A stretch of 64,000 nt of DNA from Bdellovibrionales bacterium (lineage in GTDB: Bacteria; Bdellovibrionota; Bdellovibrionia; Bdellovibrionales; UBA1609): NCBI GenBank assembly GCA_027317865.1, contig DAHVQG010000009.1, positions 64,001 to 128,000 on the forward strand, written 5' to 3'. Position numbers and translations under genes: made by a program. Every line of letters begins with the position of its first letter. Position 1 is the first letter of the stretch. This document shows positions 1 through 64,000 of this stretch, piece by piece. The notes below the pieces were generated by a model that saw only the letters and a program-made list of their open reading frames with translations, ran no database searches and was not told the origin of the DNA.

Positions 1-557
1 AGCGAGCAGTTTAAGTAGTTGGCCGATTGTACCAAACGCGCTCCATCAATATGAAATAATAAATTCTGTTCGCGCGTGAAAGCGCGAAGTTGGCGTAATT
101 CGTTAAGTGTGTAACAGGTGCCGTACTCGGTGCATTGAGTGATCGAGACCAGTCGGGGTTGCGCAAAATGCTGATCACCTTTACGTATGAGAAGCGCTTC
201 GATTTGGTCTGCGGTTATTTTGCCGTTATGGTTTTCGCTCGGCAACGTCAGTATTTTACAACCAATGGCGTTTTCGGGGGCTGCACATTCGTCGAGATGC
301 AAATGCGCGGTATCAGCGCAAATGACGGCTTCAAAACTCTCAACTAATGCGCGCAAGCAAAGCACATTGGCAGCTGTACCGTTAAACACAAAAAACGTTT
401 CAACGCTTTCACCGAACTGTTTTTTGAACTCATCGAGTGCTTTTGCAGTCAGTTCGTCAGTGCCATACGAAGGCGCATGACCTGAATTTGATTGCGCCAT
501 CGCTTGCCAGACGAGCGGGTGTACTCCTGAATGATTGTCACTTCCGAGACTTAACAT
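1..557 (-). CDS. ltaE: Low-specificity L-threonine aldolase (3' end truncated by window edge)
   Basis: Not in ORF track. Manual translation from ATG at 557 gives MLSLGSDNHSGVHP...SYGTD...FFVFNGTAANVL, the typical SDN and GTxAN motifs. Start overlaps the end of the upstream hutG-like gene. Confidence 0.85.
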   Translation of the reverse strand, partial: MLSLGSDNHSGVHPLVWQAMAQSNSGHAPSYGTDELTAKALDEFKKQFGESVETFFVFNGTAANVLCLRALVESFEAVICADTAHLHLDECAAPENAIGCKILTLPSENHNGKITADQIEALLIRKGDQHFAQPRLVSITQCTEYGTCYTLNELRQLRAFTREQNLLFHIDGARLVQSANYLNCS

Positions 558-1491
558 GGCGAGCTCCGTATAAAAATGTGTGAAACAAAATCGCCGCCAG
601 TTGCGAAGTTTTATTAGCGAAATCAAGTGGCGGCGAAACTTCGTAAATACCAAACACGCGAATATCCATCTTCGCGGCCATTTGTCTTAATACCGGCAAG
701 AATTCGTTCGGGTCCAGGCCCGTTGCGTAAGATGCACTTGCGCCGGGAGCAAACGCGGACGAAAACACATCGATATCGACGCTGAGATAGGTCGGGCGGC
801 GCATTTTCATGAACGGTGCTAAGGCTGCAGTTAGCCGGCCCTGTACTTTCGAGAGATCAAGGAGCGTGACCTTATGAAATTGTTCGGTCCAGCGACGGTG
901 CGCGAGACTGTTGCAGTGCGGTTGCAGTCCGATTTCGACAAAATCGAAATTTTGGTGAGCTGTGAGTAACTGGTAAAAACCTGATCCACTGTTGGGGCCG
1001 TCAGAGTCGGGTCGCACGTCAAGGTGCGCGTCGAAATTAATTACAAGCGGCCGCCGGCCCTGGTAAGAATTGAGAAAGGCGTTACCATCAGAAAACGCGT
1101 AATCGTGACCGCCACCCATGGCAAGAGCACGATGACCCGCCTGCAGAACACGAGCCACCGTGGAGCTGCCACGAACCTGACGTTCTCGTAAATCTCCAGC
1201 CAAATTGAGATTGCCGAGATCGAAAAACGCCGGTTGCTTATCGCTAGGTGGAGTCATTTTGTAAAGCGCAGTACGAATTGCGTCAGGGGCTTCGCGGGCA
1301 CCAAGGCGGCCAAAGTTGGCGCGAATGCCGTCGTCGTCCGGATAGCCGTACAGCACGAAACCCGGCTCCAGGCTTGGGATATCGGATTCGCAAATGACCT
1401 TCGCAATTTCGCCCAATCGCACATCGTTAGAGCGCGGTGATTTGTAAAACAGTGACGAATTGGGAGCGTTAAACGCCGTTGTTTGACTCAT
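538..1491 (-). CDS. hutG: Formimidoylglutamase (arginase family)
   Basis: GYPDDDGIRANFGRLGAREAP, GGGHD, DAHLD and SVDIDV metal-binding motifs. Confidence 0.8.
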   Translation of the reverse strand: MSQTTAFNAPNSSLFYKSPRSNDVRLGEIAKVICESDIPSLEPGFVLYGYPDDDGIRANFGRLGAREAPDAIRTALYKMTPPSDKQPAFFDLGNLNLAGDLRERQVRGSSTVARVLQAGHRALAMGGGHDYAFSDGNAFLNSYQGRRPLVINFDAHLDVRPDSDGPNSGSGFYQLLTAHQNFDFVEIGLQPHCNSLAHRRWTEQFHKVTLLDLSKVQGRLTAALAPFMKMRRPTYLSVDIDVFSSAFAPGASASYATGLDPNEFLPVLRQMAAKMDIRVFGIYEVSPPLDFANKTSQLAAILFHTFLYGARHVKSRK

Positions 1492-1534
1492 AGCCTCAGA
1501 TTGATAACATAGATTTAAAACAAGAGGTAACGAT

Positions 1535-2005
1535 TTGGCCCATTTACAATGTGCAGGGGTGGTCCCTGGACCACGTTTTGATGTTTACGAATACATGACC
1601 TCCCCCGCAAATCTTGCCGAACAGTTAAAAGGTCACGTTGAAGTCATTTGGCAAAACCCTGGAATTGATCTGAAAACAGGGTCTGAATTTGTTTTTTCAA
1701 TGTCTCGCTTCGGCGTGGAGCAACCCATACGATTTGCTGTTGATCGTATGATTTTGGGTAGTCAATTTACTTACCGTCAAATTAGCGGCGTTTATGCGCG
1801 ATTTATCCACACGATGAAGTTTGAAGAGCAAAATCCAAACGAGACCTTGGTCACGGATTGGGTCGACTACGATATGCCGTTTGGATTATTTGGCCGGTTG
1901 GCTGACGATTTTTTTGTCCATAAAGATCTTCGTAAATTACTTGAAGTTCGGTTCGACCGCGCTCGCGAGCATTTTGAGCAACGCAGTGCTAATGCCAGCG
2001 TTTAG
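1535..2005 (+). CDS. SRPBCC (START-like) family protein
   Basis: FTYRQISGVYARFIHTMKF...TLVTDWVDYDMPFGLFG pattern typical of SRPBCC ligand-binding proteins. Confidence 0.7.
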   Translation: MAHLQCAGVVPGPRFDVYEYMTSPANLAEQLKGHVEVIWQNPGIDLKTGSEFVFSMSRFGVEQPIRFAVDRMILGSQFTYRQISGVYARFIHTMKFEEQNPNETLVTDWVDYDMPFGLFGRLADDFFVHKDLRKLLEVRFDRAREHFEQRSANASV

Positions 2006-2042
2006 GCAAATCTAAATGAAAACGTCAAACCGCAAAAACGGA

Positions 2043-2990
2043 TTAAATTATACCCCGCTTTTTGAGAGCCTCTTGCAGGCCGCGCATGGCTTCGAGGTGC
2101 ACAAGGCCCATTTTGTCGATCAGCATTTTTTTTAGCGCTTCTTTGGGGGCGATATCTTCATACAACAAGTAATGATCAAAACTGTTGGCGGCAGAAACAA
2201 CCATAGACATCAAATCAAGATGGCGCTCGTTTTTGCCGCGAGGGCCGCTCCCATCAATGTTTTCTTCGTGCTCCGAAACGACAATCAATGTTGTCGGGTC
2301 GAAATGTGAGGCTTGATTGAGTCGTTCATAACCCGCCATCGCGTGCTCTCGATGCAGGTGCTGTTCCGCTTTAGTTAGCTTGTTTGCCGGAACTGAAAAA
2401 TTGATATTGTTGTACGTATGTTCGATATCATGCAGAAGCGCGCCGAGCACCATCGGCACTATTTTAAGCGCATGCGTTTCGGCAAGACCCATTTCAAATG
2501 ATATGGCTAGGGCAAGGGCGGCGACGGTAACTTCGTGATGAGAAACGCTAAAATCCGTATTTTTCAGATTTAAAAATATATTGAGAATTGCCGGTTCAAC
2601 TGCAAATAGCTTTACAAATTTTTCGGCATGTTTTTTGGCTGAGACAAACAGCGACATGTCGGTTGGCGACTCCATCAAATCTTCGGCGGTCGCCTGCAGC
2701 AGCCCATGAAGAATTTGTGTACGAACTTCGACGGGCTTTTGGCCCAAATTTTCAAATACGCGTGAGATGTTTTCGGCAATGTAAGCTTGATAAGCCGCTT
2801 CATCGCTTTTTTGAATATACATTCGCGCGAGTTTCTTGCCACGCAACCGTTCAAGCCGTTCACCTTCAAAACTGTCGCCTTCGCGACAAATCAAAATGTG
2901 CTTTCCGGCCACTTGAACATAGGCGTTGAATTTAATTCTGGCATCACCGCGCAAGGTACTCACTCGAATCGGTAGAAACTCGTCACTCAT
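2043..2990 (-). CDS. HD-GYP domain protein (degenerate GYP loop)
   Basis: LLHDIEH and HEENIDGSGPRG (Tyr of GYP absent). Start set at MSDEFLPIRV (2990) to avoid overlap with queG. Confidence 0.8.
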   Translation of the reverse strand: MSDEFLPIRVSTLRGDARIKFNAYVQVAGKHILICREGDSFEGERLERLRGKKLARMYIQKSDEAAYQAYIAENISRVFENLGQKPVEVRTQILHGLLQATAEDLMESPTDMSLFVSAKKHAEKFVKLFAVEPAILNIFLNLKNTDFSVSHHEVTVAALALAISFEMGLAETHALKIVPMVLGALLHDIEHTYNNINFSVPANKLTKAEQHLHREHAMAGYERLNQASHFDPTTLIVVSEHEENIDGSGPRGKNERHLDLMSMVVSAANSFDHYLLYEDIAPKEALKKMLIDKMGLVHLEAMRGLQEALKKRGII

Positions 2991-2994
2991 ACTA

Positions 2995-4047
2995 TCAGTC
3001 AATCTCATGGAGGGCCCATGACGCAAGTTCGCCTAGACGAGGGTCGGTGAGATAGCGTGAAATCTTGTCTTTTAATTCGCGAAGCCGTAAATTGCCTGCA
3101 ATCACAATTGCATTACGTTTAAGGCCAAAACCGCGTGCCCGAGACAGGGGAGTGTGCTCCAGCGCTCGTTCGAGCGACTTTGAGCTCGAATCCAAAATCC
3201 AACGCAATTCACCAATCAGTTCGTGAGTTGGCGACTCGTCTTTTGGGGTCTCGTCAATTGTCGGCGAAATGACTTTTTGATTCCACGGGCACACATCTTG
3301 GCAGATATCGCAGCCAAAGAAATGCGACCCGATCGATTTACGTAATTCCGGCGCAGGCACCGACTTCGATTCAATAGTCAGATAAGAGATGCATTTTCTT
3401 GCGTCAACCACGCGCGGTTCAACAATGGCTTGGGTCGGGCATGCGTCCATGCAACGTCGGCATCGGCCGCAACGGTCTGGAGCCGTTACGCCCGCAACGG
3501 GCAAGCGCAGCGAGGTGACAATCTCTCCGATAAGAAAGTAACTGCCTTTTCGTTCGTCGATGACACAACTGTTTTTGCCGACCCATCCTAAACCGGCGCG
3601 ATATGCGAGATCGCGTTCAAGAATCGGCTTCGAATCCGTGGCCACCGAAAATTCCTCATCGCGAAAACGTTGCTTGAGGGCGTGAGCGGCCTTATTTAAC
3701 TGGCCGGTCAGCCACACGTGGTAATCGTCAATCCGTGCATAACTCGCGATATTGAGATGTTGAAATTGATCGATCGCTTTGGCATCCCAACGTTCTGCCC
3801 AGGCGGCGGGTTTGTAAAATGCCGCGACAACAATTGCGGAGTGCGCGCTTAAAGCTTTTTTAATCGGCAGGTGTCGCTCTAAATAAGCCATGTCGCCATG
3901 AAACCCTCGTTTGAGCCACAATTCGTAATGGGTCATCGACAGGGCCGGTGTAAGCGGGGCCCATCCAAAATGATCAAAACCATGCTCCGCCATGATCGTG
4001 CGAAGAATAGGTTCGATCGGCTGTTCCTGTTCTTGTTCTTGTGACAT
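2995..4047 (-). CDS. queG: tRNA epoxyqueuosine reductase QueG
   Basis: IASYA..DYH, DSKPILERDLAYRAGLGWVGKN, CGRCRRCMDACPT, CISYLTIE, FGCDICQDVCPWN. Confidence 0.95.
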   Translation of the reverse strand: MSQEQEQEQPIEPILRTIMAEHGFDHFGWAPLTPALSMTHYELWLKRGFHGDMAYLERHLPIKKALSAHSAIVVAAFYKPAAWAERWDAKAIDQFQHLNIASYARIDDYHVWLTGQLNKAAHALKQRFRDEEFSVATDSKPILERDLAYRAGLGWVGKNSCVIDERKGSYFLIGEIVTSLRLPVAGVTAPDRCGRCRRCMDACPTQAIVEPRVVDARKCISYLTIESKSVPAPELRKSIGSHFFGCDICQDVCPWNQKVISPTIDETPKDESPTHELIGELRWILDSSSKSLERALEHTPLSRARGFGLKRNAIVIAGNLRLRELKDKISRYLTDPRLGELASWALHEID

Positions 4048-4073
4048 CACCGGCCTTTGAGTAAACTCAGTTT

Positions 4074-5369
4074 ATGTCATTGGCAACAAACGCGCCACTC
4101 CATGAGATCTTCGCTCAACATCCGCATTGGCAGCAAGTTCAGACTGTTGTACGGGCTCTTAGCGCAAAAGGTTTTACTGCTTACCTAGCGGGCGGAGCAG
4201 TTCGCGACGCGCTTTTGGGCGAACCCGTGCATGATTTTGATATTGTGACGAGCGCATTACCCGAAGACCTAGAAGAAATCATTAAGCGCGCAACAGGTAA
4301 ACACGCGCTCGACATTGGCAAACAGTTTGGAATAATGATGATACCGGTCGGCGACGGCAGGGAACGAATTGAAATGGCCACGTTTCGCTCTGATGGGGCA
4401 TACGTTGACGGACGGCATCCTCAATCGGTGACATTTGCAAGCGCAGAAGAAGACGCAAAACGGCGCGATTTTACTGTGAACGCCCTTTTTTATGATTTTC
4501 AAAAAGACCGAGTAATTGATTTTGTGCAAGGATTGAAAGATTTAAAAGGCGGCATTATTCGCGCCGTCGGTGAACCCCGCCGACGTTTTCAAGAAGATAA
4601 ATTACGCCTTTTACGCGCGGTTCGTTTTTCCGCCCAACTTGGATTTCAAATTGAGCCTGAAACATATCGCGCGATTCAAGCTCTAGCTGACGAGCTTCGC
4701 GTGGTTTCGCGCGAACGGATAACGGCCGAACTCGTGCGGCTGTCGCAGACTCGTAATGTGGCATCCGGTTTCGCGGCGCTTATCGACACCGGTTTGTTTC
4801 GAGTCATTTTTGAGCCGCTTAAATTCATTGAGGTGGAACAATATCGAAATCGATTTCTTCGCGCTCTTGCGCGCTTAAGCGGTATCGGGTCGCTTGAACT
4901 GATTTTGTCACTTATGTTTATCGTTGAAATTGAAGCGGCAAAGTCACATGGGCGAATCGCGCAGGTTACCGATAAGGTATTGCAGAGTTTGTCGTTGTCT
5001 CGAGCCAGTTACCACTACATTCATTTTTTAGTAAACGGGGCCAAAAGCCTTCGCGAAGATCCTGAAGCGGCGCTTATGTGTCTTGATACCGAAGAGGGTC
5101 CGTTATTGTCTGAACTGGGCTTCGCACTCGAGTCGATTGGGTTGTTACCGCACCATCGCGTGGGGCAGATATTGGAACAGTATCTAAAACTGGCGGGTAA
5201 TTTGGGACGTTTACCTGCTCCTTTTGTAAACGGAAACGATTTAAAAGATTTAGGTGTAGCTGCTGGCCCGAAAATTGGTGAAATACTTGCGGTTCTCTAC
5301 AAGAAACAGTTGCGCGGTGAAATTGTCGACCGCGGCGAAGCATTGCAAATGGCAAGACAAATACTTTAA
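4074..5369 (+). CDS. cca: CCA tRNA nucleotidyltransferase
   Basis: GGAVRD, DFDIVT, RRDFTVNA, EDKLRLLRAVRF, VSRERI. Confidence 0.9.
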   Translation: MSLATNAPLHEIFAQHPHWQQVQTVVRALSAKGFTAYLAGGAVRDALLGEPVHDFDIVTSALPEDLEEIIKRATGKHALDIGKQFGIMMIPVGDGRERIEMATFRSDGAYVDGRHPQSVTFASAEEDAKRRDFTVNALFYDFQKDRVIDFVQGLKDLKGGIIRAVGEPRRRFQEDKLRLLRAVRFSAQLGFQIEPETYRAIQALADELRVVSRERITAELVRLSQTRNVASGFAALIDTGLFRVIFEPLKFIEVEQYRNRFLRALARLSGIGSLELILSLMFIVEIEAAKSHGRIAQVTDKVLQSLSLSRASYHYIHFLVNGAKSLREDPEAALMCLDTEEGPLLSELGFALESIGLLPHHRVGQILEQYLKLAGNLGRLPAPFVNGNDLKDLGVAAGPKIGEILAVLYKKQLRGEIVDRGEALQMARQIL

Positions 5370-6739
5370 TTGAGCCTGCGTTTATTCCCCAATTTAGTCG
5401 ACGGTTCGTCAGGGAGCGCAATTCTTGTGCTTGAAGATTGCAACCGCTTCACAAGTGGCGCTTGTTCGTCACGAGCCCTTACCCCTTGAGTGATGTGCGA
5501 GAGTACGCCGTCCGGAGAAACTAAATAAAACTGAAAGTCGCCGAGGGCGATGGACCCTTGTAAGCCTACCAGATACGGGTAAGCGTCCGTTTCTGCGTTC
5601 AGTGGTGTTTGATAGATCGTGCCTAATTTTTTGCCGTCGACCGGATCCCAAACGTCTACAGACCAAACCGGCACAGTTTGAGAGTTCGCGCGGTCAATGT
5701 GTTCGTCAATTCCTAGAGTAAGCAGTAGCCCGTCCCGCTTGCTCCAAGCGACGCGACGCCATTGATCTCCGGGTTGGCCAATTTGAACTGCTTTTTGTGT
5801 CAACAAATTATAAACAATCGTCGTTTCTGGCGAGCTCAAAGCGATTTGAGAATCGTCACTATTCCAGTCCATACCGTAAAGTGACCGGCCAACGTCGACA
5901 CTCCCATATGTTTTGCCGTCAAAATCATAAAACGTGAGACGAGAGCCTTGGCGAATGTAAAAACGCGAACCAAGGTCGCTGATGATGATTTTGTCGACCG
6001 GCTCTTCGTTCGGCTGTAGGTGAGCGATTACGTTTCGTTGACCCTCGTCATTGAAAACAACGAGATCATTACCATCTGCGGCGACGATACGCCCTCGTGT
6101 TTTATCGATTGCGGCCGCCTGAAATTTTGTTTGTGCGAGAAGGTCATGGGTTAACATCGCGGGGTCACCCACTGATTTTGGGAGCGTATAAATTTGAATT
6201 TGTTTCGGAAGAACCACGGCAACTTGATCATGTGGCATAAAGTCGGCATTTAAAATTCCGGAAACACCGGTCGGGAGTTGTACGTCGTGACCCAGGCTTA
6301 CTAATACTGCGGCACTTTTTTTCGTAAAAACAACCGCGCGTTTTTTAGATTTAGTCTTATACAGCGGCACAATGTCAGGTCTCAGTCCGACAATTTCGGA
6401 GTACAACGTGAAAGGGTTATAGAAATTCATCGCTTTCTGCCCAATTGACATTTGTTTTACTGGAGAAAACGTGACAACGGTGCCCTTTGAGGTTGACATG
6501 ATGAGGCTGCCTCGTGAAGGCTCGTCAAAACTTTTGATAGCGATGATTGATCCTAGATCCGAAAACATCGTGTAATCGTACGAATCGTGAAAAGAAGTCA
6601 TATTCAGCATTTGTTTTGCGGTTTCGCGCGGTGAGCCTGCCAATTCGATCGCGCATTCGTTATCGGCCTTCGCTATCGATGGCAAAACAGATAGAGCTGC
6701 GATTAGCGTGCAAAAGATTATAATTGAATGTCTAGTCAT
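5366..6739 (-). CDS. Secreted hypothetical protein, probable beta-propeller (WD40-like)
   Basis: Signal peptide followed by repeats such as GMDWNSDDSQIAL, VAWSKRDGLLLT, VDVWD. Confidence 0.55.
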   Translation of the reverse strand: MTRHSIIIFCTLIAALSVLPSIAKADNECAIELAGSPRETAKQMLNMTSFHDSYDYTMFSDLGSIIAIKSFDEPSRGSLIMSTSKGTVVTFSPVKQMSIGQKAMNFYNPFTLYSEIVGLRPDIVPLYKTKSKKRAVVFTKKSAAVLVSLGHDVQLPTGVSGILNADFMPHDQVAVVLPKQIQIYTLPKSVGDPAMLTHDLLAQTKFQAAAIDKTRGRIVAADGNDLVVFNDEGQRNVIAHLQPNEEPVDKIIISDLGSRFYIRQGSRLTFYDFDGKTYGSVDVGRSLYGMDWNSDDSQIALSSPETTIVYNLLTQKAVQIGQPGDQWRRVAWSKRDGLLLTLGIDEHIDRANSQTVPVWSVDVWDPVDGKKLGTIYQTPLNAETDAYPYLVGLQGSIALGDFQFYLVSPDGVLSHITQGVRARDEQAPLVKRLQSSSTRIALPDEPSTKLGNKRRLN

Positions 6740-6930
6740 CGGTCCCCACCTTGACGGGTAAATGCAAACGTGTCGGCGTTGCGCAAATAAAATAAATAAA
6801 ATGGCGGGGTTTTACCAAAATAACAGTGAAGGAATGAGCGTCTTTGGTAAATTTTATTTTATTTTGAGCTCATGAGCCGTTGGCCAAATAACGGCAGCTA
6901 ATGGATCCGATACTCGGTGCTAATGCAAAA

Positions 6931-7158
6931 TCAGTTTTTGCGTTCGCTGGTTTTCGAGCTATTTGCAACTTTGGCGTTGGGCGCAGTGGCGGAAGTTGCT
7001 TTCATTCCGGTATGGTTACGCCAATTGTATTCGGCGCCTTGTTGATAGCGAGCGTTCCAGAGGTCCCATTTCTCTTTGGGCAATTCGTGGTGAACGCGGC
7101 CCTTCTCGTCAAAAATTTTCGGACTTTTACCAAATAGAAAATCCAAAATCATGCTCAT
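6931..7158 (-). CDS. Small hypothetical protein
   Basis: MSMILDFLFGKSPKIFDEKGRVHH...YNWRNH; protein-like composition, co-oriented directly after 7172..7465. Confidence 0.55.
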   Translation of the reverse strand: MSMILDFLFGKSPKIFDEKGRVHHELPKEKWDLWNARYQQGAEYNWRNHTGMKATSATAPNAKVANSSKTSERKN

Positions 7159-7171
7159 GCGCACATATTCG

Positions 7172-7465
7172 CTATTTATTGATGCAGGCGTCAATCATAT
7201 AATCAGCAATATTCGGATCGGGAGTCATGCCATTGTGGCCTTCTTCGTAAACCTCAACAAGATGCTGTATGCACTGAGTGCGTGCGTCTGAAGCCGCCGC
7301 GATTCTTGTGGGGCCGTGACCAACATATTGGCCATAACCGTCACGAATTGTGTAGGTCTGGGAACCTGAATTTTGAACCTGTTGATAGCTTCCATTAGCG
7401 GTGTTCATCATGGCCCATGCGTTAAGACCGATCATCAAAGATCCAACTAAAATTAAGGTTTTCAT
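7172..7465 (-). CDS. Small secreted hypothetical protein
   Basis: Signal peptide MKTLILVGSLMIGLNAWA, GGAGG RBS, two Cys. Confidence 0.7.
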   Translation of the reverse strand: MKTLILVGSLMIGLNAWAMMNTANGSYQQVQNSGSQTYTIRDGYGQYVGHGPTRIAAASDARTQCIQHLVEVYEEGHNGMTPDPNIADYMIDACINK

Positions 7466-7496
7466 ATTCGATTCCCTCCGTTACTGAATCTAAATG

Positions 7497-7511
7497 GCAA
7501 ATGAAGTGCCA
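7497..7511 (-). promoter_or_regulatory. Sigma54 (-24/-12) promoter
   Basis: Minus strand TGGCAC-TTCAT-TTGC (GG-N10-GC), ~30 nt upstream of 7465. Confidence 0.65.
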
Positions 7512-7684
7512 GGTGAAAAATCGGAACTAAGCCCCTAGAATTAATGCAAAAACTGGTGGTTTTACGAAAATAAAAAAGGACCCTTTAATTGCTTTTAATG
7601 CGCTTTTTTGGCACTGAACTGTTGAAAAATTAGACAACTTAATTTAGAGCTTCGAGCGTACAGTTGTACGGTAGGAGTGAGATT

Positions 7685-8098
7685 ATGTTTATCGTTCATA
7701 TTTTAACAACATTCTTTTTGAGTCTGAGCCCGACGGCTTCAGCGCAAGTCCGATGGTTTCCGCGAATTCCATTGCGCCCGGGGCCGGTATTTGTTGTTCC
7801 CCCATATAGTCCGGGCTACGTTGCGCCTGGCTGGAATCCTGGTTGGGCTTGGAGTCCTTGGGTAAGACCGCCAGTTTGGTATACGCCTTATTGGCAAGCG
7901 CCGGCATGGAGTTGGATGCCGGGAATTGCTCCCGGGGTGTGGCAGTGTGTGGCTTTTGCGGCAAATGGAGCCTCATTTTTCGGGACGTCCAATTTTTCGG
8001 TAAATCAGGCCGCATACAACGCGCTTTGGACGTGTGGTCAATACACCTGGAATGACGGCTGCTATGTACCGCCGTATTCTTGCCGGCTGTATCCATAA
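7685..8098 (+). CDS. Secreted Pro/Trp-rich hypothetical protein
   Basis: AGGAG RBS, signal peptide, P/W/Y-rich tract, C-terminal 4-Cys domain. Confidence 0.65.
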   Translation: MFIVHILTTFFLSLSPTASAQVRWFPRIPLRPGPVFVVPPYSPGYVAPGWNPGWAWSPWVRPPVWYTPYWQAPAWSWMPGIAPGVWQCVAFAANGASFFGTSNFSVNQAAYNALWTCGQYTWNDGCYVPPYSCRLYP

Positions 8099-8154
8099 AT
8101 TGCCGTGCAATCGCAATCGTGATCATTAGACAGAGGCGTGATAATATCGCGCAC

Positions 8155-8589
8155 ATGAATACTATGGGCGCAATGGATTCGCGGCAATCGGCAATTATCG
8201 ATGATTTCTCGCAATTAAATACTTGGGAAGACCGCTATCGGCACATAATCGAAATGGGAAAGCAACTGCCGCCGATGTCTGAGGCGGACAAGATCGAGGA
8301 TTTGAAGGTTCGCGGTTGTCAGGCGCAAGTTTGGCTTAAAGCCGAATTGCACGCTGATAAAACCATTCATTTTATTGCGGATAGTGATGCTCTAATTGTT
8401 AAAGGGCTCATTGCAATACTTTTAAAAATTTATTCGGACCGTACGGCGCAAGAAATTTTATCAACCGAGCCACAATTTATTTCGGCATTGGGTTTAGCTC
8501 AACACTTATCGCCCAGTCGCGCCAACGGACTTGTGGCGATGATTAAACAGATCAAATATTATGCGCTTGGGTATCAAGCGATGAATTGA
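8155..8589 (+). CDS. sufE: SufE family Fe-S metabolism protein
   Basis: WEDRYRHIIEMG, VRGCQAQVW, ADSDALIVKGL, LSPSRANG. Confidence 0.92.
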   Translation: MNTMGAMDSRQSAIIDDFSQLNTWEDRYRHIIEMGKQLPPMSEADKIEDLKVRGCQAQVWLKAELHADKTIHFIADSDALIVKGLIAILLKIYSDRTAQEILSTEPQFISALGLAQHLSPSRANGLVAMIKQIKYYALGYQAMN

Positions 8590-8628
8590 ACCCGCCCAAA
8601 TCCGTTTTTGTGGCAATGTTCAATATAG

Positions 8629-9336
8629 TTAGTTTTTTACAGTTGCGAAAATTCGATGGGAATCGTCAAATTCCTCTATCTCTTGCAAAAGCTCATGTAT
8701 TTCTTGAATCTGCGTCTCGTTGAGATCGCTGACGTTTTTGGGTAAATAAGAACGCTCGGCTGCCTCGACCGACCAACCGCGACTCATTAGCCCAGTACGA
8801 ATAGAGTCAAGGTCGGTGGGTGCTCCATAAAATGAATAACTACCGTTTTCGTTTTTTTCAACCGAGTTTGCATTCACTTCAATTGCTTCTTCTTCAGCAT
8901 CTCGAATATCATTTTTATTACCGGTCACAACAGCGACACGTTCAAACATCCACGACGAAGATCCGGATTCGCCCAAGCTACCGTTGTGACGCTTAAAAAT
9001 ATTGCGAAGTTCGCCGACGGTCCTGTTTTTATTGTCGGTTTGGCATTCGATGATTACCCCAACGCCATACGGTGCCGTCCCTTCGTAAGTGACCTCTTCG
9101 ATTTGTGTACCGTCATCCAAAAGGCCCGCACCTTTTTTTATTGCTCGCTCTATTGTTTCTTTAGGGCACGAGACGGCGCGTGCCGCGGCGATAGCCAGTT
9201 TTAAGCGGGAATTGCCTTCGGGATCGGGCCCGCCGATTTTTGCTGCGACCTGAACTTCACGCGCAACCTTGGTGAAAATTTGGCCGCGCTTTTGAGCCGC
9301 TGCGGCCTTGATCGGCGTTTTCCATTCTTTGCCCAT
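8629..9336 (-). CDS. yebC: YebC/PmpR family protein
   Basis: KRGQIFTK, GGPDPEGNSRL, TIERAIKK, YEG, TDNKNRT. Confidence 0.92.
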   Translation of the reverse strand: MGKEWKTPIKAAAAQKRGQIFTKVAREVQVAAKIGGPDPEGNSRLKLAIAAARAVSCPKETIERAIKKGAGLLDDGTQIEEVTYEGTAPYGVGVIIECQTDNKNRTVGELRNIFKRHNGSLGESGSSSWMFERVAVVTGNKNDIRDAEEEAIEVNANSVEKNENGSYSFYGAPTDLDSIRTGLMSRGWSVEAAERSYLPKNVSDLNETQIQEIHELLQEIEEFDDSHRIFATVKN

Positions 9337-9426
9337 GCTTCGCACGTCAGCTGAACTTTAGCTGGCGCCTCCTCGTGTAAATTTAATAGCCGGGTTCACG
9401 AGGTTTCGTCAATGTTGGGATGTGAT

Positions 9427-9651
9427 TTATGCGGCGGCTTTTTTGCGAAGCCAGTGTTGGTGTTTTTTATCGAAATCGGACGGACGTTCGCCGCGCTTAT
9501 TAATTAGGCCCTCTTTGTACCATTCAAAGTGTTCATCACAAAAATGCATGCGTGTAATTTTCTTTTTGCAGCCTTCGGCCATACAGCTTTCTGAAGTTTG
9601 AACGACGCGCGGTTGAGAGTTGGATTGGGGGGCATTGTTATCTTTTGCCAT
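9427..9651 (-). CDS. Small CxxxxC...CxxH zinc-binding hypothetical protein
   Basis: CMAEGC...FCDEH; GAGG RBS and sigma28-type promoter upstream. Confidence 0.7.
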   Translation of the reverse strand: MAKDNNAPQSNSQPRVVQTSESCMAEGCKKKITRMHFCDEHFEWYKEGLINKRGERPSDFDKKHQHWLRKKAAA

Positions 9652-9673
9652 AGGGTTACCTCGCTTTTATAGA

Positions 9674-9700
9674 CTATCGGCGGTTTACCCTGCGAGTTTA
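9674..9700 (-). promoter_or_regulatory. Sigma28 (FliA) promoter
   Basis: Minus strand TAAA-N15-GCCGATAG, near consensus. Confidence 0.7.
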
Positions 9701-9714
9701 AGTGCTTCTGGACC

Positions 9715-10827
9715 TTAAGGTTGGGTATGGGGTCCAGGCGAAACCGTTTGTTGATAAAGTGTCAGCCAATTTGGCGCAATTGCGTCGCTGTCGACATAAA
9801 GTTGATATTGAAATAACGGTAGCGCCCGAATGTAACTCGCTTTTTGCATATTCGATAGCGAGCTGTTATTGAGCGAGCTAAGCACTGTTGCCGAATGATT
9901 CAGATCAATTAGTTTTTGATTGATGTTTGAATGCAAAAACGCATCGATTAATTTATTAGCAAGCGTGCGGTCTTTGACTCCTCGACTGATGGCCAAGAAG
10001 CGGATCCATAAGGCGCCTTTTTCTTTTGGCATTACAAAGCGATAGTTTGGATGCTGCTTTAAAAAAGCCGCCGCTTCGCCGTTCGTCATTTCGGCAATTT
10101 GAACTTGGCCGCTTGTGAGTTGACTCTCTGGCGTGGAGGTAAATGACACCACGTCGCTTGTGATTTGCTGAATAAATTTTGTGAGCTTCGCTGTTTGGCC
10201 GGTGTCAGCCCATGATTTTACCATGGGCTTAAGCTTTTCGAGTAAGTTAAAAAATAGAATAGGGGAATCAATTAAAGAAATTTTGGCCAACCGAGAGTGA
10301 AAGTGCGGCGGTCTGTGTTTCACTGCCATCCCGAAAAGCGCGGTCAGGCTTTTATCAGACCATTGCGTTTGTTTGGGATTAAATACAAAACCGCTTACGC
10401 CCCATGATATGGGCACAAGATAGTGACCGTCAGGGTCAAACCCTAAGTGCTGAAAATCAATTGATACATTTCGCAGTCGCGGTATTTCGTCGGTGTTAAA
10501 CGGCGATAAGTTACGGTTGAGCATAAAGGATGACAAGACAAAGCTCGGTAATTCCACGACATCGTATTTCTGCTTATTTGACAGCAGTTCACCTACAAGG
10601 CTGATATCGGTGGGTTCTTCGGTAATTTGTAAATGAACGTGCAACTGATTTTGCACCATTTTGATTACTGCCGGAGGTAAAAAATTCTTTTCTGCGAGCA
10701 CCCGGATTTCGGGGCCGTGATGTTCGATGTGATGGGCGCGCTCATAATGATAGATGCCCCACCAAGCGCCCCAAGAAAATGAGAATACGGCAACCAAAAT
10801 TACCAACTTTAAAAATCGCGATCGCAT
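9715..10827 (-). CDS. Extracellular solute-binding protein, divergent PotD/PotF-like
   Basis: YDVV.P, DPDGHYLVPISWGVSG, FVMPKEKGALW, ANKLIDAFL match the PotD family. Confidence 0.75.
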   Translation of the reverse strand: MRSRFLKLVILVAVFSFSWGAWWGIYHYERAHHIEHHGPEIRVLAEKNFLPPAVIKMVQNQLHVHLQITEEPTDISLVGELLSNKQKYDVVELPSFVLSSFMLNRNLSPFNTDEIPRLRNVSIDFQHLGFDPDGHYLVPISWGVSGFVFNPKQTQWSDKSLTALFGMAVKHRPPHFHSRLAKISLIDSPILFFNLLEKLKPMVKSWADTGQTAKLTKFIQQITSDVVSFTSTPESQLTSGQVQIAEMTNGEAAAFLKQHPNYRFVMPKEKGALWIRFLAISRGVKDRTLANKLIDAFLHSNINQKLIDLNHSATVLSSLNNSSLSNMQKASYIRALPLFQYQLYVDSDAIAPNWLTLYQQTVSPGPHTQP

Positions 10828-10889
10828 AAGTTAAAAGTTTAGCAGGCCATCTGCGAAATCGTCAAAGAGAGCAAATGGACGCGTACAAA

Positions 10890-12044
10890 TTATTGCCCGT
10901 AAGCCGCAGGAGCGAAGGCCACGTTGATCGAGGCGCCTGCCGGTGGAATCCACGCGCTGCCGACGAAAACGATGCTGTTTGTTGTTGAGTCGTATGTAAA
11001 TCCGCCGTTGTTGGCCGGATTGGTGGCCTCGTTGGGTACATTATTACCGTTTACTGTTACAACAATAGTTGACGGATCGGGGATGCGGTCGAGTTTAAAA
11101 GCAGTGGCTAGTGATAAGATACCGTCCGCGATTGAGGCCAGCTGTGTACCGTAATTTCCGCAGATGTCACCCTTTAGACCCTGCGCGAACGTGGGCAGGC
11201 CTTGGTTCACATCATCAACCATTTGATCGTAGCGCTGCCCGATGATCGAGTTCACCGAACCCGCAGCTAACCGCTGGTCTTGGCAAGTCGTATTTTGAAC
11301 CGCAATAGCTGAAACGTTATAGTTGCGGTCAGTTGAAGTTGAACCGGTAATTTGATCTAAATAGCTCACATAAGACGAAACTGAATCCAACGTTGATGCC
11401 GTATAGTCGTGATCGGGAATTCCGCTTGGGTACATCCAACTATACTCGGGGCGGTTCGCTCCGCTGAAATCATCCTCGTCAGACAAAATAATGATGGAGG
11501 TAAAAGCACCCGAACGTAAAAATCCGGAGTTTAGCGGACTGTTCAAAGCGTCACGCATACTAGAGAATGCGCGTTCATCGCCGCTACCTTCTTCGCCCTC
11601 GGTGGCGTTATCGACATATACCGTATCGAGATTGGTCGTTGAAGGTAGAATCATATAAACGCCCGACTGCGCACATTGCGGACAAATCGCATCGGCGGTC
11701 ATACCATCGCGGAATTTTGCGAGATTTGAATTATTTTGAAAATTCGCCTCTGACAAGTACGCGTCGGTTGTCGTCACGGCCATTTGAAAATCATATTGAT
11801 TGGATTGTGACGAGAAAGCTTGAATGAAACTCTGATAATTAGCGGTCATTTGACTTTGTTCGGGCAACATTGATCCCGAATTGTCGATTACCCACAAGAT
11901 GTCCATTTTCGGGTTGATTATTCCAGTAGACTGTTTGAACGATTGAGAGGATGGCAAAATATCGAAGGTGCTACCCTTATTGCCACAGCCGGCGAGAAGA
12001 CATCCAATGGCCATTATTGCCATTATATAACGATAACGTTCCAT
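10890..12044 (-). CDS. VWA-domain lipoprotein (CglB-like adhesin family)
   Basis: Lipobox LLAGC, MIDAS DNSGSM, AVTTTD, IILSDEDD, C-terminal beta domain. Confidence 0.75.
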   Translation of the reverse strand: MERYRYIMAIMAIGCLLAGCGNKGSTFDILPSSQSFKQSTGIINPKMDILWVIDNSGSMLPEQSQMTANYQSFIQAFSSQSNQYDFQMAVTTTDAYLSEANFQNNSNLAKFRDGMTADAICPQCAQSGVYMILPSTTNLDTVYVDNATEGEEGSGDERAFSSMRDALNSPLNSGFLRSGAFTSIIILSDEDDFSGANRPEYSWMYPSGIPDHDYTASTLDSVSSYVSYLDQITGSTSTDRNYNVSAIAVQNTTCQDQRLAAGSVNSIIGQRYDQMVDDVNQGLPTFAQGLKGDICGNYGTQLASIADGILSLATAFKLDRIPDPSTIVVTVNGNNVPNEATNPANNGGFTYDSTTNSIVFVGSAWIPPAGASINVAFAPAAYGQ

Positions 12045-12130
12045 AACGCCCCCTTACCTTTGGCCGTCGTGGCCGTACCTTGTGTCGCCTCTTTATTTAA
12101 ATAAAGAACACCGACCAAGGTCTATCTTCG

Positions 12131-12157
12131 CTATCGGGATTTATAATATAAGCTTAA
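12131..12157 (-). promoter_or_regulatory. Probable sigma28 promoter of the VWA lipoprotein gene
   Basis: Minus strand TTAAG-N14-CCCGATAG. Confidence 0.5.
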
Positions 12158-12359
12158 ATTCGAAGTTCTTCTCGCAACCCAATGAGTTCATTTAAAGAAT
12201 TCAGCTTTCTCAGCCTAATACAAATTAATTGCTTGATTCGATTGAGAAAAAAAATAGCGAAATTTTCGAATTTTAATGATCTGTCAAAAAGTTCGACTCT
12301 TTTCAAAACCTTTTTAAAAGGTCTAGCATCTTTTTATGTTCTAAAATGATATTCTGAAG

Positions 12360-12577
12360 ATGCCCTTCTCAGGGCCAGAAAGGAGGTGGTGTGATGGTAC
12401 ATAGTTATTCAACCATTTCCACGGAGGTGCGTGTCTCTTAACGAGACAGGCTTTTCGTGTTGCGCGATGCGGGGCGCTTAGCCGCCTGATTTTTTGCAGT
12501 CGCACAACTGAGGCTGGGAGGGCATGAGATGGCTGTCGTAACTGACGGCCAACAGCTCGAGCACCCGGCCTTTTTTC
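12360..12577 (+). ncRNA. Candidate structured RNA containing a 15-codon small ORF (12394..12441)
   Basis: 5' hairpin GCCCT/AGGGC, AGAAAGGAGGTG SD, ORF MVHSYSTISTEVRVS, several stems, final stem followed by a T-tract. Confidence 0.5.
12511..12576 (+). terminator. Intrinsic terminator-like long stem-loop
   Basis: AGGCTGGG(12511-18)/CCCGGCCT(12564-71) enclosing GGCTGTCG/TGACGGCC, followed by a T run. Confidence 0.5.
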
Positions 12578-12598
12578 TGAGTACGAGCGGGGCCGACG

Positions 12599-14932
12599 TC
12601 AGGCAATTTTTTTGGTTTGCTCTTGTAAAGCGTATAATTCATTTTTAAGATTTCTGATTTCGCCACGCAGTTTCTTTTCAATTTTCTTTGCTTGTTTGAG
12701 TTTATCCTCAAGATCCGAACGAATTTGCGAATTGGCTTCAACTTTACGGTTTAAGCTGGAAGCTTCAGTCGTCATTGTTTCGTATTTAAGCATCGCTTCA
12801 TTGGTCTTAAGAATATAAGTTTGCCTATCTTTTCGGAGTTGGTCGGCAATTTCAGTCAGTTTACTAACGGTTTTACGCATTTGCTGCAAGCTGTTTGCGC
12901 TGAGCTCGGATTTTGTCTGAGCGGCGCGACTTGTTTTCTTTAATGCTTCGATTTCGCCAGCAGCACGATCCATTTTATGGGAGAGGTGTTTGTACTTTTG
13001 CTGAGCTTCGTTGAGTTTGCCGGTCAAACTATTTACCTCTGTTTTCAAGCCTCGGATTTCTTCTTGTTTTATTGCAAGCGAGTTTTGAATTTTCTTAAAT
13101 TCGTCGTCCTTCGCCTTTACTATTTCATCGAGGCCCGTGTTGTCTTTCAAAAGTTGCAATTCTTTCGCCGTGAGATTCGCCTGCTGCTGTAGATTTGCAA
13201 CGGTTTCTTTATAGTTTTCAATTTCGTTCTGGCTCGCTTTTAATTGGTTGTTTAAGTTATCCAGCGTATCGTTGTAGGTGTCTTCCGCCGTTTGAAACAT
13301 CTCAACTTTTTCTTCTAGCCCCGTGTTGAGTTTGAAATATTCCGCGTTCTGCTCCTCAAGTTGATTTGATAATTGGCTGTTTTTCTCATTGAGGGCGACC
13401 AATTCTTCGATTTTAAGATTGCTCGCGTCGATGAGTTTCTGAGAATTTTCAAGTTGCGCTTTTAAAACTTCATTCTCCGTTTGGAGCGGCCCGGACTCAA
13501 CAGTAAGGACGGTATCATCGCTTAAGGCGGCACCGTCTTCGCTTGTTACATTGCGAATATCCCCAAGATTTGTAGGTGCATTCTCGCCCGGCGCGGTCTC
13601 AACGGAGCGGGCGACATCATTACTAATAGCTCCGATGTCAGCAAGAAGTTGCGAGTCGACCGCAATATGGTCACCGCCCATATCATCGGTAAGTTTGTTC
13701 GAAACGTTGTGCAATGTATCTGAATTTGCTTTTAAATCGTTAAATTCGACTTCGAATTTCTGAAATTCTTTGTCAATTTCTTTGGCCATCAGCATATCGC
13801 CGCCAGAGAGATTTTTCTTCGCCTGAATTTGAAACACGTACCATTTATCACGAAGCGCTTTAAGTTCTTGGCAATTCGTCTGGTATTTTTTATTGAGGTC
13901 TTGAATTAACAGTTGTTGTTTGATGATTTGGTGCTGAAATATTTTGACGTCATCGCTGGCTGCGGTCATCACGTCATCCAAGTTTAACCGCGCGCTCATA
14001 TATTCTGGAATTTCATCGTACATGCCAACTTGCGGATCTAACGAAATGCGCTGACCGAGGGTTTTTTCAACTTGCCGGATCATCTGGCTGACCGTTTTTG
14101 AAACCATTGCGTGCGGATTTTCTTTTGCAACCTGGGCAAAGGAGGCGATCTGGCCCTTTAGTGAGCGAAGCTTTTTTCGCAATTTTCGAGGGTTAAAATT
14201 TTTGCTCTCCGAATGCGTGTTGAGCTCCAGCATTTCCGTTTCGATAGTTTCGGCCATTTGCTTAAGAAGTTTATTTTCAGGCTGATCGAGGGAGCCTTTG
14301 ATGATAGCGATTTGTTCGCGAAAATGACGACTGAGTCCGCTGATTGTTTCGGGGTCTATGACGTTGTTTTTTGTGAGTTTATCCTCAACGCGAATAAGTT
14401 CGTCATTAATATGAAGCGTACAATCTTCGATAACTTTGCGGTCAGAAAGTTCTTTTATGAGTCCGCGCACGGCCGTTTTTTCTAAGTCCGACACTTCAGA
14501 TTTAATCGCGCGAATGACGTCGCCAATCGGCCCGTCGATTTCGTCTTCGACGGTGATTTTGCCGAAATCTTGCGCGGGCGATGAAAGGGATTTTAATTTA
14601 TATTCAGATTGATCCGGCAGGCCTTCGATTTTGCCATAGTCTTTATTTTCTAGAATTTCTTTACGATAAACCTCTCCTTCTTCTGAAGTTAAGAAATTAT
14701 CGAGATAGCCAAAATAGGTTTGTTTGTCTTCGACGCGCACGTAAATCTTATCCATCGAGTGGCCCTGAAGCTTTTCAAATTTATTTTGCGATAAAGTTTC
14801 ATTTTTGCGCACCCAGAGGATGATCCGATTGCTTTGCCGAAGTAAAATATAACAGTCAAAAGATAACGGATGCTCCGGGCGAAGACATTTGACGTAAACC
14901 GGAAAGAATTCTTCGCTTCTGAATTCGGACAT
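12599..14932 (-). CDS. Large coiled-coil protein with an N-terminal domain like that of HD-GYP proteins
   Basis: 777 aa, long heptad-rich C-terminal half; first ~80 aa align by eye with the N-terminus of 2043..2990. Confidence 0.7.
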   Translation of the reverse strand: MSEFRSEEFFPVYVKCLRPEHPLSFDCYILLRQSNRIILWVRKNETLSQNKFEKLQGHSMDKIYVRVEDKQTYFGYLDNFLTSEEGEVYRKEILENKDYGKIEGLPDQSEYKLKSLSSPAQDFGKITVEDEIDGPIGDVIRAIKSEVSDLEKTAVRGLIKELSDRKVIEDCTLHINDELIRVEDKLTKNNVIDPETISGLSRHFREQIAIIKGSLDQPENKLLKQMAETIETEMLELNTHSESKNFNPRKLRKKLRSLKGQIASFAQVAKENPHAMVSKTVSQMIRQVEKTLGQRISLDPQVGMYDEIPEYMSARLNLDDVMTAASDDVKIFQHQIIKQQLLIQDLNKKYQTNCQELKALRDKWYVFQIQAKKNLSGGDMLMAKEIDKEFQKFEVEFNDLKANSDTLHNVSNKLTDDMGGDHIAVDSQLLADIGAISNDVARSVETAPGENAPTNLGDIRNVTSEDGAALSDDTVLTVESGPLQTENEVLKAQLENSQKLIDASNLKIEELVALNEKNSQLSNQLEEQNAEYFKLNTGLEEKVEMFQTAEDTYNDTLDNLNNQLKASQNEIENYKETVANLQQQANLTAKELQLLKDNTGLDEIVKAKDDEFKKIQNSLAIKQEEIRGLKTEVNSLTGKLNEAQQKYKHLSHKMDRAAGEIEALKKTSRAAQTKSELSANSLQQMRKTVSKLTEIADQLRKDRQTYILKTNEAMLKYETMTTEASSLNRKVEANSQIRSDLEDKLKQAKKIEKKLRGEIRNLKNELYALQEQTKKIA

Positions 14933-15181
14933 TTCACCACCGTCAGATTATTCTTTCGGTATTTGTAGCGTGCCGCGATAGGGGATTGTTGCATTTATTG
15001 TACTGCAATAGACGTAAGACCAGCGGTCTGACGGCGGTTTTATCTGCGCTGTTTTGCTTTACCAGGGTTTCAAAATGCACATACGCGGCTGTGAACGTGG
15101 GCAACAATTTCAAAAAATGCCATTCTTCTAGACAAAACGGCTGGCGTTATGGCTCATTAAGGTCATCTCCGGGGGGGGGAT

Positions 15182-15868
15182 ATGGGTAAGATTATTGCGA
15201 TATTCGTGGTGGTATTTTCAGCAATCTCTGCGCCGGGTTTAAACTCCAGTGCACGTGAACCGGGATCATTTCGTTTAACAAAGGAGCTGAAGACTGAACC
15301 GATTGTCGGTCCGGATTGGACTCGCGCTTTTATTCAAAAGCATTACCATATACAGTTTCTAGCGTTCGGATTGACAGACGCAATGCAAATTCTTGTCAAT
15401 GAGACGCCGTTCGGTGGGGTTTCAAATTTATTATACGATATCTACGACAAATCGAGCCCGACAGAAATTCGCTTAGCAGCTAACGTGTGCCTGACTTTGC
15501 ATAATACCTGGGAGCAAATTGTTTGCGCCCATAAAGCGGCTGAGAAAATCGGTTATGCGAACCCGAATTTTGACGTAAAAGGGCTTTGTCGCGTACTGGC
15601 TTTAGCGTTTCGATCGGTGATGAACGAAATCAATAACCCGAATGTATTTGTCGGGCAAATAGGCATTATAGCACGTGACCAAAGCGGCAATATTTGGGGG
15701 CACAACCTTGATCGCATTACAGTGCGGTCTGTAACCGGCATGACTTATGCGTACGCGGTCGATGATGAGTCGGGTAACGGGCCGATCGTCATCTATCCGC
15801 TTTCTTTATCGGCGAAACAGTTCAAAAAAAGGTATGGGTCTCTGCTCCCGCACCTTTCGAACTTTTGA
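15182..15868 (+). CDS. Secreted protein, possible transglutaminase-like cysteine protease
   Basis: Signal peptide; GLCRVLA ... WGHN ... YAVDD gives a Cys-His-Asp order. Confidence 0.5.
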   Translation: MGKIIAIFVVVFSAISAPGLNSSAREPGSFRLTKELKTEPIVGPDWTRAFIQKHYHIQFLAFGLTDAMQILVNETPFGGVSNLLYDIYDKSSPTEIRLAANVCLTLHNTWEQIVCAHKAAEKIGYANPNFDVKGLCRVLALAFRSVMNEINNPNVFVGQIGIIARDQSGNIWGHNLDRITVRSVTGMTYAYAVDDESGNGPIVIYPLSLSAKQFKKRYGSLLPHLSNF

Positions 15869-15988
15869 TGTCACATAAATTGTGGGTGAGTTAACTCATC
15901 AAGATTGTCAAAATTATATTTAAAGTGAAGAATTATAATTGTCGGCGCTTGTTTTGGTTCATGAAATAAAATTGTAAGGGAGGGCAAA

Positions 15989-16540
15989 TTGAAAATATGG
16001 TTGAGTAGCCTTTTATTATTCACCTTGACGGCGACAACGGCCATGGCATGGCCAAGAGTTGGCGACGATGCACACTACCTCATGAGCACGACCGGGGGGC
16101 CTGTGCCGATGAGCGGTACGGCCGAATTGACTGTAACGGGAATCGACGCCAGTCAAAATCTTATTCGTATTCGCATGACAGCGTATATTGCCGGTTACAC
16201 CGAGTCGAAAGAAGCCATCGATAAACTCAGCGATGCTAAAAATCTGGCTAAATTGGTACCGGAACTCGTCGCTCATTGCGACGCTCACAACGGTACTTCC
16301 GTTCAACTTGCCACTCCTGCCGGAGTTTTTTCGACCTGTAAAATTTCATCAGATCAGGGAGATAAAGTGGTCACAACTTGGTATGCCAATGTTGTTTTTG
16401 GATATGCCAAACAAACAGTATTGACTCGCACGGCGGGGATTACGCAAGCGATGATTTTGCAGTCATTTACTAACGGCACAAATTCCGGATTGCCGCACAA
16501 ATCGAGTTGTGACCGTGACGGCGGGCTGAAGCTTAAATAA
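15989..16540 (+). CDS. Secreted hypothetical protein
   Basis: GGAGGG RBS, TTG start, signal peptide ending AMA, TPAGVFSTC motif. Confidence 0.7.
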   Translation: MKIWLSSLLLFTLTATTAMAWPRVGDDAHYLMSTTGGPVPMSGTAELTVTGIDASQNLIRIRMTAYIAGYTESKEAIDKLSDAKNLAKLVPELVAHCDAHNGTSVQLATPAGVFSTCKISSDQGDKVVTTWYANVVFGYAKQTVLTRTAGITQAMILQSFTNGTNSGLPHKSSCDRDGGLKLK

Positions 16541-16547
16541 ACGGGTA

Positions 16548-16748
16548 TTATTTGTTATTGGATTTAACGAGTCGATTGTTGGGCTGCGGTGGATTGTGAC
16601 TCACAACGTTCGGCTTAGACGGTACAGTAGCTGAAGCCTTTGGGTGGATGGACAAAATAGCCATTACGACGATCCCGACGAAAACTGCGACCATAATCCA
16701 AAAAAAAATGTAATCGCGAGAATTATTATTCACGTTTTTCATCTCCAT
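16548..16748 (-). CDS. Small single-pass membrane protein
   Basis: One hydrophobic helix; AAGGA upstream. Confidence 0.5.
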   Translation of the reverse strand: MEMKNVNNNSRDYIFFWIMVAVFVGIVVMAILSIHPKASATVPSKPNVVSHNPPQPNNRLVKSNNK

Positions 16749-16821
16749 ACTAGAATCCTTTTAAACTCCGGCGGCGCTTAAGTCGACTGAATTGTTAATT
16801 TCGTCAATTCCTTCAAATCAG

Positions 16822-17253
16822 TCATCGTCGAATCCATTTGATATTCACGTCGTCGGCCCAATGTAGAAAAATTTTAGAGAAATGACGGAATTCGCCGAGA
16901 TTTGAAGTAACAAGTGTTGAGATCACAGTCAGGGTAGCGGCTTCGTCTTGACTACCATAAAAAAGCTCCGCAGCCCCGAAGTCTTGGTTTACCTCTGTTA
17001 AGTCAAACCATACCGGCTCAGATACGCTTTTTATGTCATCCTCCAAATATCCAAAATCATTTTGGGCCACAACTTTTTTTATAGTTGATTCGAAGTCATT
17101 GAACGTAGTGAACGCGTGAAATACCAAATATAGCGACGGCGATTTGCCATTGGCCGTTGAGGTGTCGAACCAAAACTCAAGAATGTCTTGCCCTTGCGAA
17201 ACTGGCAAAAATTGTTTTATTGCCGCTTCTAGTCGGCCCCATTCGTTCTTCAT
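16822..17253 (-). CDS. Hypothetical protein
   Basis: ~143 aa ORF with globular composition, no competing long ORF. Confidence 0.6.
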   Translation of the reverse strand: MKNEWGRLEAAIKQFLPVSQGQDILEFWFDTSTANGKSPSLYLVFHAFTTFNDFESTIKKVVAQNDFGYLEDDIKSVSEPVWFDLTEVNQDFGAAELFYGSQDEAATLTVISTLVTSNLGEFRHFSKIFLHWADDVNIKWIRR

Positions 17254-17587
17254 ATTTAGACTTTGCAATGTAACAGACTTATGTGCTGTACGCCAACCTG
17301 CCTGTTCAACGAATTAATCTATGCTGTAATTTTCAAGGTGTCCAGAGGACGCATTTCGAGCCGCCGCAATCAGATAGTTGGACGCACGAAAGGTCCGCTG
17401 CTTTGATTTGTTCAGCTAGAGTCTCGTCGACGCATAAGTGCGCCATAAGTAAGCTATGAATGGTGCGAAAATGCGCCACTTGGCATGTCCAAATTAAGAA
17501 TACCTATAATTGTACGGTGAATTTTGTCTCCACGATTGATTTCATGTATATTTTGTCTATGGCAGAAATTTAAAGTGAGTGAAAGAC

Positions 17588-18487
17588 ATGAAACGAGCTG
17601 CAACTCTAATCATAATGATGACCGCAATGAGTTTTTGGATGCCCGGGACCGCATTTGCAACACCGGCGTCAGACACGGGCAATCACGCTGCTTTACAATT
17701 GACTGAAGAACTTCAGAATTGTAACCGCATTTTAAACTCGGGGAGTGACAAACCTCTTCTCGCATTTATTAGAATGTTTACTGATTACGTTCCGGTCGTA
17801 TTGGAGCATCCAGATGATAGCGCGGCTAAACGGTTTGCAAAATTTAGCGGCCGCTACGGGATGCTCGCATTTCTGACGCGTCAACCAAACGGCGAGTATG
17901 AAGTTGTTGTTGGTAACCCAAATGAGAAAATGGAAGCCGGTAAGCGGGTCGTGATTACTCAAGTCGACGGTCATGTCATTCGAATTCCTTTGGAAAGCAT
18001 TTTTGCATTTACCGCTAAAGACACGCAAAATCGCACTATATTTTTTAATCATACGTTTCCGGTTGCGCATACGGGCCACCAAAATTCGTGGAAGTCCAAT
18101 CGTTATGTGCAAACATTATTTGCCGAGGCGGTCTCCGCTCCAAAGGGGGATGTGAATTTACAAAAGCGAATCAATAAATATTTTCGCTGGTTGAACAGTT
18201 TAGCGAAGCGAAATAAACAACTTGCCGTACTCGTTCGAGAAGCGCCATCGCGCGGAGAAGTCTTATTGATCGGTGTTGTTGTGCCTGTGCTAAGCCAAGT
18301 AAACGGTTACAGTGCCATTGAGGCTCTCGATATAAAATCGCCCAGCGGATTAGTGACCCGGTATTCGATCGCACACAGTCAGTACGCAACTGGGGTTATA
18401 ATGATGACCAATGATCCGATAAGCAAGTTGACAGCCAAGACCGAGTCTCAACTGCAATACGATTTTAATAAACTTCAATTGAGATGA
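17588..18487 (+). CDS. Secreted hypothetical protein
   Basis: Signal peptide ending AFA, CNRIL motif near the mature N-terminus. Confidence 0.7.
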   Translation: MKRAATLIIMMTAMSFWMPGTAFATPASDTGNHAALQLTEELQNCNRILNSGSDKPLLAFIRMFTDYVPVVLEHPDDSAAKRFAKFSGRYGMLAFLTRQPNGEYEVVVGNPNEKMEAGKRVVITQVDGHVIRIPLESIFAFTAKDTQNRTIFFNHTFPVAHTGHQNSWKSNRYVQTLFAEAVSAPKGDVNLQKRINKYFRWLNSLAKRNKQLAVLVREAPSRGEVLLIGVVVPVLSQVNGYSAIEALDIKSPSGLVTRYSIAHSQYATGVIMMTNDPISKLTAKTESQLQYDFNKLQLR

Positions 18488-18628
18488 CCTAGGCGTGCCT
18501 TAGACTCTCGTCTAAATTATTACGGTTAAAATAAAAACGTCATTGCGACACAAGACATACGTCTGTCGCAGATATGCCGCGGCACTGTTATAAAAATGGC
18601 CAACGGTAAATGGCGTGATATCCTAAAG

Positions 18629-19966
18629 ATGATGAAACGATTCAATTGGGCAAGCCGCCCCGTTTTACTAGCCTTCTTAATACTAAATATTTTCACTTTA
18701 TGTGGATTTAAGCCGCTTAAAGTACTAACGCTCAATTTTAATTCCGAAATTGTGCCAAGCGATTCGCACAGCCACCTGCGGGATTTACGTTTTCACGCGC
18801 TCAGCGACTGGATTCGAAAAAATAATCCCGACATTATTTTACTCCAAGAAGCGTGGAATTATCATGATGATCCGTCGGTAGCGGTCACTCTTGCCCGCGA
18901 ACTGGGTTACACAGTCGCTTATCGCCTCGGCATGGGCGTGACGGGGTATCTCGTCGACAGCGACGCGATACTTGCGAAAAAAAGTTTGAAGATGACGAAC
19001 GAAAAAGACCTCAAATTGCCTCATAGCGCGTTTGAGCTTGGCGACGGCAAATCATGGGTCATTTGCTTTGGCTCCGTCAGTTGGGCGGTCGGAGTGACCA
19101 TGACCGGCCCGGACGGTAAGCCGCTTTTTGTTTATAGTACCCATCTCATCGGCTCGACACTTCGCGATCGCGCCGATCAAGCTCGCGCAATATATAATGA
19201 CGTTCGAAAACGAGCTGCGAAAGCTGGCGTAAATTGGCAGAACGCACACGTTATTATTGGCGGCGATTTCAATTCTCAGCCATGGGACCCGGCGCCGGGG
19301 GTTTTTAAGCACGCCGGTTTTTTAGATAGTTTTGCCTTTGACCATCCTGATAATCAGAGCTGCAGCAATTGCGCTAATTACACGCAACCCTATTTTAATC
19401 CTACGACACTTGGCGGGGATATGGTTCCGTCGCAAAATAGTTTAACGAGTGATCCGCGGTTTGATTATATTTTTAGTCGTGGCCAGGATCTTAAACCCCT
19501 GGCGAGCACTCTCGTGTTTACTGGTCCTATCGACGGAGCCTGGATGAGCGATCACTACGGAATTTTTTCGGCATTCGGCCCGGCGAATTCGCCTGCTATC
19601 CCTGATCCTGTACACGATACAGTTTTACCTGAACCGGATCCGCAAGTAATAAATGTAACTGATCGAGATCTCTATTGTAATGATTCTTCTAGTTTTGCCT
19701 GTCGCGTACATCTTGCGCCGATCCATCCCGTCATTGGCGCAACGGGCGTGGTCATTCACAACAGTTCAGATTTCGTCATTTCGGTTCACTTTTTTGGCAG
19801 GGGTGAAATCTTCACATCTCCACATGCTTCTCTAAACCCAAACCAATCCGCTGCCTTTACTTTTAAATCACCAGGTAGTTACCGTTACACGGTCGGAGCG
19901 GTCACTGTCGACAATAATTACGATGCTCGTGCAATGGGCAACCTAACCGTGTCGTCTGGTTATTAA
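18629..19966 (+). CDS. Secreted endonuclease/exonuclease/phosphatase (EEP) family protein
   Basis: VLTLN, LLQE, STHL, GGDFNS, DYIF, SDHYG motifs; Pro linker and a C-terminal beta domain. Confidence 0.85.
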   Translation: MMKRFNWASRPVLLAFLILNIFTLCGFKPLKVLTLNFNSEIVPSDSHSHLRDLRFHALSDWIRKNNPDIILLQEAWNYHDDPSVAVTLARELGYTVAYRLGMGVTGYLVDSDAILAKKSLKMTNEKDLKLPHSAFELGDGKSWVICFGSVSWAVGVTMTGPDGKPLFVYSTHLIGSTLRDRADQARAIYNDVRKRAAKAGVNWQNAHVIIGGDFNSQPWDPAPGVFKHAGFLDSFAFDHPDNQSCSNCANYTQPYFNPTTLGGDMVPSQNSLTSDPRFDYIFSRGQDLKPLASTLVFTGPIDGAWMSDHYGIFSAFGPANSPAIPDPVHDTVLPEPDPQVINVTDRDLYCNDSSSFACRVHLAPIHPVIGATGVVIHNSSDFVISVHFFGRGEIFTSPHASLNPNQSAAFTFKSPGSYRYTVGAVTVDNNYDARAMGNLTVSSGY

Positions 19967-20053
19967 GTAATATAGAACTATAATTCAGCCGTCCCTTCCT
20001 GGCATTTGACATTTAAAAATATTGTATCAATTTAGCAGTTAGGAGGCGTCACC

Positions 20054-21307
20054 ATGCCAAAAAAAGAAATAGCGCGGATTATGAGCGGGTTTCAAGAATT
20101 TCGCGAGAAATATTACACGACGAATGATTCGCTATATCGAAAGTTCGCAACCGGCTGGCAAGGACCAAAATCGCTGATCATCGGGTGTTGTGACTCACGT
20201 GTTGATCCCGCAATTATCGCTTCAGCCGGACCAGGCGACCTATTTGTTGTACGAAATGTCGCCAATCTTGTGCCTCCATATGAGCGCGACAGCGGGCATC
20301 ACGGCGTGAGTGCTGCAATCGAGTATGCTGTTTTAAATTTGAAAGTGGAACATGTGATTGTACTCGGGCACAGGCAATGCGGGGGCATTCGCGCGTTGGT
20401 ATTCCCAGAAGAAACTGCGCCGAACGGGTTTGTTCAACAGTGGGTGAAAATGGCGGAGCCAGCCAAACTGCGCGCACTTAATGCGCAAGGTTCGGGGGAC
20501 CGCGATCAATTATGCAGGCGGTGTGAACTTGAAAGCATAAAAATATCAATTGAAAATTTGCGAACATTTCCGTTTGTTGCCGATGCTGTAAAGGCAGGGA
20601 GGCTGTCATTGCTCGGGCTTTATTTTGATATCGAAAAAGGAGAACTGCTGGAACTCAACGAACCGAGCGGCGAGTTTTCGATCATGAAGCCCGACTCGTC
20701 GAGAACAAACGCCGACTGGGATGAGCGTTACAGTCAGAGCGGTTTCTTTTTTGGTACGGAACCCAATGACTTTCTCGTGGAGAACGCCGGCCTGTTTAAA
20801 AAAAATATGCGTGTTCTCTGTTTGGCCGATGGTGAGGGTCGCAATTCAGTTTTCATTGCAAAGCAGGGTTGCCAGGTCACGGCCGTCGATTTTTCTTCGG
20901 TTGCGATTGAAAAGATGAAAGCTTTTGCCAAGAAGAACGGTGTTCAAGTTGAGGGTATTTGCGCCGATTTGAATGATTTTGATCTCGGCACGAAAAAATG
21001 GGACGCCGTCGTTTCAATTTGGTGCCATTTGCCGAGCGTAATTCGTAAAAAACTCCATCAAAGAGTCGTTCAATCGCTCAAACCTTCGGGAATTTATTTG
21101 CTAGAATCGTACACCCCCAATCAAATCGGAAAGGCAACAGGCGGGCCAAAAGATCCGGACATGCTGCTGGATGAAGCAAAGGTTAAAGAAGAACTTGCGC
21201 CGTTAAAAACGGTAAAGCTTATCGAAACCGAGCGAGAAGTACATGAGGGCGCACGGCACAATGGGCTTAGCTCTGTGATTCAGCTCGTGGCGCAAAAGCT
21301 TATCTAA
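20054..21307 (+). CDS. Beta-carbonic anhydrase fused to a class I SAM methyltransferase
   Basis: N-half GCCDSRV, RNVANLV, GHRQCGG; C-half WDERY, VLCLADGEGRNS, GGP (TehB-like family). Confidence 0.85.
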   Translation: MPKKEIARIMSGFQEFREKYYTTNDSLYRKFATGWQGPKSLIIGCCDSRVDPAIIASAGPGDLFVVRNVANLVPPYERDSGHHGVSAAIEYAVLNLKVEHVIVLGHRQCGGIRALVFPEETAPNGFVQQWVKMAEPAKLRALNAQGSGDRDQLCRRCELESIKISIENLRTFPFVADAVKAGRLSLLGLYFDIEKGELLELNEPSGEFSIMKPDSSRTNADWDERYSQSGFFFGTEPNDFLVENAGLFKKNMRVLCLADGEGRNSVFIAKQGCQVTAVDFSSVAIEKMKAFAKKNGVQVEGICADLNDFDLGTKKWDAVVSIWCHLPSVIRKKLHQRVVQSLKPSGIYLLESYTPNQIGKATGGPKDPDMLLDEAKVKEELAPLKTVKLIETEREVHEGARHNGLSSVIQLVAQKLI

Positions 21308-21782
21308 GCACTTTCATTAGCATGGCAACCCGAATGGTGCCACCTTTGGTATCTTGTTGGCCCACTTCGTGAAATCCAATTTTTTGATGAAAATGATACG
21401 ATTGCGGATTCGGTGGAGAGACGTTGACCTCACACATTAAATTTCGAACTCGTTCGATGAAATTCCTTTCGACATTTTCGTAAAGCGATTTGCCAATTCC
21501 GCGACCGTGAGACTTTTCGGCTATTGCAATTCTGTCAATGTAAAGAAAATCAGTATAGCGTTTTTTAAACCATAAGAAATTTTCGCTCCCGTAGTCGCAG
21601 TCGGGGAGCATCCCTACTATAAATCCGAGCACTTCGTTGCCGTCGACAAAAACATCAAAGACGTCGGCTACATCGCAATATTTTTCAAGCCATTTTATAT
21701 CAACCCGACTCACCTTCGGGACGAAGGTTTCGTTGAGCAAAAGGATCTTATCTAGGTCATTTTTTTGCGCGGGCCGAATCAT
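21300..21782 (-). CDS. GNAT family acetyltransferase
   Basis: YGSENFLWF, LYIDRIAI...GRGIG, CEVNVSPPN, FHQKIGF. Confidence 0.85.
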   Translation of the reverse strand: MIRPAQKNDLDKILLLNETFVPKVSRVDIKWLEKYCDVADVFDVFVDGNEVLGFIVGMLPDCDYGSENFLWFKKRYTDFLYIDRIAIAEKSHGRGIGKSLYENVERNFIERVRNLMCEVNVSPPNPQSYHFHQKIGFHEVGQQDTKGGTIRVAMLMKVLR

Positions 21783-22107
21783 GACTCTGTTATTGTACAT
21801 TAGACATCATTGATTTCAAGTTGTGTTCGGGTCGCGGTAGTCGTTACAAGCGAGACCGTCAAACATCGATTTTGCTGTGTCGAATCCTAAGAAACTTAAG
21901 CTCGCAAATCGCGTGTACTTGTAACAATTCGCCAGTTTTATGACCTTACAAAACGCCGCAATTACAATTCCTTTTAGATTCTATAACCGCAATCGGCGAA
22001 AGCGTTCAACAATACAGCATTTTGAATATTATTCGTATTTGCAAAACAACCTAAATGTGAGACCACTAAGCTCAAGCCACAAAAATGGATAAGGTGGGGG
22101 ATACCAA

Positions 22108-22884
22108 ATGAATAAAGAAAATTTGAGTTGCATCACTATTTTGACCGTTTGGTTGACCGTTGTAGGTTTTTTCGTTTGCGGATCAACGCTATTTGCTCAA
22201 GACGCCACATGGACAGAAATTCAAGGGCCGGACACAACCTTGGCGACTGACGTAGAGGCCGGCTTCCCAAATGGTTGCGGGATCGTATCAATGCTCTATG
22301 CCATGAAGTTTGGCCCGCCTTCATGGCGCGCAGATTACAATTCGATTGCCGGCAAAACTGACCTTGCAAAAATTCAAACTCTCGCCAAGCAATTTGGTAG
22401 TGAACCTTCGAAATACGAACGGGCTGTGTACAATAGAAATATGCCGGCGTTTACAGCGTCAAAAGGCACGAACGTCGGTGATTTACCGTGGATGTTTCAG
22501 TCTTTGGTTCATGGTCCCCTTCCGCTCAATCAGGTTTTTCTAGCAAAACTCGATCCGAACGGTAACACCGGTCGACTTCTCGCTGAAAAATTCCATAGTG
22601 AAGTAGTTGCAAGTCTTAAGCGCGGCGAACCTGTCATTATGACTGCGTTTATCCAGTTTACCGTCCACGAGATTGTAATCATTGGCATTCAAAATGCTGT
22701 TGATCAACAGGGGACTTTCAAAGTGGAGGTTCTTGATCCTGCTACAGGAGAAGAATCAACGGGAACAGTCAGTAGCGGTTTTTCGTTTATTACTGGCCAC
22801 CCCGGAACAGGATTGAATTTCAGCTATGATTCGGTATGGGTTCCATCGGGCCAAATATTTGGCATCACGGTCGAACCGAAATAG
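22108..22884 (+). CDS. Secreted papain-like (C39-like) peptidase
   Basis: NGCGIVSMLY (Cys), GEPVIM, HEIVIIG (His), VLDP (Asp). Confidence 0.6.
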   Translation: MNKENLSCITILTVWLTVVGFFVCGSTLFAQDATWTEIQGPDTTLATDVEAGFPNGCGIVSMLYAMKFGPPSWRADYNSIAGKTDLAKIQTLAKQFGSEPSKYERAVYNRNMPAFTASKGTNVGDLPWMFQSLVHGPLPLNQVFLAKLDPNGNTGRLLAEKFHSEVVASLKRGEPVIMTAFIQFTVHEIVIIGIQNAVDQQGTFKVEVLDPATGEESTGTVSSGFSFITGHPGTGLNFSYDSVWVPSGQIFGITVEPK

Positions 22885-22907
22885 CTTAAAACCGTAGGGG
22901 TTGAGGA

Positions 22908-24065
22908 ATGGGTAGGCGACAATATACTATTACAAATTTAATTTTATTTATCGGTAGCCTATTCGCGCTCTCTTTCACGGTTCAAGCTAAAGCGCAAAAC
23001 ATGAACCAAATCCCGGTTTACATGGATAAAGTCAAAACAAACTCGCCGATGGTTTCAATCACGATATGTGAACCCGGTACGAATCACTGCCAAACAATTA
23101 ATCGGATATCACTCGACACTGGCAGCATTGGTCTTCGGCTGAACGCATCTGTGCTAAAATTGAAATTGCCTTACGTCACGAACCAGCAAGGTGGTCACGT
23201 TGACGAGTGCGTGGATTTCGGGGGCGGAAGTACCTATGCCGGGCCAATTCAGTATGCCGACGTTCGCGTTGGTGGCCTTGTCGCCAAGAAATTAAGAATT
23301 CAGTTTTACAATGACAAAGTCGACCTTGGAGGTCAGGGCGGTTATGGGGGTTGCGAATCAACCGCCACAAGTAATGGTATTTTAGGTATTGGCCCGCTTG
23401 ATAAGTATGAATGTCCATCATCTGTTGGTAGTTGTCCGACTTATTTCTTGTGTAAAGAGGGATCTCTGGAGTGCTCGCCGCTTTCACAATTGCCCCCGCA
23501 TGTCGCGCTAGATAATCCGATTTATAACCTTGAATCGAATAACAACGGATTTATGTTGAGTTTTCCCAAGCTGAATCAGCCCATCAATGGACCGATTACC
23601 GGTAAATTAACATTTGGTGTTGGGTTTCAACAGGACAACTCGATTCCAAAGAAAGATCAAATTTTCGGCTTGAATAAGGGCGGCTTTTTACCCGTCGTAT
23701 TTCCCAACCAATTACATTCAACGTTGTTGTTTGATACGGGTGTAATGGACTATTTCTTCCCCGCCAATCCGGGCAATGTTACACCTTGTGACAATAATTC
23801 GCCGCTTTTGTATCTGTTGTGTCCAACTAAACCAGTGAACGTTTCACTGCAAATCGGCGCCACCTCGCCATACCGTTCTATAAGTATGGTCCTCGGTAAC
23901 CCGCATCCAAGGTTAACTCTCAATCCTTATTTAGCTGTTGTGGTCAGGAGATATAACGCCACTCTTCTCGGCATGCCTTATTTCTACGGTCACCAAATTT
24001 ACTTTGGCTTGCCTGACGTGAGCGGCAAAAAATATCCCAACGGATTTGTCGCCATCCATATGTGA
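22908..24065 (+). CDS. DUF3443-like secreted protein (pepsin-like fold)
   Basis: PMVSITICEPGT..CQTI, LDTGSIGLR, NGILGIG, FDTG, LGMPYFYG. Confidence 0.8.
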   Translation: MGRRQYTITNLILFIGSLFALSFTVQAKAQNMNQIPVYMDKVKTNSPMVSITICEPGTNHCQTINRISLDTGSIGLRLNASVLKLKLPYVTNQQGGHVDECVDFGGGSTYAGPIQYADVRVGGLVAKKLRIQFYNDKVDLGGQGGYGGCESTATSNGILGIGPLDKYECPSSVGSCPTYFLCKEGSLECSPLSQLPPHVALDNPIYNLESNNNGFMLSFPKLNQPINGPITGKLTFGVGFQQDNSIPKKDQIFGLNKGGFLPVVFPNQLHSTLLFDTGVMDYFFPANPGNVTPCDNNSPLLYLLCPTKPVNVSLQIGATSPYRSISMVLGNPHPRLTLNPYLAVVVRRYNATLLGMPYFYGHQIYFGLPDVSGKKYPNGFVAIHM

Positions 24066-24086
24066 CATTGGATACCAACGCGAGTC

Positions 24087-25082
24087 TTACAAGCTCTGCA
24101 AATAGTTGGCGACGTCTTTCACTTGCGATCCGGTTAGGTTTTTACTGAACGTCGGCATAACCGTTGCTTCAGCTCTTTGACCGTTGTCAAATGCGGCAAA
24201 CTGATTCGCGATGTAACCCGCATTTTGGCCCGCTAGTCGTGGAGCGAATGAGTTGCCCATTGCATTATTGCCGTGGCACGATTCGCACGCCGGTACACCC
24301 GCGCTAGGCAAACCATTTTGAAATATAGATTTGCCACGCTTTATACTTGCGGCGTCGGTCGGTGTAACATTTGCTATAGCCGGTTGCTGACTGAAATATT
24401 GAGCGAGCAACTGAATTTGTTGATCGCTGAGCGGTTTGGCGATGCTCCACATAAAGGTTTGTGCATTAGGGTCTGAACGTTGGTGATCGCGAAAAGCACC
24501 CAGCTCCTTAATCAAATAGCTTTTATGTTGGCCGGCAAGACGCGGAAAAATCGGCGAAGTAGGATTGCCGTTATTGCTGTGACAACTGAAACATTCGGTA
24601 TTCAACAAAGTGCCGATCGAACTATATTCTGGCGGCAACGGCTTTTGCCCTGGCGCAGGAGCAGGCGTTGGAGTCGGAGTTGGCGTTGGCGAAGGATTTG
24701 GCATTGGTGACGGCGCCGCTGACGGGTTACCTTCCGGTGCGCCGTTTTGAATCCAATCTCCGATTAATGCGCGTTCAGCGGGTGTTATCGCGATCGACTC
24801 CGGGCTCCCTTGAAGCGGCATAGTATGATTCACAACGACCTTTCGATAAATTAACGCTCGCAATGAAAAGGCGGTCTGGTAGTCTTGCCAATTCGGTATA
24901 GCCGCGCCCGGATGGTGACAGGCTCCGCAGCGACGAATGAATATGCTTTTAATATTCCCGTAATATGTCAGGTGCGCGGCAGACATACCACCGGCTCCTT
25001 TAGCAAGAACCAAATGTGGACCTTTGCCACAACCAACGAAAAATAGTGACAATAGCAGCACGAAACCTTCTATTTTTTTCAT
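24087..25082 (-). CDS. Tri-heme c-type cytochrome lipoprotein (c4-like diheme plus extra heme domain)
   Basis: Lipobox FVGC; CGACH, CFSCH, CESCH; PRLAGQ twice; Pro/Thr linker. Confidence 0.85.
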   Translation of the reverse strand: MKKIEGFVLLLSLFFVGCGKGPHLVLAKGAGGMSAAHLTYYGNIKSIFIRRCGACHHPGAAIPNWQDYQTAFSLRALIYRKVVVNHTMPLQGSPESIAITPAERALIGDWIQNGAPEGNPSAAPSPMPNPSPTPTPTPTPAPAPGQKPLPPEYSSIGTLLNTECFSCHSNNGNPTSPIFPRLAGQHKSYLIKELGAFRDHQRSDPNAQTFMWSIAKPLSDQQIQLLAQYFSQQPAIANVTPTDAASIKRGKSIFQNGLPSAGVPACESCHGNNAMGNSFAPRLAGQNAGYIANQFAAFDNGQRAEATVMPTFSKNLTGSQVKDVANYLQSL

Positions 25083-25124
25083 ATCACCCTCGACCCGGTA
25101 AAACGCGTTTTTAAGCCTCGATCT

Positions 25125-25140
25125 AGCAATGGGTATGCCA
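25125..25140 (-). promoter_or_regulatory. Sigma54 promoter of the cytochrome gene
   Basis: Minus strand TGGCATACCCATTGCT (GG-N10-GC). Confidence 0.65.
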
Positions 25141-25289
25141 GGAGTTACCGTGCCTCATCGCGTACTAAAACGGCTCGCGGATCGATGTCCTCAGAAGATT
25201 GGGACAATTTGCCGGGCACCCAAGCCAATACGTCATTCCATTAACCTTACCGCAATCCGCATGGGTCAAAATCGGCGGGGGTTCGAGGG

Positions 25290-26054
25290 GTGTCGCGTTT
25301 TATCTACGTATTTTCACTATTCAGTCTTTTCTTACTCGGTTGCGGGCGCAAATTTAATTCAGGTGTTCAAAGCCCAACAGCGAGTCAAAGCCAAGCGCCG
25401 GCTTTCCCAACTTATCCGGCACGCCCGTCGAGTGCACCAAATATTACGGTGTGTCCGCAAAACGGCGTCACAAGCGGCGTCGATGTATCGGAATATGATC
25501 CTGGCACACAGTGGACCGTATTTCGTAATAGCGGTTCGCGTTTTGCTTTTATTAAAGCCACTGAAGGTACAGATATAAAAAATCAGATTTTTAATTCTGA
25601 ATGGACGGCGGCACTCAGCGCAGGCGTAATTCGCGGCGCCTATCATTTTTTTCACCCTGGCGAGGACCCTGTCGCGCAAGCGCAGTTTTTCCTAGCGACT
25701 GTCGGCACTTTAACAGCGTCAGATCTGCCACCCGTTCTTGATTGGGAAGTCACGGATGGGGTAAGTACCGCTGAGCAAATAAAAAACGCGCTGACTTGGT
25801 TACAGCTCGTACAGGCGCAAACGGGCCGTACGCCGGCTGTATATGTGAATCCGTCATTTTGGAATCAGCTCGGTAATCCACAACAATTTGCGAAGTATCC
25901 GCTCTACATCGCCAACTATAACACCACATGCCCGACAGTTCCGCCGCCGTGGAGCACGTGGACGTTTTGGCAAAGCGGAATCGGCGCGGTACCTGGGTTG
26001 CAATCGCCTTATGCCGATATTGACGTATTTAACGGACCCGCAAGCGCACTTTAA
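25290..26054 (+). CDS. GH25 family lysozyme (muramidase), lipoprotein
   Basis: LLGC lipobox; GVDVS, FIKATEG, GAYHFF, LPPVLDWE, WTFWQ, DIDVFNG. Confidence 0.9.
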   Translation: MSRFIYVFSLFSLFLLGCGRKFNSGVQSPTASQSQAPAFPTYPARPSSAPNITVCPQNGVTSGVDVSEYDPGTQWTVFRNSGSRFAFIKATEGTDIKNQIFNSEWTAALSAGVIRGAYHFFHPGEDPVAQAQFFLATVGTLTASDLPPVLDWEVTDGVSTAEQIKNALTWLQLVQAQTGRTPAVYVNPSFWNQLGNPQQFAKYPLYIANYNTTCPTVPPPWSTWTFWQSGIGAVPGLQSPYADIDVFNGPASAL

Positions 26055-26078
26055 AGCACTCGGTGACCAATTCAAAGT

Positions 26079-26927
26079 TTAAATTCGCTCCGGATTGGAC
26101 CAATGAAAAAGTAAAACCAATAGGGTTGCCACGTAGGGGATGGCCTGAAAAAACTGAATTGGAAACGGGCTATTAAACCCTTGCAGAAAAATTTGGGCCG
26201 CATCGAAAAAGCCGAATAGAACGGCAATAAGGAGCGTCTCCGTCCAGCGCCAACGGGCAAAAATAAGCGCCGCAAGCGCGATGAATCCACGACCGGCACT
26301 CATCATTGGCGAATAATTCGATGCCAAATACGTACTTAAAAAACATCCGCCGCTTGCAGCAATCGCGCCGCAAAGCGCGAGACAGACGAGCCGAACTCGC
26401 GAAAGTGAATAACCTGAAGATGCGATCGCCGCCGGTTTTTCACCCGCAAATCGAACAAGCACGCCAAAACCGGTTTTGTTGAACACGAATAGGCCGCCAA
26501 AAAAAATAATTCCCAACCATAAAAACGGAAATATATGCCACTGTAACTGAGGCGGTAAAAACGGCGTCGGCCCGGTTGACCCGAATAAAAGCTTAGTCAC
26601 ATAGGGCGCCACGCCGGCGACGAGAAGATTAAAAACGAGCCCCACAAGAATCGCGTTCAGCTCGAGAGTTTCAGAAAGCAAGAAAAAAAACATGCCCGAA
26701 AAAGCTCCGACGACTAGTGTTAAAATAAATGCAGGAGCTAACGCGTGGAATAAGTCGGCAAATGTCGCGCCGGTTAAAGCACCCAACAATAAAAAACCTT
26801 CAAGACCAACCTGTGGAACACCGCTTTTTTCGCTCCAAAAACCCGCCAATGCCGCAAGCGCAAGCGGCAACGAAATTCTCGCGACACTCATAATAAAATC
26901 GACAAGCAAATGCGAATTGCCGAACAT
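26079..26927 (-). CDS. Nucleoside/sugar ABC transporter permease
   Basis: SEKSG..VGLEG, GEKP, AGRGFIALAALIF, AIPYV. Confidence 0.9.
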   Translation of the reverse strand: MFGNSHLLVDFIMSVARISLPLALAALAGFWSEKSGVPQVGLEGFLLLGALTGATFADLFHALAPAFILTLVVGAFSGMFFFLLSETLELNAILVGLVFNLLVAGVAPYVTKLLFGSTGPTPFLPPQLQWHIFPFLWLGIIFFGGLFVFNKTGFGVLVRFAGEKPAAIASSGYSLSRVRLVCLALCGAIAASGGCFLSTYLASNYSPMMSAGRGFIALAALIFARWRWTETLLIAVLFGFFDAAQIFLQGFNSPFPIQFFQAIPYVATLLVLLFHWSNPERI

Positions 26928-27964
26928 TACTGACCCCTCGCGTTTGCCGCAGCTCGAATTTTTTCTCGCTGCTTCTGTAAAACTAAAAACGTCAGAATCA
27001 AAACCGCTTGAATAATTTTAACGAAATCGCGGGTAATAAAATTTGTTTCAATATCAAGGCCTGGCGCACCATTGAGCAAAATGGCAAAAAACAAAGAATT
27101 CGGAATCACGGCAAGTGGATTGTTGCGTGCCATGAGTGCAACGGCGATAGCAAGAAAACCGTAATCGGCAGAAAATCCTATTTGATATTTGTGGGCGTAG
27201 CCCAAAATTTGATTCCACGCTCCAAACCCGGCCAAAAGCGCCGAGAGCCCGAGAACAAGAAAATATATTTTGTTAATTGAAATTCCGGAATTTCGCGCAA
27301 CGCCGACGCTTTTACCGACGGTCCGAATTTCAAAACCGGGACGCGTCTTCATCATGAAATACCATGTGCCGATGCAAACCAATACCGCGATAAAAAATGT
27401 CGTATTGGCAGGGGAGCTGCCAGAGTGGAAAATCGGGCCAAACAACCAATATTTTGCTGCTATTTTCGCTGTCTCAGGATTTTGCGAAACTTGGCTTTGA
27501 AAATGGTGCGAGATCATGTAGTCGGCAAACGCCGCGACAATGAAATTGAGCATCATGCTCGTAATCACTTCGTGGGCATTTTTTCGGCATTTGAAATAGC
27601 CGACGATAAGACCCAACAAAAGACTCGAACCAAGGCCGACGAAAAGCACAATCACAACACTGAAAAAAGACGGCGGCAGCATCAATGCAACGATTGTAGT
27701 CATCAGACACGCAAGCGACAATTGCCCTTCTGCGCCGATCGGGAATAACCCGGCTTCAAACGCCAAACAAAGACCCGCGGCGCAAAACATCAAGTGAGTC
27801 GCGTAAAATAAAGTCACCGAAAGGTCGTAACGATCGCCGAGTGATGTATTCAGTAAAATCTCAATAACACGTAAAGGCGTTTCGTGCCCCACAAGACATA
27901 GTATGGCGATCACGCCAAGGCCGACCGCAATTGATAAACCATATCGTATGATTGCGGATTTCAT
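26927..27964 (-). CDS. Nucleoside/sugar ABC transporter permease
   Basis: AGLFPIGAEGQ, HEVITSMMLNF, GFLAIAVALMARNNP; ATGA overlap with the ATPase. Confidence 0.9.
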   Translation of the reverse strand: MKSAIIRYGLSIAVGLGVIAILCLVGHETPLRVIEILLNTSLGDRYDLSVTLFYATHLMFCAAGLCLAFEAGLFPIGAEGQLSLACLMTTIVALMLPPSFFSVVIVLFVGLGSSLLLGLIVGYFKCRKNAHEVITSMMLNFIVAAFADYMISHHFQSQVSQNPETAKIAAKYWLFGPIFHSGSSPANTTFFIAVLVCIGTWYFMMKTRPGFEIRTVGKSVGVARNSGISINKIYFLVLGLSALLAGFGAWNQILGYAHKYQIGFSADYGFLAIAVALMARNNPLAVIPNSLFFAILLNGAPGLDIETNFITRDFVKIIQAVLILTFLVLQKQREKIRAAANARGQ

Positions 27965-29568
27965 GTCGAACCTTTCATGCCATTCGTGGTTTGCAGCGCG
28001 CGACCGGCCATTTCTTCGCCGATCACTTCGCGTCGAAATGGACGGCAAAATTCACGCGTCATTTGGCCCTTAAAAAAGATGAAAATCCGGTCGGCAAGAT
28101 CGCACACTTCGTCCAGATCGGACGAAAGAAAAATCACGCTTTTGTGATCTGCACACAATTCACGAAATATTTCGTGAATGCGCTTAGCTGCGGCAAAATC
28201 CACTCCGCGAGTAGGATGAGCGGCAATAAGCAGTTTGGGGGCGTGACTTGTCTCGCGTGCAACCACCCATTTCTGTTGATTGCCACCGGAATAGCCGGAG
28301 ATGCTAAGATTAAGACGTGGCGGCCGGATGTCGAACCTTTTTTGCGCAAGCTTAAGCATATCAGTAGATACGGGCGTCAGACTAAATTTCGGCCGATGAT
28401 GCGGTAACAATCGAAAATGTTCCGACAAATTATAGTCGGCGATTGCGGACTGGTTAAGCCGGTCTTCGCCGATCCATCCGATGGACATTTGGCGTATATC
28501 GACGTGATTTACGTTGGCTCGGCCGTCATCCACAATCGCTCGCCCCAGCAGATCAAGCCGGCCACGAGATACAAATGAATCTCTTTTTTGATTGCTTTTG
28601 CGGCACAATTCCGGAAATAAAATGCCATTTAAAAGTTCCGTTTGGCCGTTACCTTCGACACCGGCAAAAGCCACGATTTCACCCTCATTCACGGTTAAAT
28701 TAATATCTCGAAGCGGCATTCGCAAGGCCGGGTGTACAAGCGAAAAATTGTGAACATGAAGAACGGGCTTTGCTTTCTTAACTGCAGTTTTAGATAGGCC
28801 TTCCGACTGATCTGTAATTGTGTCTTTGATATTCAAAAGGTTTGCGTCACCAACCATATAGCGGGCAAGCTCGTTGGCCGTTTGCTCCCGAACTGGTCCG
28901 TGAAATTTGATTTCTCCATGCCGTAAAACAGTGACCTCATCAGCGTAACTCATAACTTCTTGGAGCTTATGCGTAACAATCACAACACTGGTCGGTTTGT
29001 TTTTTAATTTCTCGACGAGGTTGTAAAACTCGCGAACTTCACTTGGCGGCAGAACAGCAGTCGGCTCGTCAAAAAATAAAATTTGCGGGTCAAAAAGTAG
29101 CGTTTTTAAAATTTCTAATTTCTGCTTTTGAATAACAGATAAGCCTCGCACCAATGTGTTGAGCGGAATCTTCAATTGCAAAAGATTTTGAAGCTCCCGA
29201 ATTTTTTCGGAATATTGACTATAGGGGCCAACCCACCAATTTTTTTTGCGTGAGTTAATTTCAAGTTGAATATGGTCTTTTACAGTAAGGTTTTCGGCCA
29301 GCATAAAATGTTGGTGAACCATAGCGATCTGAAGCGATTTCGCGATTTGTGGAGATTTGATTTGAATAAGCTCTCCACGATATAAAATTTCGCCAGAGTG
29401 GGGCTTTTCTAACCCAAATAGCATTTTCATGAGCGTCGACTTGCCGGCTCCGTTTTCGCCAATTACGGCGTGAACTCGCCCCAGGTAAAAATCAATATTC
29501 ACGTCCCGATTGGCGTATTCGACCCCATAAATCTTGCTTAAATTACGTGTCGATAAAATCGGTGTCAT
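27961..29568 (-). CDS. Nucleoside/sugar ABC transporter ATP-binding protein (two ABC domains)
   Basis: GENGAGKST, FDEPT, SGGNQQK, PTRGVD. Confidence 0.92.
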   Translation of the reverse strand: MTPILSTRNLSKIYGVEYANRDVNIDFYLGRVHAVIGENGAGKSTLMKMLFGLEKPHSGEILYRGELIQIKSPQIAKSLQIAMVHQHFMLAENLTVKDHIQLEINSRKKNWWVGPYSQYSEKIRELQNLLQLKIPLNTLVRGLSVIQKQKLEILKTLLFDPQILFFDEPTAVLPPSEVREFYNLVEKLKNKPTSVVIVTHKLQEVMSYADEVTVLRHGEIKFHGPVREQTANELARYMVGDANLLNIKDTITDQSEGLSKTAVKKAKPVLHVHNFSLVHPALRMPLRDINLTVNEGEIVAFAGVEGNGQTELLNGILFPELCRKSNQKRDSFVSRGRLDLLGRAIVDDGRANVNHVDIRQMSIGWIGEDRLNQSAIADYNLSEHFRLLPHHRPKFSLTPVSTDMLKLAQKRFDIRPPRLNLSISGYSGGNQQKWVVARETSHAPKLLIAAHPTRGVDFAAAKRIHEIFRELCADHKSVIFLSSDLDEVCDLADRIFIFFKGQMTREFCRPFRREVIGEEMAGRALQTTNGMKGST

Positions 29569-30608
29569 CTATGGCTCATTTTGTAATAGTCTGGAACAAC
29601 GATTTTGCCAGAGATGATTTCGCGTTTGAGACGATTCAAGTAGGCGATGGACTTTTGATCGATCAAATTTTTGTTGTATTGATCGAGCGCAAAATCGATA
29701 CCTCCGTTTTTGAGCCCCCAATGTTCAATTCCGCCCTTAAATTTTCCGTTCTTTTGCTGTTTGATCGCAGCATATACCGCCGTATCGACGTGTTTCACAA
29801 GACTTGTCAAAATATATCCCGGCTTCATCCAATCTTGGTCTGAATCACAGCCGATCGCCAAACGGTGCGCTTCAACAGCGGCATCAAAAACACCTGTACT
29901 CGATTCGCCGGCCGCTACAAAAATAATATCTGCACCTTTACTGTAAAGAGACAGGGCGATTTCTTTTGCCCGTGAAGGGTTCGTCCATGCATCGGAAGTC
30001 ATGCCGATATATTCGGAAAGCACTTTGGTTTTTTTCGAATACTTGTGCGCCCCGGCGACGTAACCCATTTGAAACCGGCGAATAAGTGGAATATCCATGC
30101 CACCGATAAACCCAATAATATGTGTTTTCGACATTCGCGAAGCGAGGGCCCCAACCAAGTATGAGCCTTCTTGTTCTTCAAATAAAATCGATTTAACGTT
30201 GGGGAGGTTCACTTCGCCGTCGACGATGGCGAAGTGTTGCTTCGGAAATTCTTTTGCCACGTGTTCGAGACCGCCGGCCTGGCCAAAGCCGATGGCGATG
30301 ATCAAACCGAAGTGCCTTTGCGCTAGCGCCCGCTGCATTGATTCGTATGCCAAAATATTTGGCGCTTCGACATATTTTAAATAAATGCCAAGATCATGCT
30401 TGGCCTTGATGGCGCCACGATATGCGGACTCATTAAACGAATTGTCGTTTTTGCCGCCACGATCGAGAATCAGCGCAATGCGTACCCTTTTTTTACCTGA
30501 TTTTGAAATGCGGTTGTGCGGTTTGGTTTTAAAACAACCGGCTGTTGTCAAAATAGTAGTTAAACCAACCGCGACACAAAAAAATCGAAATGACACGCCC
30601 GCCCTCAT
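29565..30608 (-). CDS. BMP family ABC substrate-binding lipoprotein (purine nucleoside type)
   Basis: TAGC lipobox, GGKNDNSFNESAYRG, GFIGGMD, GADIIF, AIGCDSDQ. Confidence 0.9.
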   Translation of the reverse strand: MRAGVSFRFFCVAVGLTTILTTAGCFKTKPHNRISKSGKKRVRIALILDRGGKNDNSFNESAYRGAIKAKHDLGIYLKYVEAPNILAYESMQRALAQRHFGLIIAIGFGQAGGLEHVAKEFPKQHFAIVDGEVNLPNVKSILFEEQEGSYLVGALASRMSKTHIIGFIGGMDIPLIRRFQMGYVAGAHKYSKKTKVLSEYIGMTSDAWTNPSRAKEIALSLYSKGADIIFVAAGESSTGVFDAAVEAHRLAIGCDSDQDWMKPGYILTSLVKHVDTAVYAAIKQQKNGKFKGGIEHWGLKNGGIDFALDQYNKNLIDQKSIAYLNRLKREIISGKIVVPDYYKMSHR

Positions 30609-30640
30609 GTGCGCAGTCTACTCGCAAAGAGCTGCGAGAT

Positions 30641-32017
30641 CTAGTTTTGCGGTGAATTTGCGCCATCGCTCTGTGTGATTTGATTAATTTGGGGGACATT
30701 TAAAATTTCGGCACACGGCACTGTGGAGGCCCCGCCTTTAGCCGAAAACTTACTCCAAGCTATTCGCAATTGATTCGCTAATCCTTGCGTGGCACGGCCT
30801 AAATGAATCCGGACCGCATTATGCGTTCCAATATAAATCGTCAATCCTGTTAATATCGTTCCTAAAATGAACCGGTTCGACGTCGGGTCATTGTGACCGG
30901 CGATAATGAATGGTCCCAAAATTGACATAAAAAATGATCGAATCCAAGCGAAGCGGAACATAACCTTCACGAGTCTTGGCGGTGGATTTTCAAAACGAAT
31001 CCAGCGATACAGTGCCCGGCTGTAAAAAAACGAAGTGGCAAAACCGGCTACTGCCGTCCAGAAGATTTGCGGTGAAACACCCATTTGCCAATAAAGTGTT
31101 GTTGTCAAAAAACTGTAGCTCAACCAGGTCACGGCGCTCGTGAATTCGTAGTATGAACTCACACTGGCCACGACTTTCTTAAGCCCCAATCTTGCTAAAA
31201 ATTGCTTAAACCAAGTTTGGTTTAACCCCAGGTAACCGGCATCAGACGCGACGTGATAAATATTGGTCGCGTTAAACAAAATGCTCAAAGCGCCGCCGGT
31301 GAGCGCGGCCAACGCCAACGGTTGAAGTGGTACGTCTTTTATAAAGAAATAGACCCCGGCTGAGATTCCGGTTCGAGCAACGGCCCATCCAGCACCTTCG
31401 ATGCGGTCACTACGCGATAGTCCTGGATGTGACGGCAAACCGGCAGCCTTCACTCGAAGTCGCCATTTGTTTGCAATTCGCGCAAATGCACCACGTAGTC
31501 CCGTACCGTAATTCTGGCTTAACTGTTGATTCGACGGCGGATCTTCAACGAGTACGGTCTGAGCGCGATGCTCTTTCAGCGCCTTTGCAAGAGCCGGATG
31601 CTCGCTTATAAATGTGTCAGTTTCAGCTTTAGGTAGGTCTGACTCCACGACCACGGGACCGTCTGTAACCGCAATGTGCGCAGCCGCTTCGCCGACAACG
31701 GCGTCGATTACTTTATTGTTTATTTTGCCGTCTTCTGCCGAAGCGCTACCAGCTTCGGCGGTGATTTCAGCCTTTAGGCCGTCCGGCAAAACAAGATTTT
31801 CGTCGGCGCGTACAAGTTCCTGTAACGCGCCTTCGATAACGGGTAATGGCGGCGGTGAAGAGGTCGAAATATTCGAGTAACTGCCCACAGCTAAAGCGGT
31901 AGGCGTAGGCGACAGTTGAACAATGAAAAAAATCGTCACAATCAGCCATATCCAGCCGTTACGCCGTGATTTGGCATCGTTATGAGAAAGTTTATAGTTA
32001 AAAGTCCGTTCAAACAT
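30641..32017 (-). CDS. Hypothetical multi-pass membrane protein
   Basis: GAGGGA RBS before MFERTF; several TM helices; C-terminal CAEIL motif. Confidence 0.65.
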   Translation of the reverse strand: MFERTFNYKLSHNDAKSRRNGWIWLIVTIFFIVQLSPTPTALAVGSYSNISTSSPPPLPVIEGALQELVRADENLVLPDGLKAEITAEAGSASAEDGKINNKVIDAVVGEAAAHIAVTDGPVVVESDLPKAETDTFISEHPALAKALKEHRAQTVLVEDPPSNQQLSQNYGTGLRGAFARIANKWRLRVKAAGLPSHPGLSRSDRIEGAGWAVARTGISAGVYFFIKDVPLQPLALAALTGGALSILFNATNIYHVASDAGYLGLNQTWFKQFLARLGLKKVVASVSSYYEFTSAVTWLSYSFLTTTLYWQMGVSPQIFWTAVAGFATSFFYSRALYRWIRFENPPPRLVKVMFRFAWIRSFFMSILGPFIIAGHNDPTSNRFILGTILTGLTIYIGTHNAVRIHLGRATQGLANQLRIAWSKFSAKGGASTVPCAEILNVPQINQITQSDGANSPQN

Positions 32018-32201
32018 AAATCCCTCGACTCGCGAGCAATCGGACCCATAGATGTTCAATCTCCGTGCCACTTCACCCACGACGAAAATCGTAAATTATT
32101 TTCTCACTTTGGCTTTGACCCTAAAGCGGATTGATCCATACACTTATGTAGATTAGCGCGTTCAAAATATCAGACTAAATGAACATCAGAGGAGTGCTTC
32201 A

Positions 32202-34133
32202 ATGCGAAAGTTTTGGTTCGGTTTTTTACTGTTAGCGATGTCAACGGCGGGATGTACGAGTGCCGGGTTGTGGCATCACAAAGAAGCAAAAAGCGGATTG
32301 ATTCCGATGCGCGATTTTTTTCGCAATCCCTTGCAGGCAGAATTCGAATTGTCGCCTGACGGTAAACACCTCGCATATTTGGCGCCTTGGAAGAACCGGA
32401 TGAATGTTTTTGTACGGCCAGTTAATGGAGGTACGCCAACACGCCTTACAGACGTTACCGATCGCGACATTAATGACATGTTCTGGAAGGGCAATAAGAC
32501 TATCCTTTACTTACGCGATTTTAACGGCGACGAAAATTATCAACTTTTTTCAGTGAATATTAAAACCCGCAAAGTTTTGGCTTTGACCCCGTTTAAAGGC
32601 GTGCGAACCGAGATTGTTGATACGCTGAACGGCAAAGATCACAATCATGTTTTAGTCGGGCTCAACAAGCTTAACCCGCAAGTTTTCGATGTTTATCGGC
32701 TCAATGTTCACAACGGCCACCTTAAAATGATTGCCAAAAATCCGGGCGACATCGGCGGATGGATGACCGATCACAAAGGGCGACTGCGACTGGCTGTAGA
32801 AACCGACGGCGTCAATAACACTATTCTCGTTCGCAACAACGAGCACGAACCATTTCATAAACTGCTTACGACCAATTTTACCACTCAGGTCGACCCGCTG
32901 TTTTTTACTTTCGACAACAAAAATGTATACGCGCTTTCAAACCGGGGCCGTGATAAACTTGCGTTGGTTATATTGAACCTTAAAACCGGCAAAGAAAAAT
33001 ACATCTACGGCCGTCATGACGTCGACCTCGACAACGTCACGTATTCAAAAAAACGTCACGTTCTTTGGGATGCGCTCTACACCACTTGGAAGATGAAACG
33101 GCACTTCTTTGATCCATGGCTCAAGAAACTATTCGTTCAATTGCGAAAGAAAATTCCGACCGCACAAATCGGCATTTCAAGCGTTGATCGTAACGAAGAC
33201 AAAATTATAGTAAATGCCTGGAGTGACGTGAACCCCGGCGTCGAATATCTCTACGACTTAAAAACAAAAAAACTCACCAAACTTGCCGAAATGGCGCCGT
33301 GGCTCAACCCTAAAGAATTAAGTCCGGTCAAGCCGATTGAATATCGCGCTCGCGACGGCCTGTTGATACACGGCTATTTGACTATTCCGCGCGGATTGAA
33401 ACCCAAAGATTTGCCTGTTGTCGTAAACCCGCACGGCGGGCCATGGGCACGCGATTCGTGGGGTTATAACCCTGAAGTGCAGTTTTTGGCGAGTCGCGGT
33501 TACGCCGTTTTGCAAATGAACTATCGGGGCTCAACTGGGTATGGCCGCCGTTTTTGGGAGGCCTCGTTCAAGCAATGGGGTCGCAAAATGCAAAACGACA
33601 TTACCGACGGAGTTAATTGGCTTATCAAAAGAGGTATTGCCGATCCAAAACGTGTTGCTATCTACGGCGGGTCGTACGGCGGTTACGCGGCCCTTGCCGG
33701 GTTAACGTTCACACCGAAACTCTATGCCTGCGGAGTCGACTATGTCGGAGTTTCTGACCTTCTGAAATTTATGAATACCATCCCGCCGTATTGGAAGCCC
33801 TACTTGCAAGAAATGTACGCCGAAGTGGGCAATCCAAAAACCGACAGAAAATTGCTATGGGAGGAGTCACCAGTTTACCACGTCAACCGCATCATTGCGC
33901 CGCTCTTTGTTGCCGCCGGCGCAAAAGATCCTCGAGTGAATATCCAAGAAAGTAATGAAATGGTTGATGCGCTTAGAAAACGCGGAGTTCACGTCGAGTA
34001 CATGGTGAAACAAAACGAAGGGCACGGCTACATGGATCAAGGTAACCGATTTGATTTTTATCGGGCCATGGAGAAATTTTTAAACAAATGTTTAAAACCG
34101 AAGTTGCCGCCATTTGAGCGCAAAGCAGGTTAA
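32202..34133 (+). CDS. S9 family peptidase (dipeptidyl/acylaminoacyl peptidase), lipoprotein
   Basis: HGGPW, NYRGSTGYG, GGSYGG nucleophile, DPRV, EGHG. Confidence 0.93.
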   Translation: MRKFWFGFLLLAMSTAGCTSAGLWHHKEAKSGLIPMRDFFRNPLQAEFELSPDGKHLAYLAPWKNRMNVFVRPVNGGTPTRLTDVTDRDINDMFWKGNKTILYLRDFNGDENYQLFSVNIKTRKVLALTPFKGVRTEIVDTLNGKDHNHVLVGLNKLNPQVFDVYRLNVHNGHLKMIAKNPGDIGGWMTDHKGRLRLAVETDGVNNTILVRNNEHEPFHKLLTTNFTTQVDPLFFTFDNKNVYALSNRGRDKLALVILNLKTGKEKYIYGRHDVDLDNVTYSKKRHVLWDALYTTWKMKRHFFDPWLKKLFVQLRKKIPTAQIGISSVDRNEDKIIVNAWSDVNPGVEYLYDLKTKKLTKLAEMAPWLNPKELSPVKPIEYRARDGLLIHGYLTIPRGLKPKDLPVVVNPHGGPWARDSWGYNPEVQFLASRGYAVLQMNYRGSTGYGRRFWEASFKQWGRKMQNDITDGVNWLIKRGIADPKRVAIYGGSYGGYAALAGLTFTPKLYACGVDYVGVSDLLKFMNTIPPYWKPYLQEMYAEVGNPKTDRKLLWEESPVYHVNRIIAPLFVAAGAKDPRVNIQESNEMVDALRKRGVHVEYMVKQNEGHGYMDQGNRFDFYRAMEKFLNKCLKPKLPPFERKAG

Positions 34134-34160
34134 CGACCCAATTTTATAAAATACGGCCCA

Positions 34161-34631
34161 CTATAAGTGACGAGCTTCGTGGGCCAATAATTTTTGTTTA
34201 ACAGAAAGACCACCACCGAACCCGGTGAGGTCGCCGTTGGCACCGATCACTCGATGACAGGGGACAATAATCGCAATCGGATTTCGATTGTTGGCTCCAC
34301 CGACAGCACGTGCCGCTTTTGAATTGCCGATCGCACGTGCCACGTCGCCGTAGCTTTTCGTTTCGCCATAAGGTATTCGGCTCAAGGTCGCCCACACCTT
34401 TTTCTGAAATTTTGTACCGTCAGCCGCAAGTGGCAAATCAAATTTCTTTCGCTTGCCGGCAAAATATTCGCATAGCTGTTTTTCGGCTAAATCTAGTACC
34501 GGGTGGCTCTTGGCTCGTGTTGCAGCGTTAATTGAAGGGGATCCGAAATAAAGGTTTACCAGCGCTTTGTCGGTCGCAACAAGGCGAAGGGGGCCAACGG
34601 GTGAAGAAATATCTTTATAAATAAAATTCAT
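34161..34631 (-). CDS. ogt: Methylated-DNA-protein cysteine S-methyltransferase
   Basis: IPYGETKSY, RAVG, PCHRVI active site. Confidence 0.93.
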   Translation of the reverse strand: MNFIYKDISSPVGPLRLVATDKALVNLYFGSPSINAATRAKSHPVLDLAEKQLCEYFAGKRKKFDLPLAADGTKFQKKVWATLSRIPYGETKSYGDVARAIGNSKAARAVGGANNRNPIAIIVPCHRVIGANGDLTGFGGGLSVKQKLLAHEARHL

Positions 34632-34902
34632 TTAAAATCTCCATTATCGTGGCGGTGAAATGATTTTATAATTGCCGCATTTCAAATGTACTTGAAACTT
34701 ATAGCAACCACGCCGCTTTGCAGTCAACGCAGTCGCTCACGTCATTCAGGGGACTTTTTGTCGCATGCCCCCAAATTCAAAACCCTCATTGCTAAAACAA
34801 AAGTCGGGAAACTATTCTAAGGATGTCAACAACCTCGGCTGGTGCTATTCTTTTGAGCGAGTTCTTTGGACGATACTTTTCGCGTAAAACAGAAATGAGG
34901 CG

Positions 34903-36114
34903 ATGATGCAAGACGCTTTGATTTATGATGCGGTTCGAACGGTTCGAGGCAAGGGTAAGTCGACAGGTGCGCTCCATACCGCACGACCGGTTTGGCTCAC
35001 GAAGACAGTTCTTGAAAATATAGCGAAACGCAATCATCTCGACACGGCAAATGTGGACGACGTGATTTTAGGGTGCGTGACTCAGGCATCCGAGCAAGGA
35101 CAAGACATCGCCAAAATTTCAGCACTTTATGCGGGCTATAGCACGAAGGTCAGCGGTGTAACGCTCAATCGATTTTGCGCATCCGGCCTTGAAGCGATTA
35201 ATCAAGGCGCGACCAGCATCATGGGTGACTATTACGACGTTGTCATTGCCGGCGGAGTTGAATCAATGAGTCGGGTTTCAATGATGAGCGACGGCGGCGC
35301 ATGGAGTGTTGACCCGGATGTTGCCAATAAAGCGGCATTCGTGCCGCAAGGGATTTCGGCTGATCTGATTGCGACGCTCAATGGATTTTCTCGACGTGAC
35401 GTCGATTCGTTTGCAGTGGAGTCGCACAAGCGCGCAACTAAGGCATGGGAAGAAAAACGCTTCGGCAAGTCGATATTACCGGTTTACGACATAAACGGTG
35501 GTCTTCTTTGCGATCGTGATGAACTTGTACGCCCGGATACGACACTTGAAGGCTTGTCGCAACTAAAGCCGTCATTTGAAGAGCTAGGGACCAAATTTGG
35601 TTTCGATGGCGTCGCGATTCAGCGCTATCCAACAGTTGAGCGCATCGAGCACGTCCACCACGCGGGTAATTCTTCGGGGATTGTCGACGGTGCAGCGGCT
35701 GTTCTACTGGCAAGTCGAACGGCTGGTGAACGCATGGGGCTAAAACCGCGTGCAAAAATTCGCGCCATGGCGCTGACCTGCGAAGAACCGACAATTATGC
35801 TGACCGGACCTGTCAGCGCAACCCGCAAGGCACTAGCAAAAGCAAAAATGAAAATGTCTGATCTTGATCTTATTGAGATCAATGAGGCCTTCGCGGCAGT
35901 TGTTCTTTATTTTATACAAGAGTGCGGCGCCGATTATTCCAAAATCAATGTTAATGGCGGAGCAATTGCGATGGGCCATCCGCTCGGAGCAACTGGTGCG
36001 ATGCTTTTGGGTACGGCACTTGATGAACTGGAGCGACGAAATTTATCGACGGCTTTGATCACGCTTTGTATCGGCGGTGGCATGGGCATTGCGACCATTA
36101 TTGAGCGCGTTTGA
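34903..36114 (+). CDS. Acetyl-CoA C-acyltransferase (thiolase)
   Basis: [28 protein letters not shown]. Confidence 0.95.
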
Positions 36115-36139
36115 ACGAAATCATAGAAGGGGCATCGTT

Positions 36140-38209
36140 ATGATTCAGTACGAAAAGTCTTCTGAACAAATCGGCATTTTAACGTTCGATCATCCGAAAT
36201 TGCCGACTAACGTGATCAATGATCAATTTTTGAGCGAACTCGAAGGAGCTCTGAAAAAGGCATGGTCCGATTCTTCTGTTAAAGGTCTAATTCTGCGCTC
36301 AAATAAAAAAGATTTTATGGCGGGCGGCGATTTAGAAGCCATGCTCAAGCTTACGCGTTTGCCCGATGCGCTTGCGATGCTACGAAAACTGCATTCCGCA
36401 TTTTTGTTACTTGAAAGATCGGGCCGCCCTGTGGTTGCGACGATTGCCGGCTCAGCTCTGGGCGGCGGTCTTGAACTTGCACTCGCGTGTCACCGTCGGG
36501 TTTGTTTAAAAAATGAAAAAATTCAAATTGGATTACCCGAAGTCACCTTGGGGCTTTTACCTGGCGGCGGTGGTACGCAACGTCTGCCTCGACTCATTGG
36601 AATTCAACCGGCCGTTGAGATGATGACGACCGGGCAAAAAATTTCTCCTGAAAAAGCATTAAAAATGGGGCTTGTGCACGAACTATTTGACGACATCGAC
36701 GCAATGACGGTCGCGGCAAAAAAATGGATTATTGAAACAAGCGCGACGTGGACAAAAGACGGCGTTAAACAAACACTCGGTGCTACGGCTTACGGGCAAC
36801 CATGGTACGAAAAGAAATTTAAAATTCCGGGCGGGGGAGTGCAGTCGCCGTTTGCTTATCAGGTTTTTGCCGCATCAAACGCTATGGTGGCTGAAAAAAC
36901 GTCGAACCATTATCCTGCTCCAAAAGCGATTTTGAGTTGCGTGTATGAAGGCCTTCAGGTCCCATTCGAATCGGCGCTTCAAATCGAAGCCAACTATTTC
37001 TCCGAACTTGTTGTTCACCCGGTTGCCAAAAACATGATTCGCACGCTGTTTTTTGGCATAAATAGTGCGAATAAACTCGAATCGCGTCCGAAGAACGTTG
37101 CCAAATCGCCCGCTAAAAAAGTGGGGATACTCGGTGCTGGTATGATGGGTTCCGGTATCGCCTACGCTGCGGCTAAAGCCGGAATTCCGGTAATTCTAAA
37201 AGACGTCTCAAACGATGCGGTCGAAAAAGGCAAGAGCTATTCGGCAAAGGTCTGCGATAAGCTGATTGAGAAAAAACGCATGAGTGCTGAACAAAAGGAT
37301 AAACTGCTTGCGTTGATTTCCACCTCAACGGACCCAAAAGCTGTAGCGGGTTGCGATCTGGTTATCGAAACGGTCATTGAAAATCGAAAAATTAAAGCGC
37401 AAGTCACAAAAGAAACCGAATCCGTTTGCGGTGCGGATACAATTGTGGCGTCAAATACTTCAACATTGCCCATCACCGGTCTTGCCGAGGCTTCGGTACG
37501 ACCTGAGAACTTTGTCGGACTTCACTTCTTTTCGCCAGTCGACAAAATGCCCCTAGTTGAAATTATTGTCGGCAAAAGGACAGGTGAAGTTGCCATCGCT
37601 AAAGCGCTCGATTTTGTTCAACAAATTAAAAAGACACCAATTGTGGTAAACGACGGCCGTGGGTTTTATACCTCTCGCGTATTTACGAAATATGTTGAAG
37701 AAGGGATGGCGCTCTTAAAAGAAGGCGTCTCACCGGCTCTCATCGAAAATGCCGGCCGCATGGTGGGAATGCCTGTCGGTCCGCTTGCGGTCGCCGATGA
37801 AGTGAGTTTGGATCTTGTTTATCATATTTTGAAGCAAACTGTTGACGATGTCGGGACTGACGGAGTCGATCAAAACACGATGCAAGTAACGAAACTTTTT
37901 GTCGAAGAGTTGAAGCGACTTGGACGTAAATCAGGCGGTGGTTTTTACGAGTATCCGCCGAACGGTAAGAAGTTTTTATGGCCAAAGCTCAAGGAGTTTT
38001 TCACCTTGTCGAAAGCACAACCGACTGCAGAAGCGGTAGGGCTACGCCTTCTTGCGGTGCAAGCGCGTGAGGCACAACGCTGTCTTGACGAAGGGATATT
38101 GCGTTCGAAAGTTGACGGTGACATCGGTTCGATTTTGGGCTGGGGCTTTCCGGCTTATACGGGTGGCGCGATATCGTATTTCGAGTCACATTTGGGTAAA
38201 AATTCTTAA
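36140..38209 (+). CDS. fadB: Fatty-acid oxidation multifunctional enzyme (enoyl-CoA hydratase / 3-hydroxyacyl-CoA dehydrogenase)
   Basis: LGGGLE, GLPEV.LG..PG.GGTQRLPR, GAGMMG, SNTS, LHFFSP. Confidence 0.9.
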   Translation: MIQYEKSSEQIGILTFDHPKLPTNVINDQFLSELEGALKKAWSDSSVKGLILRSNKKDFMAGGDLEAMLKLTRLPDALAMLRKLHSAFLLLERSGRPVVATIAGSALGGGLELALACHRRVCLKNEKIQIGLPEVTLGLLPGGGGTQRLPRLIGIQPAVEMMTTGQKISPEKALKMGLVHELFDDIDAMTVAAKKWIIETSATWTKDGVKQTLGATAYGQPWYEKKFKIPGGGVQSPFAYQVFAASNAMVAEKTSNHYPAPKAILSCVYEGLQVPFESALQIEANYFSELVVHPVAKNMIRTLFFGINSANKLESRPKNVAKSPAKKVGILGAGMMGSGIAYAAAKAGIPVILKDVSNDAVEKGKSYSAKVCDKLIEKKRMSAEQKDKLLALISTSTDPKAVAGCDLVIETVIENRKIKAQVTKETESVCGADTIVASNTSTLPITGLAEASVRPENFVGLHFFSPVDKMPLVEIIVGKRTGEVAIAKALDFVQQIKKTPIVVNDGRGFYTSRVFTKYVEEGMALLKEGVSPALIENAGRMVGMPVGPLAVADEVSLDLVYHILKQTVDDVGTDGVDQNTMQVTKLFVEELKRLGRKSGGGFYEYPPNGKKFLWPKLKEFFTLSKAQPTAEAVGLRLLAVQAREAQRCLDEGILRSKVDGDIGSILGWGFPAYTGGAISYFESHLGKNS

Positions 38210-38974
38210 GCCACGAGCCCATTTTAAAAGCAATATTAAAGCCACCGTAAAAAGAAGCATGAGTGTGGCAAGCGCCGATAGTTTGGGAGTGAGCCCGGCC
38301 TTCATTGCCGCGTAAAGGCGAATCGGCAGTGTGTCGCTCCCCACGCCGCAAGTAAAAAACGTGATAAGAAAGTCGTCGAACGAAAGCAAAAAGGCGAGCA
38401 AGAAACCGGACAAAAGTGAAGTCAATATCAGCGGCAAAGTGACCTTGGCGAGAATTCTCCATTCGCCGGCACCGAGGTCACGCGCAGCATCCTCGATCGT
38501 CGCATCTAACGCCACCAGACGGCCGTTAACAGTCATAAGTACAAAGCACAGGCAAAACGTGACATGAGCAAGAATCACAGTGAATAGCGAAAGTGTTATG
38601 TGCAAGACGAAAAACCAAGAAAGTAAGGACAACCCGAAAACGAGTTCCGGTACAACAAGAGATAAATACGAAAGGGCATTTACAGTCTGACCAAAACGAA
38701 ATTTCGATTTGATCAGTGCAATCGCCGCAAAACCGCCGATGATCGTTGAAATGGAGCTCGCGGCGAGACCCACCTCAAGACTGCGAAACAGTGCCGCAAT
38801 GAGGCTCTTGTCCCGCCAAACGGCGCGATACCAGGTGAGCGACAACATCCAGTGACCGGTACGCACCAAAAAAGAGCTTACGATCATAACGGCGATGGGT
38901 AGGTAGAGGATGAACAGTACGCCGAATAAAATGCCAAACGCCCATACAGGAGCTTTCGGCCGGCTTGAGTTCAT
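38186..38974 (-). CDS. potC: Spermidine/putrescine ABC permease
   Basis: FILYLPI, EDAARDLGA, SFDDFLITFF, TLPIRLY. Confidence 0.88.
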   Translation of the reverse strand: MNSSRPKAPVWAFGILFGVLFILYLPIAVMIVSSFLVRTGHWMLSLTWYRAVWRDKSLIAALFRSLEVGLAASSISTIIGGFAAIALIKSKFRFGQTVNALSYLSLVVPELVFGLSLLSWFFVLHITLSLFTVILAHVTFCLCFVLMTVNGRLVALDATIEDAARDLGAGEWRILAKVTLPLILTSLLSGFLLAFLLSFDDFLITFFTCGVGSDTLPIRLYAAMKAGLTPKLSALATLMLLFTVALILLLKWARGLRIFTQM

Positions 38975-39837
38975 GCATTCACTCCGCGAAATGAGCCCAG
39001 AAAAATTCGCCGTAAAAGCAGGGGCACACCGAGTAGCATGACAATTAATGCCACCGACAGGGCAGCCCCAAACGGCCAATCTCGAACATTCAAAAATTGT
39101 TCAGTGATTAAATTGCCCGCGAGCATCGACTTCGCGCCACCGAGAAGATCCGGTATTACAAACTCACCGAGGCAGGGGATGAAGACGAGCGTGAAACTAT
39201 TGAGCGCCGCAACCCGCGTATTCGGAATAATTACGCGAAAAAGTATTTTTAAATTAGAAGCTCCTAAATCTTGCGCGGCTTCGACGAGTGCAAAATCAAA
39301 CTTTTCTAACGCCGCATAAAGCGGAAAGACCATAAACGGCAAATAGCTTGTCACCATTCCATAAAAAACGAGCGACGTGTTTTGCGTGAGCGCGTAGGGG
39401 TCGAACGGCACGTGGAGCAAATTTAGAGCCCATTGTAAAGGCCCGTCCATACCAAAAAAAATCTTAATCGCGTACACACGAATGATAAGGTTCGTAATAA
39501 AAGGTACGGCCAGTACCAACATATAAACCGCTCTTGCTTTGGGCGCTGCTGAAGCCATTGCCCAGGCCATTGGGTAGCCGATGAATAGACATAAAACGGC
39601 GGTGATCGTCGATAGTTCAAGGGAACGTAAAAATATGTTGAGATAAATGGGTTGAAACATCCGGCGATAATTTTCGAGTGTAAAACGCCATTCGATACTG
39701 CCGTAATTACCGCGCGACAAAAAACTTAGAATCAGCACGAGCACGAGCGGTGCCGCAACGAAAAAACCGAGCCACATAAACATTGGATAACCTAAAATTG
39801 ACAACTCGGCTTTCGGCTTCAAGTCGGCGGGCCCCAA
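38971..39837 (-). CDS. potB: Spermidine/putrescine ABC permease
   Basis: IGYPMA, PFITNLIIRVYA, YLPFM, EAAQDLGA, RDWPFGAA. Confidence 0.9.
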   Translation of the reverse strand: MGPADLKPKAELSILGYPMFMWLGFFVAAPLVLVLILSFLSRGNYGSIEWRFTLENYRRMFQPIYLNIFLRSLELSTITAVLCLFIGYPMAWAMASAAPKARAVYMLVLAVPFITNLIIRVYAIKIFFGMDGPLQWALNLLHVPFDPYALTQNTSLVFYGMVTSYLPFMVFPLYAALEKFDFALVEAAQDLGASNLKILFRVIIPNTRVAALNSFTLVFIPCLGEFVIPDLLGGAKSMLAGNLITEQFLNVRDWPFGAALSVALIVMLLGVPLLLRRIFLGSFRGVNA

Positions 39838-40958
39838 GCGACCGCTGACCCCATCGAGGGGCAGCTAAAAATAAAAGTGTCGGCGGGCGAAAAGTGGGCT
39901 GTTACCGATGCCCCGACGTGAACTTCAGAATTCATTTTTTCTGGCGGGACAAACGCGCGCAACCGTTGTTCGGGGCCAATACCTAGATGCAACTCATAAT
40001 GCAGTCCTTTAAATGCCATATTTAAAACGGTCGCACGAAGAGCATTGTGTTCCGGAGACGAACCTAACTGCACCTTTTCAGGCCGTACAAAAGCTTCTGC
40101 TTGAACTCCTGGCTGCACAATCCCCATATTTTTTATGTTTCCGCGAATAAGCTGACCATTTGGCATTTGAAGCGAATGCTGGTCGACGGCTGAACCACGA
40201 ATCGAACCCATGCTCCCCACAAACTGGGCTACAAAATGCGTGCTCGGGCGCTCGTACAGTTCTTCAGGAGTCGCAACCTGCTCAAGATTGCCGTTGTTCA
40301 TCACTCCGATGCGATCCGATAAAGCAAACGCTTCTTGCTGATCGTGCGTAACAAAAATGAATGTGATCCCTAGGCGTCGCTGAAGCTCGCGAAGTTCCGT
40401 TTGCATGTATTCGCGCATCTTTTGATCAAGTGCCGAAAGCGGTTCATCGAGCAGTAAAATCTTCGGTTCATTGACGATGGCCCGCGCCACTGCAATCCGC
40501 TGTGCTTGCCCGCCAGAAAGCGTGTCGGGCAGGCGATCACGATAATTCCACAATCCAACAAGGCTTAGAGCATTTTCTACGCGCTTTCGTAATGTGAAAT
40601 CGTCCACATGCTTCACGCGCAGGCCGAACGCCACATTTTCAAAAACCGTCAGGTGCGGAAAAAGCGCGTATCGTTGAAAGACCATATTAAAAGGCCGGTC
40701 TTGCGGCCGTAGATTATCGATTCTGTGTTCGTTCCAAAACAACTCGCCACTTGTGGCGGTTTCAAACCCGGCAATAATTCTGAGGAGTGTTGTTTTACCG
40801 CAACCGCTTGGGCCAAGAAGCGAAAAAAACTCGCCCGTTTTTATTTCGAGTGAAACGCCGTTAAGCGCATTCACGCCACTTTCACGTTGACGGTCTTCTG
40901 GAGTCGCATTTCTCGCTGGACTACCAAAATTTTTGAACATATTGAGAACACGAAGCAC
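39819..40958 (-). CDS. potA: Spermidine/putrescine ABC ATP-binding protein
   Basis: GPSGCGKT, FQRYALFPH, LSGGQ, LLDEPLSALD, C-terminal TOBE. Confidence 0.9.
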   Translation of the reverse strand: MLRVLNMFKNFGSPARNATPEDRQRESGVNALNGVSLEIKTGEFFSLLGPSGCGKTTLLRIIAGFETATSGELFWNEHRIDNLRPQDRPFNMVFQRYALFPHLTVFENVAFGLRVKHVDDFTLRKRVENALSLVGLWNYRDRLPDTLSGGQAQRIAVARAIVNEPKILLLDEPLSALDQKMREYMQTELRELQRRLGITFIFVTHDQQEAFALSDRIGVMNNGNLEQVATPEELYERPSTHFVAQFVGSMGSIRGSAVDQHSLQMPNGQLIRGNIKNMGIVQPGVQAEAFVRPEKVQLGSSPEHNALRATVLNMAFKGLHYELHLGIGPEQRLRAFVPPEKMNSEVHVGASVTAHFSPADTFIFSCPSMGSAVAWGPPT

Positions 40959-41017
40959 TTACACCCACCCGTTTGATGAAGTTATATGGTCGCCTAAAAT
41001 ATGAAAGGTCGGAACGA

Positions 41018-42067
41018 ATGTCGATAAATAATTTTAAAATCTGCACATATGCGATCATTTTTTTGTCGCTGTTAACGGGTTGTACCCACCAGTCGGCCAA
41101 AGCAAAAACTGTCAATCTTGCCATTTGGGGCAATTACTTGGCACCCAATGAGGCCAAAAAATTCGAAAAAGAAACGGGAATACAGCTCAACATTTCAAAT
41201 TACTCCTCAAACGAAGAGCTTTTAGCGAAGGTTCAGGCGGGAGCCGGGGGGATCGACGTTGCTGTTCCATCGGATTACATGGTGGCGATCATGATCAAGC
41301 TTGGGCTTCTTCACAAGATCGGCAAGAAGCTCATTCCCAATTCTAAACACCTTGATCCGGCGGTTTTGCACCAACCCTATGATCCGACAAACGAATATTC
41401 GCTCCCTTACGCCTGGTCGACGGCCGGTATTGCGGTCAATCGCGAATTGTACAAAGGCAAAATCCGGGGTTGGCATGACGTATTCAACAACCCAAAGCTT
41501 GCCGGTAAATTTTCGCTTCTCGATGACGTGCGCGAGGTTATGGCGGTCGCGCTCAAATATAACGGTTACTCCGTGAATTCGACAAATCCAGCACACCTTA
41601 AAAAAGCCGAAGCGACTCTCGAACATATCATGCCGCAGGTGAAGATGTTCCGGTCGGATGCTGTTGACGTCCTTCTCAGCAAAGAAGTGGCGGTGGCTCA
41701 TGCATTCTCAACAGACGCTCTGATTGCGGCGTCTCACAATCCCCATATTCAGTTTATATTGCCATCTGAAGGGGGCACTCAATCTATTGATAATTTGGTG
41801 ATTTTAAAAAATGCGCGACACGTTTGGGCGGCTCGCAAACTCATCAATTTTATGCTTTCAAAATCGGTTAACCTCAGTTTCGTTGAACACGAATGGGGGC
41901 GACCTGTGGTTTTAGGGGTTCGCAAACTTCTGCCAAAAAATATGCAAGACAACCCGGCTTTGTTCCCAAAACCAGCCGCGCTTAAGAAATTTCAGTCCAT
42001 TCGGGATTTAGGGCCCAAAGCAACGCAAATGTACGATGATATCTGGACGCGCATAAAAAGCGACTGA
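41018..42067 (+). CDS. potD: Spermidine/putrescine-binding lipoprotein
   Basis: LTGC lipobox, WGNY, YSSNEE, PSDY, PSEGG..IDN. Confidence 0.9.
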   Translation: MSINNFKICTYAIIFLSLLTGCTHQSAKAKTVNLAIWGNYLAPNEAKKFEKETGIQLNISNYSSNEELLAKVQAGAGGIDVAVPSDYMVAIMIKLGLLHKIGKKLIPNSKHLDPAVLHQPYDPTNEYSLPYAWSTAGIAVNRELYKGKIRGWHDVFNNPKLAGKFSLLDDVREVMAVALKYNGYSVNSTNPAHLKKAEATLEHIMPQVKMFRSDAVDVLLSKEVAVAHAFSTDALIAASHNPHIQFILPSEGGTQSIDNLVILKNARHVWAARKLINFMLSKSVNLSFVEHEWGRPVVLGVRKLLPKNMQDNPALFPKPAALKKFQSIRDLGPKATQMYDDIWTRIKSD

Positions 42068-42098
42068 GCGACTTTTTGTAGGTTAATTTTGCGTCGAA

Positions 42099-42239
42099 CT
42101 ATTTACCCGTTGTATTCGTAACCAACTGCCTAGCCCACACACTGTTGGATATACGCGCGCAGTTTTGAAACGCCAAAATGATCCCCCCAGACGCGAGGAT
42201 AATAATCCACATTTTTAAACTCGTCCGCTTCTTAGACAT
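42099..42239 (-). CDS. Small lipoprotein with AFQNC lipobox (46 aa; possibly a truncated remnant)
   Basis: Manual translation MSKKRTSLKMWIIILASGGIILAFQNCARISNSVWARQLVTNTTGK; below ORF-track cutoff. Confidence 0.5.
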   Translation of the reverse strand: MSKKRTSLKMWIIILASGGIILAFQNCARISNSVWARQLVTNTTGK

Positions 42240-42423
42240 TGTGATCCGTCTTTCGCTCGTTAACCTTTGATATATAATAACGTACGGATGCCCAGTTGAC
42301 GAAAAGATGATGCGTGGTCATCGACTAAAGGCTCGTTTTTTGGAAGGGTTAGATATCGCCGTTAAATTCCCGACAATTGCTAATATTAAAATTAAGCAAA
42401 ACGCGAGCATCTCTTAACCCTTG

Positions 42424-43668
42424 CTATTTAAAGCGTGCCATGACCCGCTTCATGACAGATTTAATATTGGATCTGTTTATTTTCTTTGTTGAGGCCGGAA
42501 TTTCTTCGATAATTTGACGTAAATGGGCGTCCATTTTTTCGCGTAATATCTCTGCTTTTAAATCTGCCGCACTGATTCGGCCAACGGATAATATCGCCTC
42601 ACGAATTCTCATTATATATAGTGCGCGTCGTGTTTTGTCCTCATCTAATAACCCAACGATATCGTGGCCATCGGGTAACCCGACTTCCATATTGTTGTAA
42701 CCCTCTGTACGGGTCATGTAATCATGTACGATTGCGAGTAATTCAGTATCGGGATAAGGCTGAGACTCTATAGCTCTGGTGACACTATCGAGAAATATCA
42801 ACCGTTCGCGCAAAATTTGAACGGCTTCGATTCCAGCAATCCAGGCGAGAGTGTGAACATCGAGATCGTGCCAATGGGTATTGTAGTCACTTTTGCTCGA
42901 ACGTCCGATTTGCGAATCCCGAGCGATCATGCGAACCCAATCGAGCATTTCGATTTTGCCGTTGGCTTCTTTAGAACTCAAACTGTCCTGAACGCGCCAC
43001 TCTGCGAATAAGCGCTTAAGTCTGATATTAAAGCTTTTTTCGTCTGGATAAAAAATAATTCGATTTTTTTCATCGAGGGCAAACCCGAGTTGCCGGGCAA
43101 TTTTGAAATGTTTTGCAAATTTATAAATGACAAAGCCGCTCGAGTAATCCGCTTGTTCATGCTCGGCAACTCTTTTTGCATACCGGGCCCGATTGATAAA
43201 TCCAGATGTTTCGGGGTCTGGAATTTCATCGAGCCAAATATAATCAGTGTCAGAATATTTCGGGAGGGGAATATGTTTTAAATCTTCATCATATGTTTTT
43301 TGAACCTCAGGAGATTCAATAATCTCCCGGACATCAAAAGTATCAATCAGTGCATTTTCAAACATAAGCGTAATTTTGCCGCGTTCATGATCAATCGCGA
43401 TCACTCGCGCTGTTTTACCCTGCATATTTTCATAACGATTCGATTGCAAATTACGGACTTGGCGCTTTCCTGTATAACTCAGCAATTCGCCCTTTTTAAT
43501 CGTGTGCCCTTGAAACACTAATTTATCAAAATCATGAAGGTGTCTAGGATAAGGAGCACTGGCCAATATCGACGGGCAATCGCCGCTATCCGCCGCACTT
43601 GTTGCAATTGCGTACGTCGGTAAAGCAAAAGTTAAAATAGCAAAAATCGCCGTGAATAAATTCAGCAT
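42424..43668 (-). CDS. Secreted hypothetical protein
   Basis: Signal peptide then DCPSIL motif; HWHDLDVH possible metal site. Confidence 0.7.
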   Translation of the reverse strand: MLNLFTAIFAILTFALPTYAIATSAADSGDCPSILASAPYPRHLHDFDKLVFQGHTIKKGELLSYTGKRQVRNLQSNRYENMQGKTARVIAIDHERGKITLMFENALIDTFDVREIIESPEVQKTYDEDLKHIPLPKYSDTDYIWLDEIPDPETSGFINRARYAKRVAEHEQADYSSGFVIYKFAKHFKIARQLGFALDEKNRIIFYPDEKSFNIRLKRLFAEWRVQDSLSSKEANGKIEMLDWVRMIARDSQIGRSSKSDYNTHWHDLDVHTLAWIAGIEAVQILRERLIFLDSVTRAIESQPYPDTELLAIVHDYMTRTEGYNNMEVGLPDGHDIVGLLDEDKTRRALYIMRIREAILSVGRISAADLKAEILREKMDAHLRQIIEEIPASTKKINRSNIKSVMKRVMARFK

Positions 43669-44100
43669 AATTGTGACAACGTCTTATCACAAAACGTGTC
43701 GTCAGCGACAAAATATCGAAATGAGGCGGCATAAATCGCATTGGTTTTGTAATTGATTTATGTGTGAGTTACGTGTTGTTTCTGATAAGTTATATTATGT
43801 TACGTATGCGATTTATCTCATTTTGTAACTTTTTGGGCGCTTTTACGTATTGCAGATTGCGCTTGTTGTATCGAACCAACTGTTTTCAGAATTACCGCTT
43901 TAGAAGCTCCTTTGCATTAACCTTATCTAGTAAATTTAAAGTGTTATCTAATGATAATTATAGACATTTTTTGCTTAATGCTAAACCCGGATCGATTTTA
44001 CAAAATAACAATCCGGGTATTGTGTCACGGCTCGGACTTCATAGTGTGCGCGCTAGCCATGTCGATTTGGGGGTATTCCCAGACCAGTATCAAGTCTGGA

Positions 44101-44349
44101 CTAATGTCGGTCCGCTTGCCACGCTTGTCGAAGCTCACCTTGTGCTTGTTCAATATCATGAATGGCTGCCACACGATGCCCTTTGAAATCATGAGCTGCA
44201 TGTTGAAGAACGCGCTTCGCTCGATTTAATATCATCATCGCCCGATGAATTTTGCGATGATTTTCACGATGTTTGGGCGCAGCAACGCTGCTCAATCCGA
44301 ACAATAAAATACCGGCAACCAATGTCGTCTTTATTTTTGTTGATATCAT
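44101..44349 (-). CDS. Small secreted helical protein
   Basis: GGAGA RBS, signal peptide, HDFKGHRVAAI..I..A..EL motif. Confidence 0.65.
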   Translation of the reverse strand: MISTKIKTTLVAGILLFGLSSVAAPKHRENHRKIHRAMMILNRAKRVLQHAAHDFKGHRVAAIHDIEQAQGELRQAWQADRH

Positions 44350-44456
44350 ATTTTGATCTCCCATTTTATTTGAGTTGCTCCAATCGAGTGTAATGAAAAT
44401 TAAGTGATTGTAAATGTTAACAGTACCTCGACATAAGGCTGAGATAACCGTTAAAA

Positions 44457-45050
44457 TCAATTTCCCTCTCCATTTACGGTTTTAACAAACTTGCATAAAG
44501 GTATTCGCGCAGAAATTCCGCCTGATTGCACTGAAGTGAGTATTTTGCAAGTATTGTAACCTTCACTGCGAAACTTGGCTTCGGCATATACGTAGATCGA
44601 TTTCGAGACTTTGGGGGTTCGGCTCAGGAGCCAGGCATAACTGGTGGTTGGATCCCCTATGAGAGCGTACGAATAGTCTGGAGCTACGTCGAGTATCCAA
44701 TAATCCCCGCCAAAAGCAAAAACCCAATAGCCGAAGATCTTCACAAACGTCACTTTGAGTTTCGAATTGGTTGTCGAATCCACAATTTCAGCACGCCCCA
44801 AGGCTACTGACCGACGACCTTTTGCTGTTTCGCATGAATTGACAACTTTGATGCGCCCACTTTTAGACAAAGAGTACTCGGCCATCGTGTTACCCACGCA
44901 CTGACGCTGAAAATATTGGGGGATGCTCGCCACCTCATACCATTTGCCTAAATATTTATTTAGGTTCACGTGTGCGGCAGTTGTCACGCTGGCATTTGCC
45001 ATAATTCCAATTAAACCCGATAGCAATATTGTCATCTTTATTGTTTTCAT
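44457..45050 (-). CDS. blc: Bacterial lipocalin (Blc-like)
   Basis: YLGKWYEVA, SKLKVTF, GDYWIL, WLLSRTP. Confidence 0.88.
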   Translation of the reverse strand: MKTIKMTILLSGLIGIMANASVTTAAHVNLNKYLGKWYEVASIPQYFQRQCVGNTMAEYSLSKSGRIKVVNSCETAKGRRSVALGRAEIVDSTTNSKLKVTFVKIFGYWVFAFGGDYWILDVAPDYSYALIGDPTTSYAWLLSRTPKVSKSIYVYAEAKFRSEGYNTCKILTSVQSGGISARIPLCKFVKTVNGEGN

Positions 45051-45466
45051 TTTGTCCCCTCAATTTGTTTTTTAAATCTGTAGCCTAGGGCCCATGTTGT
45101 CGTACCGCAAAGAACGCATCCCCATAAAATGTCTGCAACCGCAAAAAGCATTGGGTAGCCTTTCAAAATAGATAAATTCGTTAAATCAAAAATCCCATAG
45201 ATAACCAGGCCAAGAGCTGCCCCTTGAAAAAACGCAACAATACCCGATTTAGCTATAATGGCTTTTGGGATCGAAAAATGAGCGACAGCAAAGGCCAGTA
45301 AGAAGTACGCCAATATTGTAGGCAGCACGAGCACTTGAAAATGACCGTTTTCAACGCGGCCGATGGATGACAACTGGTTTAGGTTGAATTTTTTCATAAT
45401 GAGATCCAACCAAATGAAATCGAGAAAAAGTATCATCACGAGCGAAGCAAAAAAAGACTTTATCAT
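45047..45466 (-). CDS. DUF2177-like membrane protein
   Basis: LDFIWL, GLVIYGIFDLTN, DILWG. Confidence 0.8.
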   Translation of the reverse strand: MIKSFFASLVMILFLDFIWLDLIMKKFNLNQLSSIGRVENGHFQVLVLPTILAYFLLAFAVAHFSIPKAIIAKSGIVAFFQGAALGLVIYGIFDLTNLSILKGYPMLFAVADILWGCVLCGTTTWALGYRFKKQIEGTK

Positions 45467-45894
45467 TTCAGCTCACCTTTTTAATAATTCTAATAAAATT
45501 AGTTTTTGTATAGTTTTTTTGGTGCGATTTAAAGAGCGTTCATAGCGAACGTATAACTTACCAAAAGTCTTGTGTTAATGTATCAAGTTTGACGAGCTTT
45601 TCCAGGCAAGGAATCACCGATGGCGATTCCTCAAATAACCAGTTGGTATGCTTCGGGTAACATAGCCACCATATTATGGTTAGCGGCAGTACCTCAGCGG
45701 CGAAATTAAATTTGAACTTGAAAACGATGTTCGGTGCCCGCGTGAGTTTCTTCGCGATTCCATGACTTCCCCTTACTACAGAAAAACTGTCCTGTCGAAT
45801 TGGGGGCCATTCCAATTTCTTATTAGAGCCAGATGTTTAATAGATGATTTTTAGAAACAATTGTAGTATCAAGTGCCTCTAAAAAAGGGAATAT

Positions 45895-46344
45895 ATGATA
45901 AAGTCACTCATTGTTTTATTTATGGTCACAGTTTTCGCTGGAGCCGTGCATGCCGCCCAAGTCACTCCTGTCTTGAGGTGTTTGCCACCAGCAACTTCCA
46001 CACTATTTGGGTTTCAAATCTCCAGTCTAAAACAATGTGTGAATTCACCAGAAGGGCCGATTTGTAATAACAACGTTGCATTTACGGCACTTCGGTTTGA
46101 CCCGCAAACACAAACGTGGCAAGCCACGCAGTTCGTCGATATGGCTGCGTTTTTTCAAGTCAATAAGCAAAAACAGACCTTTGAATTTCATCAAGTTGGG
46201 AGCAAAAACTTTGCCGGAGAACACTGCGATGTGTCTGTTCATGGTCGCCATACCGTGATCAACTTAGATCTTGGTACTGGAGACCAATATGGAATGCTCA
46301 ACACCCATGGAACAGTAACCAACTACTCTTGCGATTTTCTGTGA
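45895..46344 (+). CDS. Secreted hypothetical protein
   Basis: Signal peptide ending VHA, several Cys, AGGGA RBS. Confidence 0.65.
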   Translation: MIKSLIVLFMVTVFAGAVHAAQVTPVLRCLPPATSTLFGFQISSLKQCVNSPEGPICNNNVAFTALRFDPQTQTWQATQFVDMAAFFQVNKQKQTFEFHQVGSKNFAGEHCDVSVHGRHTVINLDLGTGDQYGMLNTHGTVTNYSCDFL

Positions 46345-46634
46345 GAGCTATAATCCCGTATTGTTACGAATAGTCGCGGCTCAGGAATGGCTTCGGCTGA
46401 TCATTGAGTCTCGCTGCTCGCCAAGCTCGCGGTACCTTTCAGTCACGCAAAATGCGCGCCGTTAACTCGCGCTCACTTGCGCCAACAGTCCAAATCTTGC
46501 CATTGGGTCCGTTTCAGAACGAGACGGTATATGCAATGAACGAGCACTCCAGATTAAACACGACGGCCAGAAGTCTGGAGCGAAATGCCACGGCATTTGA
46601 GATGAGCGCAACGCTATAAGTAGCTACGATGGAG

Positions 46635-47297
46635 TTAGATTTTTGTGAAGTTGCCCTGAATCTTATCGAAAAATGTTCGAAACGCCGAACCTGGGGGCAA
46701 ATATTTGTCGACCGTGCTTTGGGCGTCAGATGATGTGAGTCGGTCGGCTTCTTTCCAGAGATCCTCAAAAATGTGTGCCGTCGAGCCGACGGCCAGAGAT
46801 GGAAAGGCACCGTCGTCCACTTCGCCGAAGGCGATGACGAGCATCCGCAAGAACAGATCTTTGAGCGCCCGTTGGTAGGTCGGTTCATGAAACCTGCCGC
46901 GCAAGTCAGTTCTCTTTTTCAGTTCGCGGGTTGAAAGAGGCGAATCCATTTCAAGCTCGTCGAGAAGAAGCCGGGCTGTTGCGCTTAAACCTATTTTTAA
47001 ATTGTGCGTCTGCTTCAGCCTTGCCAACATCGCCGTGAAGACGTCTCGCGAAAAGAAAGTGGCCCGGCCCTGATACCATTTTGAATAAACAACGTCGCGA
47101 CAATCGGAGAGCTCTTTCATGAGCGTCCACATTTTAAAGACGCGGTTGTCGCCGCCTTCGTCCCATTCCCATTTCATCTTCGTGCGGGGATGAAATTCAC
47201 TCCAGAGCGAGAGCGGCACCTTCTGATTGGCGCGCGGAAAGACCAGGAGAATGCCACGCTTGTTTATTATCTCAATCGCTTTTGCTTTATCGCCCAT
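46635..47297 (-). CDS. Winged-helix protein, AlkZ-related
   Basis: VVYSKWYQGRATFFS, PLSTRELKK, RALKDLF. Confidence 0.6.
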   Translation of the reverse strand: MGDKAKAIEIINKRGILLVFPRANQKVPLSLWSEFHPRTKMKWEWDEGGDNRVFKMWTLMKELSDCRDVVYSKWYQGRATFFSRDVFTAMLARLKQTHNLKIGLSATARLLLDELEMDSPLSTRELKKRTDLRGRFHEPTYQRALKDLFLRMLVIAFGEVDDGAFPSLAVGSTAHIFEDLWKEADRLTSSDAQSTVDKYLPPGSAFRTFFDKIQGNFTKI

Positions 47298-47422
47298 AAG
47301 ACCTCGTCGCGTAGTGAATGATCCTAAGCCGACGAAACGCCGAAATCAAATCGAGGTCGACTCGTTGAGTGAAAACTTTTAATTTTGCAAATAGCCTTCT
47401 ATAAAGAAAGTAGGAGATTATT

Positions 47423-47953
47423 TTGGAACAAGTTGAAGACCGAAAAGACATTTTGTTCAGCACTCCACGTTTAGTCTGCCGTCGCATCGACACTTTTGAC
47501 TTAGAAGCGTTGGAGCACGTCTATGGAGATGCAGAAGCCATGAAGTGGGTCGGAGATGGTCAGCCACTCACCCATGAGTTGTGCTTAAAATGGATCGACG
47601 TCACTAAAAAGAATTACATTAAACGAGGGTACGGAATGTCAGCTCTGGAACTGAAAAGCTCGAAAGAAGTGATCGGATTTTGTGGAATTGTTCATCCTGA
47701 CCAGCAAAAAAATCCTGAGATCAAATATGCATTCCTCAAAAAATATTGGGGCGTTGGTTTTGCAACGGAAGCCGTCTCAGGACTTTTAGAATATGGGTTT
47801 AATGAACTTCAACTTTCTGAAATCTTTTCGACAACATTTGAGGCGAATACACTTTCGAACAACGTACTTCGTAAAAATGGCTTTGAACAGATTGATCGTC
47901 GATCAGAAGCAGGCCTGCCAGACGTTATAATTTGGAAAATTTCACGGATTTGA
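47423..47953 (+). CDS. GNAT family (RimJ/RimL-like) acetyltransferase
   Basis: TPRL, IGFCG, YWGVGFATEA, NTLS..VLRKNGF. Confidence 0.88.
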   Translation: MEQVEDRKDILFSTPRLVCRRIDTFDLEALEHVYGDAEAMKWVGDGQPLTHELCLKWIDVTKKNYIKRGYGMSALELKSSKEVIGFCGIVHPDQQKNPEIKYAFLKKYWGVGFATEAVSGLLEYGFNELQLSEIFSTTFEANTLSNNVLRKNGFEQIDRRSEAGLPDVIIWKISRI

Positions 47954-48010
47954 ACCTCTGATTCTCCGCCCGCTGGCATCAAGAGCCTATGGTTCGTGCA
48001 AAGTATCGAC

Positions 48011-48018
48011 TGGTGCCC
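48011..48018 (+). repeat. Distal attachment-site core (TGGTGCCC)
   Basis: Identical to 56135-56142; the next 21 nt partially match the tRNA side (GCC, ACT, CG in register); GGTTC 20 nt upstream at both junctions. Confidence 0.65.
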
Positions 48019-48163
48019 GTTGCCCTACTCTAGACGAGTATTTGGTTTGGGTCGAAAGTTACCCAATCCAATGGTGGGAACCTCGCTTTAATCTGGCGGA
48101 GCTGGCAAAACGCCGCAGGATTAGCCGAGACACTCCACTTAACTCAAATACAGGAGGGTAAAC

Positions 48164-48352
48164 TTGTATCGAATTTTATTTATTTTGATGGTCCTTGCAT
48201 CCATTAAGCAATTTGGGCTCAGGCCAACCGATTTGCTTGGGTGCCATTCGCCCGCATGCGTGCAACGGGTAGAAGCGGCTACCCGTCGCGTGCTAAAGAT
48301 TGATTGGAAGCCAATTGTGGTGTTTCCTTACGCGGCGAAACGCTTCCATTAA
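48164..48352 (+). CDS. Small hypothetical protein (62 aa)
   Basis: AGGAGG RBS, TTG start, hydrophobic N-terminus, CHSPAC motif. Confidence 0.5.
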   Translation: MYRILFILMVLASIKQFGLRPTDLLGCHSPACVQRVEAATRRVLKIDWKPIVVFPYAAKRFH

Positions 48353-48453
48353 TTAATGCAACCACTGCCTAACGGTTGGCGCCATGAGCCTTTCCTTTTA
48401 GTGATCGAACCTTTATAAGTAGATTCCCTGTAATTGATTCTAGGAGCCGACAA

Positions 48454-48819
48454 GTGAATTTTTGGGAATCTTTCGGAACCGGTGTTTTAGGCAGCGTGGT
48501 CGCCTCGGTTATTATCTCAGTATTTGCGGTCCGTTTTTTAAAGCGCAGCCTGCACGATAGAATAAATGAGTTAATCAATGCTGATCAAAGCGCAAGGCGA
48601 ATTAAAGAGTCCATCGCAGGAGCCCTATCGTTTTTAGATCGCGCTCAAATTAATATACACACCCAGTTGGTAGACCCCAACATTAATAAAGCTGTCCCAA
48701 ACTGGTTCAATAGCGAAATTAATGAGATCCGCATGTCAATCAACACAGCGGCGAGCGAAGTTGATTCATTGAGAGGCAGCCTCGATACTATCGCAAGAGC
48801 CGGGAGAAAATTACAATGA
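48454..48819 (+). CDS. Hypothetical protein, one N-terminal TM plus helical domain
   Basis: AGGAG RBS, GTG start, ATGA overlap with the next gene. Confidence 0.65.
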   Translation: MNFWESFGTGVLGSVVASVIISVFAVRFLKRSLHDRINELINADQSARRIKESIAGALSFLDRAQINIHTQLVDPNINKAVPNWFNSEINEIRMSINTAASEVDSLRGSLDTIARAGRKLQ

Positions 48820-49295
48820 CAAACAATTTGAAAGACATGCTAATTCAGGGGCTAACCAAAGTTAGTCAAGAGAAACAAGCTGCCCAACAAAATGCGAGAA
48901 AATTTGCTGATGCATATCAGTCTTTAGTGGCAGAGCTTCGGGAATTTACTTCCGGGGCGCCCGTTCAAATTGCGGCGAGCAATATGACTTGGGATGTATA
49001 TGGCTCATCGATTCCGATGACACCTTTAAATTTTTTCGCTGATAATGCGGCCCAATTTGCTCTGCAACCGCAGATCCAAACGGGCGGTGCTGCACCTTCA
49101 GCCACAAGCTTTAAGCTAATGGTGACTGCAACCAGGATAGCTGAAAGTTTTCCGAGGGTAATTTATTTTAACCCGACGAATTCAACCTGGACATCAAAGG
49201 ATCCAGGAACTTTATCGGGTCTAATTGGTCAGTTTAACATTGACCCTGAGCAATTCAAAAGAGCACTGGTTTACGCGCTTACGGGCCAACAATAA
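48816..49295 (+). CDS. Hypothetical protein
   Basis: GGGAG RBS, translationally coupled to 48454..48819. Confidence 0.65.
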   Translation: MTNNLKDMLIQGLTKVSQEKQAAQQNARKFADAYQSLVAELREFTSGAPVQIAASNMTWDVYGSSIPMTPLNFFADNAAQFALQPQIQTGGAAPSATSFKLMVTATRIAESFPRVIYFNPTNSTWTSKDPGTLSGLIGQFNIDPEQFKRALVYALTGQQ

Positions 49296-49307
49296 AATTT
49301 GCGGCAA

Positions 49308-50726
49308 TCATGCAGATAGGCGCTCGTCTATAATTGCACTTATTCGTTCGACTGCACCCTTAATTGTAAGTGCCTTTTTTGGATTGAGTACAACCAGCAC
49401 CGTCTCAGACTCCGCTTTATCTCTTAACGACGAGATAATTTCGGAGTGGTTTGTAACTTCTTGTAATCGACCATCGGTACCAACCACAAAAACATTATCA
49501 TCACTTGATTTGTACATTGTGCTTTTAAGCTCAACGATCGCATAGTCGACGTCGACTTTCATCCCTTTTGCCTCAAGTTTTTCCTTAATTACTGACTCTT
49601 TTCCTTTTTCTACGCGATAATTGTGCGACACTTTTCTGCTCAAAATCGAGCTGGCAATCTCACTTGCGTACTTTAGTTTCTTATTTTGGGACTTAACCCG
49701 CGCCAAAACTGAAACGAGCGACCAAATAGAATCCTCAGTCATTTGAACGTACGCATCTAAATTGCTTTCAATGAATCTAGTTCTTGCATGTTTGTTCGGC
49801 AGTCCCTTGGCTCTTGTGAGAAGTGTCCCCATTGCAATTAGATATTCTGGAATAAATGGCTTAATTTCGCCATTCTGCCGAAGATGCTTCATTTCTTCGA
49901 CTATAAATCTGATTAGACGTTCAATCATATACTCTAAAACTTTCACTTTTCGGTGGAAGTAAATGGTTCTATTCATAAGCTGCCTTGCGATCACGTAACT
50001 TTCATAGGTTTTAACACCTTTGTAGTTCAGCCCCAGGGTCAGCGGATTTTTTGGATCATGCTTGATAACCGTGAGGGAATTGATTAGATATTGGAGGTCT
50101 ATTTTCCCAATAGCGGTGCCACTGAAGTGGGAGTCTCTCACCAAATAATCCATTCGATCGACATCGAGTTGCGACGAGACAATTTGTTTTAAAAATCTGG
50201 GCATGTCCGATGATGATTCTTTGCTAATTATATGGGAAACGGTATTAACATCTATATTTTCTGCTAGCAGCGAAGCAGAAATACTCGACTTTTTCGCCGA
50301 TATTATGGCGGCGCTCCATTCCTCATGTAGAGGGGCGTTTTTAAAACCTGTAAGATCCTTTAATACATTTTCAAAAGAATGAGAAAATGGCCCGTGACCA
50401 ACATCATGTAGAAGCGCAGCAGCAATAACCTCTTTACGATATTTTCTGATTTTGTTTTTTAGAGATCTATCGCACTCCTGCTCGATTAAATGCTCGACCA
50501 CCTGGCGCGCAAGGTAAGCAGCACCTAAACTGTGGCAAAACCGAGAATGGGTTGCCCCCGGAAAAACATAAGACGCCAATCCGAGCTGTGAAATTCGACG
50601 CAATCGCTGAAACTCGCGTGAATCGATGACCGCCTTCATCCAGGAGCGAGTCTTGTTATCGCTTCCAAAATTCATGACCTCATGCACGGGGTCATTCACA
50701 ATTATGTTAAACGCCACTTTGCCCAA
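49308..50726 (-). CDS. HD-domain phosphohydrolase, SAMHD1-like dNTP triphosphohydrolase
   Basis: DPVH, FQRLRRISQLG, HSRFCHSLG, LLHDVGHGPFSH, HE, LDVDRMDYLVRD, IYFH. Confidence 0.9.
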   Translation of the reverse strand: MGKVAFNIIVNDPVHEVMNFGSDNKTRSWMKAVIDSREFQRLRRISQLGLASYVFPGATHSRFCHSLGAAYLARQVVEHLIEQECDRSLKNKIRKYRKEVIAAALLHDVGHGPFSHSFENVLKDLTGFKNAPLHEEWSAAIISAKKSSISASLLAENIDVNTVSHIISKESSSDMPRFLKQIVSSQLDVDRMDYLVRDSHFSGTAIGKIDLQYLINSLTVIKHDPKNPLTLGLNYKGVKTYESYVIARQLMNRTIYFHRKVKVLEYMIERLIRFIVEEMKHLRQNGEIKPFIPEYLIAMGTLLTRAKGLPNKHARTRFIESNLDAYVQMTEDSIWSLVSVLARVKSQNKKLKYASEIASSILSRKVSHNYRVEKGKESVIKEKLEAKGMKVDVDYAIVELKSTMYKSSDDNVFVVGTDGRLQEVTNHSEIISSLRDKAESETVLVVLNPKKALTIKGAVERISAIIDERLSA

Positions 50727-50971
50727 GTATCCTCCGATGCTGCCGTTTGATCGGCTGATTTAGAGCTTATATGTATGGACTTGGGTCTATCCTGATGATT
50801 GATACTAACCGAAAACTGTATATGCGGCCGGGTCCTTGACATGTGGTCCGAGCGTGAAGTACAGCTGTTCAATCAGCTTTGATTGGCTGAAATACCGAGA
50901 CCCTTGACTGGGCCTTTAATGCTTGAGTGCAACGACAAATGTGCGAGGACGCACATCGGAAAGGATGACAT

Positions 50972-51523
50972 ATGTCTAACGACAACATTAACAATATTGA
51001 TTCTCTATTAGTAAATCTTGAAAACGATTCCCAGAAACTAACCGACAAGTTGACGGTGATTTCCGAGAAAATCAAAAGGGTCGAAAACGCCCTTCAGACC
51101 CTTAACATCGGCATAGACGTTTCAATGGAATTCCAAGCCCAGCCATTATCTTCAGACGAAAGAACTGCGGTAACGGAGCGTATTGTTCCCGATTGGCAGT
51201 TCATCAATGCCTACGCGAAAGACGGGATCCGATGGGCAAGAAACGAGCAATCCGGCAAGTTTCGCTTGTTGTACACGCGGACAATTTACGAAGACCGGAT
51301 ATCACTCGGATACGGTGACGCCCCAAAAGGGACCTATTCAACCTCAGCGTATGGCTGCGCTCAGTACCCCGACGGAGTCACAGTTACTAAGCCTTTGATA
51401 GAATGTTCAATTGACGTTCGACTACGCCTGTGGCCGGAACTCCCGGCTTTTCTAGCTAAGCTTCATGGCGCTATCGAAAAGATCATTTCCGTCGAAAAAA
51501 TCTCCATTAACGGAGGTTTTTAA
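50972..51523 (+). CDS. Hypothetical protein with N-terminal coiled coil
   Basis: AAGGA RBS; stop abuts the ATG of the nuclease gene. Confidence 0.65.
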   Translation: MSNDNINNIDSLLVNLENDSQKLTDKLTVISEKIKRVENALQTLNIGIDVSMEFQAQPLSSDERTAVTERIVPDWQFINAYAKDGIRWARNEQSGKFRLLYTRTIYEDRISLGYGDAPKGTYSTSAYGCAQYPDGVTVTKPLIECSIDVRLRLWPELPAFLAKLHGAIEKIISVEKISINGGF

Positions 51524-52429
51524 ATGGTTGACTCAGAATTTTTGGATCTGATCTATGACTCTGCCCTCAAATCATTCTGGCGAATTAAGGCTCTAAAACG
51601 TTTTTTATCGTCAATTGGGATATCTGACGCATTCCTAACTGGTAACGGCGAGAAAGAACGGAAGCGCGATGTTTTGGACCGTGTTTTTGAAAAACTGCGC
51701 AAACACCCTAAAGGGCCAGCAGTATTTGAAGCGATGGCAACTAGTTTATCAGAGCGCACTGAATTTCCTGACTTGCAAAATTGGGAAGATTCCGATGACA
51801 AAATAAGGGAGGCTACATTAGCCAAGCTTAAACTGCGGAAGTACCTGAAAAGGCGAGAAGATAAAAGAAAGGATGAAAAGGAACAAGCAGCTGCACGGGA
51901 GCGAGATGCAAAACGTCGTGAAGAAATCGCGGCCCGGAATAACTCGCTTAGTAAATTGGAACATCGATTTAATGAACTAGCCAACAAAATTGGTACTGCT
52001 GCCGGAGGATACGAATTTCAAGAATGGTTTTATGACCTGCTCGATTTTTACGAGATTCAGTGCCGCCGTCCATATACGGTAGACGGGCGTCAAATTGACG
52101 GCTCCGTAACTGTAAGTGGCACTACCTATCTTGTTGAATTAAAATTTACTCAAGCGCAAATCGGCGCGACGGACGTGGACAGTTTGTTTAGAAAAGTTGA
52201 AACAAAAGCAGACAATACTATGGGGATTTTGGTTTCAGTTGCAGGGTACAGCTCAGTTGCAGTTAAAGAAGCGTCAAGAGCAAAAACTGTTTTGTTACTA
52301 TTAGATCATGGACACCTCATCGCGGCCCTACGCGGAACAGTTGATCTAGTGGACGTAATCGAGCGTGTTCGTCGACATGCCTCACAAACGGGCGAAGCAT
52401 TTTTACCAATACAAGAATTTGGAGGGTGA
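51524..52429 (+). CDS. Mrr-like PD-(D/E)xK restriction endonuclease domain protein
   Basis: GYEFQE, QIDG...YLVELKF, GILVSVAGYS; N-terminal helical domain and charged coiled coil. Confidence 0.75.
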   Translation: MVDSEFLDLIYDSALKSFWRIKALKRFLSSIGISDAFLTGNGEKERKRDVLDRVFEKLRKHPKGPAVFEAMATSLSERTEFPDLQNWEDSDDKIREATLAKLKLRKYLKRREDKRKDEKEQAAARERDAKRREEIAARNNSLSKLEHRFNELANKIGTAAGGYEFQEWFYDLLDFYEIQCRRPYTVDGRQIDGSVTVSGTTYLVELKFTQAQIGATDVDSLFRKVETKADNTMGILVSVAGYSSVAVKEASRAKTVLLLLDHGHLIAALRGTVDLVDVIERVRRHASQTGEAFLPIQEFGG

Positions 52430-52756
52430 TATAATGGCGGTACCTCGCCGGTTTGTGAAAATCCAATATCTTTTCTGTTGATGGTTTCCTCTTAGCAGTA
52501 ATGAAATAAATCTTAACTTCTGTTAAGACGCAAAAGCTGCTATAATTCGAATAAATAGTTATTGTTTTTCTGCTTGCATCGAGTCAGCGATTAATTTGAC
52601 GATAGCTTGGTTTCTTGCTACTAATATATTGTCTCCTACTACTTTTTTACTGCTAGTTTTCGACTAATTAATTGAGCAATTGTTTCTCTGCCCGGCTTTG
52701 GCCTTAGTGCCTCCGCTTATCCGCTATTCCTAAAAACAAAAATAAAGGAGGTTCTT

Positions 52757-53263
52757 TTGGATAAAGAATCAACGGATAGGTTTACCCTCACGTTATGGGG
52801 GTCGTTTGTCGGCTCGTGGCTACTCGTCTTTCTCATGATCATTAACGGTGCCGCAAGCTCTAGCAATCCCGCTTATGTGATCATCTCGGTAATACGCTGG
52901 ATGTTCACCGCTGGCGTCGGCGTTTGGTGCCTCGTTTGGGTGCTTTGCAAGTGGTTCCCCGAACACTTGGAGGCGTCAGCTAAAGAGGTGGAACGCAACA
53001 AGCAAGAGTACGAAAGCTTGATCAACCGGGAGGTCGAGCGACGGCTACAAGCAATCCGCGCAAGCGAGTGGAAAGCAAAAGAAGCCGAAAGGAGGCAAAA
53101 AGAACGCAGAGAAGCGCAAGAACGCTATCGGAGGGAACTCGAAGAAAAATGGCGAAAAGAGTTTGAGAAAAAACTCGAAGCTGAAATTCACGCGGTTCGT
53201 ACCGCAAGCGACGCCACCCAAGAAGCCGTGAGCGACTTCGTCGATGACGGAGGTGTTGCATGA
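52757..53263 (+). CDS. Membrane protein (2 TM) with charged coiled-coil tail
   Basis: AAGGAGG RBS, TTG start, ATGA overlap with the relaxase. Confidence 0.7.
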   Translation: MDKESTDRFTLTLWGSFVGSWLLVFLMIINGAASSSNPAYVIISVIRWMFTAGVGVWCLVWVLCKWFPEHLEASAKEVERNKQEYESLINREVERRLQAIRASEWKAKEAERRQKERREAQERYRRELEEKWRKEFEKKLEAEIHAVRTASDATQEAVSDFVDDGGVA

Positions 53264-54009
53264 TTGTAACTCAAAGAGACAAAGCGCTGTTTGAAAAACT
53301 CCATAGCTATGCGGTTATGACGACTCGTCAGGTGGCAAATACGGTCTTCCCAGGGATTGAACTCACAACGACTCTTCGTCGCCTACGCAAACTCGAAAGA
53401 GATAACTTTATAAAACGAAATACCGGGCTATCGACTTATGAGCACTCATGGACGCTCACCGAAAAGGGCGCAAAGCTTGTTTCAGATCGTCCACCAAGAT
53501 GGCAACAATCGCGCTATTTACTCGAACACGATACTAAGCTCACGGCTTTACGACTCGCACTCGAAAGCGCCGGCGTTGCTCAATCGTGGATTCCGGAGCA
53601 TGAAATCCGCTTCAAGGTTGCCTCAAGGCACGGACTCGAAGTTGCAAAAGATAAATTGATTCCTGATGGGATCATGGGCGTTGATTGGCAAGGATCGAAA
53701 GAGTCGATTGCGATTGAAGTGGAGCTTCACGGCAAAAACTCGCGTCGGTATTTCCGCAACTTTCACCAGTACAAATACAAGCAAAACATACTTGGCGTGT
53801 GGTATCTGACCCCAACTCCTACTCTTGCGCGGACAATCGAAAAGCTATGGATCAGAGAAGTCGGCATGAATCGAAAACCGTTTTTCTACTGGTCTTTGAT
53901 CGATGAAGTGATTGAAAAACCGCTCGAAGCAATCGTTCGCTCAGGAAAAGATCGCAATGCCTTACCGCTTATTTGGCGACCTGGAGGTGCGCTTGCAAAA
54001 CTAAACTAG
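53260..54009 (+). CDS. Replication-relaxation (Replic_Relax) family protein
   Basis: N-terminal wHTH (TQRD..., RRLRKL, LTEKG), LEHD, then IPDG...IAIEVEL..K..RY. Confidence 0.8.
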   Translation: MIVTQRDKALFEKLHSYAVMTTRQVANTVFPGIELTTTLRRLRKLERDNFIKRNTGLSTYEHSWTLTEKGAKLVSDRPPRWQQSRYLLEHDTKLTALRLALESAGVAQSWIPEHEIRFKVASRHGLEVAKDKLIPDGIMGVDWQGSKESIAIEVELHGKNSRRYFRNFHQYKYKQNILGVWYLTPTPTLARTIEKLWIREVGMNRKPFFYWSLIDEVIEKPLEAIVRSGKDRNALPLIWRPGGALAKLN

Positions 54010-54104
54010 GTTGCTCATACCCCTGCTCACCCACTGAGCAACTTTGTCGCTTGTTTTTTGCTTTGAAGTTTACAATTAACTGCTGAATTTCGTTAATCAA
54101 CTTG

Positions 54105-54209
54105 CGCACCCGCATTGTGAGATAAAAACCGCCTGCACCCGTGACCACCCTCCCCCTACAACGGTGAAGGGTGGTCACGGCTTACGGCGGTAAAAACAAT
54201 GCGGGTGCG
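54105..54209. repeat. Nested long inverted repeat (candidate oriT/single-strand origin)
   Basis: Perfect arms of 14 bp (54105-18/54196-209), 6 bp (54128-33/54186-91) and 13 bp (54139-51/54168-80). Confidence 0.75.
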
Positions 54210-54266
54210 AAACAGAAAACAATTAAAGAAGAGGTTTAAGTAACAGAATTAACAAAGAGGTAAAGC

Positions 54267-54452
54267 ATGAGAAAGAAATGGGAATGTACCCAAATCAATA
54301 TCTGCTCTACTGCTATATCTGCTGAAGAATATAATCTACTAGTTGATGAATGGGCCCAGGCGGTCTATCGTCATTTTTGCCAGCTTTCGTCAGCTAAAAT
54401 CGAGGCTCCTGAAACTCAAATGCCATCCGTGGCAGAAAGTGCAGGTGCCTAA
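54267..54452 (+). CDS. Small hypothetical protein directly upstream of the recombinase
   Basis: GAGG RBS; its TAA abuts the recombinase ATG. Confidence 0.55.
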   Translation: MRKKWECTQINICSTAISAEEYNLLVDEWAQAVYRHFCQLSSAKIEAPETQMPSVAESAGA

Positions 54453-56156
54453 ATGAACACAAATAAAAATAAGCAATTTAAGATTGGGCTTTATATTCGG
54501 GTCAGTACCGAAGAACAGGCCGAAAATCCTGAAGGCTCAATTCGCAATCAAGAAGATCGTCTTCGAAGTGCTGTCGAATATAAAAATCGCTATGGTAGTT
54601 TCGGTAAGATCCAAGGCGTTTATGTCGATGCCGGCATCTCAGCAAAAGACATGAAGCGACCCCAGCTTCAAGAACTACTTAAAGCCGTTCGAGCCCAAGA
54701 GATTGATCTCGTCATGGTGACAGAACTTTCGCGTCTTTCGCGTAACACCCGCGACTTTATCGACATGTGGGACATGATGCGCGATAATGGCTGTCAGTTT
54801 ACAAGTCTTCGCGAAGACTTTGACACGACAAATGCGGCCGGCGAACTTGTGCTTTTTCAGCTCATGAACTTGGCACAATTTGAAAGACGCCAAACATCTG
54901 AGCGCGTTCAAGCCAACATGCTCGCCCGCGCAGCCCGCGGTCTTTATAACGGCGGCATCGTGCCGGTCGGCTACAAACTGATACCTGACAAGCCTGGTTA
55001 CCTTGAGATCGATGAGCTAATGGCGGCAATGGTGCGCGAAGCTTATGCGGCTTACTTACGCGAAGGGTGCCTGTCGAAGGCAGCGCTTTGGCTCAATGAG
55101 CAAGGTTATCAACTAAAAAAGCAAACCCAAGGCGGTGGCAATTATAAACGCTGCGGTCATTTTACGACTGACAACCTTCAAGGAATGCTTCGCCTCAAAG
55201 CTTACGTCGGCATTAAAACCTACACGCAAAAAGGTGAAACCAAAGAAGTGAAAGCGGTTTGGCCGCCGATCATTGACGTTCACACCTTTAAACGAGTCAA
55301 TAAACAACTCGATTTAAATAAGGCGAATTACAAGCCTTATAAAGAAGGTCGCTTCCCTTATCTTTTATCAGGCATGGTCCACTGCAAAACTTGTAAAAGC
55401 ATGATGCCTGGCAAATCTGCGACCGGTTCGAGAGGCAAAATCGGTTACCATGAGCACAGTTGGAACACCAAACGAGACTCAACTCTAAAAACAAAGCAAT
55501 TTCAATGTAACCCGATTCGCATCCCTTCAAGAAAACTCGATCCGCTCGTCTGGGAGAAAACCGTGGCTTTCGTTACCGATCCGATATTTATGGGCCAGGT
55601 TCTTGAAAAAGTACGAAAGCATCACGGCAATAATCCGCGGCAAAAAGATCGCGAGCGCATCAACGCTAAAATTCGAAGTATTCAAACCCAGGTCGATGCA
55701 CTGGCCGAACGACTCTCGGAGTTACCTAAGAACGTGTCGGCTGGACCGATCTATAAACAAATGGCAAAGCTTCAAGAAGTTATGGCCGAGTATGAGAATC
55801 AGCTTAAACAATTACAAAACGGTGGCAGAACGACTTACGACCGAATCGTGGGGCTTGATACCCTCGAATCGTTTGCTCGCTACTACAAAAACTTCGTGAT
55901 GAATAACACAACGTTTATTCACCGAAAGGAACTCGTTAAAAAGTTTATTAGCCGGGTTGAGGTAAGTGAGAATTCCGTCGACATCCATTTCATCGCTGAT
56001 AAAGATTACTACAGGCATGAGCTCGGCCTCCTTGCATCGCGCAAGGGGGCTCGAGGCCCTTATGGGCGGCCTCAGTTTGTGCCGTTAGAGCTTTCTGAAA
56101 ATTCTGTGCGTGACGGTTCTTCTACCTTGACTCTTGGTGCCCCGGGCCGGACTTGA
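54453..56156 (+). CDS. Large serine recombinase (integrase)
   Basis: YIRVSTEEQ catalytic Ser, D.GISA...RP.LQ, SRLSRN, AQFER, recombinase domain, CKTC zinc ribbon, coiled coil. Confidence 0.93.
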   Translation: MNTNKNKQFKIGLYIRVSTEEQAENPEGSIRNQEDRLRSAVEYKNRYGSFGKIQGVYVDAGISAKDMKRPQLQELLKAVRAQEIDLVMVTELSRLSRNTRDFIDMWDMMRDNGCQFTSLREDFDTTNAAGELVLFQLMNLAQFERRQTSERVQANMLARAARGLYNGGIVPVGYKLIPDKPGYLEIDELMAAMVREAYAAYLREGCLSKAALWLNEQGYQLKKQTQGGGNYKRCGHFTTDNLQGMLRLKAYVGIKTYTQKGETKEVKAVWPPIIDVHTFKRVNKQLDLNKANYKPYKEGRFPYLLSGMVHCKTCKSMMPGKSATGSRGKIGYHEHSWNTKRDSTLKTKQFQCNPIRIPSRKLDPLVWEKTVAFVTDPIFMGQVLEKVRKHHGNNPRQKDRERINAKIRSIQTQVDALAERLSELPKNVSAGPIYKQMAKLQEVMAEYENQLKQLQNGGRTTYDRIVGLDTLESFARYYKNFVMNNTTFIHRKELVKKFISRVEVSENSVDIHFIADKDYYRHELGLLASRKGARGPYGRPQFVPLELSENSVRDGSSTLTLGAPGRT

Positions 56157-56227
56157 ACCGGCACGCCCGTTATACACGAAGCCCAGGATTTTAAGTCCTG
56201 TGCGTCTACCAATTTCGCCACCGGGGC
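56135..56227 (-). tRNA. tRNA-Leu (anticodon TAA)
   Basis: GCCCCGG/CCGGGGC acceptor stem, encoded CCA, TGGTAGAC D-loop, CTTAAAA anticodon loop, long variable arm, GGTTCAAGTCC T-arm. Confidence 0.95.
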
Positions 56228-56436
56228 CAAAGCGCGCGCGGCTCGTGCGTATTAAAGCAACTTGCGTCAGGCGCGAAAAAAATCGATATAATCCCAAACA
56301 ATCGCGGCTTGATTGGCATAAGACAACCCTCGACTCATCGTTTAATCTACAGTTTATTCAGTTGAACGAACCGCCTCCCCGACCCGATCATCAAAACGAG
56401 GAGGCCGATAGCGGAATTAGTCCTATCGCGTGCTTC

Positions 56437-57141
56437 ATGAGCGATTTCTTTTGGGCCTTTAAAAAAACCAACAAATACTTCTGGCCAGTTCTGAAACGAA
56501 GCTGGGTTTGGTTATTAGGCGTAACAATTTGCAGTGAAGCCATGTACCAGTATTTCACTTACATTGCACAAAATTATCGTCCGCCTTCCGGAGTGAATAT
56601 TCCCGCGACCTTGGGCGATTTGGTTGCTTCACTCCTTGAGTTTATAGTCTTGACGATGCTCATCCCACAGCGAGTGATGGAGCTCGATCGTAATGACCCA
56701 CCTCAAAGTTTTATTGGGTTTGCGAAGAAATACATCAAACCACTTACAGCTGAGAGTCTGCGCGCGCTAGCCATGACGATATTGTGGACGCTCGTGTTTA
56801 TTGTGCCCGGTATTTTTAAATATGTTCGCTATTTTTTGGTGGGATATGTCGTCGTGGCTGATCCGGAATACGAAGCCGGTAACGTCGATGCGCTGAAGGA
56901 GTCTAACCGGTTAGTCAAAGGTATCACGATCGAACTGTTCATATTCGTTGTCATTTTGATATTTCTTGACAGTTGGCAATCAACTCTGCGAGAACACGAC
57001 CCCTTCACCACGGCTCCTGTGGTCGCTGCGCTGGCTACTGTTGTATTTTTCTTTTTGAATTATTATGCCAACGTCTTTCTTTTCATGCTATATCAGTCGC
57101 GCAAGTTGCGCTTGGGTCATTCGGTGACCGCCGAATCTTGA
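56437..57141 (+). CDS. Hypothetical multi-pass membrane protein (DUF975-like)
   Basis: LWTLVFIVPGI...DALKESNRLVKG motif; start placed at MSDFF, clear of the tRNA. Confidence 0.7.
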   Translation: MSDFFWAFKKTNKYFWPVLKRSWVWLLGVTICSEAMYQYFTYIAQNYRPPSGVNIPATLGDLVASLLEFIVLTMLIPQRVMELDRNDPPQSFIGFAKKYIKPLTAESLRALAMTILWTLVFIVPGIFKYVRYFLVGYVVVADPEYEAGNVDALKESNRLVKGITIELFIFVVILIFLDSWQSTLREHDPFTTAPVVAALATVVFFFLNYYANVFLFMLYQSRKLRLGHSVTAES

Positions 57142-57156
57142 AGCAAGGGAGCCAAA

Positions 57157-58200
57157 ATGGGTTTAATGTTTAAATGGAAAGATATTAAAAATCGCGATCG
57201 CGGCCTAACATTTGACGATGTCCTCATCATACCTCAGAAATCGGATGTACGATCGCGGCAGCAGCCGGAACTGTCGACACGATTGACCAAGAAACTTCGC
57301 ATACAAAAGCCGTTTATATCGGCAAATATGGATACTGTAACAGAAGCCAACATGGCCATTGCCATGAACAAAGAAGGCGCAGTTGGAATTCTTCATCGCT
57401 TTATGTCGATCTCTGATCAAGTGCACGAAGTGCAAGCGCTCAAAGCATCGGGTGCAACCATCGTTGCGGCTAGTGTCGGGGTAAATGGCGATACCCGAGA
57501 CCGTGCGAAAGCACTTGTCGATTCGGGAGTAAATCTTTTAACAATCGACATTGCACATGGACATTCCGTAGCGATGCTTGAGACACTCAAATGGCTTAAA
57601 GATACATACCCTTCAATCGAAGTAATAGCCGGTAATATCGCAAGCCCGCAAGCGGCACGCGATTTATGCGAGGCCGGTGCCGACGCTATTAAGGTTGGCA
57701 TTGGCCCTGGTTCGATGTGTACAACACGAATTATTACGGGTTGCGGTGTTCCGCAATTAACGGCGATTGCGTTGTGCGCCGAAGTTGCGATCGACATGGG
57801 CGTACCCCTAATAGCGGACGGCGGAATTAAAACATCCGGCGACATTGTAAAGGCACTTGCGTGCGGGGCGGACAGCGTTATGCTTGGCTCATTGCTTTCA
57901 GGCACGCTTGAAACTCCCGGCGCAATTCGGCACGGCAAAAAGCAATATCGCGGGATGGCCTCAAAAGCCGCGCAAGTATCATGGCGTGGTGAAGTCCCGG
58001 AAGGGATGGCTCCCGAAGGCGAGTCGACCTATGTCGCAATCAAAGGTCACGTGAGTGATATTGTTCGTGAACTCGCTGGCGGCGTGCGATCGGGGATGAG
58101 TTATATAAACGCACTACGTGTCGAAGAAATCCGCGAACACACCCAATTTATTGAGATGTCGCCGCTCGGTTTACGTGAATCTCATGCCCACGGACTCTAA
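57157..58200 (+). CDS. IMPDH/GMP reductase family protein without CBS domains (GMP reductase-like)
   Basis: [40 protein letters not shown]; no Arg-Tyr flap dyad. Confidence 0.85.
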
Positions 58201-58987
58201 TTTACCCATTGGTGTATTTGATTCGGGGCTCGGAGGTCTGACTGTTCTTCGCCACTTGAGCAAGCGGTTTGCAAACGAAGACTTTATTTATCTTGGCGAC
58301 ACAGCTCGCATTCCATACGGCTCAAAATCGCCGCGCACAATTCAAAAATATTTGGCCCAAAACCTCGCGTTTTTTACACGCATGCCGGTTAAGGCTGTCG
58401 TCGTTGCGTGCAATTCCGCGTCGACTCAAGTTTCGTTTGTGAACAGTACTGTTCCGATTTACGACGTAATTACCCCCGGAGCACTTCGCGCTTCAATAAC
58501 CAGTAAGAATTCTCGCATTGGAGTCGTTGCCACCCGCGCGACAGTCATGAGCGAATGTTACCCCAAAGAAATTCATAAATTGAAGCCAGGAGTTCAGGTT
58601 TTTCAACAAGCATGCCCGCTGCTTGTTCCGCTTGTAGAAGAAGGCTGGGATGACGACCCGATCACGAATCTCATCGTGTACCGCTATGTTTCACCGCTTC
58701 TGACAGCCAATATCGACACTTTGATATTAGGCTGCACGCATTACCCGATTTTGAAAAATGCTTTTGCTAAAGTCTTAGGCGAGCGCGTGCAAACGGTGGA
58801 TTCGGCCGAATCGATAGGCGATTTAATTGAACGCGATTTTCAATTGCATAAGTTACCGGTTAAAGAAGCCGGAACTGGCGGCATAATTCGTCTATTTGCA
58901 ACAGACATCTCAGACACATTTGAAACACTTGCCAAGCGCATCTTAGGGCCGGCAACAATCGTACAACTTGAACTCGCCGAAATTTAA
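58184..58987 (+). CDS. murI: Glutamate racemase
   Basis: GVFDSGLGGLTV, PYG, ACNSAS, LGCTHY. Confidence 0.95.
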   Translation: MPTDSNLPIGVFDSGLGGLTVLRHLSKRFANEDFIYLGDTARIPYGSKSPRTIQKYLAQNLAFFTRMPVKAVVVACNSASTQVSFVNSTVPIYDVITPGALRASITSKNSRIGVVATRATVMSECYPKEIHKLKPGVQVFQQACPLLVPLVEEGWDDDPITNLIVYRYVSPLLTANIDTLILGCTHYPILKNAFAKVLGERVQTVDSAESIGDLIERDFQLHKLPVKEAGTGGIIRLFATDISDTFETLAKRILGPATIVQLELAEI

Positions 58988-59123
58988 ATATGGTTTCGAA
59001 TTAATCAGCAACCGGCCCGGTCAATTTTACCTGCCTGTCAAAAATCGTAACAGTCGCGGCGCGAGTGCCAATTTGATATATTAGCGGCGCTTCGTTAATG
59101 ACCGATTTTTAAAGGAGTCTTAT

Positions 59124-60845
59124 ATGACGACCTTTTCGCTTCGCAAACTTTTAACTCTGACGCTGTCCACTTCGATTTTGTTTTCGATTCCCATCACGCC
59201 TCGCGCTGGGGCCGAAGGAACTCAAAACGCTCCGGCTATTACCGAGTGCCCAAAAATACTTTTAGGGGGCCCGTTTCCGACCCTCGTTAGGCAGATTGTC
59301 GAGGCCGATCCATCCGAATCAGGCATTTTGTCAGTTTTGGTCTCGGGCGGATTAATCTCTTCCCGTTTGTTTCGCGAAGCGGTTGCGTCGGTTCTGGCTG
59401 ACCACGGCGTGGTGACTCCGATTTCAAATAGTTTCAAATCTCATAGGCTATATGTGAAAAATCTGATGCGATTTGTGACCAACCTCAACAGCGGCGACTC
59501 GAAGGCAAAACTGTTTGATTTTATGGTGAACGTTTTGAATAAAGAGCGATTTATCGCCAATCAAAATATGTTCAAGGCAAGCCCCGCTTCAGTTGTACGC
59601 GGTCATCAAGTCGCGCTGCTTGTAAACACGCTCATACAAAAAGGCGACCAACCGGCATTTAGACAGACATACATAGATGTTGCTGAAAATGCGGTGGCAT
59701 CTTTTGCGCTGTCTGCGGCCACAGACTTGACTCGTGTTTTAGATAAAACAAAAAATACCACTTCTCGCGCCATACTAAAAATCGCCAGCACACTCGCCGG
59801 CGGAAGTTTATTGGGCGCCATTTGGGGTCATTTTCACGGTGGCGGTACAAATGCCGCAAGAGACGCGTCAACCGGTTTGATGCTTGGGGCTTACGGTTTT
59901 ATGGCCTACGCTGCACGACGAACCTTTAATCGATATTATTCCGTTTCAGGTTATAACGTTAATGCGGTCATGCTTCGACACAAAGCTCAAGCCCGCGTAC
60001 GCGAAATTGCGCAATTATCAAATGACGATTTCGAGCATTTAGAAAAGGCACTTGATGATTTAGGTGAAGTTACGATGACAATGCTCGGGTCAAATGCCTG
60101 TAAAACCGCTAAGACTTGTGAGCTGCCGCCGATTCAACTCGCGTATTTAGGCGAAGTTGAGTCCGTCGAAATTAACGGTTGGATAAATCGATTAAAGCAA
60201 ATCAGTTCGTACGAAAGAATTCGAAGCAACAATAACACCGTAGGCGTATTTAAGAACGGTAGTTTTACTTTTAGTGAATCATTTATTAATAATTTACGAG
60301 CCGTCGAGTATGACACGGAAAACAGTACCGCCCAGAGTAATTTGGTCACTTCGATTCGTAGTACGCATAAGGTTGCCATCCAATCTGAAAAAACGATGAC
60401 TGCCCTTTTAGGGTTACTATCAAGACGCATAAAAACAATTCGGACAGCAGTCAAAATATTTCGCCGGCAAGTTGCGGCAGCGGGTCCAGACCGGTTGACA
60501 CAAAACCTAAAATATCAAATTTTACAATCGCGACTCGACCAGGTTCTTACGGAAATAAGCAAAATAAAATTAGAACGGCCAATATATCGAACGGCGATAG
60601 ACCGGCGCGAACAAATTGCCAAATTGACTGCAAATTGGCTTCGCGACATTCCATCAGATTCACCTGCTGGAGTTATATCTGAGGCTGAAACCACTTGGCA
60701 ATGGCGCGCTTTTGCCAAAAAAGTTCGAAAGGACATCGAACATATAAACAAGTTTGATATGGAGTTTAATCCGTCGACGGCGAATGCGTCTGGGCTGAAT
60801 GTAGTTCACCGCCCTCTTGGTCGCGTATCGGCATCCATGCGGTGA
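59124..60845 (+). CDS. Secreted/membrane hypothetical protein
   Basis: AAGGAG RBS, signal peptide, ECPKIL motif, central Gly-rich hydrophobic hairpin, helical C-terminus. Confidence 0.7.
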   Translation: MTTFSLRKLLTLTLSTSILFSIPITPRAGAEGTQNAPAITECPKILLGGPFPTLVRQIVEADPSESGILSVLVSGGLISSRLFREAVASVLADHGVVTPISNSFKSHRLYVKNLMRFVTNLNSGDSKAKLFDFMVNVLNKERFIANQNMFKASPASVVRGHQVALLVNTLIQKGDQPAFRQTYIDVAENAVASFALSAATDLTRVLDKTKNTTSRAILKIASTLAGGSLLGAIWGHFHGGGTNAARDASTGLMLGAYGFMAYAARRTFNRYYSVSGYNVNAVMLRHKAQARVREIAQLSNDDFEHLEKALDDLGEVTMTMLGSNACKTAKTCELPPIQLAYLGEVESVEINGWINRLKQISSYERIRSNNNTVGVFKNGSFTFSESFINNLRAVEYDTENSTAQSNLVTSIRSTHKVAIQSEKTMTALLGLLSRRIKTIRTAVKIFRRQVAAAGPDRLTQNLKYQILQSRLDQVLTEISKIKLERPIYRTAIDRREQIAKLTANWLRDIPSDSPAGVISEAETTWQWRAFAKKVRKDIEHINKFDMEFNPSTANASGLNVVHRPLGRVSASMR

Positions 60846-61389
60846 GTGACGAGCGCATTGCGACGTCAACTTTCATATCGATCGTTGTGGTCCAAGAGCG
60901 CGGAATAAAAATGGTGAGCCCGCCGATTTGATACGCGAGTGGCACAAAAACTGCCACTCGATCTTCTTTTGTCACCTGTTTGGGTAAATCGTTTAAATTT
61001 TGGCGCGTTACAAAACCCACAAACTCGGCGGCAAAGCCAGGGATTCGAACAACCACAACTTGGCGCTCAACTTTGTGTTCCGGTGAAAAATAATCCGAAA
61101 GACTTTTGAACGCCGAATAAATGCTCTTAACAATTGGTACGTTTTTAAATGGCAACTCGAAAGCCGTCATAATTTTGCGCGCAAACGGCACGGCCGTAAA
61201 TAATCCCATTGCGTAAATGATGACAATGCCGAGAATCAGACCGAGGCCCGGAAAATAAATATGGCTGGGCAAGACTTCACGTGCCGCGTCTTCGGTCCAA
61301 TGCAAAAACGAAAACAAAATAACGACAGTTAAACCTGCAGGCAGGAGAGTGAAAACGCCGCGCAAGAAATGTTTCGAAAACTGTTTCAT
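60766..61389 (-). CDS. DUF502 family membrane protein
   Basis: FLRG..LLP, PIVKSIYSAFK, GFVT, VAVFVP. Confidence 0.85.
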   Translation of the reverse strand: MKQFSKHFLRGVFTLLPAGLTVVILFSFLHWTEDAAREVLPSHIYFPGLGLILGIVIIYAMGLFTAVPFARKIMTAFELPFKNVPIVKSIYSAFKSLSDYFSPEHKVERQVVVVRIPGFAAEFVGFVTRQNLNDLPKQVTKEDRVAVFVPLAYQIGGLTIFIPRSWTTTIDMKVDVAMRSSLTAWMPIRDQEGGELHSAQTHSPSTD

Positions 61390-62573
61390 AATGTAACCCC
61401 GTTAAGAATGTACTCTTTCAACGGCTCTCGCAAGTTATATTGGCTGGACATCACGTACCCATAGGCACCGACATCCAAAATCGCCAACCGGTCCCCGGCT
61501 TTTATATCAGACGGCATCACGCGTTTGTAACCTAAAACATCGGCGCTTTCACAAATCGGTCCGACAATATCAAAAACCTGAGTGCGCCCGTCGGATGATT
61601 TAGCTGCTGTTCGGCCACCAATCCGAAGAATGCGATGATGGGCCTCATAAAGTGCGGGGCGCATAAGCGCGTTCATCCCCGCATCAACAATGACAAAATT
61701 TTTATACGGCGTACGTTTCACATACTGAACTTCGGTAATCAAGGCGCCAAACCGCGCGATCAAAATACGCCCTGGTTCAAAATCAATTCGGTTTACAATC
61801 GAAGGCACTTCAGTTTCTATCATTTTGCCATAGGCCGCGATTAATTCTTCGTCTTTCGCCAAATCGGCACTTAAATAGTCAATACCAACGCCACCACCTA
61901 CATCAAATGACGTCAGCGTAAACCCTTGCGTATTTAATTGTTGCCAGAGCTTGAAGGTCTTTCGAATGGCTTGGCGAAATGCCACAAGGTCGCGAATCTG
62001 CGAACCGATATGCAGGGTCAGGCCTTGCAGGGTAAGCACGTTCGCATGAGTTTTTAATATTTCAACCGCATTTGGAATTTCAGAAAAATCAAAACCAAAT
62101 TTATTTTCGTGAAATCCGGTACGGATATACGGATGAGTATCAACTTCGATATCAGGATTCATCCGGAGCGCGACTCGGGCCTGCTTTTTTGCCTGTGCCG
62201 CCAGATCAGCGATTCGTTCAAGTTCAGGCAAACTCTCAACATTGAGTTGATGAATATTCATTTCAAGCGCCGCCGAGATTTCATCCGCCGTCTTGCCCAC
62301 GCCTGAGAAAATCATCTCTTCGGGGGTAAATCCAGCTTCGTGCGCGCGCCTCATTTCGCCCGCAGAGACCAAGTCGACCCCTAAGCCACATTCATGTAAA
62401 GCTTTGAGGATCTCAAGGTTATTGTTCGATTTCATTGCAAAATGAATATGTGCATTCGCAGGTAGAGAGCTTTTAAATTTGGCAACTCGACCACGAAGGC
62501 CGGCCAGATCATAAACATAAAACGGCGTTGGCAATTGGCTTAGTTTAGGATGGGCATAAAAGGGATTTGCCAT
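61386..62573 (-). CDS. lysA: Diaminopimelate decarboxylase
   Basis: TPFYVYD, FAMKSN, SGVGKT, KFG, HIGSQ, EPGR, GPICESAD, GAYG. Confidence 0.95.
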   Translation of the reverse strand: MANPFYAHPKLSQLPTPFYVYDLAGLRGRVAKFKSSLPANAHIHFAMKSNNNLEILKALHECGLGVDLVSAGEMRRAHEAGFTPEEMIFSGVGKTADEISAALEMNIHQLNVESLPELERIADLAAQAKKQARVALRMNPDIEVDTHPYIRTGFHENKFGFDFSEIPNAVEILKTHANVLTLQGLTLHIGSQIRDLVAFRQAIRKTFKLWQQLNTQGFTLTSFDVGGGVGIDYLSADLAKDEELIAAYGKMIETEVPSIVNRIDFEPGRILIARFGALITEVQYVKRTPYKNFVIVDAGMNALMRPALYEAHHRILRIGGRTAAKSSDGRTQVFDIVGPICESADVLGYKRVMPSDIKAGDRLAILDVGAYGYVMSSQYNLREPLKEYILNGVTL

Positions 62574-62575
62574 AG

Positions 62576-63619
62576 TTAGTTGCTCGAGCTCTTTTTTAAA
62601 ATAAACTGTAGTCCAACTAAAAATTCATACTTTTGAAAAGTGAAGCCAGAACTGAAGCTGGGACCGCCCTGTGCAAAAAGCAAAAAACGTCGCCATGCCG
62701 GCGTTGTTGCTCCTATGTTCAAGGATAACGGTGGATCGTCTTGAAATAGAGATTCGTCGCGACCTTCAATATAACCGGTTAGGCGATGATATCGAGCCTG
62801 CAGGCCAGTTCCCAAAACCGTTGAAACCGCGGGTCCAAACCGCGTGTCATAGCGGGGTCGAACGGCTTCCGCCACTATACCAAAAAAATGTCCTGAACGG
62901 CTTTGCATACCAATTTCTGCATCAGCGTCGTTACCGCTCCCGGTATAAATATTGAACGCATTGTTGGTTGCGATATTTAAAATACCAATTTGGCCAAACT
63001 TGTTTGATTTTGCAATATTGACAAGACCGTATTGCATGCCCGTGACGTTCTTTGCCAAATTCACAATGCCGATTTGGGCGCCGATCACGTCTGCGGAGGT
63101 ATTGACAATGCCCGTGTCGGCTCCTTTTAGATTTCCACTTACGTTTACGACACCATCTTGATAACCGTTAACTTTGCCGGAAGTATTTAATATACCAATT
63201 TCTGCTCCAAGATGCACATCGGCGGCTCTATTTAAAACGCTGATTTGCGCGCCGTAAAGGTCCTTGGCGTAATTGTATATGTCGGAGATCTGCGCACCAA
63301 CCATTTTACCTTCAGTAACGTTCCCAGCGATAGATACCACGGCACCCGTTACGTTACCTTTCCATAATCCGACGCCTACACTAATGGCTGCGCCCTTCAA
63401 GGAATACCATTTGCCGTATAGCAAATTGAAATCGAAATTGTGAACTGTAGGAACGTTCTCAAAATTACTGTCGATCGGTGAAAAAATAGCGAAGCCAACA
63501 GGGACGTAAGCCGGTTTAATCACCTTTAGTGGTTTTATTGAGGATGACGCATAAGCAATGTGGAATAAAATTGTGGGTAAAAAAACGACCGCAAAAAAGA
63601 TGAAACGTTTTCTACACAT
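62576..63619 (-). CDS. Secreted beta-helix repeat protein (LA_2272-like) with C-terminal beta region
   Basis: Tandem ~15-aa GxQxGxxN repeats (GAQISVLN, GAEIGILN, GAQIGIVN, GMQYGLVN). Confidence 0.75.
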   Translation of the reverse strand: MCRKRFIFFAVVFLPTILFHIAYASSSIKPLKVIKPAYVPVGFAIFSPIDSNFENVPTVHNFDFNLLYGKWYSLKGAAISVGVGLWKGNVTGAVVSIAGNVTEGKMVGAQISDIYNYAKDLYGAQISVLNRAADVHLGAEIGILNTSGKVNGYQDGVVNVSGNLKGADTGIVNTSADVIGAQIGIVNLAKNVTGMQYGLVNIAKSNKFGQIGILNIATNNAFNIYTGSGNDADAEIGMQSRSGHFFGIVAEAVRPRYDTRFGPAVSTVLGTGLQARYHRLTGYIEGRDESLFQDDPPLSLNIGATTPAWRRFLLFAQGGPSFSSGFTFQKYEFLVGLQFILKKSSSN

Positions 63620-64000
63620 CTAAATCAAACTCGGTGTGCAGGGCCTCAGCGACTTCTTTGAGCTGGTTTTTTGCCACGACGGCGCTGATTTTAATATCTG
63701 ACGTTGTCACCAAATGAACATCCACATCGTGTTCTTTAAAAACTTTAAAAAATCGCGCCGCCACCCCGGGATGATTTTTCATGCCCACGCCAATAACCGA
63801 AATTTTTGCCATATCCCGCATCACCGTCACCTCGGTTTCGCTATCCAAAACCGTGTGCAAAACTTTTTCGGTTTGCACCAAATCCTCTTCTGGGATCGAA
63901 AAATGAAGCCGCTGGCGGTCGGGGCGATCGCTCCCGCTTTGGGTAATAATATCAACCACAATATTTTTCTCAGCCAAGCGCCCGAAAAGGTCGGCTAAAA
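63612..64000 (-). CDS. lysC: Aspartate kinase, C-terminal ACT domains (5' part outside window)
   Basis: NIVVDIITQ, AKISVIGVGMKNHPGVAARFF, TTSDIKIS, LHTEF. Confidence 0.88.
   Translation of the reverse strand, partial: LADLFGRLAEKNIVVDIITQSGSDRPDRQRLHFSIPEEDLVQTEKVLHTVLDSETEVTVMRDMAKISVIGVGMKNHPGVAARFFKVFKEHDVDVHLVTTSDIKISAVVAKNQLKEVAEALHTEFDLDV

Follow-up and report, generated by a model that had tools for sequence, protein, structure and literature searches.

The window analysed here, a 64,000-nucleotide stretch of a Bdellovibrionales genome, carries an island whose integration into tRNA-Leu appears to remove a conserved tail from the enzyme that inserts it, and whose excision should restore that tail. 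The explanation that we consider quite probable as a whole is that positions 48011-56142 form an 8.1-kb integrative island which a large serine recombinase (LSR) has placed in the final bases of tRNA-Leu(taa), that attP lies within the island's own integrase gene and that excision gives the enzyme its tail back. A preliminary description of this DNA had proposed such a C-terminal swap by integration and excision. Related elements support it well, with a conserved tail, many start-less junctions, an integrase frame running through the core and natural one-piece ORFs.

The island and its junctions

The integrase ORF encodes 567 aa and matched Resolvase (E 2.9e-34), Recombinase (1.1e-12) and, weakly, Zn_ribbon_recom, as well as the phrog_95 integrase family (3e-95). 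By sequence, its closest solved relatives were the TP901-1 N-terminal domain (6e-17) and SPbeta SprA (5e-5). The reading frame is uninterrupted and retains every domain as well as the RVST catalytic motif region. The protein ends in ...LGAPGRT, and its TGA stop (56154-56156) lies within the tRNA-Leu(taa) gene, inside the GAACC motif of the B' half-site. The features are as follows.

47991..48010 (+): attL left arm; GGTTC at P-type distance, 20 nt 5' of the core; codes GSCKVST in the tail frame
48011..48018 (+): attL core copy TGGTGCCC; crossover dinucleotide predicted to be GC (48015-48016), the centre being inferred from the family GGTTC/GAACC symmetry
48012..48161 (+): tail coding segment, 49 codons plus stop, short-tail subgroup without HTH; P' half-site 48016-48040 shared with codons 1-9, docking strand predicted for codons 10-21
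48164..48352 (+): small membrane-like ORF, 62 aa; comes after the tail in members of the short-tail subgroup, with homologues in L014/L036 and L034
48454..52429 (.): cargo region
48454-48819 and 48816-49295: two cargo ORFs, zero matches
49308-50726 (-): cargo, HD-domain protein, 472 aa, dGTPase-like
50972-51523: cargo, 183-aa ORF
51524-52429: cargo, Mrr_cat nuclease-domain protein, 301 aa
52757..53263 (+): backbone gene, protein of 168 aa with membrane and coiled-coil parts; conserved between this island and the G024 element
53260..54009 (+): backbone gene, Replic_Relax / MobC-like, 249 aa; PF13814 1.6e-8, MobC subfamily below cut-off; homologue in the G024 element
54267..54452 (+): small conserved ORF, 61 aa, abutting the integrase start; 65-aa homologue at the corresponding position of G024
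54453..56156 (+): large serine recombinase, integrated form, 567 aa; last 4 residues and stop read from tRNA-derived sequence
56115..56139 (+): predicted P half-site, 25 bp, within the integrase ORF; GGTTC 56115-56119, TTGAC 56127-56131
56135..56142 (+): attR core copy TGGTGCCC; antisense of the tRNA 3' end ...GGGCACCA
56135..56227 (-): tRNA-Leu(taa), intact, 60.2 bits; B' half-site 56140-56159, GAACC (T-loop) 56155-56159

Cargo family matches all fell below curated cut-offs, save for the Pfam HD, HD_assoc_2 and Mrr_cat domains. Pfam and PADLOC gave zero matches for the 62-aa ORF, as did the family searches for the 61-aa ORF, which is a candidate directionality factor.

Besides its two copies at the island ends, TGGTGCCC occurs once more in the window, on the minus strand at 1296. 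These three occurrences compare with 1.09 expected, and three were reached in 11 of 100 shuffles of the window. No longer direct repeat flanking the island was found in the window. In the frame matching the integrase, 49 codons are open from 48012 to a stop at 48159-48161. Upstream of the core, the 27 codons of this frame that follow the stop at 47928-47930 are open and include zero ATG, GTG or TTG. Joining residues 1-563 of the integrase (through ..GA) to the 47 new residues would replace PGRT and yield 610 aa. Thus, every coordinate of the preliminary description holds, that is, those of the ORF end, the core copies, the 49-codon frame, the start-less upstream stretch and the 610-aa sum. In the window, 20-22% of positions open a frame of at least 49 codons; in shuffles this share is 6.6%. 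From the window alone, the 8-bp repeat and the 49-codon frame are not beyond chance; their significance rests on related elements.

The spacing of motifs around the core fits the attP type of LSRs. To the left of the centre, GGTTC is found at 25 bp in 10/10 integrase ends; to the right, GAACC is found at 25 bp in 28/30 tails, and the T-loop GAACC of the tRNA is 20 bp away from the centre. All 10 integrase ends also show [GA]GTTC at -20..-16 and TTGAC at -8..-4. As described in PMC3783163, LSR attP half-sites span 25 bp and the attB motif is shifted 5 bp inward.

The tail as a part of the integrase

We searched the 49-aa tail with phmmer against 1.84 billion representatives and obtained 19 matches, 18 of which were short ORFs of 63-186 aa. 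The weakest one (P0022, 481 aa, E 8e-4) aligned at residues 363-389. The 18 short ORFs have unrelated N-termini, made of chromosomal sequence, and their conservation begins at G-A-R, that is, at the core. A tail HMM matched in 33 of 101 related genomes. Scanning one genome per species gave 17 tail loci, found only in Bdellovibrionales, Pseudobdellovibrionaceae or Oligoflexia MAGs. The preliminary description had placed the island boundary at the core, and indeed, in the 30 junctions examined, conservation starts exactly there. The core reads TGGTGCCC in 26 of them and differs by one base in L022 (TGGTACCC), L026 and L029 (TGGCGCCC) and L062 (TAGTGCCC).

A lack of conserved open tail frame in homologous elements had been named as an observation that would speak against the swap; the tail frame was conserved as protein in the 30 junctions. 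Pooled Nei-Gojobori dN/dS over codons 10-37 of 29 tails was 0.24, while the shifted frames gave 0.86 and 1.74. Codons 38-70 of 21 long tails gave pS 0.82 and pN 0.28, and Arg codons interchanged between CGC and AGG. In most relatives, a small three-helix HTH domain follows the docking strand, with weak matches to generic HTH domains only (Foldseek E 0.2-1; Pfam HTH_3 E 0.029). The short-tail subgroup, to which the window belongs, has kept the docking segment and lost the HTH.

The integrase end was then checked in 16 rows. In eleven of these (10 distinct genes), the core is of the tRNA-Leu type and has T in the third codon position, the first stop falls within the tRNA, and all 10 genes are open across the core in the same phase. 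Two rows run likewise into tRNA-Arg or tRNA-Met, and three are truncated or frameshifted. In 11 cases, tail and integrase share a contig and a strand, with the tail 5' of the integrase (G000, G024, G006:C2, G068:C92, G080:C33, G028:C17, G090:C52, G040:C22, G053:C3, G041:C38 and L031). Moreover, the residues encoded by the core change in concert at the integrase end and in the tail: ..FGA/GAR at tRNA-Leu, ..FGT/GTR in G006:C2, ..NGS/NGS at tRNA-Met and ..IGD/IGE at tRNA-Arg. Unoccupied tRNA-Leu(taa) sites (G005:C160, G007, G002, G033 and G001) have flanks that are unrelated right up to the core.

Five natural ORFs hold integrase and tail in one piece. P0023 (631 aa) has all three LSR domains and 36% identity to the window integrase, and P0024 has 376 aa. 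P0001 (153 aa) carries a tail 80% identical to that of the window, with the same end. P0003 (349 aa) shares 75% identity with the C-terminus of the window integrase and has a variant tail. The fifth is a 636-aa ORF in L047. Some of these may sit in tandem arrays and not in free circles; for L047 this is clearly the case, since a tRNA follows 4 kb further on. Among 15 metagenome loci, the one-piece form was found in none, and neither was an episomal contig. Collectively, these data indicate that the tail genuinely belongs to the full-length integrase.

Proposed mechanism and alternatives

For docking we modelled the integrase of the G024 element with its own tail, and not the window's proteins. 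ipSAE values were 0.68, 0.66 and 0.68, and the best of three controls gave 0.00. Such a mark was reached by 116 of 157 solved complexes and 2 of 215 mismatched pairs, a rough calibration here since own alignments were used. At least 67% of contacts were common to the runs, with partner pLDDT of at least 73. Tail residues 10-21 contacted integrase residues 511-524, 359-374, 388-392 and 469-470; the model places them on the zinc ribbon, close to where the coiled coil begins at its base. Folded alone, tail residues 1-27 gave low confidence (pLDDT about 50-63).

The mechanism that we propose is as follows. attP falls within the integrase ORF, in a variable linker that follows the zinc-ribbon/coiled-coil domain, so that integration cuts the gene. 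The chromosomal copy ends after four tRNA-coded residues, and the natural 3' end, the tail, is stranded at the far junction without a promoter-proximal partner. Excision (attL x attR) would rejoin both pieces into the 610-aa enzyme, in which, according to the model, the tail strand (about residues 10-21) would join the final beta-hairpin of the zinc ribbon as a further strand, beside the coiled-coil base. The docking model gives a hint that the swap may act as a switch for directionality, stability or activity, a role that we infer. We lean towards the full-length form being the integrating one; a difference of the truncated form in activity or directionality is a more tentative idea, to which we give somewhat less than an even chance.

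A possibility that we doubt but take seriously is that the family design is real and the window copy is a stranded fossil, excision being lost and the swap absent in this genome. This copy is atypical indeed. Its P' arm reads GAGTA where 28/30 have GAACC, and its tail ends at 49 codons without the HTH part. Its attL left arm, with a P-type GGTTC and GSCKVST, resembles the fossilised 3' terminus of a different integrase gene and not a native tRNA flank, which would make the window attL an attP-like site. The identical 20 bp terminates a decayed integrase C-terminus beside tRNA-Leu in G005 and G006 (L018, L019), a fossil left arm of P type occurs in 6/30 attL, and fossil P arms adjoin tRNAs in L017, L019 and L047. 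Decay in place is common, as in-frame stops occur in 27 of the 60 tail matches listed from relatives. Neither a circle junction nor an empty site for this genome was found in the assembled contigs of four runs. On the other hand, the integrase ORF is intact, and so is the tail ORF, whose atypical DEY/EEY variant is common to P0001, which argues for a maintained variant. In addition, in a second sample (run X2), a contig spans the same attL, and the island has identical ends with other cargo, which suggests recent turnover. The chances that the window copy is still able to excise seem to us evenly balanced.

Far less probable is that the tail is a separate small regulator gene, an HTH excisionase or repressor, whose 5' end merely overlaps attP and whose frame relation is functionally meaningless. 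Gene callers do list the junction ORFs as proteins in their own right, an in-frame start lies between the upstream stop and the core in 16/30 attL junctions, so that separate translation of the tail is possible there, and the HTH of most tails could act alone. However, the start codon is never conserved: ATG, GTG and TTG are absent from this interval in the other 14/30, 9 of which also have none in tail codons 1-16, and the N-termini of the junction ORFs are unrelated chromosomal sequence. Furthermore, in each of the 10 distinct tRNA-Leu-type genes the excised form would lack a stop between integrase and tail, so the fusion would be made whatever else happens. It is also the docking segment, placed on the integrase by the model, that the short-tail subgroup retains. 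Finally, a coincidental repeat and open frame, with the true boundary elsewhere, is highly improbable: the 8-mer count and the open frames are unremarkable in the window and the same-genus site G006:C3 is not a clean empty site, but family conservation begins at this core in 30/30 junctions, tail and integrase are paired on 11 contigs, the core covaries between both junctions and the run X2 contig bridges the same attL.

Comparison with known systems

Returning to the reading that we favour, an LSR island with attP in its own integrase gene, one of the nearest likenesses is phage Mx8 (IntP/IntX), which targets a tRNA gene and whose attP lies within the integrase coding sequence. As described in PMC6070905 (citing Tojo 1996 and Magrini 1999), Mx8 integration gives the integrase gene a new 3' end, and the prophage enzyme has an altered C-terminus and changed properties. 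Unlike the LSR studied here, Mx8 Int is a tyrosine recombinase, with other chemistry and site architecture. Here the site falls in the linker after the zinc-ribbon domain, and integration removes a predicted docking strand, followed in some cases by an HTH domain.

Characterised LSRs, that is, A118/LI integrase, phiC31, Bxb1, TP901-1 and SPbeta SprA, have attP beside the gene and are not known to carry it inside, and owe their directionality to a separate RDF protein. They share the domain set Resolvase, Recombinase and zinc ribbon. Their half-site geometry is alike too, with 25-bp P halves, the tRNA-side half being 5 bp shorter here (compared with PMC3783163). Their targets are usually within protein genes, according to PMC5704250. 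In contrast, the target here is the 3' end of a tRNA gene that stays intact, and the enzyme's own C-terminus would be state-dependent.

Islander-type islands likewise sit at the 3' end of a restored tRNA gene, with the integrase adjoining the tRNA, accessory cargo, and repeated insertion and decay at one tRNA. They are defined with tyrosine integrases, and PMC4383910 describes serine-family integrases targeting tRNA genes as not known. This agrees with the preliminary description, which recognised no characterised precedent for a tRNA-targeting LSR, and with a search of the main texts of openly accessible literature. Unlike in Islander elements, just 8 bp are shared here, in line with expectation for a serine recombinase.

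In the integration-dependent immunity of BPs and Brujita, the split gene is a repressor, the part removed is a degradation tag, and the integrase is a tyrosine recombinase. The likeness is that attP in a coding gene lets integration state set the C-terminus (PMC4557955). Engineered integrase-RDF fusions also bear a C-terminal add-on touching the zinc-ribbon/coiled-coil region. Such fusions set the direction of serine integrases. The structure of one of them, a SprA-RDF fusion (9dxd), has been solved and is among the structure matches of the integrase. Unlike these man-made and fixed proteins, the fusion here would be natural and reversible, with the add-on present in the excised state only, the reverse of the requirement for an RDF-like part.

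The island integrase and the repeats at the island ends

The integrase encoded at one end of the island reads into the neighboring tRNA gene. The two features involved are:

54453..56156, + strand: integrase ORF, 567 aa, with Resolvase and Recombinase domains and a weak zinc-ribbon match
56135..56227, - strand: tRNA-Leu(taa), intact, at one end of the island

This enzyme is the sole recombinase aboard the island and belongs to the serine, not the tyrosine, family. It exhibits the resolvase-type N-terminal catalytic domain (PF00239, E 2.9e-34, residues 13-163), and the N-terminal domain of the TP901-1 integrase matched it at 6.4e-17. The Recombinase domain was also present (PF07508, E 1.1e-12, 48.5 bits for a cut-off of 21.1), and the zinc ribbon PF13408 scored 22.1 bits, below its cut-off of 25.3. 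Among homologues from a representative-protein search, PF13408 passed in P0003 (26.1 bits), equaled the cut-off in P0004 (25.3 bits) and was among the precomputed domains of P0023. The window integrase ends in ...LGAPGRT, and the stop codon of this integrated form (56154-56156) falls within tRNA-Leu(taa), inside the T-loop motif.

The core, TGGTGCCC, occurs at 48011-48018 and 56135-56142. From 48012, the frame matching the integrase is open for 49 codons. Upstream of the core, this frame stays open over 27 codons, and ATG, GTG and TTG are absent among them. Joining both pieces at the core gives 563 + 47 = 610 residues. The preliminary description had reported an ORF ending in the tRNA, the core copies and a 49-codon frame lacking a start, and all of this was confirmed at these coordinates. 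Considering the window alone, however, chance could explain both the repeat and the open frame: the 8-mer core was counted 3 times for 1.09 expected, and about 20% of window positions start frames that stay open for 49 codons. Neither direct repeats nor a displaced tRNA piece longer than 8 bp were found in the window. As in Islander-type islands, an intact tRNA gene, tRNA-Leu(taa), is accompanied by a displaced fragment, the 8-bp copy of its 3' end at 48011-18, which is much shorter than usual for islands of this type. The Islander definition also calls for a tyrosine integrase, from which the serine enzyme of this island departs. The host assembly amounts to 2.65 Mb in 42 contigs.

The tail as a protein segment and its pairing with the integrase

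Searching the 49-aa tail against 1.84 billion representative proteins gave 19 matches, of which 18 were short ORFs (63-186 aa). Conservation analysis was based on these 18, the remaining match being P0022 (481 aa, E 8e-4). The N-termini of the short ORFs were unrelated in the alignment, and conservation began at G-A-R, that is, at the core-coded residues. The same feature was carried by relatives among Bdellovibrionales, Pseudobdellovibrionaceae and Oligoflexia MAGs. Tail length was about 90 residues in most of them, and a short-tail subgroup (the window, P0001, and loci L034 and L036) ended about 10 residues past the conserved first 37. Over codons 10-37 of 29 tails, pS was 0.48, pN 0.16 and dN/dS 0.24 in the tail frame, versus dN/dS values of 0.86 and 1.74 in the shifted frames; over codons 38-70 of 21 long tails, pS was 0.82 and pN 0.28. 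A structured RNA was discarded as a candidate: Rfam gave only tRNA in 47000-57000, and the codon pattern was that of a protein-coding segment.

At 14 of 30 distal junctions, the stretch from the upstream stop to the core had no in-frame start, and 9 of these 14 also lacked a start through tail codon 16. An upstream in-frame start was nevertheless present at the other 16, where separate translation of the tail is possible. Protein-level selection and absent starts, taken together, therefore indicate that the selected segment is often untranslatable in place. Decay was also seen, since 27 of the 60 listed tail matches in relatives contained stops, and arrays of fossil tails occurred.

In the short-tail subgroup, we noticed a small hydrophobic ORF in place of the helix-turn-helix (HTH) part found in long tails, a few bases past the tail stop and behind a Shine-Dalgarno-like AGGAGG. 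It was located as follows:

48164-48352: window
L014:3157-3354: locus L014
after 5604: locus L034

Read-through of the core was checked in 16 integrase rows. Eleven had a tRNA-Leu-type core, with T at codon position 3 and a stop a few codons into the tRNA; they represented 10 distinct genes, because L031 and L041 are the identical locus. Two others read likewise into tRNA-Arg(cct) and tRNA-Met, and 3 were truncated or frameshifted. In 11 cases, the contig that carries an integrase also had a tail upstream of it in the same orientation, 3-28 kb apart. Moreover, the core-coded residues covaried across both junctions (FGA/GAR, FGT/GTR, NGS/NGS and IGD/IGE).

One-piece forms were also found. By these forms, and by the 10 distinct tRNA-Leu-type genes in which the ORF crosses the core, attP lies inside the integrase ORF, and integration would change the C-terminus. 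P0023, a recombinase of 631 aa, has all three domains and 36% identity to the window enzyme, and is continuous with a long tail. P0024 (376 aa) and P0001 (153 aa) are C-terminal one-piece fragments, the tail of P0001 showing 80% identity to the window tail and the same endpoint. P0003 showed 75% identity to the window integrase C-terminus and had a variant tail. In locus L047, a 636-aa integrase was joined to a tail that belongs to a second element, now decayed, and tRNA-Leu(tag) with a fossil P arm (P being the integrase-end half-site of attP) stood 4 kb beyond this ORF. At least in this case, the one-piece gene reflects a tandem array rather than a free circle.

The preliminary description had predicted that excision swaps the integrase C-terminus and had proposed, as a check, that the tail frame be conserved at the protein level among homologous elements. 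Such conservation was observed, with a dN/dS well below that of the shifted frames and with conserved residues beginning at the core. Together with phase, covariation and one-piece ORFs, tail conservation strongly supports the predicted swap.

The integrases ending in tRNA-Arg(cct) and tRNA-Met each had a matching tail, at a distance of 6 kb and 28 kb (L052 in G090:C52 and L055/L056 in G053:C3). Another homologue, with 45% identity, was at most 2 kb from a tmRNA gene (L042, G041:C20). In L054 (G036:C72:2000-6500), a tail adjoins an integrase (35% identity) out of frame; this locus is a one-piece gene with a frameshift or else results from misassembly.

Attachment sites, their occupancy and the cargo

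Relative to the core T, [GA]GTTC at -20..-16 and TTGAC at -8..-4 were present at 10/10 integrase ends, and GAACC at +26..+30 in 28/30 tails. On the tRNA side (the B' half-site), the T-loop GAACC was at +21..+25. Thus, as in large-serine-recombinase att sites, the distance to the inferred centre is 25 bp for GGTTC (P, 10/10) and GAACC (P', the tail-side half-site, 28/30) and 20 bp for the T-loop GAACC. These motifs define a symmetric 50-bp attP whose predicted centre is the GC of TGGT-GC-CC, and the half-site on the tRNA is 5 bp shorter. The crossover dinucleotide GC is predicted at 48015-16 and 56139-40, its centre being derived from symmetry only. An A118-type integrase is described with 25-bp P half-sites and a B outer motif shifted 5 bp inwards (PMC3783163), which is the same att arrangement as in the island family. 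The att site takes up some 17 codons within a variable linker that runs from the last hairpin of the zinc ribbon to the conserved strand of the tail, and the GAACC motif, once translated, gives the tail's conserved E-E-P. The window P' arm (48036-48040) reads GAGTA versus GAACC in 28/30 tails, L065 being the only other to deviate, and P0001 has the matching protein variant, EEY versus EEP. Because the window copy combines this P' arm with a tail devoid of the HTH part, it may be stranded.

In five related genomes, the flanks of tRNA-Leu(taa) were unrelated right up to the core, and these are real unoccupied sites. G006:C3, a contig from the same genus, was rejected as a clean empty site, as its flank is a decayed P0023-type integrase C-terminus. 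The last 20 bp of this decayed end are identical to window 47991-48010, so the left arm of the window attL is a fossil P-type arm. Such arms were found at 6/30 attL junctions, the window included. Fossil integrase 3' ends, at attL junctions or beside tRNA-Leu genes, were noted at:

47991-48010: window
L017, L018 and L019: three further loci
L047:15858-15887: locus L047

Fossil integrase 3' ends, with P-type arms of 20-30 bp, directly adjoined several tRNA-Leu genes, and in some the decayed coding stretch upstream reached about 130 codons. Newer elements seem to have inserted beside older ones, giving attP-like hybrid junctions, which are unexpected under the usual rule that serine integrases recombine attP x attB only.

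No joint or circle junction was seen in the assembled contigs of four sequencing runs (X1-X4), contigs that alone say nothing about excision. Likewise, a metagenome scan gave no one-piece or episomal form, all 15 loci being of the attL (integrated) type. Contigs of run X2, which comes from a second sample in the same study, covered 46500-48181 and 52400-56200 and none fell on the cargo at 48.3-52.4 kb, a hint of an island variant whose ends are shared and whose cargo differs.

The left flank (46635-47953) carries an AlkZ-related gene and a GNAT acetyltransferase gene. The former was 91% identical at the DNA level in G006:C3, where it is 11.5 kb from the tRNA. The 3' end of the GNAT gene overlaps, in a different frame, a weak similarity to the integrase C-terminus (tblastn of P0001). 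This flank may itself be remnant island DNA.

The gene content was compared with that of the related island of genome G024 (locus L015):

48454-52429: window cargo, HD/dGTPase-like protein and Mrr_cat nuclease-domain protein (PADLOC PDC-S02-like, E 4e-6)
L015:3319-9739: G024 cargo, PIN-like protein, McrBC, SMODS nucleotidyltransferase with a Cap15-type effector (CBASS-like pair)
52757-54452 (window) and L015:10469-12138: conserved backbone upstream of the integrase, with a membrane and coiled-coil protein, a Replic_Relax/MobC-like protein and a 61-65-aa ORF

Both cargoes resemble defence genes, so these elements would also be a route for immunity-gene exchange among predatory bacteria and their kin. 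The 61-65-aa backbone ORF, which abuts the integrase start, matched no family; it is a candidate for a directionality factor.

Proposed role of the tail and comparison with known systems

When the tail was folded alone, residues 1-27 were of low confidence, and residues 28-86 formed four helices, the first three being an HTH (pLDDT 73). A Foldseek search against the PDB gave no match at E <=0.001 that would name this fold, but only weak generic HTH domains; Pfam HTH_3 (E 0.029) and a D5-like regulator of PHROGs matched weakly. Comparison with known RDF/excisionase families in Pfam, PHROGs and NCBIfam did not identify the tail as an RDF, as nothing matched beyond the weak HTH.

When the G024 integrase was modeled in complex with its own tail, the scores were 0.68, 0.66 and 0.68, with a best control of 0.00. 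The docking mark was reached by 116/157 solved complexes and 2/215 mismatched pairs, counts that are only rough since our own alignments were used. The runs shared at least 67% of contacts, with a partner pLDDT of at least 73. In the model, tail residues 10-21 run antiparallel to the last hairpin after the coiled coil (integrase 511-524) and contact 359-374, 388-392 and 469-470 at the coiled-coil base. This docking segment is exactly what the short-tail subgroup retains.

The docked region is where directionality factors act on serine integrases. Hence the bold reading that tail loss might change the direction or activity of the integrase. In phiC31, activating mutations of the coiled coil are described as permitting excision without a directionality factor (PMC7337939). 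That the C-terminus might act as a switch is a good hypothesis. That the tail is a built-in directionality device goes further, and we hold it to be unlikely. The full-length enzyme made from the circle would have its tail strand clamped on the zinc ribbon and coiled-coil base, in an integration mode (attP x attB only). Integration would remove the tail, and the chromosomal enzyme, its coiled coil now freer, would need scarcely any separate RDF, or none, to carry out attL x attR recombination. The primary structure of the recombinase would then keep a record of the element's state.

Serine integrases are valued as tools, and prized because their direction is simple to control. To our knowledge, this control always requires a second protein. 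A natural family whose C-terminus is lost on integration and regained on excision would be a new coupling of enzyme form to element state, and the island family shows how a 50-bp DNA site is accommodated in a coding linker.

According to the Islander paper (PMC4383910), no serine-family integrase is known to target a tRNA gene, and in a review (PMC5704250) the targets of these enzymes lie within protein genes. The remark, made in the preliminary description, that no characterised example is recognised for a tRNA-targeting large serine recombinase agrees with the former and with the literature searched. In this literature, judged mostly by titles and the start of abstracts, no serine integrase was found whose gene contains attP; the main text of Durrant 2022 (PMC10083194) contains neither the word "tRNA" nor such a case, and its supplementary tables may bear on the point. 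Against these 2014 and 2017 papers (PMC4383910, PMC5704250), tRNA genes would join the targets of serine integrases. Two likenesses come from tyrosine integrases. In myxophage Mx8, attP is described within the integrase gene, and integration supplies a new 3' end (PMC6070905); the principle is shared, but the Mx8 integrase is a tyrosine and the island's a serine enzyme, so that the island works alike without being a member. Integration-dependent immunity, as presented in PMC4557955, resembles the principle of the island as well, with an integrase that is there again of the tyrosine family.
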